Of a DNA stretch of 32,554 nt, positions 1-32,554 are shown piece by piece. The DNA comes from Candidatus Iainarchaeum sp. (GTDB lineage Archaea; Iainarchaeota; Iainarchaeia; Iainarchaeales; Iainarchaeaceae). The position numbers were made by a program, and so were the translations under genes. The stretch is from positions 1 to 32,554 of the forward strand of contig JAWANB010000003.1 of NCBI GenBank assembly GCA_038895675.1, written 5' to 3'. Under the pieces are notes generated by a model that was not told the origin of the DNA, searched no databases, and saw only the letters and a program-made list of their open reading frames with translations. The first letter of the stretch is position 1. Each line of letters opens with the position of its first letter.

Positions 1-1582
1 TAACATAAGCTCCTCTACTTTTCATTTCAATTGTATTACTTAAAATTAGTTTATCTGTTTCAGGAGTAAAAAGAGAAATTACAGGAGTTCCTTGATTTAC
101 TAAAGCAATAGTGCCATGCTTTAGTTCTCCACCAGCAAAACCTTCAGCATGAACATAGCTTACTTCTTTTATTTTTAGTGCACTTTCTAAAGCAGTTGGA
201 TAAGCTATTGAGCGCCCTATAACAAAAATATCTTTTGTAGAACTTAAAACTGGTTTTTCAACAAGCTTTCTAAGTGAAGAAATATTCTTCTCAGAAAGAA
301 AATTGCCTATTTCTTTTGCACAATCCAAAATTATTTTTTTTCCTTCATCTTTTTTGCCAGCACAAAAATAAGATAAGTACAACAAAATAGCTAATTGAGA
401 AGTATAGCTTTTTGTTGACAAAACGCAAATTTCTGGACCACAATTCATTAGAATAGAATTATCTGCCAAGCGCATTAAGGTGGAATCCATAACATTAACT
501 ATAGCCACTAATTTAGAACCCTTTGATTTAGCAAACTTTACAGCTTCAATAAGATCTGCAGTTTCTCCACTTTGACTTATGGCTATAACTAAAGAATCAG
601 CATTAGAAAAGTTTAGTTGTTCATAAAATTCTGAAGCTAAAACAGGTTTTGTTTCAATAGAAGAAATAGAACTAAAAAAATAAGAACCTACTAAACAGGC
701 ATGATAGGAAGAACCACAACCAACCAAAAAAATTTTTTTTGCACTTTTTATTCTTTTTGAAATTTTTTCAATTAAATCAGACGGTTGTTCAAGAGAATTT
801 TTTATTGTAATAGGCTGCTCCAAAATTTCTTTTAACATAAAGTGAGCAAAGTTTCCTTTTTTGGCTTGTTCAACACTCCAATTAAGAACTTTAACATGAT
901 ACTTTAATTCTTTTAGAGTCTTTGTATCAAAAATTTTAATATCATCACCAATAACTGCTATTTGATTATCTTCAAGGAAAACGGCTTTTTTAGTATAAGA
1001 AATAAAAGAAGTCGCATCAGAACCTACAAAAAAAGAATCTTCAGAAATACCTAAAACTAAAGGCGAACCAAAACGAGCACAATAAAGTTTTTTTTCGCCT
1101 AATTTCATTGCTACTACAGCATAATTACCTTCAATTTCACGCATTGACTTTGCAAAGCCAAATAAAAAATCTTTGCTGTTTGCAACATTATATTGGATTA
1201 AGTTAGCAATTATTTCTGAATCGGTTTGAGAATAAAATACAAAACCATTTTTGGAAAGTTTTTCTTTCAAGGCTGAAAAATTTTCCACAATGCCATTATG
1301 CACAATAGCTATTTTTCCATCATTAGAAATGTGAGGATGCGCATTTTGTTTTGTCACGTTTCCGTGAGTTGCCCAACGAGTATGGCCAATAGCAACTTTT
1401 TGTGATTCAAAGTCAGTGATGTTCGCTTCTCCTATTTTTCCAACATGTTTTTCAACAAACAAAGAGTTATTTGATTCAAAAGCCAAACCCCAAGAATCAT
1501 AGCCTCTGTATTCCAAAAATTTTAATCCTTCAAAAGTTTTTTTTACTGCGTCTTTACCTACTACACCTGAAATACCGCACAT
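1..1582 (-). CDS. glmS: Glutamine--fructose-6-phosphate transaminase (isomerizing), 3'-partial (runs off window start)
   Basis: Not in the ORF track. Manual minus-strand translation from ATG at 1582: MCGISGVVG (N-terminal nucleophile Cys), LEYRGYDSWG, GHTRWATHG, HNGIVENF, SQSGETAD, STKSYTSQL, ALKIKEVSYVHAEGFAGGELKHG. Confidence 0.97.
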   Translation of the reverse strand, partial: MCGISGVVGKDAVKKTFEGLKFLEYRGYDSWGLAFESNNSLFVEKHVGKIGEANITDFESQKVAIGHTRWATHGNVTKQNAHPHISNDGKIAIVHNGIVENFSALKEKLSKNGFVFYSQTDSEIIANLIQYNVANSKDFLFGFAKSMREIEGNYAVVAMKLGEKKLYCARFGSPLVLGISEDSFFVGSDATSFISYTKKAVFLEDNQIAVIGDDIKIFDTKTLKELKYHVKVLNWSVEQAKKGNFAHFMLKEILEQPITIKNSLEQPSDLIEKISKRIKSAKKIFLVGCGSSYHACLVGSYFFSSISSIETKPVLASEFYEQLNFSNADSLVIAISQSGETADLIEAVKFAKSKGSKLVAIVNVMDSTLMRLADNSILMNCGPEICVLSTKSYTSQLAILLYLSYFCAGKKDEGKKIILDCAKEIGNFLSEKNISSLRKLVEKPVLSSTKDIFVIGRSIAYPTALESALKIKEVSYVHAEGFAGGELKHGTIALVNQGTPVISLFTPETDKLILSNTIEMKSRGAYV

Positions 1583-1607
1583 AATAGTAAAATCAACGAA
1601 AGAAACC

Positions 1608-1674
1608 AATATAAATATTTATATTTAGTAGTATTATAAAATTCTTAATACTACTATTAAAAATTTTTTAGTAG
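1608..1674. promoter_or_regulatory. Divergent promoter region with palindromic TATA element and putative operator inverted repeats
   Basis: Perfect 18-bp palindrome AATATAAATATTTATATT (1608-1625); TAGTAGTATTA-N9-TAATACTACTA (1626-1656); CTACTA-N12-TAGTAG (1651-1674). Confidence 0.7.
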
Positions 1675-1693
1675 ATGACTTTATGGTAATTTT

Positions 1694-2635
1694 ATGGACA
1701 AAAGATTTTTCTCTTTTGAAAGCAATAAAGGTGAAAAAGGCGAAGCTTTGCTCATAGAAAACATAGAAAACATTAGACCTTTGCTTTCTAAAGAGGCATG
1801 GTTGATTTTTGAAAAGTTGGCTGAAAAGCCGAGTTTTCCTGCTGAAATAGCAAAAGAGCTAAAAATGAACGAACAAAAAGTTTATTATTACATAAAACAA
1901 ATGAAAAATGCTAATCTCATAGAACTTGAAAAAACAGAGGAAATAAGTGGAGGAGTAGCAAAGTATTATTCTGTCAATTCAAAAGCGTTTTTAATTTGTA
2001 CAACAAAGGAAACCAAAAATTATTTGCAAAAATCAACTAAAACAAAAAAAGCAAAGTACGATGGCTTTCTCAAAGAATTTTCAAAAAATGGTTCTTTTGT
2101 AGGAAAAATAGTTGTTGGCTCGCCGGACTTGCATGGACAATTTAAAGCGAGGGCAAGAGACGGGCATTTTTGCGGTGAGATAGCTGCTTATATAGGCTCA
2201 AACTTTTTATCTTACGAAATGCCTCTGGTCTACCTTGACACTATGACAAAAGACCTTAAAGAAGAAAATTCAAATTTGATACTTATAGGTGGCCCACTGA
2301 CAAACAAACTTACCAATCAAGCAAATAGTTTTTTACCTATAAAATTTGAAAAAGAAAACAATTGGGCTTTAAAATCAAACATAACAGGAAAAACATACGG
2401 CGATGACAATATAGGAGTAATAGAAAAAATAAATCACCCATACTTTAAGAATAAAACAATAGTAGTGATAGCTGGAAAAAGAAATACTGGAACAATGGCT
2501 GCAATAATAGCTCTGACAAAAAAAGAAAAAGTATTAGCAAAGCAAAATGAAAACACGAAAGTTCAAGCCAAAATAATAGAAGCCTTAGACCTAAATGGCG
2601 ATGGCATAATAGACGACATAGAAATAAAAGAATAA
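1694..2635 (+). CDS. Putative transcriptional regulator: N-terminal ArsR-like winged HTH plus C-terminal alpha/beta domain (S-layer C-terminal-like motif)
   Basis: HTH segment FPAEIAKELKMNEQKVYYYIKQMKNANLIE with wing; NLILIGGPLTN motif; C-terminal DLNGDGIIDDIE loop; no signal peptide. Confidence 0.8.
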   Translation: MDKRFFSFESNKGEKGEALLIENIENIRPLLSKEAWLIFEKLAEKPSFPAEIAKELKMNEQKVYYYIKQMKNANLIELEKTEEISGGVAKYYSVNSKAFLICTTKETKNYLQKSTKTKKAKYDGFLKEFSKNGSFVGKIVVGSPDLHGQFKARARDGHFCGEIAAYIGSNFLSYEMPLVYLDTMTKDLKEENSNLILIGGPLTNKLTNQANSFLPIKFEKENNWALKSNITGKTYGDDNIGVIEKINHPYFKNKTIVVIAGKRNTGTMAAIIALTKKEKVLAKQNENTKVQAKIIEALDLNGDGIIDDIEIKE

Positions 2636-2679
2636 AAACGCAAAACCTATTTAAATACAATAAAAGCTTATTTCATAAC

Positions 2680-5001
2680 ATGCAGACAAAAAGTTTGTTG
2701 ACAATCACGATTTTACTATTCATATCTTTTAATGCCTTTGCAGTATTAAAGACAGGTTCAACGCCAATATATGCAGTAACAACAGAAGGACAAGGTTTAG
2801 TAGCAACATTACACCTTGAAATAGAAAAAGGACAAGGAAAAATTTGGACCAATGTAAGCCCTTTAGTTGGAACTTCAACGCAAAACGCTGAAATAACTGC
2901 TGTAAACGTAGCAAAAAAATATTTCAAAGATGTTGATAACTATGATTACAAGTTTTCTATAAAGTCTTCAGCTTCTGTAGTTGATGGCCCAAGTGCAGGA
3001 GCTGCAATGGCATTGCTTGTAATTTCAATGCTAACTGACAAAGAATTGCCAAAAAATGTTAGCATAAGTGGAACAATAACTCAAAATGGCCAAATAGGAC
3101 CAGTAGGAGGAATCTACGAAAAGGCAAAAGAAGCGAGCAAAACAGGAATAAAGCTATTCATGATACCAAAAGGCGAAGCAATCCAAACAAGAAAAGACAA
3201 TGGAATAGGCAGTGTAAACCTTATAGAATACGCTCCTAAAGAATGGGGAATGAAAGTAGTTGAAGTAAAAAACATAGATGAAGCATTAAAGCTCGCTTAT
3301 TCTGATATAGAAAAAATAGATGTCAACACAAATGTTGACAAAGCAATTCCTGAGTTCATACCACAAAAAATTCAATTGCAAAAAGAGACTTCAGATTTTA
3401 AACTGCTTGTCACTAACTACATAAAAAAAGCTAAAGAACAAGTCAAAGAAGCAAGGTTGGCAATTTCTTCTTCTTTGATTGATGATCCAGAATTGGTTTT
3501 TGCGTTGCAACAAACAGTAAATGAATCAGAATCAATGATTCAAAAAGCAGAAATATTGAATGAACAAAATTACTTGTATTCTGCAGCAAACTTTTCTTTT
3601 TTAGCCAAAAGTAATGCAATAATGGTAAAAGAAATAGCAATTAACCCTGGGATTTTAGAAGAAAGCTCAAAAAACTTTGACTTGAAATTGGCACAACTAA
3701 ACAAAGAAATAACACAATATGAAAAACAATTGAATGAAAAAGTTCCTAAAAAGAATTTAGAAATGTTCATATCAGCACAACAAAGATTCATATATGCAAA
3801 AAATTCTTTGGAAGAACTAATGGAAGGAAAAAAAATAACTATAGTAATATCTAACAACAACCAAGACTATTTTTCAACAAACTTGGCAAAACTTAGAAAA
3901 TACGCTAATGCTGTAGCTTGGTTGGAAGTCTCAAAAGACTTTTTGAGCATTGTACAAGAAGATGAAGTACTTACAAGACAAAGCACACTTAAAGAAAGAG
4001 TTGAAGAAAAAATAGGCTATACAAAAAAAGAAATGGAAAGCATTGAAGATGAAGGAGTAATTGAAGAAGCTCAAAGAAGAATTGACTCTGCTTTAAAGGC
4101 TGTAGAAATGAATTGGTTTGAACCTGCCTTGCTTGACGCCGCAACAGCAAAAGCTTTTATTGATGCTGAAAAAGACTCTTTTGACAAAAACATTGAAGAC
4201 CTAAACAAAACTTTAATTGAAAGTATTGAAGAAACAGAAAAAAAAGTTAGTAATAATAAAAGCGTGTGGGCAATACTTTACTTGGCGCACGCAAAATATT
4301 TTTTGGCTTCAGCAAATTATTATTTGGAACTTGGTTCAGAACCTTTAGCCATAGAAAACCTCAAAAGAGGAATAAGCATAGCCTATTTAGCCTCAGAAAT
4401 ATACGATAACGTTTTAGAAGTAAACAAAGTTTATGAAAAAATACCTGCTGAAAAGATACAGGAAAAAACTGAAATGGAAATAAAAGTAGAAAACAAAGGC
4501 TTTTCTATAATGCCAATAGCCTTAGGCTTTGGCTTTGCAATCTTAATATTTATAGCTTTATTAGTCATAGTCTCAAGATCTTCACCAAATAGAACAAACC
4601 TTTCATCAGAACTTGCTACAGCAAAAAGAAAATTGTCAGAAATAGAATCAAACTTTATTTCAGGAAAATTGAGTCATGAAAACTATGAAAAACTGAAAAG
4701 AGAATATCAAGAAAAAATACAAAAACTTGAAAAAGAAATAGCAGAAAAAACAAAACACTTAATAGCCTATGACAATTACTCTTTGACACTGAGCATATTG
4801 AACGAAAGACTCAAAAATCTAAAAAGATTGTTCAAAGAAGGAATGTTACCAAGACAAGAATTTGAAAACCAATCAAAGCAAATAATAGCAGAAATAAATT
4901 CTTTAGAAAAAAAGCTTTATGAAGAAACACAAACATTAGAAAAAGAGCAAACGAAAGAAAAAAAACAAAAAAAACTCAAAGAAAAAACAAAGAAGAATTA
5001 A
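2680..5001 (+). CDS. Membrane-anchored Lon-like (peptidase S16) serine protease without AAA+ domain
   Basis: Signal peptide; VDGPSAG (catalytic Ser), SGTI, IGPVGGIYEK (catalytic Lys); long helical region; TM helix near residues 608-632; coiled-coil tail. Confidence 0.88.
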   Translation: MQTKSLLTITILLFISFNAFAVLKTGSTPIYAVTTEGQGLVATLHLEIEKGQGKIWTNVSPLVGTSTQNAEITAVNVAKKYFKDVDNYDYKFSIKSSASVVDGPSAGAAMALLVISMLTDKELPKNVSISGTITQNGQIGPVGGIYEKAKEASKTGIKLFMIPKGEAIQTRKDNGIGSVNLIEYAPKEWGMKVVEVKNIDEALKLAYSDIEKIDVNTNVDKAIPEFIPQKIQLQKETSDFKLLVTNYIKKAKEQVKEARLAISSSLIDDPELVFALQQTVNESESMIQKAEILNEQNYLYSAANFSFLAKSNAIMVKEIAINPGILEESSKNFDLKLAQLNKEITQYEKQLNEKVPKKNLEMFISAQQRFIYAKNSLEELMEGKKITIVISNNNQDYFSTNLAKLRKYANAVAWLEVSKDFLSIVQEDEVLTRQSTLKERVEEKIGYTKKEMESIEDEGVIEEAQRRIDSALKAVEMNWFEPALLDAATAKAFIDAEKDSFDKNIEDLNKTLIESIEETEKKVSNNKSVWAILYLAHAKYFLASANYYLELGSEPLAIENLKRGISIAYLASEIYDNVLEVNKVYEKIPAEKIQEKTEMEIKVENKGFSIMPIALGFGFAILIFIALLVIVSRSSPNRTNLSSELATAKRKLSEIESNFISGKLSHENYEKLKREYQEKIQKLEKEIAEKTKHLIAYDNYSLTLSILNERLKNLKRLFKEGMLPRQEFENQSKQIIAEINSLEKKLYEETQTLEKEQTKEKKQKKLKEKTKKN

Positions 5002-5227
5002 AAAATGACAAAAACAAATAAGCAAAAAAACCAGACAGAAAACACTTAAAATAAAAAAAACCAATGACAAAGCATATCAAAAAAATTATAATGCATAAAA
5101 AATTCCAAAAGCATAAAATAAAAAGCAAAAAAGTCTTCAAACGCAAAATCGCAAAAAAAACACGAAAATAACTCGCGCGAAAACAAAGACAAAAACTCAC
5201 AAATAAGAAGAAAGCTGAAAAAAACAA

Positions 5228-5515
5228 TCACTTAGCTGATACTAACTCTGCTTTTTTCATTCTTTTTGGAATTATGAAATAGCCTTTAGTACCACAAACC
5301 AAACACTCTTTGACGAAAGTAGGTTTTTTGTTTTGCTTTTTTACTATTGCAGTATGCTTTGCTTTTCCACCATGACCTTTTTTATGCTTCCTAACGTTGC
5401 TTCTCTGACCTATAGCAAGCGCCCTTGTTTTACCCGCCTTAAATGCTTTGAGTTTATGCTCTGTGTGCTTATTGCATTTAATGCAGTATGATTGAACTTC
5501 TTTCGGTATTTCCAT
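5228..5515 (-). CDS. rpl44e: 50S ribosomal protein L44e (eL42)
   Basis: MEIPKEVQSYCIKCNKHTEH...ECLVCG zinc ribbon, highly basic. True start is ATG 5515 after a GGAGTGG SD-like site; the longer ORF in the track is a spurious extension. Confidence 0.95.
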   Translation of the reverse strand: MEIPKEVQSYCIKCNKHTEHKLKAFKAGKTRALAIGQRSNVRKHKKGHGGKAKHTAIVKKQNKKPTFVKECLVCGTKGYFIIPKRMKKAELVSAK

Positions 5516-5633
5516 AACATCCACTCCATAAAGCAAGTTAAAGGAAAGTTTAAAAATTGTGTGAAAAAAACCAAAACAACTTATTTTTTGTTTATTAGAA
5601 ATTATTAAATATTGTGGTGTCTTTTTCCTATGC

Positions 5634-6506
5634 ATGGGCCAAGGCTTTTTGAGGGTTTTTTCAATAATGGCTGACTCCATAGTAAGCATAGTATTAAAAC
5701 CCACAATATTGTTGCCAACGCTCCTGACAAGTTTCGTTGAATTATTAGTAATACTTTTTAGCAGTGAATACATAGAAAGGCTTGTAGAAGACTTTGTTTT
5801 GTTTGATAATTTTGCAAACGTTTCATTAAGCGAACTCCCGGTTTATTTGCTGACAAACTACTTTTTAGAATTGACAGCTCTGATGTTAACACTCGTTATT
5901 ACTTTCGCATTATATCTTTATGTCTTATTTGTTTATGCTATTTTTTTAGAAAGAGAAGCAATAAAAAAGTCAAAAGGCTTTGTAGGAAGCATAGCGAACA
6001 ATCCTTTGTTGGCATCCAAAAAAAACACTATTATTAATGACATGATATTTGCGTTAAGGGCTTTCCCGCAAATTCTTAATCTGACATTTTTTTATTTTGT
6101 CTTATACTTGCTTTTCATAGTTTTTTTAGGGGTCGTACTATTCCTCAGCTTGCTTTTACCTTCCTTGACTATTGTTTTTTTGATTATGACCTCTTTAGGA
6201 ATAATAGGTTTTGCATACTTTTCAATAGTCTTCTTAAAAACTCCAATAATAATGGCGACCACAGGGGAAAAACTAAGGCTTGCTCTTTCAACTTCCTGGG
6301 CTTGGTGTTCTAAAAATTTCTTACAAACAATATTTTTTGTTTTCGTTTTGCTTTTCACGAGTTACACGCTAAATTACTTGTTTGACTCACTCACTGCCTT
6401 AATTGAAACTGAAGAATTAGCAGAATTTATTGGTTTAATTCTAAATTCTTTTACATTTTCATTTTTACTCTTGAGTTTCACTAAGTTTTTTCATTCTGGC
6501 TCTTAA
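5634..6506 (+). CDS. Hypothetical polytopic membrane protein
   Basis: 290-aa ORF with about 6 hydrophobic segments and an ALSTSWAW-type amphipathic motif. Confidence 0.75.
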   Translation: MGQGFLRVFSIMADSIVSIVLKPTILLPTLLTSFVELLVILFSSEYIERLVEDFVLFDNFANVSLSELPVYLLTNYFLELTALMLTLVITFALYLYVLFVYAIFLEREAIKKSKGFVGSIANNPLLASKKNTIINDMIFALRAFPQILNLTFFYFVLYLLFIVFLGVVLFLSLLLPSLTIVFLIMTSLGIIGFAYFSIVFLKTPIIMATTGEKLRLALSTSWAWCSKNFLQTIFFVFVLLFTSYTLNYLFDSLTALIETEELAEFIGLILNSFTFSFLLLSFTKFFHSGS

Positions 6507-6539
6507 TTATTATAAAGAAAATAAAGTATATATGAGTGC

Positions 6540-9536
6540 GTGATTACTTTGACAAAACTTCTAAAAATATTTCTAAAAAACTTCAAGTCTTTTAAAAGAG
6601 CAGAAATACCTTTTGCTGATGGCTTTACAGCAATAGCTGGAGCTAACGCGTCTGGAAAAAGCAATATATTAGATGCAATATTGTTTGCTTTGGGAACAAC
6701 AAGTCTAAAATCTTTGAGAGCATCAAAACTCACTGAACTCGTCAATCATGACGCAACAGAAGGGTACGCAAAAGTAGAGTTATGGATCAAAACAAAGGAA
6801 GATAAAATAATAAAAATAACAAGGTTGATAGACAAAAATGGCAAATCTATTTACAAGATTGATGATAAGAAAAAAACATTAAACGAAATAGAATCGTTAC
6901 TTTTATCTATTGGAATAAGTGCTGAAGGCCATAACATTGTTGTACAAGGAGATATAACAAGCATAATTGAAATGAACTCAAAAGAGAGATTAGGAATAAT
7001 AAAAGAAGCTGCTGGACTACAAGAATTTGAGGAAAAAAAAGAAGAAGCACTAAAAAAATTAGCCCAAGTTGATGGGAGAATAAAAGATGTAATGCTTATT
7101 CTTAACGAAAGAGAAAACTATTTGAAAAAAATAGAAGAAGAGAAAACAAACGCATTAAAGTATAATGCATTGCAAGAAGAACTTAGAGCCTCTAAAGCAA
7201 CAATACTTTACGAAGAAATAAAATCAGTCACAAGCTATGTTGAAACAAAAAAGCAAGAAATACAAAAAATAGAAATGGACATAAAAGAAAAAAAAGAATT
7301 TTTGAATAAACTCCTTGAAGAAGAACAAAAAATTGAACAAAGAATTGAAGAAATAACAGACAAGCTTATAGAGTCAGGAGAACTTGTTTATTCAACTTTT
7401 GGGAAAGAAGCAGAACAAAAAAGGTCTAAAATAGCAATATTAGAAGAAAGAATCTCAAATACTAATCTTTTCATTGAAACAAAAGAAAATAGAAAAAAAC
7501 AAATATTTTCTGAAATAGAGTTATTAAAAACAGAAAAAGAAAATAAATCAAAAGAAATAGAAATTCTAAAAAATGAAATAGAATCTATGAACTTGAAATA
7601 TAAAGAAATAGAAAGTAAAATAGACGAAATTTCCCCAAAAACCAAAGATTCAAAAGATAGAAAACAACAATTAGAAAAAGAACTTTCGTTGATAGAATCA
7701 GAGTTAGAAAGCTTACGAAACCAAATAGAAGACATTAGAATTACTAAATCAAATTTAGAAATAGACTTTAATGCAAAAAAAAATTTTTTAGTTGAAATTA
7801 CTGAAAGACTTGAAAAATTAAAGCCAAAAATAGAAACAAAAATTCAGATAGAAAATAAACTAAAAGAACTGAATAAAATAGAAACCGCAAAAACAATTCA
7901 CAAAATTGATACAATTATCAATGAAAAAACTTCTCTACTAAACTCATTAAAAGGAAAAAGAGAAGCCGTTATAGGTGCTATAGAGAAAATATCAAAAGCA
8001 GGTTCTTATTGCCCAACTTGTGAAAGAGCCATAGATAAAGACTCTAAAGAAAAGGCTATTTCTATGAGAAAGCAAGAAGAAAAAAAAATGTTTGAAGAAA
8101 TACAAAAAATAGAAGGAGAATTAGCAAAACTTAAAGAGGAAAAACAAAAAATTTTAGAAATAGAAAAAACTATTAATGAATTAAGCATAGAAGCAGCAAA
8201 ACTAAATTCAGTTGAAGAAGAATTCAAAAACTTAGAAGTAAAGAGAAAGGAAGCTGAGAAATCTTTAGATGAAAGAAAAATAAAAGATATTTCAGCAAAA
8301 GAAAATGAATTATACACTAAAATTCTTTACCTTGAAGAACAAAAAGAACAATTACTTCAAGAGTTAATTTATACTGAACACTCTGAGTTTTTAGTTAAAA
8401 TAAATGAATTAGTTTCATCACTAAATACTTTAGGAAAAGAAAAATCTCAAAAAGAAAATTCTCTTGCAAAGATTAGTATTGAAATGCAGGCAATAAACAA
8501 GAAAATAAAAGAATTGCAAGAAGAATCCAAAATAATTTCAAGTGAAATAGAGTCTAACCAAGATTCCTTGAACGAACTTTTTTCTGAAAAAGAAAAAAAC
8601 ATTAGAGAACTAAAAAAAATTGAAAACGAGATAGAGAAGTCAAAAAAAAGCAACAAACTTTTGGAAGAAGAAAAAGAAAGGCTTTCCAAAAAAAGTTCAA
8701 AAATATCAGAAAAAATTGATAATTTCTCATCAAAAATAGAGCATAAAGAAAAAGAAGTTAACGAGATAATGATAGAAATATCAAAGAATGAAGTAAGGTT
8801 AAATGATTTAGAAGAAGAGTTTCAACCCTTTAAAGGAACTCAAATTTTGATGGTGACCAACCTTAATTCTCTCAGAAAAAGGATAGTGGAAATAGAAGAA
8901 GAAATAAGTAAAATAGGCCCTGTAAACTTGCGTTCCGTAGAAAACTTCGAAGCTTTAAAAAAAGAGGTAGATGAAATAAGACAGAGAGCAACAACGCTTG
9001 AACAAGAAAGAAAATCAGTCTTAGAAATGATATCTCAAATAGAAGAAAGGAAATTGAACGTATTCAATGATTGTTTTTCAAAAGTTAGTAAAAAATTTTC
9101 AGAACTTTATTATAACTTCTTCAATGGAGAAGGACTTTTAGAGTTGACAAACCCAGAAAATCCATTAGAAGGAGGATTACTTATTCAAGCAAAGTACAAA
9201 GAAGACACTATGAAAAGCATAGATGCGATGAGTGGTGGAGAAAAAAGTTTGACTGCTTTGGCTTTCATTTTTTCAATTCAATCTTTCATGCCTGCGCCTT
9301 TCTATATTTTAGATGAAGTTGATGCTGCTTTAGACAAAGCCAATTCTTTAAAAGTAGGTTCAATGATCAAAGAACAAAGTAGACAAAGCCAATTTATTGT
9401 AATAAGCCATAATGATTCTGTAATAAACAAGGCAGACCAAATAATAGGGGTAGCATTAAACAAGAAAAACAGTTCTGTGATAGGTTTAAAGTTGAAAAGC
9501 GAATCACAGGATAAGCAGGAAACAGCAACTTCTTAA
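6540..9536 (+). CDS. smc: Chromosome segregation protein Smc-like ATPase with Rad50-type zinc hook in place of the hinge
   Basis: NFKSF, Walker A GANASGKSNILDAILFALG, SLRA R-loop, Q-loop VVQGDI, IGPVNLRS neck, signature MSGGEKS, Walker B/D-loop PFYILDEVDAALD, H-loop ISHN; central CPTC. Start may be TTG 6549. Confidence 0.9.
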   Translation: MITLTKLLKIFLKNFKSFKRAEIPFADGFTAIAGANASGKSNILDAILFALGTTSLKSLRASKLTELVNHDATEGYAKVELWIKTKEDKIIKITRLIDKNGKSIYKIDDKKKTLNEIESLLLSIGISAEGHNIVVQGDITSIIEMNSKERLGIIKEAAGLQEFEEKKEEALKKLAQVDGRIKDVMLILNERENYLKKIEEEKTNALKYNALQEELRASKATILYEEIKSVTSYVETKKQEIQKIEMDIKEKKEFLNKLLEEEQKIEQRIEEITDKLIESGELVYSTFGKEAEQKRSKIAILEERISNTNLFIETKENRKKQIFSEIELLKTEKENKSKEIEILKNEIESMNLKYKEIESKIDEISPKTKDSKDRKQQLEKELSLIESELESLRNQIEDIRITKSNLEIDFNAKKNFLVEITERLEKLKPKIETKIQIENKLKELNKIETAKTIHKIDTIINEKTSLLNSLKGKREAVIGAIEKISKAGSYCPTCERAIDKDSKEKAISMRKQEEKKMFEEIQKIEGELAKLKEEKQKILEIEKTINELSIEAAKLNSVEEEFKNLEVKRKEAEKSLDERKIKDISAKENELYTKILYLEEQKEQLLQELIYTEHSEFLVKINELVSSLNTLGKEKSQKENSLAKISIEMQAINKKIKELQEESKIISSEIESNQDSLNELFSEKEKNIRELKKIENEIEKSKKSNKLLEEEKERLSKKSSKISEKIDNFSSKIEHKEKEVNEIMIEISKNEVRLNDLEEEFQPFKGTQILMVTNLNSLRKRIVEIEEEISKIGPVNLRSVENFEALKKEVDEIRQRATTLEQERKSVLEMISQIEERKLNVFNDCFSKVSKKFSELYYNFFNGEGLLELTNPENPLEGGLLIQAKYKEDTMKSIDAMSGGEKSLTALAFIFSIQSFMPAPFYILDEVDAALDKANSLKVGSMIKEQSRQSQFIVISHNDSVINKADQIIGVALNKKNSSVIGLKLKSESQDKQETATS

Positions 9537-9647
9537 TTAAAAAAATTGAAGAAACAAACAAAAAATAGCATGAACAAACGACAAAAAAGACTGAAATAAG
9601 CCAATACAAAAAATTCTATTTTTGAATAATTTAAGGCGACATTTTGG

Positions 9648-9824
9648 TTAGAACAAAATCTCGAAAATCAATTTAAGAAAAAACCCAATAAACCCTATTA
9701 TTATTATTCCAACCCCAACGACTTTTGCCATTAGTTTGTATTCTTGCATAGTAGGCTTTCTTGACACGTTAAATATTCTTAAGCTTGAATTATAAAAATT
9801 CTCTAAGCTTTCTTTATTTATCAT
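9648..9824 (-). CDS. secE: Protein translocase subunit SecE (Sec61-gamma)
   Basis: Below the ORF-track size cutoff. Manual translation MINKESLENFYNSSLRIFNVSRKPTMQEYKLMAKVVGVGIIIIGFIGFFLKLIFEILF (58 aa): RKP-x-x-x-EY motif followed by a single TM helix with IGFIGF. Confidence 0.93.
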   Translation of the reverse strand: MINKESLENFYNSSLRIFNVSRKPTMQEYKLMAKVVGVGIIIIGFIGFFLKLIFEILF

Positions 9825-9955
9825 ATGTTATTTGTTAAAAGTAAAGTAATAAAAAAGAAAGTGTCTGAACTTAAAAACAATACCAATAACTCAAAAAGTT
9901 GAGTTTTTAAACTTTGCTTTGGTAGAATGATTAGAAGCTCTAATTTTAGGGCCGA

Positions 9956-9973
9956 TTACCAATTCGTTGGTAG
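9956..9973 (+). promoter_or_regulatory. UUCG hairpin in rpl1 5' leader
   Basis: TACCAA-TTCG-TTGGTA (9957-9972) with a flanking U-G pair, about 10 nt upstream of the rpl1 ATG. Confidence 0.45.
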
Positions 9974-9982
9974 GTTGTTTGC

Positions 9983-10660
9983 ATGGATAAAAAACAAGTT
10001 TTGGAAGCCTTGGCGTTTGCTAGAGCTAAGTCTAAGAAAAGGAAGTTTGAACAGACTTTTGAGTTCATTATAAACTTTAAAGGTATTGACTTTAAAAAGG
10101 CTGAAAATAGAATAGATTTAGAGGTAAGATTACCACACTCTAACGGCAAGTCCTCACAAGGTAAAGTGCTTGCATTCATAAAAGACGCTAACTTTGCAGA
10201 AGAACTTAAGGGTAAAGCTGATAAAATAATAATGGATTATGAAATACCAAACCTCAAGAAAAAAGACGTTGACCAATTAATGATTGATTATAACATATTT
10301 GTGGCTGAAGGGCCTTCAATGTTAACTGTTGGAAAGTACCTTGGTCAAATTCTTGCGCCTAAAGGTAGAATGCCAAAACCTATTCAAACCAGCATTGAGT
10401 CTTTTGAAAGTGCAGTTAAGGGAACTGGAAATAATATTAGGGTCACTAACAAAAAAGGCAAATTCATGCCTGTAATACATTGTGTCGTTGGAAAAGAATC
10501 TTTTAATGACTCTGACATTGCTGATAACATACTTGAAATTTACAATTCTGTCGTAAATGTGCTGCCTACAAAAGAAAGTAATGTGAAATCATGTTTCGTT
10601 AAACTTACTATGGGCGTGCCTGTAAAAATAGGTGCTGTAAAAGGTGAACAAAATGACTAG
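9983..10660 (+). CDS. rpl1: 50S ribosomal protein L1 (uL1)
   Basis: KRKFEQTFEFIINFKGID, LPH, GKYLGQILAPKGRMPKP, VKLTMG. Confidence 0.97.
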   Translation: MDKKQVLEALAFARAKSKKRKFEQTFEFIINFKGIDFKKAENRIDLEVRLPHSNGKSSQGKVLAFIKDANFAEELKGKADKIIMDYEIPNLKKKDVDQLMIDYNIFVAEGPSMLTVGKYLGQILAPKGRMPKPIQTSIESFESAVKGTGNNIRVTNKKGKFMPVIHCVVGKESFNDSDIADNILEIYNSVVNVLPTKESNVKSCFVKLTMGVPVKIGAVKGEQND

Positions 10661-11495
10661 GCACACAAGAAAATGGAAAGAGCAAGAACTAACAAAACTC
10701 AAAAAACTAATAGAATCTTACCCTATAATAGCTATTGCTGACATAACAAAGTTTCCTTCTTCACTTTTCATTCAAATAAGAAAAAAACTAAGACAAACTG
10801 GTGCATTAGTAAAAGTTTCAAAAACAATACTAATAAAGAAGGCATTAGAAGAATATGAACACACGAAAACTTTAGCACAGTATGCTACTGGGAATTGTGC
10901 TTTAATATTTACTAAAAACAATCCTTTTGAATTGTACAATTTTTTGAAAAAGAATAAAGGAAAAGTAGCTGCAAAAGAAGGAGCAATAGCTGAAGAAGAC
11001 ATAGTTATTCCTGCTGGAGACACAGGCTTGCCTCCTGGACCTGCATTGTCTGATTTAAAGGGCGCAGGCTTAAAAGTAGCGGTCAAAGGTTCTACGATAT
11101 CAGTGCTTGAAGACAAGGTAGTTACTAAAGCAGGAGAAAAAGTTTCAGCAGCAGTTGCTGGCACTCTTTCAAAACTTGGAATGAAACCATTCAAAATAGG
11201 CATGAAAATATTGGCAGTAATTGAACAAGGTAAAGTTTTATTAGCAAACGTTCTTGACATTGATAGTGAAAAAGTATTTAATGAATTTGTAGAAGCTCAA
11301 AGAAAAGCTTTGAATTTAGCAATCAATGCTACAATTATAAATAACCAAACTTCAAAGTTGTTAATACAAAAAGCATACCTTGAAGCAAAGAATGTAGCAA
11401 TAGAGGCGAACATTCTAACTAAAGAAACAACAGAAGCAATAATAGCTAAAGCAAAAGCACAGGCAGATGCTATTAAAGGACTTATCAAGGAGTGA
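10653..11495 (+). CDS. rplP0: 50S ribosomal protein L10/P0 (uL10)
   Basis: VSKT, NPFELY, IPAGDTGLPPGP, KLGMKP; ATG 10653 follows AGGTGA SD. Confidence 0.96.
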   Translation: MTRHTRKWKEQELTKLKKLIESYPIIAIADITKFPSSLFIQIRKKLRQTGALVKVSKTILIKKALEEYEHTKTLAQYATGNCALIFTKNNPFELYNFLKKNKGKVAAKEGAIAEEDIVIPAGDTGLPPGPALSDLKGAGLKVAVKGSTISVLEDKVVTKAGEKVSAAVAGTLSKLGMKPFKIGMKILAVIEQGKVLLANVLDIDSEKVFNEFVEAQRKALNLAINATIINNQTSKLLIQKAYLEAKNVAIEANILTKETTEAIIAKAKAQADAIKGLIKE

Positions 11496-11535
11496 AGTTA
11501 ATAAATTTGAGTTTTTAATATAAAGAGGTGAAAAA

Positions 11536-11838
11536 ATGGAATATGTGTATGCTGCTATGCTATTGCATTCGGCTAAACAAGAAATAAACGAAAATAATGT
11601 CAAAAAAGTTTTGGAAGCTGCAGGCATTAGCGTAGATGAATCAAGAGTAAAGGCTCTTGTTGCCTCTCTAAAAGACGTGAATATAGAAGAAGCAATAAGC
11701 AAAGCCACCTTTGCGGCTCCTGCACAAGCCACAGCTAGTTCTACTACTCAAGTAGAACAAAAGAAAGAGCAAAAACAGGAAGAAGCAAAGAAGACAGAAG
11801 AAGAGGCAGCAGAAGGACTAGGCAGTCTCTTTGGATAA
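11536..11838 (+). CDS. rpl12: 50S ribosomal stalk protein L12p (aP1)
   Basis: [11 protein letters not shown]...[13 protein letters not shown]; GAGGTGA SD. Confidence 0.98.
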
Positions 11839-11844
11839 ACGAAA

Positions 11845-11930
11845 AAAAAGGCAATTGCCTTTTTCATAAATTTAAGCAATAACAATAAAGCCTTGAAATG
11901 TTATTTATAAGGCATTTCAAAGGCTTTTTA
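11845..11930 (+). terminator. Two tandem inverted repeats with T-tracts after rpl12 (putative terminator/processing region)
   Basis: Perfect 20-bp palindrome AAAAAGGCAATTGCCTTTTT (11845-11864); AAAGCCTTGAAATG...CATTTCAAAGGCTTT (11887-11927, 1-nt bulge) followed by T-rich sequence. Confidence 0.55.
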
Positions 11931-11973
11931 TTTATTTATAATCGTTTTTATAAGTATTTTAATTGGGGATAAA

Positions 11974-12414
11974 ATGATTTTCACTATAAGAACAACGGTT
12001 GGACAAGAAAGTCTGGTAGTGGACATACTAGCTAACAAGATAAAAAAGGAAGAATTAAACGTCTACTCTATCTCAGTCATACCTAATCTTAAAGGTTATA
12101 TTCTAGTAGAGGCAGAAGATGATGTGACCTTAAAAAGAGCAATTTTTAACATTTCACACATTAAAGGAAGAGGAATCGTAGGTGGCCAAGTCAAAATAGA
12201 AGAACTTGCAGGCTTGCTTGAAGCAAAACCATTAATGAAGAGCATAAAAGAAGGCATGAAAGTTGAAATAATAGCAGGTGCATTCAAAGGCTCTAAAGCA
12301 AAAGTTATTAGAGTTAATGATGCAAAAGAAGAGGTTACGGTTGAGCTGCTTGAAGAAGCAGTCAAGATACCAGTTACTTTGCATGCAGAACACATAAGGA
12401 TAATAAAAGAGTGA
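11974..12414 (+). CDS. spt5: Transcription elongation factor Spt5 (NusG)
   Basis: IRTTVGQE, LKGYILVEA NGN domain; KOW GMKVEIIAGAFKGSKAKV. Confidence 0.97.
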   Translation: MIFTIRTTVGQESLVVDILANKIKKEELNVYSISVIPNLKGYILVEAEDDVTLKRAIFNISHIKGRGIVGGQVKIEELAGLLEAKPLMKSIKEGMKVEIIAGAFKGSKAKVIRVNDAKEEVTVELLEEAVKIPVTLHAEHIRIIKE

Positions 12415-12420
12415 TAAAAA

Positions 12421-12894
12421 ATGACAGAAGTAAAGCTAATGGTTGAAGGGGGAAAAGCAACTGCAGGACCACCATTAGGCCCTTCTTTAGCTCCTTTAGG
12501 AGTCAACATAGGCCAAATAGTAGCACAAATCAACGAAAAAACGAAAAGTTATGCAGGAATGAAAGTACCTGTGATAGTTGAAGTAGACAAACAAAAAAAT
12601 GTCAACATAACTATTGGGTCTCCGCCTACAAGCGCCCTAATATTAAAAGAAGCCAAAGCCCAAAAAGGTGGTGCTAACCAAAAAACAGACAATGTTGGTA
12701 ATTTAACAATGGAACAAGTAAAAAAAATTGCTCAAATGAAAGCAGAGTCAATAGGCTCAACAAGTTTAAAGTCAATGGTTAGAGAGATTATTGGGACTTG
12801 CAACTCTATGAGCATTACTATAGAAGGTAAAAAGGCTAAAGAAATCCAAAAAGAAATAAAAGAAGGCAAATGGGACAAAGTTTTGGAAAGCTGA
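12421..12894 (+). CDS. rpl11: 50S ribosomal protein L11 (uL11)
   Basis: VEGGKATAGPPLGPSLAPLGVN, GMKVPV, PPTSALI. Confidence 0.98.
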   Translation: MTEVKLMVEGGKATAGPPLGPSLAPLGVNIGQIVAQINEKTKSYAGMKVPVIVEVDKQKNVNITIGSPPTSALILKEAKAQKGGANQKTDNVGNLTMEQVKKIAQMKAESIGSTSLKSMVREIIGTCNSMSITIEGKKAKEIQKEIKEGKWDKVLES

Positions 12895-12911
12895 AAAAAG
12901 AGGTGAAAAAA

Positions 12912-13082
12912 ATGGTTGTTGAATTCACGGAATTTAAAGGAAATAAAGTAATAACTCTAAAAAGAGACGAAAACGACAGGTTTCCTTTTAGTTTCGGAAA
13001 AGCAAAAGCAAAACTCATAATACAGCACATAGAAGAAATAAAGAAGTTTGCAGAAGAAGATAATAGTCAAAATGAAGAATAG
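12912..13082 (+). CDS. Small conserved-looking hypothetical protein (56 aa)
   Basis: Strong GAGGTGA SD (12900-12906) before ATG 12912; MVVEFTEFKGNKVITLKRDENDRFPFSFGKAKAKLIIQHIEEIKKFAEE. Confidence 0.85.
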   Translation: MVVEFTEFKGNKVITLKRDENDRFPFSFGKAKAKLIIQHIEEIKKFAEEDNSQNEE

Positions 13083-13392
13083 ATTATTAACAAAAAGACA
13101 AGTCGAAAGAGTTTTTGAGTCGAATAATGATGAAAGACAGCGTACTTTAAGAAATTTTAGATTAAGAAAAAAGTAAAAAGAAAAAATGAACCAAGTTACT
13201 TTTCGCAATATTGTTCGAAAGGCTCAAAAAATCAGGCAAGCAAACGGAAATTATGAAAAAGCCGGGATACTTAAAGAAATTTATACTTTAGAATATGAAT
13301 GAAAAAAAGACGAAAGAAATGACCTTAACAAAAATTTTAGAATAATTGCCTATGACCCAAGCACGGCAAAAATTAATTCTTACTATTCATAA
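13072..13392 (+). pseudogene. Possible degraded ORF (one frame, two internal stops)
   Basis: ATG 13072 opens a frame of about 106 codons broken only by TAA (13174) and TGA (13300); composition is more coding-like than other spacers. No recognisable family. Confidence 0.25.
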
Positions 13393-13409
13393 AAAACTAA
13401 AAAAAAATT

Positions 13410-14531
13410 TTAATCAGTAAACGAAATTCCTAAGTCAACCGTGCCGTCTTTTGGAACTTCGCCTTTCTCATCTAAGAAACCAAGCCTGCCGCCTGCTATT
13501 ACTACCATTGCCTGTATTTGATTTTTTGGCAAAGTATCGTCAATCATTGCTCCCCAAATAATGTGAGCATGAGAATGAATTTTTGCGGCAACTGCCTCAA
13601 CTATTAACTCTGCTTCTCTCAAAGTCATGTCAGAACCGCCAACAACATTAATCAAAGCCCTGTTTGCGCCAGAAATGTCAACGTCAAGCAAAGGCGAAGT
13701 CAAAGCATTTTCAACTGCCTCGAGAGCCCTTGCTTCAGAAGGCCCGTTTTGAGTTCCGCTCTCGCCTAACCCAATCATGGCAGCGCCGCCTTTTTCAAGA
13801 ATAGTTTTAAGGTCAGCAAAGTCAAGGTTTATTAGACCTGGCTTTGTTATTAACTCGGTTATTCCTTTAACAGCATTAGTCAAAACCTCGTCAGCAACCT
13901 TAAAAGCCGCGTTCAAAGGCAAGTCAGGAGCTATCTCAAGAATCTTATCATTAGGGATAACTATTATAGTATCAGCATGTTTTCTCAAGTTTGACAAACC
14001 ATACATGGCATTTTCTGCTCTTTTCTTGCCTTCAACAGTAAAAGGCAAAGTCACGACAGCAACAGTCAAAGCTTTGCACTTTTTTGCTACCTCTGCAACT
14101 ATTGGTGCTGCACCAGTGCCCGTGCCACCACCCATACCACAAGTTATGAAAACCAAGTCAAAATCACAAAGGTTCTCAGAAATCTCTTCAATAGACTCTT
14201 GAGCTGAAGCTTCGCCAACAGAAGGATTAGAGCCAGCACCTAATCCCCTAGTCAATTTTTTACCAATAAGTATTTTCCTATCAGCCTTTACTTTCAAAAG
14301 GTCTTGAGCATCAGTGTTTATAGCAAAAGAAGTAGCACCAACTATTCCAACTTCAGACATTCTTTGCATAGTATTACAACCGCTACCACCAACACCAACA
14401 ACAGCAATTTTAGCCTTGCTTTCTTCCAAAGTCTTTACTAAAGCCTCGTCATCTTCAACAATCTTCTTTGGCTTTGCCTTCAAAGAGTCCTCTTTTGCAA
14501 GCTTTATAGCCTTTTGAATAACATTCTTCAT
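13410..14531 (-). CDS. ftsZ: Cell division protein FtsZ (archaeal FtsZ1-like)
   Basis: VGVGGSGCN, AINTDAQDL, GMGGGTGTG tubulin signature, INLDFAD T7 loop; ATG 14531 follows AGGTG SD. Confidence 0.98.
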   Translation of the reverse strand: MKNVIQKAIKLAKEDSLKAKPKKIVEDDEALVKTLEESKAKIAVVGVGGSGCNTMQRMSEVGIVGATSFAINTDAQDLLKVKADRKILIGKKLTRGLGAGSNPSVGEASAQESIEEISENLCDFDLVFITCGMGGGTGTGAAPIVAEVAKKCKALTVAVVTLPFTVEGKKRAENAMYGLSNLRKHADTIIVIPNDKILEIAPDLPLNAAFKVADEVLTNAVKGITELITKPGLINLDFADLKTILEKGGAAMIGLGESGTQNGPSEARALEAVENALTSPLLDVDISGANRALINVVGGSDMTLREAELIVEAVAAKIHSHAHIIWGAMIDDTLPKNQIQAMVVIAGGRLGFLDEKGEVPKDGTVDLGISFTD

Positions 14532-14806
14532 TAAAACACACCTTCCCAAAAAAAGTTTTACTTAAATACACGCCCCAAAAAAGAAATTTAAACCTCACGG
14601 ATAAGTAAAAAAATTGAAATAAGGCCAAATAAAGCAATCAAAAGCCTCAAGCAAAAAACTAACAACAAAAAAAAGGACAAAAAAAAATCGACTCAAAAAC
14701 AATTCAAAAAAAAGCCATAAAAGACTAAGAAAAATACCCAAAAAACTTATTCTACAGAACGAGACTAAAGAAAAGATTATAAAGGGGTTTAGTTCTGATC
14801 TAAAAG

Positions 14807-15781
14807 ATGCCAATAATTAGTCAAGAAGAGCAAACAACAAATTTTAACCCTAATACCATAGATTATGGAAAAATAATAGTTGACTCTTTAAAAAGTATTA
14901 TCACGAGTAGTGCCTCGCGAAAATTTTATATGGTAAACGTTCTGTTTAACTTATTATTATATAGCATAACTTTTTTAGGTGTATTGAGTTTTTTTAGCGG
15001 ATTAGGTTATAATAACCAACAAGAACAAATGACACAAAAAATAATAGAAATTATTATTACTAACATAACAAACCCTATGAATCTTACTCAAACATTGTTT
15101 GGCATTTTTTTATTATTTTTAGCTATCATTATTGTAGTTTCAGGGATAAATTATTATATCATTGGTTGGGGTATTTCAAAAATACTTGAAGAATTGGAAG
15201 GAACTCAAAAAAACTTTGGATTATTAACTTGGGCAAAACTACTCGTACTAAATATTTGGAACGTAATAGTGGCTTTCACTTCACTTCTTGATAAAAAATT
15301 TCTTATGTTTTTTATTGGAATAATATTCTTAAGTATTGGTTCAGTAGTTTTAATGATTATGACTACAGTCAATCCAATGTTTGCTTTAATAGCATCACTA
15401 CTTTTTATTTTGGTTCTTGTTTTAGGAATAATTTATTTTTTTATAATCATTTACAACTTGTTAAGATTACATTTAGCCCAATTTTATCTTATAGACAACA
15501 ATGAAAAAGGGGTTATAGAATCAACAAAAAAAACTTGGGAAATTACGAAAGGAAAAGTAATTAGCATGCTTGTTTTGATTGTTATTATAATTATTATTTC
15601 TTTCCTTATTAATCTCCCACTATCATTTATTAATGGAATTATAGAATTATTAGTTTTTAATTCGGAAGCAAAATTGATTTTACAAATAATATTTAATTTG
15701 ATAAGTATTCTAATCGAAAGCTACTTGACTGTGTTTAACTTAAACGCCATGGCGAGATTTTACTTAGCAATAAAGGAATAA
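14807..15781 (+). CDS. Hypothetical polytopic membrane protein
   Basis: 324 aa with about 6-7 TM segments; GVIESTKKTWEITKGK motif typical of uncharacterised membrane families. Confidence 0.8.
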   Translation: MPIISQEEQTTNFNPNTIDYGKIIVDSLKSIITSSASRKFYMVNVLFNLLLYSITFLGVLSFFSGLGYNNQQEQMTQKIIEIIITNITNPMNLTQTLFGIFLLFLAIIIVVSGINYYIIGWGISKILEELEGTQKNFGLLTWAKLLVLNIWNVIVAFTSLLDKKFLMFFIGIIFLSIGSVVLMIMTTVNPMFALIASLLFILVLVLGIIYFFIIIYNLLRLHLAQFYLIDNNEKGVIESTKKTWEITKGKVISMLVLIVIIIIISFLINLPLSFINGIIELLVFNSEAKLILQIIFNLISILIESYLTVFNLNAMARFYLAIKE

Positions 15782-15785
15782 AAAA

Positions 15786-16067
15786 ATGATTGAATTGAAA
15801 GAGTTTGTAGCCAAGCCTTGCAATTCAAGAACTGCTTTTGAATTTATTCCTGCAAAAGAATACAATATTGAACTTGAAAAAACAGCAAAAAAATTGAGAG
15901 AAAAAAACGTTTTTGTAGAAATAGAAACTCCTTACTTGCTAATGCTCAAACTTGAAAACCACGACTTGACTTTTTTTAAGAGCGGGAAAATAGTTGTAAA
16001 AGGAACAAAAGAAAAAAAAGAAGCAACGAAAATAGCACAACTTCTAATTGAAAGAATAAATTCGTGA
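15786..16067 (+). CDS. Small hypothetical protein, possible single TBP-like fold
   Basis: 93 aa; helix-strand pattern ending in LTFFKSGKIVVKGTKEKKEATKIAQLL. Confidence 0.75.
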   Translation: MIELKEFVAKPCNSRTAFEFIPAKEYNIELEKTAKKLREKNVFVEIETPYLLMLKLENHDLTFFKSGKIVVKGTKEKKEATKIAQLLIERINS

Positions 16068-16386
16068 AAAAAAACAAGGAAATAATAAAAAAAACGAAAT
16101 AAATAGTTGAAGAAAAACTCATCAAAAAAACAAACAAAAGACTAACGACAAAAAAAGACTAAAAATAAAAAAATACGACTAAAATTATGAGCAAGCTAAC
16201 AAAAGTGTCTCTGTAGAAATGATTTAAAAACAAACAAAAACAACGACTAAAAAACGACTAACAAGCACAAAGTCCTGAAAAAGACTTTTAAAACCAAAAA
16301 CAAAAAACGACTTGAAAAAGCGAGCACTATTTCTACAAAGCTAACAAAAGCAAAAGTTTAAAGGCAAAGAAAAGTAATTTATTAAA
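16068..16386. repeat. A-rich low-complexity spacer with dispersed (AC/AA)GACT repeats
   Basis: Several copies of ACGACT/AAGACT separated by A-runs between about 16138 and 16313. Confidence 0.45.
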
Positions 16387-17262
16387 ATGCTCGTTTTTGG
16401 ACTTTCTCAAGGACAAATAGCAAAAAACATAGCTTTGCATTTAGGTGTTTCTCTTGGAAAAATAGAAACAAAGCATTTTCCTGATGGGGAACTTTACATA
16501 AGATTTCTTAACAACCTTGAAAACCAAGAAGTGGTGTTAGTTCAAAGTACTCATCCTGAGCCAGACAAAAAATTAGTTGAACTTTTTTTTGCTGGAAGAA
16601 CGGCAAAAGAATTGGGAGCTAAAAAAGTGATTGGTGTTCTGCCTTACTTGTGTTATATGAGGCAAGATAAAAGGTTTAAGGAAGGCGAATGCGTTTCAAA
16701 CAAAATGATGGCTTTTATGTTAAATCATTGTCTTGACAAAATAATTACCGTTGATCCTCACTTGCACAGAGTAAAAAGCCTTGCAGAACTTTTTCATATA
16801 GAGTGGAAAAAAGTAAGTGCAAACAATAAAATTGCAGAATTCATAACTAAAAATTTCAATAAAAAACAATGCATCATAATAGGCCCTGACATTGAAAGTA
16901 GTCAATGGGCAAAAAGAATAGCTGAAAAAATAGGTTTTGAGTCAGGAATATTTTTGAAAACAAGGTATAGTTCTAGAAAAGTTTCTTTGAAAGAAGAACA
17001 AAAAATAAAAGTCAAAGGAAAAAAAGTAATTATCGTTGATGATATAGTTAGCTCAGGACATACCATGCTTGAAGCAATAAAAGAAGTTAAAAAGAGAGGG
17101 GCTAAAGAAGTGGATTGTGTTTGTATTCATGGAATTTTTGCTGAAAATTCTTACGAGAAAATAGTTAAAGTAAAAGCAAAGGTGTTTAGTTGTAACACCA
17201 TAATTCACAAATCAAACAAAATTGATGTTAGTGAAGAAATTGCGAAAGCACTAAAAGAATAA
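16387..17262 (+). CDS. prs: Ribose-phosphate pyrophosphokinase
   Basis: FPDGELYIR, PYLCYMRQDK, VDPH, GPD, IIVDDIVSSGHT PRPP-binding motif. Confidence 0.96.
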   Translation: MLVFGLSQGQIAKNIALHLGVSLGKIETKHFPDGELYIRFLNNLENQEVVLVQSTHPEPDKKLVELFFAGRTAKELGAKKVIGVLPYLCYMRQDKRFKEGECVSNKMMAFMLNHCLDKIITVDPHLHRVKSLAELFHIEWKKVSANNKIAEFITKNFNKKQCIIIGPDIESSQWAKRIAEKIGFESGIFLKTRYSSRKVSLKEEQKIKVKGKKVIIVDDIVSSGHTMLEAIKEVKKRGAKEVDCVCIHGIFAENSYEKIVKVKAKVFSCNTIIHKSNKIDVSEEIAKALKE

Positions 17263-17269
17263 AATTGAA

Positions 17270-17890
17270 TTATTTTTCTAAGAAAATGTTTACTCCTGCA
17301 AGGATTTCTTCTTTACCTTTGCCTAAAACTACTTCAAAACCGCTGACCTTAAAGTTTTCCAAAAAACCTTTGCTGACCATTTCTTGCAGTTCTTTTATTT
17401 CTTTTTCTTGTATTTCTGCAATTCCTTGTTTGTCAGAGTAAAGGTCTGAGGTTCTAAAAGACAAAAAGGCTTTTCCTTGCTCAGCTAAGCTTTCGTAAGT
17501 TTTTTTTACTATTTTTTCTGGTTCTCCTATTTCGTGTAAAGCTCTAAAAGAAAAAACAAAGTCAACATTTTTTGGGAAATCTACATCTAAAGCATCTCCT
17601 GCTATGATTTTGTCTGGTTTGTTTTGAGGAACTAGTAGGTCAATACCAATAGTTTCAATTTTTTCTTTGAAAATCTTTTTTAAGTCCAATAAAAAACCTG
17701 CGTTTCCACAACCTATGTCAAGCACTAAAACTTTTTCTTTTTCTTTGGTTTTTTTCTCTATAATGTTTGCAATGCTTTCTTTGAAGCCCATATTTTTGAA
17801 AAAAAAGTCATATAATTGTAATGAGTTTTCTGATTCAACTATGCCTAAAGAATATTTTTGCAAGTATTTTCTCACTATTTCTCTTCTCAT
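17270..17890 (-). CDS. Class I SAM-dependent methyltransferase
   Basis: VLDIGCGNAG motif I, GIDL, GDAL, DFVFSFRALHE. Confidence 0.88.
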   Translation of the reverse strand: MRREIVRKYLQKYSLGIVESENSLQLYDFFFKNMGFKESIANIIEKKTKEKEKVLVLDIGCGNAGFLLDLKKIFKEKIETIGIDLLVPQNKPDKIIAGDALDVDFPKNVDFVFSFRALHEIGEPEKIVKKTYESLAEQGKAFLSFRTSDLYSDKQGIAEIQEKEIKELQEMVSKGFLENFKVSGFEVVLGKGKEEILAGVNIFLEK

Positions 17891-17926
17891 AAGACAAAAG
17901 TAAAGCACTCAAAATATAAATTAATA

Positions 17927-18010
17927 CGCGGAGGGCGAGATTCGAACTCGCGCACCCTTTCGGGTACCAGCTCTCGAGGCTGGCGCATTAGACCGCTCTG
18001 CCACCTCCGC
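17927..18010 (-). tRNA. tRNA-Ser (anticodon CGA), no intron, CCA not encoded
   Basis: GCGGAGG/CCTCCGC acceptor stem, G discriminator, anticodon arm CCAGC-CTCGAGA-GCTGG, long variable arm TACCC-GAAA-GGGTG, T-arm GCGAG-TTCGAAT-CTCGC. Confidence 0.96.
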
Positions 18011-18011
18011 T

Positions 18012-18602
18012 TTAGACTTTTATTCCTTCTTTAGATAATTCCGCTACAAAGGTTTCAAAATTCTTGAATTTTATTGTTTTAAAACCCAAGAGCTTTGCAG
18101 TTAAAATATTCTTTAAAGAATCATCAACAAACAAGCAGTCTTTGGCTTTGTTGTTTGTTTTTTCTAAAACTATTTTGAAAGCCGTTGGTTTAGGTTTTAC
18201 TTTTCCTATTTCATTTGAAAGGAAAGTTTTCTTGAAAATTTTGTAAAAACCTATTTTTTTGTAAGCTTTTGCTTGCAGGTCATTTGAGTTTGATAGGCAG
18301 TAAATATCATAGTTTTTCTTTAGCTTTTTGCATAACTCAAACATTTTTTTTACTTTTTTAGCTTTGGAATATTCTCTAATTATTATATCTAACAAAACTT
18401 TTTTTTCTATGCCTGGATATAATTTTTGCCATAACCAAATTGCTGGTTTTTTTCCTTCTTGGACCAAAGTTAATTCTAATGGAAAAAACAATTGCAACAA
18501 CTTAAAATTTTTCTTACTTGAACCTAATTTTTCATGAATAGCGTTTTCAGGCGGTTCTTCAACGAAAACACCGTTAAAATCAAATATTATTGTTTTTATC
18601 AT
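18012..18602 (-). CDS. HAD-superfamily (subfamily IA) hydrolase/phosphatase
   Basis: IIFDFNGV motif I, LSNS motif II, KPKP motif III, FVDDSLKNI motif IV. Confidence 0.92.
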   Translation of the reverse strand: MIKTIIFDFNGVFVEEPPENAIHEKLGSSKKNFKLLQLFFPLELTLVQEGKKPAIWLWQKLYPGIEKKVLLDIIIREYSKAKKVKKMFELCKKLKKNYDIYCLSNSNDLQAKAYKKIGFYKIFKKTFLSNEIGKVKPKPTAFKIVLEKTNNKAKDCLFVDDSLKNILTAKLLGFKTIKFKNFETFVAELSKEGIKV

Positions 18603-19444
18603 TCAGAGGTTCTCCATGAATTTAAGTCGTTGAAAGATCCTGTGATTGTTATTGCGTCTTTCGTAATTTCGGCTTTCATGGTTGAAGAAAATATTTTTAT
18701 TGAGTTTTTTTCTAAAACATTTTTTTTGTTCAAAATAAACTCTATTACATTTGGCAATGAAGTTTTTGTTATCGTCATTTGTTGACCTCTGGGTTTTAAG
18801 CCTAATTTTTCTCCTAAAGAAGTTATGAAGTCTTGGTCTAAGCACTCTAAAGTGAATTCGTTTTCTTGTATTGCGGAAAAATTGTTGGATAGTAAATCTA
18901 AAGTCTTTTCTGTTAATGGTTTTTTTACGGAGTCGTAAAATCCAAGTTCTTTTAATACTGATATTTGGTCTCTGAAAACTTTTGAAATGTATTCTAAATG
19001 CTTTGCTTTGCTCTCTACTTGTGAAAGAATTCTTTCTAAGTCTGATATACTAAAGTCTAATGAGCTTTTTGAGGTCTTAAGCAAGTCTTTGTCTTGTCTT
19101 CCTCTTTCAATCATGATTTGGAGTTTTTCAACTATAAAGTCTATTTGGTTTTCTGGTTTTTTTTCTTTTAGCAAGGCGTTAATATTCAAAACTAACTTGT
19201 TTTTCATTGCTGAATAGATTTCTGCTTGGCCTTTTTCAAGCAAATAAAACTTGTTTTCTTTTTTTTCAATCATGCCTAAAGCTGAAAGGTCTTTAAGAGA
19301 TCTTGACAAAGCAGCTCTTGCTGAGTTAAGATTTGAATAGGAAGAAGCGAATTTGCCTAACATAGAATTATAGTCTATGCCTGGGTTTTGTTTTACTATA
19401 AGCAATATGGCGCTTTTTGTAGTCATAAGTAAATTTTTTAGCAC
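18599..19444 (-). CDS. Hypothetical protein with N-terminal winged-helix domain
   Basis: ILLIVKQNPGIDY...ALSRSLKDLSALGMIEKKENKFYLLEKG wHTH pattern, then coiled coil; 4-bp overlap with the HAD gene. Start may be ATG 19426. Confidence 0.75.
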   Translation of the reverse strand: MLKNLLMTTKSAILLIVKQNPGIDYNSMLGKFASSYSNLNSARAALSRSLKDLSALGMIEKKENKFYLLEKGQAEIYSAMKNKLVLNINALLKEKKPENQIDFIVEKLQIMIERGRQDKDLLKTSKSSLDFSISDLERILSQVESKAKHLEYISKVFRDQISVLKELGFYDSVKKPLTEKTLDLLSNNFSAIQENEFTLECLDQDFITSLGEKLGLKPRGQQMTITKTSLPNVIEFILNKKNVLEKNSIKIFSSTMKAEITKDAITITGSFNDLNSWRTSE

Positions 19445-19524
19445 AAAATTAAAAATAGGAGTAGATTAAAGAAAATTTCAAAAATAACGCAAATGACACG
19501 ACAACACAGTAAGGTTTTTAATAA

Positions 19525-20947
<1,423 letters not shown>

Positions 20948-21874
20948 ATGCCTAATGCAGAATTGAAAACGGTTTTTTGCAAAATAGAGTTGAAAAACCC
21001 TTTAAGACTTGCTTCAGGAATACTTGGAGTCAATGCTGGTCAATTGATAAGAGTTGCAAAAGAAGGTGCTGGTGCAGTAACAATGAAAAGCATAGGGCCA
21101 AAAGAAAGAAACGGCCATAAAAATCCAACTGTTATAGAATGGGAACATGGCTTGTTGAATGCTGTTGGCCTGCCAACTCCAGGCTACAAAAACTATGACC
21201 AAGAATTTGAAGAATTGAAAGAACTTAAAAAATTGAAGACGCCTTTAATAGCAAGTATTTATGGAACCAAATGGCAAGAGTTTATTGAAGTTGCAAAGTA
21301 TGTTGCTGAAAAAAAGCCAGAATTTATTGAGCTTGACATTTCTTGCCCTAACACAGAATGGCAAGACAAGCAATTTGCACAAGACCCAAAAATTTCAGCT
21401 AAAATAGTTTCAGAAGTAAAAAACGTGGTTGGGAAAATACCAGTAATAGCAAAGCTAACGCCAGCTGTTGCTTCGCCTGTTGAAATAGCACTTGCATGTG
21501 AAGAAGCTGGAGCTGATGCTATTTGTGCCTGTAATACAATGCCTGGAATGCTAATTGATGTTGATGCAAAAAAACCTATTTTAGCTTTCAAAAAAGGCGG
21601 TGTTAGTGGGCCTGCTTTAAAGCCAATAAACTTGAAAATAACTTATGACTTGTTTGAGAAAATACAAGTTCCTATAATAGGAGAAGGCGGCATAACTTCT
21701 GGAAAAGATGCTTTAGAGTACATTATGGCAGGAGCAACTATGTGTGGTATAGGAAGCGCTGTTTGGCTTTATGGGCCAAGCGTTTTTAGTAAAATCAATT
21801 TAGAAATACTTGAATGGATGAATGAAAATGGTTATTCGAAAATAAAAGAATTGCAGGGGTTAGCGCATGGTTGA
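20948..21874 (+). CDS. pyrD: Dihydroorotate dehydrogenase family 1B catalytic subunit
   Basis: LKNPLRLASG, LNAVGL, ISCPN catalytic Cys, AKLTP, GGVSGPALKP, IIGEGGI. Confidence 0.96.
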   Translation: MPNAELKTVFCKIELKNPLRLASGILGVNAGQLIRVAKEGAGAVTMKSIGPKERNGHKNPTVIEWEHGLLNAVGLPTPGYKNYDQEFEELKELKKLKTPLIASIYGTKWQEFIEVAKYVAEKKPEFIELDISCPNTEWQDKQFAQDPKISAKIVSEVKNVVGKIPVIAKLTPAVASPVEIALACEEAGADAICACNTMPGMLIDVDAKKPILAFKKGGVSGPALKPINLKITYDLFEKIQVPIIGEGGITSGKDALEYIMAGATMCGIGSAVWLYGPSVFSKINLEILEWMNENGYSKIKELQGLAHG

Positions 21875-22691
21875 ATGGAAATGTGAAACTAAATTGAGGG
21901 TAGTAAAAATAGAAGATGTGAGAGAAGAATTTTCTGAGAATAAAACTTTTTTTCTTGATGCTGAAATCAGTTTTGAGCCAGGGCAATTTGTCATGGTTTG
22001 GCTTCCAGGCGTTGACGAAAAACCTATTGCGTTAATACCTAACAAAAAAAAAATCGCAATTAACATAGAAGGCAAAGGTGTTGCAACAAAAAAAATGCTT
22101 GCCTTAAAAAAAGGAGATAAAATATGGATTAGAGGCCCGTATGGAAGACCATTCAACACGAATGGAGTAAAAAAGGCAATTATAGTAGCAGGTGGCGTCG
22201 GGATAGACTCAATAATAATGTTAGCAAAAAAACTATTTGAAAAAAATTGCAAAACAAAAATAATTTTAGGAGGAAGAACAAAAGAAAGAATAATCTTTGA
22301 AAAAGAACTTAACGATTATGGTGAAATTTTTGTTTCTACTGATGATGGCTCTTATGGGGAAAAAGGGTACAATACACAAATACTTGAAAGGCTTTTGGCA
22401 AAAGAAAAATTTGACAAAGTATACGCTTGTGGCCCTGAATTAATGGAAGTAAAGGCAATGGAAATAAGTTTAAAATACAACACAGAATTTGAGGCTTCTG
22501 TTGAAAGGTATATGAAGTGCGGAATAGGAGTTTGTGGCGAATGCGTGATTGATGATAAACTCGTTTGTTTTGATGGCCCTGTTTTTAATGACAAAGACTT
22601 AAAACAAATGAAAGAATTTGGAAAAACAGCTTACTTAAAAAGTGGAAAAAGAGTTAGCCTTGAAGAATACTATAAGTGGCGAGAACAATGA
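21867..22691 (+). CDS. pyrK: Dihydroorotate dehydrogenase electron transfer subunit
   Basis: PGQFVMVW, RGPYG, VAGGVG, CGP, MKCGIGVCGEC...VCFDGPVF 2Fe-2S motif. Confidence 0.96.
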   Translation: MVEWKCETKLRVVKIEDVREEFSENKTFFLDAEISFEPGQFVMVWLPGVDEKPIALIPNKKKIAINIEGKGVATKKMLALKKGDKIWIRGPYGRPFNTNGVKKAIIVAGGVGIDSIIMLAKKLFEKNCKTKIILGGRTKERIIFEKELNDYGEIFVSTDDGSYGEKGYNTQILERLLAKEKFDKVYACGPELMEVKAMEISLKYNTEFEASVERYMKCGIGVCGECVIDDKLVCFDGPVFNDKDLKQMKEFGKTAYLKSGKRVSLEEYYKWREQ

Positions 22692-23971
22692 GCATAGCTT
22701 TGATAAATGGCAGAGCATACATAAATGGTAAGTTAATGCAAAAAAATTTGTTAATAGAAGATGGGTTAATAAAGTACATAGGAAATGAAAAACCTAAAGC
22801 AGAAAAAGAAATAGATTGCAAACGTAAAATTGTTTTACCTGGAGCAATAGATTGCCATGTACATTTTAGAGTGCCTGGGCAAGAATATAAGGAAGACTGG
22901 GTTTCTGGTTCTTTAGCCGCATTACATGGAGGCGTAACAACAGTCATGGACATGCCGAACAATATTCCAATAATAGACACTTATGAAAAACTCTTGAAAA
23001 AACACCAACTTGTTTCAAAAAGCGCATTAGTCAACTTTGCTTTATACATGGCTGCAACAGAAAATAACCTTCAAGAAATAGAACTTGCTTGTAATGATGA
23101 AAACATTAGTTTGAAAGCTGTTAAATTGTACTATGGAAAAACAACCGGTGAATTTTTTTTAGATGACGAAAACTCTATTATAAAAATTTTTGAGTTATCA
23201 AAAAAACACGATATTGTAGTAGTGGCTCATGCAGAAGACAACAAAACAATAATGGAAAATGAAAAGCTTTTTGCACAAAATAATTGGCCTGAAATACATT
23301 CCTTAATAAGAAATGAAGAAGTGGAAGCCAAAGCAATTTCAAAACTTTTGAGCATACAAAAAAAAATTGGAAACAAATTACATTTTGCACATGTATCCTC
23401 AAAAAAAGGGCTTAAATTGATAGAGGAAACAAAGAAAAATAAAAATGAAAGCAGAATAACTTGCGAAGTAACTCCGAATCATCTTTTTTTAGATTCCAAC
23501 AAATACAAAATTTTAGGCAACTTAATCAAATGTAATCCTTCAATAAAAGGGCCTGAACATAGAAAGGCTCTTTATTATGGCTTAAAGAAAGGCATTGTAG
23601 ATATTATTGCGACTGACCATGCGCCACATACTTTAGAAGAAAAAAATAAGGATTATCGTGAAGCTCCTTCTGGCATACCAGGTGTTGAAACAATGGTGCC
23701 TTTAATTCTAAACGAGGTTAACAACAAAAGAATAAGCTTGGAAAGGGCGATAAAAGTAATTTGCGAAAACCCTGCCAAAATATTTGGTTGGAAAAAAAAA
23801 GGTTTTATTGCTCAAGGCTTTGATGCAGACTTGATAATAGTTGACATGAAAAAAAGTTTTTTAGTGGAAAATTCAAGGCTATTTACTAAAGCAAAGTATT
23901 CTCCTTTTGCAGGAAATTTATTAAAAGGTTTTATTGAACAAACAATTGTTAGAGGACAGACTTATGGATGA
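22688..23971 (+). CDS. pyrC: Dihydroorotase
   Basis: PGAIDCHVHFR, GGVTTVMDMPN, HAED, HVSS, CEVTPNHL, ATDHAPH; ATGA overlap with pyrK. Confidence 0.95.
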   Translation: MSIALINGRAYINGKLMQKNLLIEDGLIKYIGNEKPKAEKEIDCKRKIVLPGAIDCHVHFRVPGQEYKEDWVSGSLAALHGGVTTVMDMPNNIPIIDTYEKLLKKHQLVSKSALVNFALYMAATENNLQEIELACNDENISLKAVKLYYGKTTGEFFLDDENSIIKIFELSKKHDIVVVAHAEDNKTIMENEKLFAQNNWPEIHSLIRNEEVEAKAISKLLSIQKKIGNKLHFAHVSSKKGLKLIEETKKNKNESRITCEVTPNHLFLDSNKYKILGNLIKCNPSIKGPEHRKALYYGLKKGIVDIIATDHAPHTLEEKNKDYREAPSGIPGVETMVPLILNEVNNKRISLERAIKVICENPAKIFGWKKKGFIAQGFDADLIIVDMKKSFLVENSRLFTKAKYSPFAGNLLKGFIEQTIVRGQTYG

Positions 23972-24572
23972 AAAAGAAGAATTAGCTATAAAACTACAAG
24001 AAATTGGAGCAATAAAATTTGGACTTTTTACTTTGAAGTCCGGTCTTAAAAGCCCAATTTACATTGACTTGAGATTATTGGTTTCTTATCCTCAAGTCTT
24101 GAAAATGGTTGCAAAACAACTAAATAAAGCGGCACACGAAATAAAGTTTGATTGCATTGCAGGAATACCATTTGCAGCTATTTCAATAGCAACTGCTTTA
24201 AGCTTAGAAGGAAATTATAGAGCAATCTTTCCAAGAAAAGATGTGAAAGACTACGGAACAAAAGCAATGGTAGAAGGAAAGTTTAGCCAAGGCGAAGTAG
24301 TTTTAGTAATAGATGACCTAATCACTACAGGAGAAAGCAAGTTTGAAGCAATAGCGCCTCTTGAAAAAGTCGGACTTAAAGTAAAAGACATTTTAGTGCT
24401 AATCGATAGAGAACAAGGAGGAAGTGAAGAGTTAGCCAAAAGTGGAATAAAATTGCATAGTGTTTTCAAGATAACTGAATTAATTGAAATTTTGTATAGG
24501 CATGGAAAGATGGACGAGGCACATTATGAAACAACAAAAAAATACTTTAAAGAAGGTAAGCTAAATGATTGA
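23964..24572 (+). CDS. pyrE: Orotate phosphoribosyltransferase
   Basis: FTLKSGLKSPIYIDLR, RKDVKDYGT, LVIDDLITTGES, IDREQGG. Confidence 0.97.
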   Translation: MDEKEELAIKLQEIGAIKFGLFTLKSGLKSPIYIDLRLLVSYPQVLKMVAKQLNKAAHEIKFDCIAGIPFAAISIATALSLEGNYRAIFPRKDVKDYGTKAMVEGKFSQGEVVLVIDDLITTGESKFEAIAPLEKVGLKVKDILVLIDREQGGSEELAKSGIKLHSVFKITELIEILYRHGKMDEAHYETTKKYFKEGKLND

Positions 24573-25284
24573 ACCAACAATAAAAATACCAAAAAGCATA
24601 GTTCCTTCTTGTGATTTTGATAGCTTGAAAGAACTAGAAGTTTTGGTAAAAGAAACGAGTAATATAGAAATGATTGGGGCTTATAAAATAGGCTTTGAAT
24701 TGGCATTAACTTTTGGCTTGCCGAAAGTTGTTCAAGTTTGCAAAAAACACAGCAAAAAACCAATAATTTACGATCATCAAAAAGCAGGAACTGACGTTCC
24801 ATTCACTGGAGAAAAATTTGCTAAAGTATGCGCAAAAGCCAAAGTAGATTCAGTAATAATATTTCCGCAATCTGGCCCTGAAACTGAATTAGAATGGATT
24901 AAGGCTCTAAAAAAAGAAGGTCTGAAAGTAATAGTTGGCGGTGAAATGACTCACAAAGCGTATTTGGAAGAAGAAGGAGGATTCATAAGGAATTCCGCGC
25001 CAGAAGAAATTTACAGAATAGCTGCAAAAGAAGGCATAAGAGAATTTGTTTTTCCAGGAAACAAGCCAGAAAAGATTTTGAAATACAAAAAAATTCTTGA
25101 AGAATCAAGCATAGAACCTATAATATATTCTCCTGGCTTGATAAGTCAAGGCGGAAGTATTTCTGAGTCAGGCAAAGCAGCAGGAAAAAATTGGCATGCA
25201 ATAGTAGGCAGAGCTTTGTACGAGTCAAAAGACATAAAAAAAACAGCAGTAGAAATGTGCAAAGAACTTCAAAAAAGCATTTAA
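24565..25284 (+). CDS. pyrF: Orotidine-5'-phosphate decarboxylase (divergent)
   Basis: Position at end of pyr operon; CD, YKIG, IYDHQKAGTDVP, SPGLISQGG, IVGRALY. Confidence 0.88.
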   Translation: MIEPTIKIPKSIVPSCDFDSLKELEVLVKETSNIEMIGAYKIGFELALTFGLPKVVQVCKKHSKKPIIYDHQKAGTDVPFTGEKFAKVCAKAKVDSVIIFPQSGPETELEWIKALKKEGLKVIVGGEMTHKAYLEEEGGFIRNSAPEEIYRIAAKEGIREFVFPGNKPEKILKYKKILEESSIEPIIYSPGLISQGGSISESGKAAGKNWHAIVGRALYESKDIKKTAVEMCKELQKSI

Positions 25285-25308
25285 CAACTTAAGAAAAAAA
25301 ATGTTTAT

Positions 25309-26103
25309 ATGGAGTTGAAAAGCAGACTACAGGATTTGATGGTAAAGTACAGGTTTAGGCCTGACAAAAAGTTAGGGCAACACTTTTGCATTAACAAAAA
25401 CTTGCTTCAAAAAATGGTGGAAGAAGCAAGTTTAAACAAAAACGATGTAGTAATAGAAATAGGACCTGGGACTGGCTTCCTTACTGAATTAATGATAAAA
25501 AAATGCAGAGTAATAGGGATAGAGAAAGACAAGAACCTTTCAAATTTACTTGAAAACGAATTTAAAAATGAAAAAAACTTTGAGCTAATAAAAAACGATT
25601 ATCTAAGAGAAGAAGAAAAAAAAGGAAACAAAATAATTTCATTGCCACCTTACAATATTTCAGATGACATAATGGTTAAAGTTTTTGAACAACAACCAGA
25701 TTTGTGCGTTTTTGTATTTCAAAAAGAGTTCGTAGAAAAATTGGTTGCTGAACCAGGTTTTCCTGAATATTGTTATCTCTCTGTAATGACTTCAATATTG
25801 TTTAAAATCAAAACTCCGATAAGAAGTATTAGCCCTAATAATTTTTATCCCGCACCAGCAGCTTATTCTTCTCTAATTTCTCTCAAAAAAAAAGAGGAAA
25901 TAAAGGTTGATACAAAAGAATTATGCACTTTCCTAAAACAAGTTTTTAGATTCAAAAATAAAACTTTAGAAAACGCCTTTCACTATGTGAAAATGAATTA
26001 TGACAAAAAAGAATTAGAAAAAACAAAATTAGTAAAACAAAAAATCAATTTAATAGAACCTGCATCGTACCTTGAAATTTTTAAGAAAATTTCTCCAAAA
26101 TAA
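25309..26103 (+). CDS. rsmA: 16S rRNA adenine dimethyltransferase (KsgA/Dim1 family)
   Basis: KKLGQHF, VIEIGPGTGFLT, IEKD, FQKEFVEKL, FYPAP. Confidence 0.93.
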   Translation: MELKSRLQDLMVKYRFRPDKKLGQHFCINKNLLQKMVEEASLNKNDVVIEIGPGTGFLTELMIKKCRVIGIEKDKNLSNLLENEFKNEKNFELIKNDYLREEEKKGNKIISLPPYNISDDIMVKVFEQQPDLCVFVFQKEFVEKLVAEPGFPEYCYLSVMTSILFKIKTPIRSISPNNFYPAPAAYSSLISLKKKEEIKVDTKELCTFLKQVFRFKNKTLENAFHYVKMNYDKKELEKTKLVKQKINLIEPASYLEIFKKISPK

Positions 26104-27634
26104 TCTTCTCAAACTCTATTATTTCTAAAGAATTAGCTAATTCGTAAGCTGCTTCTAATTTTCTTTCGTTTTCAGAAAAAATTTCAAATAACAAGTCTTT
26201 TTCTTTGACTTTAGAACCTGTTTCTACGTTGAGTAATACTCCTGAAAGCTTTGAAGATGGTGCACCTGCAACTCTTGCTATTTTATTCAACAAATTTACA
26301 TTAATTAGTTTTACTTCTCCTTCAGTTTTTGAAAAAACTTTTTTGCTAAAAGGAGCCATTGGTATTTCTTCAGAAGAGAATATTTTACCATTTTGTGCTG
26401 AAATTATTTGGCGCATTTTTTGTAGAGCTTTTCCAGACTTTAGTATTTCTAAGGCTTTTTCTGGTCCTTTGCCTTTTTGAACTGCTCCTACTAGTTCTAA
26501 CAATGCGCCAGATATTTCAACCGATTTTTGAGCCAAATTGTCAAAAACCTTTCCTTCAAGTATTTTTAAAGCGTGCTTTGCCTCTAAAGCAGGTCCAAAA
26601 GCAGGCCCACTCGGTTCATAACCATTAGTAAGCAAAACTTCTACTTTCATTCCTAATCTTTTTCCTACTTCAACAAACTTTAGAGCCATTTGTTCTGCTT
26701 TTTCTCTTGTCTTTACTTTTGCAAATGGACCTATTGGAATGTCTATTACAACATACTTTGCTCCAACACTCGCTTTTTTTGCCATTACACTTGCTATTAC
26801 TTGTCCTTCCGGGTCTAAAGAAAGAGGATACTCTATTCTTATTATTTTGTCGTCAGCAGGGGCTAATTCAACTGCTCCGCCCCAAGCTATGCAAGCTCCT
26901 GTTTTTTCTACGACTTGTTTTATTTGATCTATGGAAAGTGAGACGTCTGCTAAAACTTCCATTGCATCAGCAGTTCCTGCTGAAGATGTTATTGATCTTG
27001 AAGAAGTTTTTGGTATTATATAGCCAGCAGCAGCTATTATTGGTACAATTATCATTGTTGCTCTGCCGTTCAAACCGCCTATTGAATGCTTGTCAACAAT
27101 TTTGTTTTTGCCAAATTCTATTGTTTTCCCATTTTCTATTAGGGCTTTTGTCATGTTGACCGTTTCATCTAAATCAAAACCATTCACATAAACTGAAGAA
27201 ACAAAGGCTGCTATCTCAACTTCGCTTAAACTATTATCTGCAATGTCTTTCACTATTGTGCTTATCTCCTCATAATTCAATTTTTTGTTTTCTAGTTTTT
27301 TCTTAATAAGTTCAGAACTTTTAGGTTTTTGAGCAACACTTACTTTCAAAATCCCGTTTTCTTTTACTCCTAAGACTTTTTCAATGTCTTTGAATATGCC
27401 TACTTCATTTTCCATTATTATTGAGTCTGTAACGTCAACAATAACTTTTACTGAAACGCTGTTTTCTGGATTTGTTAATTCTATTCTATCTCCTGGCAAT
27501 AAACCGAGTTCTTTTGCGTCTACAATATTCATTATAGCCACTAAATTGCCTGTTTTTAAGTCAACAAGCTTGGCTTTCATGGTTTGAACATAACTAGAAG
27601 AAAGGTTATTCAAGGCAAGATTTTCTTCGGACAT
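26081..27634 (-). CDS. AMP phosphorylase (archaeal nucleoside monophosphate phosphorylase)
   Basis: N-terminal DAKELGLLPGDRI domain, DKHSIGG, PKTSSRSITSSAGTAD, LAPADDKIIRIEYPLSLDP. Alternative start ATG 27580. Confidence 0.94.
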   Translation of the reverse strand: MSEENLALNNLSSSYVQTMKAKLVDLKTGNLVAIMNIVDAKELGLLPGDRIELTNPENSVSVKVIVDVTDSIIMENEVGIFKDIEKVLGVKENGILKVSVAQKPKSSELIKKKLENKKLNYEEISTIVKDIADNSLSEVEIAAFVSSVYVNGFDLDETVNMTKALIENGKTIEFGKNKIVDKHSIGGLNGRATMIIVPIIAAAGYIIPKTSSRSITSSAGTADAMEVLADVSLSIDQIKQVVEKTGACIAWGGAVELAPADDKIIRIEYPLSLDPEGQVIASVMAKKASVGAKYVVIDIPIGPFAKVKTREKAEQMALKFVEVGKRLGMKVEVLLTNGYEPSGPAFGPALEAKHALKILEGKVFDNLAQKSVEISGALLELVGAVQKGKGPEKALEILKSGKALQKMRQIISAQNGKIFSSEEIPMAPFSKKVFSKTEGEVKLINVNLLNKIARVAGAPSSKLSGVLLNVETGSKVKEKDLLFEIFSENERKLEAAYELANSLEIIEFEKIILEKFS

Positions 27635-27672
27635 CTTTAAAATAACAAATCTTAATTTAAAAAAACTAACGC

Positions 27673-28248
27673 CTAAAACCTTTTTTTGAAAAATGGTTTT
27701 TCTTGAATTGGTGCTCTCGTAAAAAGATAAAATTTTTCTTCTTGTCCTTGCAATTCTTCAATAATTCTTCGTTTGATAAAAACTATTGGATCTATTCCTG
27801 AGACTCTTTGTTTTATGTCTGCAAAGGATGAGAAAGGCATTTTTTGTCTTTCTGAAAGTATGTCTGATAAATGCTTTTTACCTAAGCCTGGCAACAATTC
27901 TAATTGATGCCTTTTAAGACTTATTGCCGTTGACTTATTAAAAAAGTTTACAAAAAATTGTTCTCTTTCAGCAACAACTTTTTCAATAGCTGATTCTAAT
28001 TCATTTATAGCATTAGTTGTTAAGTCTTTGTAATTTATACGTCTTTTTATGAAGTCTATTTTGTCTCTTTGTTCTTTTCCTATGTAAACTTCTTCTTGTG
28101 GCTTTAAATCAATGTTAGGTTTTGGCACTACTTCAAGCAAAGTGAAAAAATTTTTTCCAAGAACTATGCAAATTGGCTCTGACTTATAATCCGTGCTTCT
28201 ACCTTTTGGAAGAAAATCTAAAACTAATGCATAGTCTTCGGCCTTCAT
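27673..28248 (-). CDS. DUF655 family putative RNA-binding protein
   Basis: EDYALVLDFLPKG, FFTLLEV, FFN, HQLELLPGLGKK HhH motif; conserved position after rpo4. Confidence 0.94.
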   Translation of the reverse strand: MKAEDYALVLDFLPKGRSTDYKSEPICIVLGKNFFTLLEVVPKPNIDLKPQEEVYIGKEQRDKIDFIKRRINYKDLTTNAINELESAIEKVVAEREQFFVNFFNKSTAISLKRHQLELLPGLGKKHLSDILSERQKMPFSSFADIKQRVSGIDPIVFIKRRIIEELQGQEEKFYLFTRAPIQEKPFFKKRF

Positions 28249-28271
28249 AGTATCACCTAAAAAAGAAGTAG

Positions 28272-28607
28272 TTATTTAAGGTACTTGGCTACTACCTCCA
28301 CAACCTGCTTAAGAGACTCTTCACTTACAGAGCCTTGCTTTACACTAATTAGTTTCGCAGTCTCTATATCAGGAGGGAGAATATCCAATACCTTGCAAAT
28401 AAAATCTTCGTCCAAACCTTGAATAGTTGACAATTCTTGCTTAAGTTTTTCAGCTTTTGAAGGAGCCAATTTAGAAAACTTTTTAGCATACTCTAAAGCT
28501 TGGGCTTGCTCGTACCTTAACTCGCCTTGCTTGGCTCTTTCTGAAAGTATTTCCTTGACCTCAAAAAGTGACAATGGTTTAATAGAAATGAGTTTTTTGC
28601 CTATCAT
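28272..28607 (-). CDS. rpo4: DNA-directed RNA polymerase subunit Rpo4 (F)
   Basis: MIGKKLI, EVKEIL, LRYEQAQALEYAKKFSKL, KVLDILP. Confidence 0.95.
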   Translation of the reverse strand: MIGKKLISIKPLSLFEVKEILSERAKQGELRYEQAQALEYAKKFSKLAPSKAEKLKQELSTIQGLDEDFICKVLDILPPDIETAKLISVKQGSVSEESLKQVVEVVAKYLK

Positions 28608-28924
28608 TGTAAAACCTCTGCTGCTTTAACTTCTCTAACAACGCCCCTTGAAAGTTTCAAGTGGGCAGTACCACACAAAACTCGCATTACTTTACCTAAT
28701 TTACTTACTTCAACATAAAAGCAATTTCCTTGTTTAGCCACTATTCTCCCAGTAAGACCATCATAACGCCTATGAGGCCTCCCTGAAGACACGGAAGGGT
28801 CAATTTTTATGTCAACGTAATCGCCTATTTCATAGGGAAACAACAATTTATTAGGAGTCACTTTAGGGCCTTTTCTTTTAGCCCTTGTTTTTGCCAATAC
28901 TCCTTTTGCCTTTTTATTAGCCAT
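28604..28924 (-). CDS. rpl21e: 50S ribosomal protein L21e (eL21)
   Basis: GDYVDIKIDPSVSSGRPHRRYDGLTGRI, AHLK; ATGA overlap with rpo4. Confidence 0.96.
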   Translation of the reverse strand: MANKKAKGVLAKTRAKRKGPKVTPNKLLFPYEIGDYVDIKIDPSVSSGRPHRRYDGLTGRIVAKQGNCFYVEVSKLGKVMRVLCGTAHLKLSRGVVREVKAAEVLQ

Positions 28925-29053
28925 AAAAACCACTAACCAAAATAACTCAAACTCTTTTTACTCTTTACTATTATGCCTACTCAAAACATTTAAATAAGTA
29001 AGCAAAATCAACAAATAGTTAAAAACTTATACTTTTGCATCAAAATATTTTTG

Positions 29054-29359
29054 ATGTTCAAAATACTAAAAGAATTTTCATTATTAAACCTAATATTATC
29101 GCCAATAATTTCCTTTATAGTAGTTATTGTTGGCGTCTATTTGGGTTTAGAGTCTTATAAAAATCAAGCAATAATAACCCAATACTTTCAAATAGCATTG
29201 CCACCAGTATTCATAATGGGAACAATTTGGTTTTTGCTCGGCGTCCTAACATTCACTTTTAGAAAATATAGTTCTTGGATAGGTAGACTTGGGAATGTGT
29301 TCATAATAGCCGGAATTTTGAACATAGGCATAACATTAGCAAACTATTTTTTAAAGTGA
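29054..29359 (+). CDS. Small hypothetical membrane protein (3 TM)
   Basis: About 101 aa with three hydrophobic segments; fills the gap upstream of aglB. Confidence 0.7.
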   Translation: MFKILKEFSLLNLILSPIISFIVVIVGVYLGLESYKNQAIITQYFQIALPPVFIMGTIWFLLGVLTFTFRKYSSWIGRLGNVFIIAGILNIGITLANYFLK

Positions 29360-29420
29360 AGTTTTTCCAAAAATCTCGCAAAATTTTTACTTTAAAAACT
29401 TTACTTCTCAAAGGGTTATA

Positions 29421-31400
29421 ATGCTTTTGAGTTCTATAAAAGATTTTTTCAAAACAAGAAAGAAAGAATTGTTCTTTGTTTTTCTTGTGTTTCTTTTAGG
29501 CTTTGGAATTAGGGCTCATTTAATGAAGTATGACTTATTCTTTGAGTTTGACTCTTACTATCATGGCAGAATGGTTGAATTCTACTTGCAAAACGGGTAT
29601 ATTCCAAAAGTAGATCCTATGGCTTATTACCAATTGCCTGAAGGCGGGTCATTGAAACCTAACGTTGGCGAATTTTTTTGGCTCGTCACAGGCAACCTAT
29701 TCAAATTATTTACCTTGAATGCTCCTTACAACAAAGAAAATTGGATAGTTGCAATAAAATTTTTTCCAGCATTTTTTGGAGCTTTAATTTCTGTTGCAAT
29801 GTATTATCTTGGCAAAGAATTGTATGACAAAAAAGCAGGCATTATCTTTGCTATTTTTGCCGCAACAATCCCTGCCTTTGTTTACAGGACAATGTCAGGT
29901 TTTTTCGAGGACGACTCATTAGGCTTTTTACCTTTAGTCATAGGAATGGTTTTTTTAGCCAGAGCTTTGAAAAATGCTGAATTCAACAAGTCAACAATAA
30001 TTAATTCTATTCTCGCTGGCCTGTCTTTAGGCTTAATGGCTTTAACTTGGCAAGGCTTTGGCTTTGCTTGGATGATCTTTCCACCATTTTTCATAGCAAC
30101 ATTAGTTTACATGAAACTTGCAAAAGAACCGAAAGAAAAAATAGTAAATTTCTCAAAAAACTTTGTAATTTTCTTTTTAATAATGTCAACAATAGCAACG
30201 TCATACCTTGGCCTTTGGTGGTTTGAATTTGGATTAAACCAAGTAATAGGTTACTTGCCAATTACAGCAGAAGGATATTCAAGACTTTCAACAGGCTCTG
30301 ACTTAGGCCCAAGCGTTTTCTCAATAAGTATAGGTGAAGAAAGCCAAGGAATAAAGTATTGGTTAAACAAGTATAACGCATTAGTATTCTTTCCTTTTTT
30401 GGCAATAGCAATATTTGCAATATGGTTCATTTATTCATTTTTCTCTTTCTACTTTAAAACAGAAAAAGAAAAAAAGCACAGCATAATGCCTTACGAAAGA
30501 GTCACTCTGCTAATATTTTTCTGGATTTTGATTTCAATGACCATGGCTTTCCTAAAGCTAAAGTACACTTATGTTTTCGGCTTGCCGATAGCAGCAAGCG
30601 CTGGCTTTGTTGCTTTCGAATTTTTCAGATGGGTTGGCGAAAAACCAAGCAACGAAAAAAAAATTGTAGGCTTGTCATTTGCATTCATGTTAGTAACAGG
30701 AATTGCTGCTGGCTCTTTCTTTGTAACTGAAAACAGACCAAACATAGAAGACGATTCAGGTTGGAAAGAAACACTATACTGGCTAAAAGAAAACACGCCA
30801 AAAGACTCAAAAATACTTAATTGGTGGAACCAAGGACACTGGATTTCTTTTATTGCTGAAAGAAAAGTAAGTTTAGACAACAGAAATTATTCTTTGCCTG
30901 AAAATTCTTTGGTTGCACAATTCTTGCTCTCAGACAACGACCAAAACGCACTAACAATACTATCACACTTTAATTCTGACTATGTCGTGGTAAGCGAAGA
31001 CATGATTTCAGCACTGCCTTCTCTTGCTCTATATGCTTACAATAAAACTAATAGCAATGACCCTTTAATTGTAAAGTACGGAAACTCAGGAATAGTGAAT
31101 TGCAGAAAAGAAATAGACAAATTATCAAAAAAGAAAACATATTATTGCGGAAACTTGGGGATAACAGAAGAACAATACTTGAAGTTTCCAACAAAAAGAA
31201 TAAACGAACCTAATGCTGCACTAAGCCAAACCTCAAGAGGTTTTGTTTACAGAAACCAAGAAGAAACAAAACTTTATATTTTCAGCAAAGCATCTCATGA
31301 CACACTAATAGCAAGAATGTTTATTTCTCCTGAAACCATACCTTGGCTTGAAGAAGTTTACACTAACAACGAAGTAAAAGTTTTCAAAGTAATGAAATAA
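29421..31400 (+). CDS. aglB: Oligosaccharyltransferase AglB/STT3 family
   Basis: Multi-TM N-terminal region, EFDSYYH, GFFEDD, SIGEE (TIXE-like), WLKENTP, NWWNQGHWI, DN motif. Confidence 0.92.
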   Translation: MLLSSIKDFFKTRKKELFFVFLVFLLGFGIRAHLMKYDLFFEFDSYYHGRMVEFYLQNGYIPKVDPMAYYQLPEGGSLKPNVGEFFWLVTGNLFKLFTLNAPYNKENWIVAIKFFPAFFGALISVAMYYLGKELYDKKAGIIFAIFAATIPAFVYRTMSGFFEDDSLGFLPLVIGMVFLARALKNAEFNKSTIINSILAGLSLGLMALTWQGFGFAWMIFPPFFIATLVYMKLAKEPKEKIVNFSKNFVIFFLIMSTIATSYLGLWWFEFGLNQVIGYLPITAEGYSRLSTGSDLGPSVFSISIGEESQGIKYWLNKYNALVFFPFLAIAIFAIWFIYSFFSFYFKTEKEKKHSIMPYERVTLLIFFWILISMTMAFLKLKYTYVFGLPIAASAGFVAFEFFRWVGEKPSNEKKIVGLSFAFMLVTGIAAGSFFVTENRPNIEDDSGWKETLYWLKENTPKDSKILNWWNQGHWISFIAERKVSLDNRNYSLPENSLVAQFLLSDNDQNALTILSHFNSDYVVVSEDMISALPSLALYAYNKTNSNDPLIVKYGNSGIVNCRKEIDKLSKKKTYYCGNLGITEEQYLKFPTKRINEPNAALSQTSRGFVYRNQEETKLYIFSKASHDTLIARMFISPETIPWLEEVYTNNEVKVFKVMK

Positions 31401-31410
31401 AGGTGCTTAC

Positions 31411-32403
31411 GTGGACCTCATTGCTACACTAATAGCAATTTTCACATTTTCATCATTACTAACTTACATAATAACACCTATTATGATTAGAAAAATGGTA
31501 AGAAGAGGAATAACTGGCAAAGACATGAACAAGTACGAAAAACCAGAAGTAGCTGAAATGGGCGGAATTTCAGTAATGCTCGGGTTCTCCTTTGGAATAA
31601 TCTCTGCAATTTTTATAATAACTTATCTGGGGTTAGAAAACGTAAACTTAACAATACTATTTGCAGGCTTTCTAACAATATTCACAACAGGCTTTATAGG
31701 CGTAGTAGATGACCTCATAGGTTGGAAAAAAGGAATAAGACAATGGCAACACGCATTATTTCCTATTTTCGCAGCATTACCATTAATGGCTGTAAGAGCC
31801 GGAACAGATTATGTAGTGCTCCCGTTTTTTGGACCAATCAATCTTGGAATAGCATATTCATTGTTAGTTGTTCCCATAGCAATAACAGGAGCCTCAAATG
31901 CCTTTAACATGCTTGCAGGCCTAAACGGACTTGAAACAGGATTAGGAATAATAATAATATCAACACTAACGCTTATTGCTGCCATGACAGGACAAACAGA
32001 AGCACTCATAATAGGAATAGCAATATTAGGAGCATTACTCATCTTTCTTCATTTTAATTGGTTCCCTGCAAAAGTCTTTGGCGGAGATTCTTTAACACTA
32101 ATGATTGGAGCAACAGCAGCAACAATTTCAATAATAGGCAACATGGAAAAAATAGGAGTAATGATAATAGCATTATATTGGATTGAACTAATACTAAAAG
32201 CCAAGTCAAAATTCCAAGCTGAAAGCTTTGGCATACCAAACAAACACAATATTTTAAGCCCGCCAAAAAACATTAACTCAATAACACACTTAGTAATGAC
32301 AATAAAACCAATGACAGAAAAACAAGTAGTAATAACAATACTCTCAATACAAGTAATAATTTCAACAATAGTATTTACAATGTTTTACTTTAAGTTGCTG
32401 TAA
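31411..32403 (+). CDS. aglH: UDP-GlcNAc:dolichyl-phosphate GlcNAc-1-phosphate transferase (AglH/GPT, MraY-like family)
   Basis: GKDMNK, EMGG, GVVDDL, NAFNMLAGLNGLE, FNWFPAKVFGGDS; about 10 TM helices; adjacent to aglB. Confidence 0.9.
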   Translation: MDLIATLIAIFTFSSLLTYIITPIMIRKMVRRGITGKDMNKYEKPEVAEMGGISVMLGFSFGIISAIFIITYLGLENVNLTILFAGFLTIFTTGFIGVVDDLIGWKKGIRQWQHALFPIFAALPLMAVRAGTDYVVLPFFGPINLGIAYSLLVVPIAITGASNAFNMLAGLNGLETGLGIIIISTLTLIAAMTGQTEALIIGIAILGALLIFLHFNWFPAKVFGGDSLTLMIGATAATISIIGNMEKIGVMIIALYWIELILKAKSKFQAESFGIPNKHNILSPPKNINSITHLVMTIKPMTEKQVVITILSIQVIISTIVFTMFYFKLL

Positions 32404-32554
32404 AAAAAACTTATAATCAAAAAAAAGATACAACAACACAAAAACAAAAGAAACAAAAAATAACGAAGTCTTAAAAAAGGACTTTTTAAGAAAAAAAACA
32501 AATGACTTTAAAATGCGATTTCTACAAAGCACTATAAAACCGATAAATATATAA

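What the first reader, a model, noticed from the sequence alone, without database searches (positions are those of the whole stretch)
6540..9536. Natural Smc-Rad50 chimera: condensin-type Smc heads joined by a zinc hook instead of a hinge
Seen: both head halves carry motifs diagnostic of canonical Smc rather than Rad50 (GKSNILDAILFALG, SLRA, VVQGDI, IGPVNLRSVENFE, MSGGEKSLTALA, PAPFYILDEVDAALD). The protein is only 998 aa and the middle is uninterrupted coiled coil with no glycine-rich globular hinge. At the midpoint (residues 491-494, nt 8010-8021) lies AIEKISKAGSY-CPTC-ERAIDKDSKEKAI, which reads like the archaeal Rad50 hook (CPxCxR flanked by helices). Known: Smc (about 1150-1200 aa) dimerises through a hinge; Rad50/SbcC dimerise through CXXC hooks. 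From memory, engineered hinge-to-hook swaps in Bacillus Smc were reported to be functional. Inference: this lineage naturally replaced the hinge with a hook, giving a hingeless, Zn-dimerised condensin. That would bear on whether the hinge is needed for DNA loop extrusion. No scpA/scpB or mre11 is adjacent.
Basis: partly seen in the sequence, partly recalled or inferred. Interest (0 to 1): 0.92.

Follow-up and report, generated by a model that had tools for sequence, protein, structure and literature searches.

The report
Archaeal Smc with zinc hook, no hinge
This small archaeon's only chromosome-organising Smc protein has lost the usual hinge that joins two copies and carries instead a Rad50-type Cys-Pro-x-Cys zinc-hook sequence, a swap previously known only as a laboratory construct.

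Summary
Window 6540-9536 (+) encodes a 998-aa protein. Its ATPase head is canonical Smc: the best solved matches are Pyrococcus Smc heads (E 7.6e-96), against 8.5e-13 for the best Rad50. Its arms are unbroken coiled coil. It has no hinge by Pfam or in the AlphaFold model. CPTC sits at the exact apex (aa 491-494, nt 8010-8021).

The apex is not a chance CxxC. It is kept in 112 of 119 other listed homologues and in all 55 relatives' genes I extracted. A profile of the apex region finds the solved P. furiosus Rad50 zinc hook first among all PDB sequences (1L8D, E 3.1e-15).

In head trees the protein nests inside archaeal Smc, next to hinge-bearing Smc of sister orders of the same class (Iainarchaeota/"Diapherotrites"-type DPANN). 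In the own genome and five near-closed relatives it is the only Smc, beside a separate short Rad50. The own genome also holds ScpA and ScpB.

Best reading: the lineage's Smc-ScpAB motor, dimerised through a Rad50-derived hook. Zinc binding and dimerisation are inferred, not shown. Five literature searches found no description of it. It is a new variant of a known kind. Some sublineages have also lost the hook.

The parts
6540..9536 (+). smc gene, 998 codons plus stop; hingeless, hook-bearing Smc
   Evidence: SMC_N 1e-43. SMC_prok_A 553.5 bits. An identical 998-aa protein is in the public protein collection (P0002).
6540..7019 (+). N-terminal half of the ATPase head (aa 1-160): Walker A aa 34-41 (nt 6639-6662), R60, Q-loop Q136
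   Evidence: Motifs. They are invariant in A1 and A2. 47% identity to a hinge-type Smc head. Matches PDB Smc heads.
7020..7997 (+). ascending coiled-coil arm (aa 161-486)
   Evidence: AlphaFold2 helices 161-367, 370-445 and 449-486. The landmark-to-Cys distance is 333-335 residues in 143 of 158 hook-type sequences.
7998..8036 (+). apex loop (aa 487-499) with CPTC at nt 8010-8021: the presumed zinc hook
   Evidence: Non-helical apex in both models (the apex model has pLDDT 94.1). PF04423 scores 18.4 bits, E 0.0018, at window 7977-8096. The apex profile hits 1L8D at 3.1e-15. CxxC is conserved.
8037..9119 (+). descending coiled-coil arm (aa 500-860), including the joint region near aa 760-775
   Evidence: AlphaFold2 helices 500-554, 556-575, 579-610 and 618-760. 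The PDB chain 5xei (Smc head with coiled coil and joint) aligns to aa 741-988. The Cys-to-landmark distance is 299-300 residues in 146 of 158 sequences.
9120..9533 (+). C-terminal half of the ATPase head (aa 861-998): signature SGGEK (nt 9231-9245), Walker B/D-loop (nt 9306-9335), H957
   Evidence: Invariant columns. PDB Smc head C-terminal halves 3kta_B and 1xew_Y score about 1e-40.

Best explanation
This is the organism's single Smc, the ATPase of the prokaryotic Smc-ScpAB chromosome-organising complex. It descends vertically from hinge-bearing archaeal Smc. In one order-level clade of Iainarchaeota-type DPANN archaea, the roughly 130-160-residue hinge was replaced at the coiled-coil apex by a short Rad50-type hook with the pattern L-K-K-x-x-x-x-C-P-x-C-[D/E]-x-x-L.

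Shown:
- The heads, joint and full-length arms are Smc.
- The hinge is absent.
- The apex sequence is Rad50-hook-like and conserved.
- The kleisin ScpA and ScpB are present.
- No other Smc is present.

Inferred:
- Two protomers each give two cysteines to one tetrahedral zinc ion. This makes a constitutive apex dimer, as in Rad50.
- ScpA bridges the heads to close the ring.
- ATP-driven head engagement drives DNA entrapment or loop extrusion as in hinge-bearing Smc, with no hinge DNA-binding surface.
For: - Heads are Smc. TIGR02169 scores 553.5 bits and TIGR02168 436.4, against Rad50 models at 127.5 or less. The best PDB sequence hits are prokaryotic Smc heads (5xei 7.6e-96, 5xns 3.9e-80, 4i99 1e-71), while the best Rad50 is 8.5e-13. 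Foldseek on the full model gives TM 0.69-0.87 (target-normalised) to archaeal Smc heads.
- Tree. Among 62 rows the hook proteins lie in a 99* clade, inside a 97* order-level clade, inside a 98* clade with hinge-bearing Iainarchaeota and Micrarchaeota Smc. Rad50 sits on a branch of length 7.6.
- No hinge.. None of the 120 listed homologues carries PF06470.
- Hinge distribution. The hinge is present in 17 of 19 sampled genomes of the sister families f31-f35, but in only 2 of 182 same-order genomes.
- Hook. CPxC is in 112 of 119 other homologues. CxxC is in 55 of 55 relatives' genes extracted, spanning 18 family-level groups; with five further ORFs, hook types were confirmed in 20. The Pfam hook model matches 24 of 48 members at E<=0.01. 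It exceeds its cut-off in the Smc of 3 of 5 near-closed relatives. The apex profile finds Rad50 hooks first in the PDB: 1L8D 3.1e-15, 6ZFF 2.4e-14, human 5GOX 3.6e-5, then generic coiled coils at E 0.011 or worse. The apex model (pLDDT 94.1) has 1L8D as top Foldseek hit and TM 0.70 to 6ZFF.
- Arms. Lengths are fixed to within about one residue across the family, as expected of a working Smc arm (PMC5344682).
- Partners. ScpA and ScpB are in the own genome. ScpA is in 186 of 201 sampled genomes and in 58 of 58 high-quality ones.
- Sole Smc. The own genome and 5 of 5 near-closed relatives have only this protein and a 681-790-aa Rad50 above the SMC_N cut-off.
- Precedent. Engineered B. subtilis Smc carrying the P. 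furiosus hook supports normal growth.
Against: - Zinc binding and hook-mediated dimerisation are untested.
- The window's own apex scores below the Pfam hook cut-off (18.4 against 24.3 bits), and hmmscan of the whole protein did not list it.
- The protein falls below the NCBIfam Smc equivalog cut-off (553.5 against 729.4). This is expected if the hinge columns are missing.
- Foldseek E-values for the apex are weak (best 3.3e-3, none at or below 0.001).
- Proteins with neither hinge nor central cysteines (about 925-957 aa) are nested within the hook clade in at least three places on starred branches. So an apex metal bridge cannot be strictly required for whatever these proteins do.
- Four sampled relatives, one of the same genus and 95% complete, show no Smc at all with this query, although three of them have ScpA.
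- The trees are quick searches with SH-aLRT support only. They carry compositional warnings and are rooted on one very long Rad50 branch.
Confidence: 0.75

Rival explanations
1. The protein is the lineage's Smc, but the CPxC apex is not an intermolecular zinc hook. It could be only a structural turn, a redox-sensitive pair or a contact for another partner. The two arms of a dimer would then be held together elsewhere (arm-arm rod contacts, heads and kleisin), or the protein would work as a single hairpin.
For: Hookless, hingeless derivatives with plain coiled-coil apices arise repeatedly inside the hook clade, and their genomes keep ScpA: f4 9 of 9. The window's own apex is below the Pfam cut-off.
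Against: C, P and C are invariant over sequences only 33-51% identical overall. Similarity to solved Rad50 hooks extends over about 100 residues, not just CxxC. Each chain has only two central Cys, so a Zn(Cys)4 site needs two chains. The engineered Rad50 hook does dimerise Smc arms in vivo.
Confidence: 0.17
2. It is not a condensin-type Smc. It would be a hook-bearing SMC-like paralogue, such as a Rad50 variant or an archaea-specific SMC-related protein of the ClsN/Sph kind, with a repair or compartment-forming role, the true Smc having been lost.
For: ASRPs carry a zinc-hook motif in 'the vast majority' of sequences analysed (PMC9389158, passages). The ASRP model does give a partial hit of 140.6 bits.
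Against: ASRP scores 140.6 bits against a cut-off of 300 on a 593-position model, and Rad50 models score 127.5 bits or less. Smc scores 553.5 bits, with alignment to the end of the Smc model. The protein nests within Smc in the tree. The Smc joint is matched (5xei). A separate Rad50 is present. ScpA and ScpB would otherwise have no partner.
Confidence: 0.05
3. The hook-in-Smc architecture is an artefact: a chimeric assembly of an smc and a rad50 fragment, or a mis-called frame.
For: The window comes from a metagenome-assembled genome of 43 contigs.
Against: The reading frame is a single open 998-codon ORF. The same architecture appears in over 100 non-redundant proteins from many sources and in single-contig genomes G001 and G014. 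A contig from another sample (X4, 7896-8104, no differences) bridges the hook codons. The possible source run holds the whole stretch in one 30,450-bp contig.
Confidence: 0.01

Closest known systems
Prokaryotic Smc of the Smc-ScpAB complex (archaeal Smc, e.g. Pyrococcus Smc; TIGR02169)
   Same: Head sequence and fold, joint, about 330/300-residue antiparallel arms, kleisin ScpA and ScpB in the genome, single copy, and phylogenetic position inside archaeal Smc.
   Different: The defining hinge dimerisation/DNA-binding domain is absent. A 13-residue CPxC apex stands in its place, and the protein is about 140 aa shorter.
Engineered B. subtilis Smc(Zh): Smc hinge replaced by the P. furiosus Rad50 zinc hook (Burmann et al. 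2017, PMC5344682; section 12 read)
   Same: Same design: Smc heads and arms with a Rad50-type hook at the apex. The construct supported normal growth on rich medium, and arm length remained the dominant constraint. In the natural family, arm length is likewise nearly invariant.
   Different: This one is natural, archaeal, conserved across an order-level clade, and shows further natural derivatives (short arms, hook loss). Its function is not tested.
Rad50/SbcC zinc hook (PF04423; PDB 1L8D, 6ZFF, 5GOX)
   Same: CPxC at the turn of an antiparallel coiled coil with similar flanking residues. Profile E is 3.1e-15 to 1L8D. Top Foldseek hit is 1L8D, with TM 0.70 to 6ZFF.
   Different: It is attached to Smc heads, not Rad50 heads. 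The arms are about 330 residues, much longer than in the genome's own 681-aa Rad50. No Mre11 gene is linked.
Archaea-specific SMC-related proteins (ASRP: ClsN, Sph1/2; Yoshinaga et al. 2022, PMC9389158, passages read)
   Same: Archaeal SMC-superfamily proteins with a zinc-hook motif instead of a hinge.
   Different: ASRPs are a separate, shorter family (model of 593 positions). This protein scores 140.6 bits against their cut-off of 300, and scores far higher on Smc models.
'Hinge-less' SMC of marine Actinobacteria (Sussfeld et al. 2025, PMC12153180, passages read)
   Same: An Smc-family protein that has lost the hinge.
   Different: Those are bacterial, and the authors state that the CXXC hook motif is absent from them. 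Here a conserved hook replaces the hinge. The hookless derivatives seen in passing here are the closer analogue.

Membership tests
Prokaryotic Smc (Smc-ScpAB) | ABC-type head split between the termini, with Walker A, Q-loop, signature, Walker B, D-loop and H-loop | tested here: met
   Motifs located. They are invariant in 94- and 48-row family alignments.
Prokaryotic Smc (Smc-ScpAB) | Head closer to Smc than to any other SMC-superfamily branch | tested here: met
   The tree puts it inside archaeal Smc with 97-99 SH-aLRT (quick search).
Prokaryotic Smc (Smc-ScpAB) | Reaches the curated NCBIfam equivalog cut-off (TIGR02169, 729.4 bits) | tested here: not met
   553.5 bits in three stretches. The last stretch maps aa 511-985 to model positions 688-1165, so the hinge part of the model is skipped.
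Prokaryotic Smc (Smc-ScpAB) | Central hinge domain (PF06470) for dimerisation | tested here: not met
   No hit at E<=1 in the protein or the genome. No globular middle domain in the model. The control hinge-type relative L055 scores 120.2 bits.
Prokaryotic Smc (Smc-ScpAB) | Long intramolecular antiparallel coiled-coil arm of about 300 or more residues per strand, with a joint | tested here: met
   The 5xei head-plus-joint chain aligns to aa 741-988.
Prokaryotic Smc (Smc-ScpAB) | Kleisin ScpA and ScpB encoded in the genome | tested here: met
   ScpA at C1:67528-68145 (54.3 bits) and ScpB at C1:32462-32890 (120.5 bits). ScpA is in 186 of 201 sampled genomes.
Prokaryotic Smc (Smc-ScpAB) | Physical ring with ScpA; DNA entrapment or loop extrusion | not testable with these tools
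Rad50 zinc hook domain (PF04423) | CxxC at the apex of an antiparallel coiled coil, with hook-like flanks | tested here: met
   The apex profile hits 1L8D at 3.1e-15. hhalign to the genome's own Rad50 hook gives 92% probability, E 6.7e-7.
Rad50 zinc hook domain (PF04423) | Pfam gathering score (24.3 bits) | tested here: not met
   The window's apex scores 18.4 bits. In relatives the Smc apex scores 27.1, 26.4 and 25.9 bits (over the cut-off) and 22.0 and 21.0 (under it). 24 of 48 members hit at E<=0.01.
Rad50 zinc hook domain (PF04423) | One zinc ion bound by four cysteines from two chains | not testable with these tools
   Each chain has only two central Cys. Metal binding needs biochemistry.
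Rad50/SbcC | Rad50-type ATPase head | tested here: not met
   Rad50 models score 127.5 bits or less against cut-offs of 700-1087. PDB Rad50 scores 8.5e-13 against 7.6e-96 for Smc. Rad50 is on a long separate branch.
Rad50/SbcC | Mre11/SbcD nuclease partner, usually linked | tested here: inconclusive
   No Metallophos gene lies in the window or beside the genome's Rad50. Three unlinked Metallophos ORFs are on C7, C10 and C18. I did not assign any of them.
ASRP (ClsN/Sph) | NCBIfam NF045487 cut-off (300 bits) and a length of about 600 aa | tested here: not met
   140.6 bits, with partial stretches only. The protein is 998 aa.

The most novel reading that the evidence does not exclude
An entire order-level clade of DPANN archaea runs its only SMC-kleisin machine without a hinge. 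It would have captured the apex of its own Rad50 as a replacement dimeriser. Several sublineages then discarded even the hook while keeping heads, tuned arms and ScpA. If these proteins still organise chromosomes, then neither the hinge fold, nor hinge-DNA contacts, nor any stable apex link is intrinsic to Smc-ScpAB action. The clade would offer a natural graded series for testing loop-extrusion models: hinge, degenerate hinge, hook, short-arm hook, and no apex module.
Probability: 0.3. Interest if true: 0.92.

Novelty: new variant of a known kind. Interest (0 to 1): 0.8.

Why it matters
The role of the SMC hinge is a long-running question. It has been proposed as a DNA-binding site, a DNA entry gate, and a partner of the heads during loop extrusion. 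So far the question has been addressed by engineered proteins.

Burmann et al. 2017 showed that a Rad50 hook can replace the hinge in B. subtilis. Here evolution appears to have made the same swap and kept it in the sole Smc across a whole archaeal order. Arm length is held to within about one residue, and the kleisin is retained.

This gives a natural, sequence-diverse set of hook-Smc proteins for biochemistry and structure work. It includes natural short-arm and hookless derivatives, and is evidence that hinge-specific functions are dispensable in at least one lineage.

It also matters for annotation. These proteins fall below the Smc equivalog cut-off and are mostly deposited as 'AAA family ATPase', so Smc may be undercounted in DPANN genomes.

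Tried and rejected
- **Complex prediction.** Two copies of aa 436-550 with zinc gave no verdict (score 0.25, mark 0.42). It counts neither for nor against binding.
- **Assembly chimera.** Rejected. The 'joint 8093->8665' has only 20 letters on its shorter side in low-complexity coiled-coil DNA, so I treat it as spurious. Parts of the stretch without contig cover in runs X2-X4 prove nothing.
- **Conserved gene neighbourhood.** The uL1 gene downstream of smc in the window was not found beside smc in 36 relatives' loci. The upstream membrane protein was found in 6 of 36. There is no operon logic to use.
- **Rad50 neighbourhood.** A HerA-like ATPase lies 3.3 kb upstream. No Mre11 is adjacent, and I did not resolve which Metallophos ORF is Mre11.
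- **Possible mis-binning of the Rad50 contig.** Contig C2 is a mild tetranucleotide outlier and its proteins are S/F-rich, unlike the K/E-rich window. I therefore did not rely on it alone, and confirmed a separate Rad50 in five near-closed relatives.
- **Literature.** Five full-text searches found no paper describing a natural hook-bearing Smc. The DPANN 'canonical aSMC' set of Yoshinaga & Inagaki 2021 (PMC8665677, passages only) may contain such sequences without comment.
- **Origin of the hook.** I did not test by phylogeny whether it came from Rad50 rather than from an ASRP hook. The region is too short, and no ASRP sequences were fetched.
- **Repeated hook loss.** I ran no AU tests on it.
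Full report
**What is there.** Window 6540-9536 (+) is one open frame of 998 codons with a GTG start. An identical 998-aa protein is in the public protein collection (P0002).

CPTC lies at residues 491-494, which is nt 8010-8021. The protein has only three cysteines: 491, 494 and 845.

Pfam finds SMC_N spanning residues 7-977 (1e-43) and neither SMC_hinge nor Rad50_zn_hook at E<=1.

The neighbours are housekeeping genes: a Lon_C-domain protein, ribosomal protein L44e, an unassigned membrane protein, then uL1 (Pfam). By my reading of the translations, not scanned, uL10, P1, Spt5 and uL11 follow.

The genome is 839 kb in 43 contigs, 91.7% complete, about 32% G+C. Sources name the close homologues Candidatus Iainarchaeum, ainarchaeum or Diapherotrites archaeon. 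Public runs holding the stretch are labelled hot springs metagenome.

**The heads and arms are Smc.**
- NCBIfam gives SMC_prok_A 553.5 bits and SMC_prok_B 436.4, against 140.6 for the hook-bearing ASRP family and 127.5 or less for five Rad50 models. The Smc score is below the equivalog cut-off (729.4) because the match comes in pieces. The last piece maps residues 511-985 onto model positions 688-1165, so the hinge part of the model has no counterpart.
- Against all PDB sequences, the best matches are prokaryotic Smc heads: 5xei, a Pyrococcus yayanosii head with coiled coil and joint, 7.6e-96; 5xns 3.9e-80; 4i99 1e-71; B. subtilis 3zgx 1e-54. Eukaryotic SMC2 and SMC1A follow. Rad50 appears only at 8.5e-13.
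- An AlphaFold2 model built on 94 family members (mean pLDDT 80.1, pTM 0.43) shows a split head. There is one helix run from 161 to 486 and another from 500 to 860, a 13-residue non-helical apex, and no globular central domain. Low-confidence breaks at 366-371 and 613-616 lie about 120 residues from the apex on either strand. I read them as an elbow-like discontinuity, which is inference.
- Foldseek puts SMC proteins on top (6yvu_B 2.7e-39). Target-normalised TM-scores to archaeal Smc heads are 0.69-0.87.

**The apex is a Rad50-type hook at the sequence level.**
- Of the 121 proteins, 114 have exactly one CPxC, always near the midpoint. That count includes the query and its identical copy, so 112 of the 119 others have it, at 35-51% identity to the query.
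- C491, P492 and C494 are invariant in two family alignments, but the rows of both were chosen for having the motif.
- I extracted the Smc gene from 55 relatives' genomes: the 29 best matches plus 26 picked by me among full-length matches to represent families. This is a biased sample, not a random one. CPxC is present in 54 and CLVC in one.
- Pfam's Rad50_zn_hook model hits the window's apex at 18.4 bits, E 0.0018, below its cut-off of 24.3.
- In five closed or near-closed relatives the same model hits exactly two ORFs each: the Smc (27.1, 26.4, 25.9, 22.0 and 21.0 bits) and a 688-790-aa Rad50.
- 24 of 48 family members match the model at E<=0.01.
- The strongest result: a profile of the apex region (43 sequences, 126 positions, alignment A3) was searched against every PDB sequence. 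It finds the solved P. furiosus Rad50 hooks first (1L8D 3.1e-15, 6ZFF 2.4e-14), then human RAD50 (5GOX 3.6e-5, 9Q9H 0.0019). Only generic coiled coils and RING fingers follow, at E 0.011 or worse.
- hhalign of the same profile against the genome's own Rad50 aligns hook to hook (probability 92%, E 6.7e-7).
- An AlphaFold2 model of the apex alone is confident (pLDDT 94.1). Its top Foldseek hits are 1L8D chains A and B, and 6ZFF reaches TM 0.70. The E-values are weak, though (best 3.3e-3), as expected for a helical hairpin.

**It is the lineage's own Smc, not a paralogue.** The own genome has no SMC_hinge match at E<=1. Its only ORFs above the SMC_N cut-off are this one and a 681-aa Rad50 with its own CPVC hook on contig C2. 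It has ScpA (54.3 bits) and ScpB (120.5 bits) on contig C1.

C2 is a mild compositional outlier, so I checked five closed or near-closed relatives. Each has the hook-type Smc and one short Rad50 as the only ORFs above the SMC_N cut-off.

**Distribution across the phylum.** In a sample of 201 genomes of the phylum:
- The hinge model is found in 19. Seventeen of these are among the 19 genomes of five sister families of the same class. Only 2 are among the 182 same-order genomes (G000 included): G151, and a 1,633-bp contig of G193.
- The query matches 188 of 201.
- ScpA is found in 186 of 201, and in 58 of 58 high-quality genomes.

Hinge-type Smc of the sister orders are 1137-1182 aa for 12 of the 14 intact ORFs; the two from family f35 are 1009 and 1060 aa. 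They have about 234 residues where the hook type has 101. One of them (L055) carries a 120-bit hinge at residues 523-634 and is 47% identical to the query over the N-terminal head.

**Trees.** Two quick IQ-TREE runs used head and joint columns only, with the apex columns left out. Support is SH-aLRT only.
- The first run has 57 rows and 483 columns. The sister-order hinge types fall on one side. A 99-supported group of 37 contains the hook types.
- The second run has 62 rows and 481 columns. It adds Woese-, Nano-, Micr- and Aenigmatarchaeota, Halobacteria, Methanosarcinales, bacteria and the genome's own Rad50. The hook proteins form a 99-supported clade of 25, inside a 97-supported order-level clade of 30, inside a 98-supported clade with hinge-bearing Iainarchaeota and Micrarchaeota Smc. 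Rad50 is on a branch of length 7.6.
- Caveats: these are short searches, ten rows are flagged for odd composition, and the root rests on one long branch.

**Arm length.** In 158 hook-type sequences where two landmarks could be found, the distance from the AGxxEF landmark to the first Cys is 333-335 residues in 143. The distance from the second Cys to the G-[A/P]-V-N landmark is 299-300 in 146. Database proteins and genome loci may overlap in this set. This near-invariance fits the finding that Smc arm length is functionally tuned (PMC5344682; section 12 and passages read).

**Mechanism.**
- Shown: Smc heads, joint and arms; no hinge; a conserved Rad50-like CPxC apex; the kleisin and ScpB present; no second Smc.
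- Inferred: two chains share one zinc ion through four cysteines, as in Rad50. ScpA closes the ring at the heads. The ATPase cycle acts on DNA as in hinge-bearing Smc.
- Precedent: B. subtilis Smc with its hinge replaced by the P. furiosus hook showed near-normal arm association and normal growth on rich medium, and the authors concluded that the fold of the dimerisation domain is irrelevant there. A second paper is titled 'Rad50 zinc hook functions as a constitutive dimerization module interchangeable with SMC hinge' (PMC6969161). I saw only its title and the start of its abstract.

**Evidence that cuts the other way.**
- Seven of the 119 other listed homologues lack any central CxxC. Six are 924-957 aa, and the seventh (P0048, 1509 aa) carries an intein. 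Smc ORFs of five family-level groups (f4, f15, f21, f24, f27) also lack it. The six scanned ones (P0048 was not) show SMC_N only.
- On both trees these hookless forms sit inside the hook clade. Starred branches force at least three changes. Their genomes keep ScpA, f4 in 9 of 9. So a metal-bridged apex is not indispensable in this clade.
- Four sampled relatives (G005, G142, G007, G074) show no Smc with this query even when all candidates were scored. Three of them have ScpA. I cannot tell loss from assembly gaps.

**Is it known?** Five full-text searches found no description of a natural hook-bearing Smc. The nearest published items are:
- the engineered Smc(Zh);
- the ASRP family (ClsN/Sph), which has hooks but is a distinct, shorter family (PMC9389158, passages);
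- the 'hinge-less' SMC of marine Actinobacteria, which explicitly lack CXXC (PMC12153180, passages);
- a survey of archaeal SMC that lists DPANN among canonical aSMC holders and does not contain the word 'hook' (PMC8665677, passages).

Supplements were closed and only the held library was searched. Most database copies are named 'AAA family ATPase', and a few 'chromosome segregation protein'.

**Verdict.** The protein is a natural hinge-to-hook Smc, conserved across an order-level clade of Iainarchaeota-type archaea. I class it as a new variant of a known kind, with zinc-mediated dimerisation and condensin activity still to be shown.

Noticed in passing
relatives: P0038, P0044, P0046, P0052, P0062, P0095; L071-L073, L086, L087, L093, L092, L200: Smc proteins of about 901-957 aa with neither hinge nor central cysteines, whose apex region reads as plain coiled coil. 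They are nested among hook types on both trees, with at least 3 changes forced by starred branches. They occur in family-level groups f4, f15, f21, f24 and f27, whose genomes keep ScpA. They look like repeated secondary loss of the hook.
   Followed up: partly
L088 (G022), L089 (G037), L090 (G036), L091 (G105): Short hook-type Smc of 773-831 aa with CPxC still at the midpoint. In L091 both arms are about 90-104 residues shorter. L089 and L090 sit next to a full-length hook type on both trees, and their source genomes are in the same genus-level group (g17) as genomes with ~1000-aa forms. These are natural 'mini-Smc' variants.
   Followed up: partly
L080/L085 (family f5, 1084 aa); L083/L084 (family f22, 938 and 1013 aa); L068 (G151, f25): Divergent same-order Smc on long basal branches. 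G151 keeps a Pfam hinge. f5 and f22 have no Pfam hinge or hook but have 118-212 residues in the central region with hydrophobic, strand-like stretches. These may be degenerate hinge remnants, intermediate between hinge and hook.
   Followed up: partly
P0008, P0022, P0035-P0037, P0048, P0050; L029, L036, L044, L199, L092: Many family members are 1456-1576 aa because an intein with a LAGLIDADG homing endonuclease is inserted in the head. In L092 the insertion falls within the Walker A motif, after G-K. Shorter intein-bearing forms of about 1200 aa also occur (P0015, P0023).
   Followed up: no
L104, L109, L115, L117, L152 (Aenigmatarchaeota and unnamed archaea): Smc of 807-834 aa that keep a full hinge (L109: 122.7 bits) but have much shorter arms than the usual ~1150-aa Smc. 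They form one clade (96 SH-aLRT).
   Followed up: partly
own genome contigs C2, C8, C14, C16, C27, C37, C40: These contigs are outliers on the first tetranucleotide axis. C2 proteins are rich in S, F, V and L, whereas the window's proteins are rich in K, E and I, at the same G+C. They may be mis-binned contigs from another population. The genome's Rad50 lies on C2.
   Followed up: partly
relatives G005, G142 (same genus), G007, G074: No Smc was found with the window's protein even with all candidates scored. ScpA is present in G005, G007 and G074. This is either assembly gaps at a repetitive coiled-coil gene or real loss.
   Followed up: partly
window 2680-5001 (+): A 773-aa protein with an N-terminal signal-like segment, a Lon protease C-terminal (S16) domain at aa 65-167, a predicted membrane segment and a long charged coiled-coil tail. 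This is an unusual architecture.
   Followed up: no
window 5228-5773 (-) and 5634-6506 (+): The ribosomal protein L44e domain occupies only aa 102-178 of the 181-aa minus-strand ORF, so the real start is probably internal. The ORF's upstream part overlaps the start of an unassigned 290-aa multi-pass membrane protein on the other strand.
   Followed up: no
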